Part shown: positions 1-4,045 of the stretch, in pieces
How the letters are laid out: each line of letters opens with the position of its first letter
Position numbering within the stretch: position 1 is the first letter of the stretch
Assembly (NCBI GenBank): GCA_000004985.1
Contig: GG739199.1
DNA: 4,045 nt
Reading direction: 5' to 3' (one strand)
Source of the DNA: Naegleria gruberi
Taxonomy: Eukaryota
Program-made: the position numbers and the translations under genes
The notes under the pieces: generated by a model
What the model was told of the DNA's origin: nothing
Database searches by the model: none
What the model saw: only the letters and a program-made list of their open reading frames with translations

Positions 1-258
1 GCTATTAGCAGCACTTGATGCTCTTTCTCTCTTCTCCTTTATCAAGGCTTGCTTTTTATAACTTCTCTTTTGCATAAAAAAGTAATACATTAATAGTAAA
101 TTAATCAAAACAAGACTAGATGTTGCAAATATATGACTCCACAATTCACCTGCTAACGGTTCATACACTGATTCTCGGAGAAAACTATTAGACACAGACA
201 AGAGAAGGAAAATCAACCAAAACAAGGTTGCATGTACCATCATTATAGATCGTTCCAT
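1..258 (-). CDS. Hypothetical small membrane protein; 5' end of gene, partial (continues beyond window start). Start ATG at 258..256, open for 86 codons to position 1.
   Basis: Reverse-complement translation gives MERSIMMVHATLFWLIFLLLSVSNSFLRESVYEPLAGELWSHIFATSSLVLINLLLMYYFFMQKRSYKKQALIKEKRERASSAANS... with no stop. The frame is closed immediately upstream by taa/tag/tag at about 262..270. The ATG sits in an aaaATGg context. There are two roughly 14-15 residue hydrophobic segments followed by a Lys/Arg/Glu-rich tail. Local GC is higher than in the flanking AT-rich spacer. Chance of 86 stop-free codons at this base composition is roughly 1e-3. Probably absent from the ORF track because it is shorter than the length cutoff or has no stop. 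Confidence 0.45.
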   Translation of the reverse strand, partial: MERSIMMVHATLFWLIFLLLSVSNSFLRESVYEPLAGELWSHIFATSSLVLINLLLMYYFFMQKRSYKKQALIKEKRERASSAANS

Positions 259-289
259 TTTCTACTATTATTCCGATATAATTTAAATT

Positions 290-321
290 ATGATGATGAT
301 ATGAAGATGACGATGATGATG
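290..321. repeat. Imperfect trinucleotide microsatellite: (ATG)3-AT-ATG-AAG-ATG-ACG-(ATG)3, which reads as CAT repeats on the minus strand.
   Basis: Read directly from the sequence. It lies 32-65 nt upstream of the minus-strand ATG at 258. An in-frame stop separates it from that ORF, so it is not coding. Confidence 0.8.
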
Positions 322-428
322 TATTAATAATACGTGTGTTGTATTCAAAATTGAAAAAAAGCTTCACGAAGTAAGTTGAGTATTTTTTTGTTAAATTTTT
401 GTTTGTAGCCTTTTTTGCAATTTCGGAA

Positions 429-434
429 TTTAAT
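429..434 (-). promoter_or_regulatory. Candidate polyadenylation signal variant (ATTAAA on minus strand) for the RCC1-like gene.
   Basis: Plus-strand tttaat at 429..434, about 257 nt downstream of the TAA at 691. No exact AATAAA occurs on the minus strand in this spacer. Weak evidence. Confidence 0.2.
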
Positions 435-466
435 TTCCATTCTCATTCGAATTGGGAGAATTGGAA
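435..466. repeat. Imperfect inverted repeat, ttccattctc / gagaattggaa (10 of 11 positions, one bulge), with an 11-nt spacer containing the ttcgaa palindrome.
   Basis: rc(gagaattggaa) = ttccaattctc, compared with the left arm ttcca-ttctc. It lies in the spacer between the RCC1-like stop (691) and the ATG of the small ORF (258). Confidence 0.5.
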
Positions 467-690
467 CACGAAAATTAAAATGTTAATAAATAATATTCAA
501 TAAATAGCAAGTAACATTCCAAAAATATTTAAATTTAAACAATTTTTTTTTACAATGTATTTAGGAAATCAAATGAAATATCACTCAATTCTGAGGATTG
601 ACTTGCTTGACGAAGCATTGCAATCATGTAGGTTTTTCCTTTTGACATGGCTTTGAAATGGATGATTAAAATGTAGATGAATAGATGAAA

Positions 691-1160
691 TTACTTACCA
701 CCATCAGCAAAATAGACAATCATGTGTTGAAATCCTCCTGTAACAAATGGTGTCTTGTTTGAGAATTTCCTACATAATTCCTCTAATTGAGTACTTCTTT
801 TTACACCTTGACTAGTTTCCATGACTGCTCCCAATTGATTGTTGGAATTATTTCCACAAATGAGTACTTGTCCTGAACGAGTAAGGATAATGGTTTGATA
901 GGTGTGAATACCAACATTGGTAATTTCCTTATAGCACAAATCGTGATTCATTGTCCAATTAGAAACTCTTGAGCTTGGAATTCCAGTCTCACCTGAGCCG
1001 TTATCTCCCCAACAATAGACTTCATCTTGTGATGTTATTGCAATGCCGGAAAGTGATCCACAAAAAATCTTGGAAACAGGTGCATCAATATTCATTCTGG
1101 TCCATGCTGAAGTTGAAGCATTTTCAACTGATTGACCAATACTATACAAATGTCCTCTTC
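691..1160 (-). CDS. RCC1-like repeat (regulator of chromosome condensation / RCC1 beta-propeller) protein. This is the last coding exon including the TAA stop (691..693). The exon begins after the intron acceptor at 1161.
   Basis: Translation contains consecutive RCC1-type repeats: ...RGHLYSIGQSVENAS..., ...SGIAITSQDEVYCWGDNGSGETG..., ...GIHTYQTIILTRSGQVLICGNNSNNQLG..., ...TGGFQHMIVYFADGGK*. These match the family pattern G-x-x-H-T/S-x-x-L-T-x-D-G-x-V-Y/F-x-W-G-x-N-x-x-G-Q-L-G. Ending on 'GGFQHMIVYF' mirrors the C-terminus of RCC1, which ends ...SSGGQHTVLLV plus a short tail. The frame is closed upstream by TAA at 1174..1176, so the exon must start at an acceptor. The ORF track's 'M' at 1149..1147 is a TTG codon, not a real start. 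Confidence 0.8.
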
Positions 1161-1207
1161 CTGTTGTTGAAAATTAATCTCAAATTCAATAATTCACAAC
1201 AACATAC
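1161..1207 (-). other. Predicted 47-nt spliceosomal intron (GTATGT at 1207..1202, through ttttcaacaaCAG ending at 1161) within the RCC1-like gene.
   Basis: The in-frame TAA at 1174..1176 forces an exon boundary. GTATGT and a pyrimidine-rich ...CAG are correctly spaced. Splicing joins ...T-M-V-V-[N/D/H/Y]-R (exon ending at 1208, phase 1) to R-G-H-L-Y-S-I-G-Q, which reconstitutes an RCC1 '...T-x-D-G-x-V-Y-S-x-G' repeat core. An ambiguous base at 1211 lies inside that codon. Confidence 0.5.
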
Positions 1208-1225
1208 TATNTACAACCATTGTGT
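1208..1225 (-). CDS. 3' end of the preceding RCC1-like exon, truncated by the assembly gap.
   Basis: rc(1208..1225) = acacaatggttgtanata, which reads ..T M V V x in the frame that joins across the 47-nt intron. The rest of this exon and all 5' exons must lie within or beyond the N run. Confidence 0.4.
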
Positions 1226-2972
1226 NNNNNNNNNNNNNNNNNNNNNNNNNNNNNNNNNNNNNNNNNNNNNNNNNNNNNNNNNNNNNNNNNNNNNNNNNNN
1301 NNNNNNNNNNNNNNNNNNNNNNNNNNNNNNNNNNNNNNNNNNNNNNNNNNNNNNNNNNNNNNNNNNNNNNNNNNNNNNNNNNNNNNNNNNNNNNNNNNNN
1401 NNNNNNNNNNNNNNNNNNNNNNNNNNNNNNNNNNNNNNNNNNNNNNNNNNNNNNNNNNNNNNNNNNNNNNNNNNNNNNNNNNNNNNNNNNNNNNNNNNNN
1501 NNNNNNNNNNNNNNNNNNNNNNNNNNNNNNNNNNNNNNNNNNNNNNNNNNNNNNNNNNNNNNNNNNNNNNNNNNNNNNNNNNNNNNNNNNNNNNNNNNNN
1601 NNNNNNNNNNNNNNNNNNNNNNNNNNNNNNNNNNNNNNNNNNNNNNNNNNNNNNNNNNNNNNNNNNNNNNNNNNNNNNNNNNNNNNNNNNNNNNNNNNNN
1701 NNNNNNNNNNNNNNNNNNNNNNNNNNNNNNNNNNNNNNNNNNNNNNNNNNNNNNNNNNNNNNNNNNNNNNNNNNNNNNNNNNNNNNNNNNNNNNNNNNNN
1801 NNNNNNNNNNNNNNNNNNNNNNNNNNNNNNNNNNNNNNNNNNNNNNNNNNNNNNNNNNNNNNNNNNNNNNNNNNNNNNNNNNNNNNNNNNNNNNNNNNNN
1901 NNNNNNNNNNNNNNNNNNNNNNNNNNNNNNNNNNNNNNNNNNNNNNNNNNNNNNNNNNNNNNNNNNNNNNNNNNNNNNNNNNNNNNNNNNNNNNNNNNNN
2001 NNNNNNNNNNNNNNNNNNNNNNNNNNNNNNNNNNNNNNNNNNNNNNNNNNNNNNNNNNNNNNNNNNNNNNNNNNNNNNNNNNNNNNNNNNNNNNNNNNNN
2101 NNNNNNNNNNNNNNNNNNNNNNNNNNNNNNNNNNNNNNNNNNNNNNNNNNNNNNNNNNNNNNNNNNNNNNNNNNNNNNNNNNNNNNNNNNNNNNNNNNNN
2201 NNNNNNNNNNNNNNNNNNNNNNNNNNNNNNNNNNNNNNNNNNNNNNNNNNNNNNNNNNNNNNNNNNNNNNNNNNNNNNNNNNNNNNNNNNNNNNNNNNNN
2301 NNNNNNNNNNNNNNNNNNNNNNNNNNNNNNNNNNNNNNNNNNNNNNNNNNNNNNNNNNNNNNNNNNNNNNNNNNNNNNNNNNNNNNNNNNNNNNNNNNNN
2401 NNNNNNNNNNNNNNNNNNNNNNNNNNNNNNNNNNNNNNNNNNNNNNNNNNNNNNNNNNNNNNNNNNNNNNNNNNNNNNNNNNNNNNNNNNNNNNNNNNNN
2501 NNNNNNNNNNNNNNNNNNNNNNNNNNNNNNNNNNNNNNNNNNNNNNNNNNNNNNNNNNNNNNNNNNNNNNNNNNNNNNNNNNNNNNNNNNNNNNNNNNNN
2601 NNNNNNNNNNNNNNNNNNNNNNNNNNNNNNNNNNNNNNNNNNNNNNNNNNNNNNNNNNNNNNNNNNNNNNNNNNNNNNNNNNNNNNNNNNNNNNNNNNNN
2701 NNNNNNNNNNNNNNNNNNNNNNNNNNNNNNNNNNNNNNNNNNNNNNNNNNNNNNNNNNNNNNNNNNNNNNNNNNNNNNNNNNNNNNNNNNNNNNNNNNNN
2801 NNNNNNNNNNNNNNNNNNNNNNNNNNNNNNNNNNNNNNNNNNNNNNNNNNNNNNNNNNNNNNNNNNNNNNNNNNNNNNNNNNNNNNNNNNNNNNNNNNNN
2901 NNNNNNNNNNNNNNNNNNNNNNNNNNNNNNNNNNNNNNNNNNNNNNNNNNNNNNNNNNNNNNNNNNNNNNNN
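1226..2972. other. Assembly gap: run of 1747 N. There is also a single ambiguous base at 1211.
   Basis: Read directly from the sequence. The non-round length suggests a size estimated from paired reads. Every plus-strand ORF in the track that crosses it is poly-X. Confidence 1.
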
Positions 2973-3421
2973 TTGTCCTTTAAATACTTAATATATTGGA
3001 TGATTAATATATTCTCAGTAAGAAATAAATCTTATCATAACGACTTTTTGACTGAATCAAGGTAAGTTTCACTTAAGTTTTGTTATCAATAATTCACAAG
3101 TCAACTAACCTTATATATGGGGAAGTTAACTCTAGTTTTCTGAATTGATTCTTGATTATTTGGTAATTGTAAGTTATTTGATTAATTCAATGCATTCACA
3201 CAATCCAAATTGTTAGCGTTTGTACTTGTAATTTGCAACTTGATTTGTGTTAAGTCTTTAGTGTTTCAAATTAGATAGAAACGAAACTTGAGCTCGTGTC
3301 ATAATGACAAATTGTAAGTAACTTTGTAATTTCACCTTAACTTATCATCTCACAATTAATTAAGTTCGGAATCTGGTTTGGAGGAAATTGGAAGGTAAGA
3401 TTATTACCATTCTTCCATACG

Positions 3422-3452
3422 TACAAGTCGACTTTGCATTTTTCGACTTGTA
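3422..3452. repeat. Perfect 10-bp inverted repeat, TACAAGTCGA ... TCGACTTGTA, with an 11-nt spacer (ctttgcatttt). It has hairpin potential and the left arm contains a palindromic GTCGAC.
   Basis: rc(tcgacttgta) = tacaagtcga. Arms are at 3422..3431 and 3443..3452. It sits about 210-240 nt downstream of the stop (3664) of the minus-strand gene. Confidence 0.85.
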
Positions 3453-3492
3453 AAATTTTAATAAAGTAAATTTTTGAAAACTTGATACCTAA

Positions 3493-3498
3493 TTTATT
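3493..3498 (-). promoter_or_regulatory. Candidate polyadenylation signal (AATAAA on minus strand) for the gene ending at 3664.
   Basis: Plus-strand tttatt at 3493..3498 gives minus AATAAA, about 166 nt downstream of the TAA stop. An alternative ATTAAA (plus tttaat) lies at about 3457..3462. Confidence 0.3.
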
Positions 3499-3505
3499 GA
3501 AAAAA

Positions 3506-3537
3506 CAGGTCCTGATAATCGAAAAATCGAGGACCTG
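3506..3537. repeat. Perfect 8-bp inverted repeat, CAGGTCCT ... AGGACCTG, with a 16-nt spacer that is itself a direct repeat (aatcga aa aatcga).
   Basis: Arms are at 3506..3513 and 3530..3537. Flanking direct repeats cctgat occur at 3511..3516 and 3534..3539. It lies in the 3' flank (presumed 3' UTR) of the minus-strand gene, between the stop and the AATAAA. Confidence 0.75.
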
Positions 3538-3663
3538 ATTTGTTCAAAACCTATGCTCAAAACTCAACACCTTGATTTTTTACAAACACAGACCTCAGCC
3601 AATCATTAGGGATAACATTATATTTAAAAAAAGGTTGAATAAATTTCAATAATTTGGTAGAAT

Positions 3664-4045
3664 TTAATGTTCACATAATGAGAATTCTCTTTCGTATAAT
3701 TCATTTTGTTCATCCCTTTTGTACTTTCTACTCTCCATCAATTGCTCACGAACCTCTTCGGCTTGTGCCTTACTCATCAAAGGAAGGAATGGAATAATCT
3801 CCTTAATAAGAATTGGATAAGGTAACTTTTTAACGAGAGGGAATGCATTCGAAATGGCAGCATCTCTCCTCTGATTATCAATGTTTGAAGTTGAAACAAT
3901 TGGCTTTTCTGGATCAACAAAGAAAAAGACAAGAATTTTTCTGGTGGCAACCTCAGTTGGATCCTTTGGGAAGAAATGTCTAACTCTGTGTTGATGGGTA
4001 TTGGGAAGAAGATACATTTTCCTTCTGTGGTTTGACATTCCCAAA
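3664..4045 (-). CDS. 3'-terminal coding exon of a gene for a protein I cannot assign to a family. It is partial: the frame is open to the window end, and the TAA stop is at 3664..3666.
   Basis: 126-codon open frame: ..GMSNHRRKMYLLPNTHQHRVRHFFPKDPTEVATRKILVFFFVDPEKPIVSTSNIDNQRRDAAISNAFPLVKKLPYPILIKEIIPFLPLMSKAQAEEVREQLMESRKYKRDEQNELYEREFSLCEH*. Composition is protein-like, the frame is stop-free in AT-rich DNA, the C-terminus is a charged helical tail, and a downstream AATAAA is present. The leading 'M' in the track is a TTG at the window edge, not a start. The segment KMYLLPN..HRVRHFFPKDPTEVATRKILVFFFVDPEKP weakly resembles a beta-grasp (ubiquitin-like or Ras-association-like) strand-hairpin-helix-strand pattern. 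That is an impression, not an assignment. Confidence 0.6.
   Translation of the reverse strand, partial: LGMSNHRRKMYLLPNTHQHRVRHFFPKDPTEVATRKILVFFFVDPEKPIVSTSNIDNQRRDAAISNAFPLVKKLPYPILIKEIIPFLPLMSKAQAEEVREQLMESRKYKRDEQNELYEREFSLCEH

What the first reader, a model, noticed from the sequence alone, without database searches (positions are those of the whole stretch)
1..258. Uncalled 86-codon minus-strand ORF encoding a two-helix membrane mini-protein, starting at ATG 258
It is the longest stop-free frame in the left arm but is not in the supplied track (partial, and under about 100 aa). It begins at an ATG in an A-rich Kozak-like context (aaaATGg), directly after three in-frame stops. It encodes two clear hydrophobic helices (ATLFWLIFLLLSVS and SSLVLINLLLMYYFF) and then a K/R/E-rich cytosolic-looking tail. 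The region is visibly less AT-rich than the spacer around it. It lies only about 430 nt downstream of the RCC1-like stop on the same strand, which suggests compact gene spacing. Small two-TM proteins of this shape are often missed by annotation. Examples are signal-peptidase, OST or DPM accessory subunits, which I name as analogies only.
Basis: seen in the sequence. Interest (0 to 1): 0.5.

Follow-up and report, generated by a model that had tools for sequence, protein, structure and literature searches.

The report
Start of annotated Naegleria membrane-protein gene
The open frame is real, but it is only the first 86 codons of an already annotated 217-residue, four-helix membrane protein of Naegleria gruberi (NAEGRDRAFT_74380), cut off by the edge of the window; the protein belongs to an uncharacterised family that is otherwise found in bacteria and archaea.

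Summary
The minus-strand frame 258..1 is open for 86 codons. It starts at ATG 258-256 in an aaaATGg context, directly after TAA-TAG-TAG, and encodes two hydrophobic helices. Its GC is about 34%, against 26% in the spacer.

The peptide is 100% identical to residues 1-86 of the Naegleria gruberi predicted protein XP_002670634.1 (NAEGRDRAFT_74380, 217 aa). A near-identical metagenome contig carries the whole gene as one uninterrupted 217-codon ORF. So this is neither an uncalled gene nor a two-helix mini-protein. It is the N-terminal half of a four-TM protein: TM1, a conserved outer loop, TM2 and the start of a cytosolic loop.

Selection is purifying:
- There are 2 synonymous and 0 non-synonymous differences between the two N. 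gruberi-like sequences.
- dN/dS against a 66%-identical ortholog is about 0.06.

Relatives are a Naegleria-like ortholog, a Willaertia magna protein, and hundreds of roughly 130-aa bacterial and archaeal "hypothetical proteins". None has a Pfam or NCBIfam model or a solved structure, and there is no conserved gene neighbour. The Ost5, signal-peptidase-subunit and DPM2 analogies fail, and so does the RCC1-exon idea.

Biochemical function remains unknown. My best inference is a polar ligand or catalytic pocket at the lumenal membrane face.

The parts
1..258 (-). Partial CDS: codons 1-86 of the 217-codon gene NAEGRDRAFT_74380 (Naegleria gruberi predicted protein). The remaining 131 codons lie beyond the left edge of the window.
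   Evidence: Open frame. 100% identity and 100% coverage to P0009, 217 aa. Collinear with L003:201-458, where the ORF continues without interruption to 854.
256..258 (-). Start codon ATG in an AAAATGG context.
   Evidence: The Naegleria-like (P0002) and Willaertia (P0003) orthologs start at the aligned methionine.
262..270 (-). Three consecutive in-frame stop codons (TAA TAG TAG) one codon upstream of the ATG. They rule out an N-terminal extension in this frame.
190..246 (-). TM helix 1 (about residues 5-23). It contains the nearly invariant family residue W14.
   Evidence: KD peak 2.17. AF2 helix 2-36 with pLDDT 87-96. Family conservation.
133..189 (-). Conserved extracytoplasmic/lumenal hairpin turn, residues 24-42 (N24-S-F-L-R28-E-S-V-Y32-E-P-L-A-G-E38-L-W-S-H42). 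This is the family's N-terminal signature.
   Evidence: R28 is invariant; N24, Y32 and H42 are at least 90% conserved in 118 sequences. AF2 pLDDT 95-96. The sidedness is inferred from the positive-inside rule.
73..132 (-). TM helix 2 (about residues 43-62).
   Evidence: KD peak 1.89. AF2 helix 38-89.
1..72 (-). Start of the basic, probably cytosolic TM2-TM3 loop (residues 63-86, QKRSYKKQALIKEKRERASSAANS). From about residue 77 it enters a 30-residue Ser/Asn/Thr-rich insert found only in the two N. gruberi-type sequences (P0009, P0124).
   Evidence: Alignment with P0002 and P0003. pLDDT falls to 58-62 over residues 91-110.
291..321 (-). Imperfect (CAT)n trinucleotide repeat in the 5' flank, 33-63 nt upstream of the ATG. 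Its length differs between the window and L003. It lies in the promoter or 5'UTR, not in coding sequence.
   Evidence: A 3-nt indel is seen in the alignment.

Best explanation
Window 258..1 (minus strand) is the 5' part of a single-exon, independently transcribed Naegleria gruberi gene, NAEGRDRAFT_74380.

Shown:
- The gene encodes a 217-residue integral membrane protein with four transmembrane helices.
- The window holds TM1, a tightly conserved loop (N24, R28, Y32, E38, H42), TM2, and the first 24 residues of an expanded basic TM2-TM3 loop.
- TM3 (about 122-142, with invariant G126 and E137) and TM4 (about 170-191, with P183) lie off the window.
- The gene is real, under purifying selection, and belongs to a widespread uncharacterised prokaryote-type four-TM family.

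Inferred:
- Topology is N-in/C-in, because the basic loop and the basic C-terminus follow the positive-inside rule.
- All family-conserved polar residues then sit together at the lumenal or extracytoplasmic membrane interface.
- The C-terminal KKTM fits a KKXX ER-retrieval signal.

Most likely way of working (inference, about 0.25-0.3 on its own): a compact four-helix bundle whose conserved Asn/Arg/Tyr/Glu/His cluster forms a small binding or catalytic pocket at the outer-leaflet/lumenal interface. It would act on a lipid or a lipid-soluble small molecule and work alone rather than in a complex encoded by neighbouring genes.

The confidence given (0.93) applies to the identity and anatomy, not to this functional inference.
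For: Identity:
- 100% identity over all 86 residues to P0009, 217 aa, 'predicted protein [Naegleria gruberi]'.
- Its accessions are XP_002670634.1, EFC37890.1, D2VZ70 and NAEGRDRAFT_74380.

Continuation and single exon:
- L003:201-854 is an uninterrupted 217-codon ORF on a near-identical ENA contig.
- The other two forward frames of that ORF hold 18 and 19 stops.

Selection:
- Window against L003 shows 2 synonymous and 0 non-synonymous differences in 258 nt. The 200 nt upstream show about 10 substitutions and 3 indels.
- N. gruberi-like sequence against the L002 ortholog gives pN 0.21, pS 0.75 and dN/dS about 0.06.

Family:
- Exhaustive phmmer gave P0002 at 1.7e-26, Willaertia P0003 at 2.3e-9, and four hits of prokaryotic type (three of 145-162 aa and a 79-aa fragment).
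- A profile search found 262 proteins.
- At least 331 GTDB species genomes across many bacterial and archaeal phyla encode a relative.
- Conserved columns were listed.

Structure:
- The AF2 model of P0009 has pLDDT 85.4 and pTM 0.76, with four long helices and one short one.
- The AF2 model of the prokaryotic member P0017 has pLDDT 95.4 and pTM 0.87.

Solitary gene: among 76 upstream and 78 downstream neighbours, no Pfam family recurs more than 4 times. Individual contexts were seen.
Against: - No transcript or protein evidence could be consulted.
- The biochemical role has no direct support. There is no Pfam or NCBIfam match, no PDB sequence relative, only generic helical fold matches and no informative gene neighbourhood.
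- Both Naegleria-type orthologs (N. gruberi P0009 and the Naegleria-like P0002) have lost several nearly invariant family residues: G25 to S, A41 to S, S45 to A, the His of FGH to W, and the DY and GR-W motifs. They may not do what the prokaryotic proteins do.
- The KKXX motif is not conserved in P0002 (…TKTK) or Willaertia (…KKRTH).
- Topology and sidedness are inferred, not measured.
Confidence: 0.93

Rival explanations
1. A free-standing two-TM mini-protein of about 90-100 aa, comparable to Ost5/TMEM258, a signal-peptidase subunit or DPM2.
For: The 86 codons in the window contain exactly two hydrophobic helices followed by a charged stretch. There is a sub-threshold Ost5 hit, E=0.28.
Against: - The identical N. 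gruberi protein is 217 aa with two further TM helices.
- L003 shows the frame continuing for 131 more codons.
- The complete relatives have four TM helices; only the 79-aa fragment P0004 is shorter.
- Ost5 scores 11.9 bits against a cutoff of 27.4, and no signal-peptidase-subunit or DPM2 model is listed at E<=1.
Confidence: 0.02
2. A chance open frame in AT-rich spacer, with no gene.
For: In 3000 shuffles of bases 1-690, 4.6% give an open frame of at least 86 codons. The first word-index homology search found nothing.
Against: - There is an exact match to an annotated protein.
- Orthologs at 66% and 41% identity exist in other heteroloboseans, and the family is large.
- dN/dS is about 0.06.
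- Only synonymous differences separate the window from L003.
- The AF2 model is confident.
Confidence: 0.01
3. A downstream exon of the RCC1-like gene (691-1149, same strand), joined by splicing.
For: It is on the same strand and only about 290-430 nt downstream. A GTAAGT donor-like site overlaps the RCC1 stop codon (698-693).
Against: - Three in-frame stops lie immediately upstream of the ATG.
- Orthologs P0002 and P0003 begin at the aligned Met and have no RCC1 domain.
- In L002 the upstream neighbour is a different gene on the opposite strand.
- The public model for the 217-aa protein starts at this ATG.
- Prokaryotic relatives of about 120-160 aa align with the protein from TM1 to TM4.
Confidence: 0.01
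4. Helix 1 is a cleavable signal peptide (…SVSNS|F…), which would make a single-pass type I protein with a roughly 20-residue ectodomain.
For: The layout is n-h-c-like: MERS, a hydrophobic core, then small residues S-N-S before F26 (read by eye, no signal-peptide predictor was available).
Against: - Helix 1 carries family-conserved W14, and N24 sits at the would-be cleavage site.
- AF2 packs helix 1 into the four-helix bundle at pLDDT 87-96.
- A cleavage site before F26 would fall inside the most conserved motif (N24…R28).
Confidence: 0.04
5. A decaying relic of a bacterial gene transfer (pseudogene) rather than a working gene.
For: Eukaryotic occurrence is restricted. Several nearly invariant family residues are lost in both Naegleria-type orthologs.
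Against: - The 217-codon frame is intact in both N. gruberi-type sequences (the annotated protein P0009 and the ORF on L003), and there is a 181-codon ortholog.
- Purifying selection is strong.
- The core residues are retained: W14, N24, R28, Y32, E38, H42, G126, W129, E137 and P183.
Confidence: 0.03

Closest known systems
Naegleria gruberi predicted protein NAEGRDRAFT_74380 (XP_002670634.1 / EFC37890.1 / UniProt D2VZ70), 217 aa
   Same: Residues 1-86 are identical to the window peptide. This is the gene itself.
   Different: Nothing differs within the window. The window simply lacks codons 87-217.
Unnamed four-TM family of about 120-160-aa bacterial and archaeal 'hypothetical proteins' (for example Methanococcoides sp. 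FTZ1 P0122, Nitrosomonadales MAG P0028, Gallionella P0121), with no Pfam or NCBIfam model
   Same: - Four TM helices.
- The signature W…N-G-x2-R-x3-Y-G…E-L-x-A-H-Q-I-S in the first half and G-x2-W…F-E-F-x-F-G-H…W…Y…G-R-x-W…P in the second.
- The Naegleria protein keeps W14, N24, R28, Y32, E38, H42, G126, W129, E137 and P183.
   Different: - The Naegleria protein has a much expanded TM2-TM3 loop (about 60 residues, including a 30-residue low-complexity insert not found in the other relatives).
- It has a roughly 9-residue insert after TM3 and a 25-residue charged C-terminal helix ending in KKTM.
- It has lost the FGH His and the DY and GR-W motifs.
Pfam DUF2177 (PF09945), an uncharacterised membrane protein family of about 124 aa linked in the literature to heliorhodopsin neighbourhoods and singlet-oxygen responses
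   Same: - Similar size and predicted membrane nature.
- 6 of 117 family members give weak, in-register, sub-threshold hits. P0017 residues 17-60 match profile positions 14-57, and the best E-value is 0.013.
- One Methanococcoides locus places the family next to photolyase, UvdE, SOUL and MsrA/MsrB.
- DUF2177 is described as uncharacterised and as a neighbour of heliorhodopsin genes (bioRxiv 10.1101/2021.02.16.431466), and a DUF2177 gene appears in a table of singlet-oxygen-induced genes in Chlamydomonas (PMC4067076).
   Different: - No member reaches the gathering score of 26.9 bits.
- The window peptide and P0009 give no DUF2177 hit at all.
- DUF2177's own function is unknown, so even true kinship would not name a function.
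Ost5/TMEM258, signal-peptidase subunit, DPM2
   Same: Small, hydrophobic, probably ER-located proteins with a helical hairpin.
LucB, the four-TM accessory protein of the mycobacterial Mce1 transporter (PDB 8fed chain K)
   Different: Scores are in the range of generic helical bundles (Foldseek E=3.7, probability 0.44). Sequence identity is 10-13%. No Mce or YrbE genes were seen among the neighbours.

Membership tests
NAEGRDRAFT_74380 (the annotated N. gruberi gene) | Sequence identity of the encoded peptide to the annotated protein from its first residue | tested here: met
   100% identity and 100% query coverage over 86 aa. Sequence shown, accessions.
NAEGRDRAFT_74380 (the annotated N. gruberi gene) | The frame continues to a 217-codon product without an intron | tested here: met
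   L003:201-854 is an uninterrupted ORF whose product differs from P0009 at one residue (G90A). This was tested on a near-identical contig, not on the window's own scaffold.
Unnamed prokaryote-type four-TM family (P0005-P0123) | N-terminal signature: W in TM1, N-G-x2-R-x3-Y at the end of helix 1, and E…A-H at the start of helix 2 | tested here: met
   W14, N24, R28 (invariant), Y32, E38 and H42 are present in the window peptide. G25 is S and A41 is S. phmmer E-values to prokaryotic members are 2e-4 to 7e-4 with the 86 aa alone. The full protein scores 2.4e-39 against the profile, which included its own N-terminus.
Unnamed prokaryote-type four-TM family (P0005-P0123) | C-terminal signature: G-x2-W…F-E-F-x-F-G-H…W…D-Y…G-R-x-W…P across TM3, a short helix and TM4 | tested here: inconclusive
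   This part lies outside the window. In full-length P0009, G126, W129, E137, the W of S-W and P183 are kept. The FGH His (to W), DY and GR-W are not. Willaertia keeps the GH.
Unnamed prokaryote-type four-TM family (P0005-P0123) | Four-helix membrane bundle fold | tested here: met
   AF2 models: P0009 pLDDT 85.4 with helices 2-36, 38-89, 99-150, 157-163 and 169-216. P0017 pLDDT 95.4 with the same order of elements. These are predictions, not experiment.
Pfam DUF2177 (PF09945) | Score at or above the Pfam gathering threshold (26.9 bits) | tested here: not met
   The window peptide and P0009 give no hit. 6 of 117 family members give sub-threshold hits, best E 0.013.
Ost5/TMEM258 (PF05251) | Score at or above the Pfam gathering threshold (27.4 bits), and a two-TM protein of about 70-80 aa | tested here: not met
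   11.9 bits, E=0.28. The protein is 217 aa with four TM helices.
Signal-peptidase subunit / DPM2 type two-TM subunits | A match to the corresponding Pfam model | tested here: not met
   No such family was listed for the peptide even at E<=1, nor for P0002 or P0003. That Pfam-A holds models for these two families is from memory, not checked here.
RCC1-like gene (exon membership) | A reading frame that can be reached by splicing from the upstream RCC1 exons, and RCC1 repeats in orthologs | tested here: not met
   Three in-frame stops precede the ATG. Orthologs start at the same Met and carry no RCC1 domain. The upstream neighbour in L002 is different.
KKXX-retrieved ER membrane proteins | Lys at positions -3 and -4 of a cytosolic C-terminus, and measured ER localisation | not testable with these tools
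   P0009 ends …EKKTM, which fits KKXX by eye. The motif is not conserved in P0002 or P0003. Localisation and the sidedness of the C-terminus are untested.

The most novel reading that the evidence does not exclude
The gene descends from a horizontal transfer of an uncharacterised prokaryotic four-TM family into an ancestor of the vahlkampfiid Heterolobosea (Naegleria and Willaertia). It was then 'eukaryotised' with a long cytosolic helical loop and, in N. gruberi, a dilysine ER-retrieval tail. The family as a whole, possibly a distant relative of DUF2177, would be an unrecognised membrane enzyme or ligand-binding module with an Asn/Arg/Tyr/Glu/His site at the outer membrane face.
Probability: 0.35. 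Interest if true: 0.35.

Novelty: already known. Interest (0 to 1): 0.18.

Why it matters
For the genome scan, this finding is an edge artefact. A truncated copy of an annotated gene looked like a missed mini-ORF. Nothing new needs to be called, and the mini-protein idea should be dropped.

The residual interest is modest. The gene belongs to a widespread protein family with no Pfam or NCBIfam model, no solved structure and no conserved operon partner. At least 331 prokaryotic species genomes carry a relative. Among eukaryotes it turned up only in Naegleria, a Naegleria-like organism and Willaertia. That makes it a small but clean candidate for defining a new domain family and for a study of prokaryote-to-heterolobosean gene transfer.

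Tried and rejected
1. Word-index homology search with the 86-aa peptide found nothing, even though an exact match exists in the same database. That negative was a limit of the tool, not biology. The exhaustive phmmer search and the profile search recovered the family.

2. Pfam and NCBIfam scans of the peptide, the orthologs and all 117 aligned members gave only sub-threshold noise.

3. A profile search against PDB sequences gave one hit at E=0.93, which is meaningless.

5. Gene-neighbourhood analysis used 7 hand-inspected prokaryotic loci and 80 GTDB loci with crude ORF calls. No neighbour recurs: the maxima are OmpA in 3 of 76 upstream genes and OmdA in 4 of 78 downstream genes. The photolyase/UvdE/SOUL/Msr context in Methanococcoides, and the flavin-reductase or flavodoxin-like neighbours in two loci, are single cases.

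6. Extending the window through the RCC1-like gene reached only a 1-kb contig (L001) that stops 219 nt past the RCC1 stop. The extension came instead from P0124 and L003.

7. An exact look-up of P0009 on contigs found no record.

8. Literature searches for NAEGRDRAFT_74380, PRJEB11402, SRR29240419 and ERR1078381 found no papers.

9. No tRNA or Rfam family was found in the window.

Full report
**1. Observation**

On the minus strand the window reads …TAA TAG TAG AAA ATG GAA CGA…. It then stays open for 86 codons until it runs off the left edge. The start codon is at 258-256, and the three in-frame stops are at 270-262.

- The other five frames of bases 1-300 are full of stops.
- The peptide is MERSIMMVHATLFWLIFLLLSVSNSFLRESVYEPLAGELWSHIFATSSLVLINLLLMYYFFMQKRSYKKQALIKEKRERASSAANS.
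- It has two hydrophobic segments. Kyte-Doolittle 19-residue maxima are 2.17 at residues 4-23 and 1.89 at residues 43-61.
- ORF GC is 0.33-0.35 at each codon position, against 0.257 in the 259-690 spacer.
- The RCC1-like ORF (691-1149, minus; Pfam RCC1_2 at 4.7e-13) has its stop 432 nt upstream of the ATG.

Length alone is not compelling: 4.6% of shuffles of bases 1-690 give an open frame of at least 86 codons somewhere. A fixed frame of the shuffled 258 nt stays open in only 0.08% of trials.

**2. What it is**

The first, word-indexed protein search found nothing. An exhaustive phmmer search of 1.84 billion representatives found six relatives:

- a 181-aa protein, P0002, at 66% identity and E=1.7e-26;
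- a 163-aa protein, P0003, at 41% identity and E=2.3e-9, later identified as Willaertia magna KAL9655305.1;
- four proteins of prokaryotic type, 79-162 aa.

All complete relatives are about twice as long as the window peptide and contain four hydrophobic helices.

A profile search with this alignment returned 262 proteins. Among them was P0009, a 217-aa "predicted protein [Naegleria gruberi]" that matches the window peptide at 100% identity over 100% of its length. Its accessions are XP_002670634.1, EFC37890.1, UniProt D2VZ70 and locus tag NAEGRDRAFT_74380.

The window therefore comes from N. gruberi, and the "uncalled ORF" is the first 86 codons of an annotated gene.

**3. Extension beyond the window**

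A cluster member, P0124, differs from P0009 by one residue (G90A). It lies on a 2.6-kb ENA metagenome contig, L003, as an uninterrupted ORF at 201-854.

- Window 458..1 (minus strand) aligns collinearly with L003:1-458.
- The gene has no intron in that near-identical sequence.
- It ends …LNELQHAEQEKKTM-stop.

**4. Evidence that it is a working gene**

- Within the 258 nt shared by the window and L003 there are two differences, and both are synonymous: codon 4 TCT/TCC and codon 86 AGC/AGT.
- The 200 nt upstream carry about ten substitutions and three indels.
- Against the 66%-identical ortholog on L002 (a eukaryotic contig, since its neighbour is a P4-type lipid-flippase ATPase), Nei-Gojobori counts give pN 0.21 and pS 0.75. 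That is dN/dS of about 0.06, with dS near saturation.

**5. Not an exon of the RCC1-like gene**

- Three stops precede the ATG.
- The Naegleria-like and Willaertia orthologs begin at the aligned Met and have no RCC1 domain.
- In L002 the upstream neighbour is a different gene on the other strand.

**6. Anatomy**

AlphaFold2 with a 118-sequence alignment gives a confident model of P0009, with mean pLDDT 85.4 and pTM 0.76. Helices are at 2-36, 38-89, 99-150, 157-163 and 169-216. The first 80 residues have pLDDT 87-96. A compact prokaryotic member, P0017, gives pLDDT 95.4 and pTM 0.87 with the same order of elements.

Across the family:

- R28, G126 and E137 (P0009 numbering) are invariant.
- W14, N24, G25, Y32, A41, H42, S45, W129, the FEF-x-F-G-H block, a W, a Y, G-R-x-W and P183 are at least 90% conserved.

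The window encodes:

- TM1 (window 246-190);
- the conserved N24…H42 hairpin turn (189-133);
- TM2 (132-73);
- the start of the basic TM2-TM3 loop (72-1).

In the two N. gruberi-type sequences (P0009, P0124) that loop is enlarged by a 30-residue Ser/Asn/Thr-rich insert. The insert is absent from P0002 and poorly modelled, with pLDDT 58-62.

By the positive-inside rule (inference) the basic loop and the C-terminus are cytosolic. That places all conserved polar residues at the lumenal or extracytoplasmic membrane interface. The C-terminal KKTM fits a KKXX ER-retrieval motif, but it is not conserved in P0002 (…TKTK) or Willaertia (…KKRTH).

A cleavable signal peptide reading of helix 1 is unlikely. 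The helix carries conserved W14, N24 sits at the would-be cleavage site, and helix 1 is packed into the bundle.

**7. Function**

Nothing known matches.

- Pfam and NCBIfam give only sub-threshold noise for the peptide, the orthologs and all 117 aligned members.
- The only recurrent weak hit is DUF2177, in 6 of 117 members, with best E 0.013 and in register over TM1-TM2.
- DUF2177 is itself uncharacterised. It is described as a neighbour of heliorhodopsin genes (bioRxiv 10.1101/2021.02.16.431466), and a DUF2177 gene appears in a table of singlet-oxygen-induced genes in Chlamydomonas (PMC4067076).
- No PDB chain is related by sequence.

Gene context in prokaryotes is uninformative.

- Seven inspected loci share no neighbour.
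- In 80 GTDB loci spanning many bacterial and archaeal phyla, the commonest Pfam family occurs only 3 times among 76 upstream neighbours and 4 times among 78 downstream neighbours.
- The family thus behaves as a solitary gene.

My best mechanistic inference is a self-sufficient four-helix bundle. Its conserved Asn/Arg/Tyr/Glu/His cluster would form a small ligand-binding or catalytic pocket at the outer membrane face, acting on a lipid or a lipid-soluble molecule. I hold this at roughly 0.25-0.3.

Both Naegleria-type orthologs (P0009 and P0002) have lost the FGH His and the DY and GR-W motifs. They may therefore have a modified role.

**8. Distribution**

One motif scan found at least 331 GTDB species genomes encoding a relative. 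They include Patescibacteria, Chloroflexota, Ignavibacteriota, Gammaproteobacteria, Desulfobacterota, Bacteroidota, cyanobacteria, Thermoplasmata, Halobacteriota, Methanococcoides and Archaeoglobaceae.

The only eukaryotic members seen are N. gruberi, the Naegleria-like L002 organism and Willaertia magna. This pattern is compatible with a prokaryote-to-heterolobosean transfer, but I did not test it phylogenetically.

**9. Verdict**

- Novelty: already known as a gene model. The function of its family is unknown.
- Interest is low for the scan, with a minor lead on an undescribed domain family and possible gene transfer.

Noticed in passing
window 1226-2972 and 1211: A 1747-base run of N (assembly gap) interrupts the RCC1-like gene, and there is a single N at 1211. 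The near-identical contig L001 has A at that single position and supplies about 280 nt of upstream RCC1 exon that fall inside the gap.
   Followed up: partly
window 591-698 (minus strand): The RCC1-like ORF's stop (TAA 693-691) sits inside a perfect GTAAGT donor-like site (698-693). A CAG acceptor-like site lies at 593-591. Splicing there (a 108-nt intron) would replace the C-terminal …DGGK* with …DGELSDISFDFLNTL* and move the stop to 552-550, just before an A9 run. I could not decide which 3' end is used.
   Followed up: partly
window about 1150-1212 (minus strand): A short AT-rich interruption of about 55-60 nt with GT…CAG ends separates two RCC1-repeat coding blocks. Together with the upstream exon in L001, this looks like a small intron.
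   Followed up: partly
window 291-321; L003 about 150-175: An imperfect (CAT)n trinucleotide repeat lies 33-63 nt upstream of the ATG. It differs by a 3-nt indel between the window and the metagenome contig, so it is a polymorphic microsatellite in the 5' flank.
   Followed up: partly
window 3664-4044 (minus strand): A 126-codon ORF lies at the right edge. Its residues 9-61 match the last 58 positions of Pfam DUF4246 (E=4.3e-12). It is the C-terminal end of another gene cut by the window.
   Followed up: partly
L001 and L003 (ENA assembly ERZ929261, run ERR1078381, project PRJEB11402): A public 'metagenome' contains contigs about 99% identical to this N. gruberi region, in both the RCC1-like gene and the four-TM gene. 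That sample evidently holds a second N. gruberi strain or a very close relative. No paper mentioning the project was found.
   Followed up: partly
L004:1-6399 (Methanococcoides sp. FTZ1, CP195121.1): The archaeal family member lies at the end of a same-strand run: UvrB, UvdE, SOUL, DNA photolyase, a 188-aa protein of unknown family, then the four-TM gene. MsrA and MsrB are nearby. This light and oxidative-damage context was not seen in the other loci examined.
   Followed up: partly
L003:960-1739 and 1847-2560 (minus strand): Downstream of the gene in the N. gruberi-like contig are two convergent ORFs of 259 and 237 aa with no Pfam match. The second ends in a TM helix followed by RKKKKYAYIQ, which looks like a single-pass membrane protein.
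   Followed up: no
(tool behaviour): The word-index search with the single 86-aa peptide missed a 100%-identical database protein that the profile search later returned. Negative results from that tool with short hydrophobic queries should not be trusted.
   Followed up: no
window 3506-3538: A short inverted repeat, AGGTCCT…AGGACCT, has arms 17 nt apart and lies in the AT-rich spacer between the gap and the DUF4246 gene. No RNA family or tRNA was found there.
   Followed up: no
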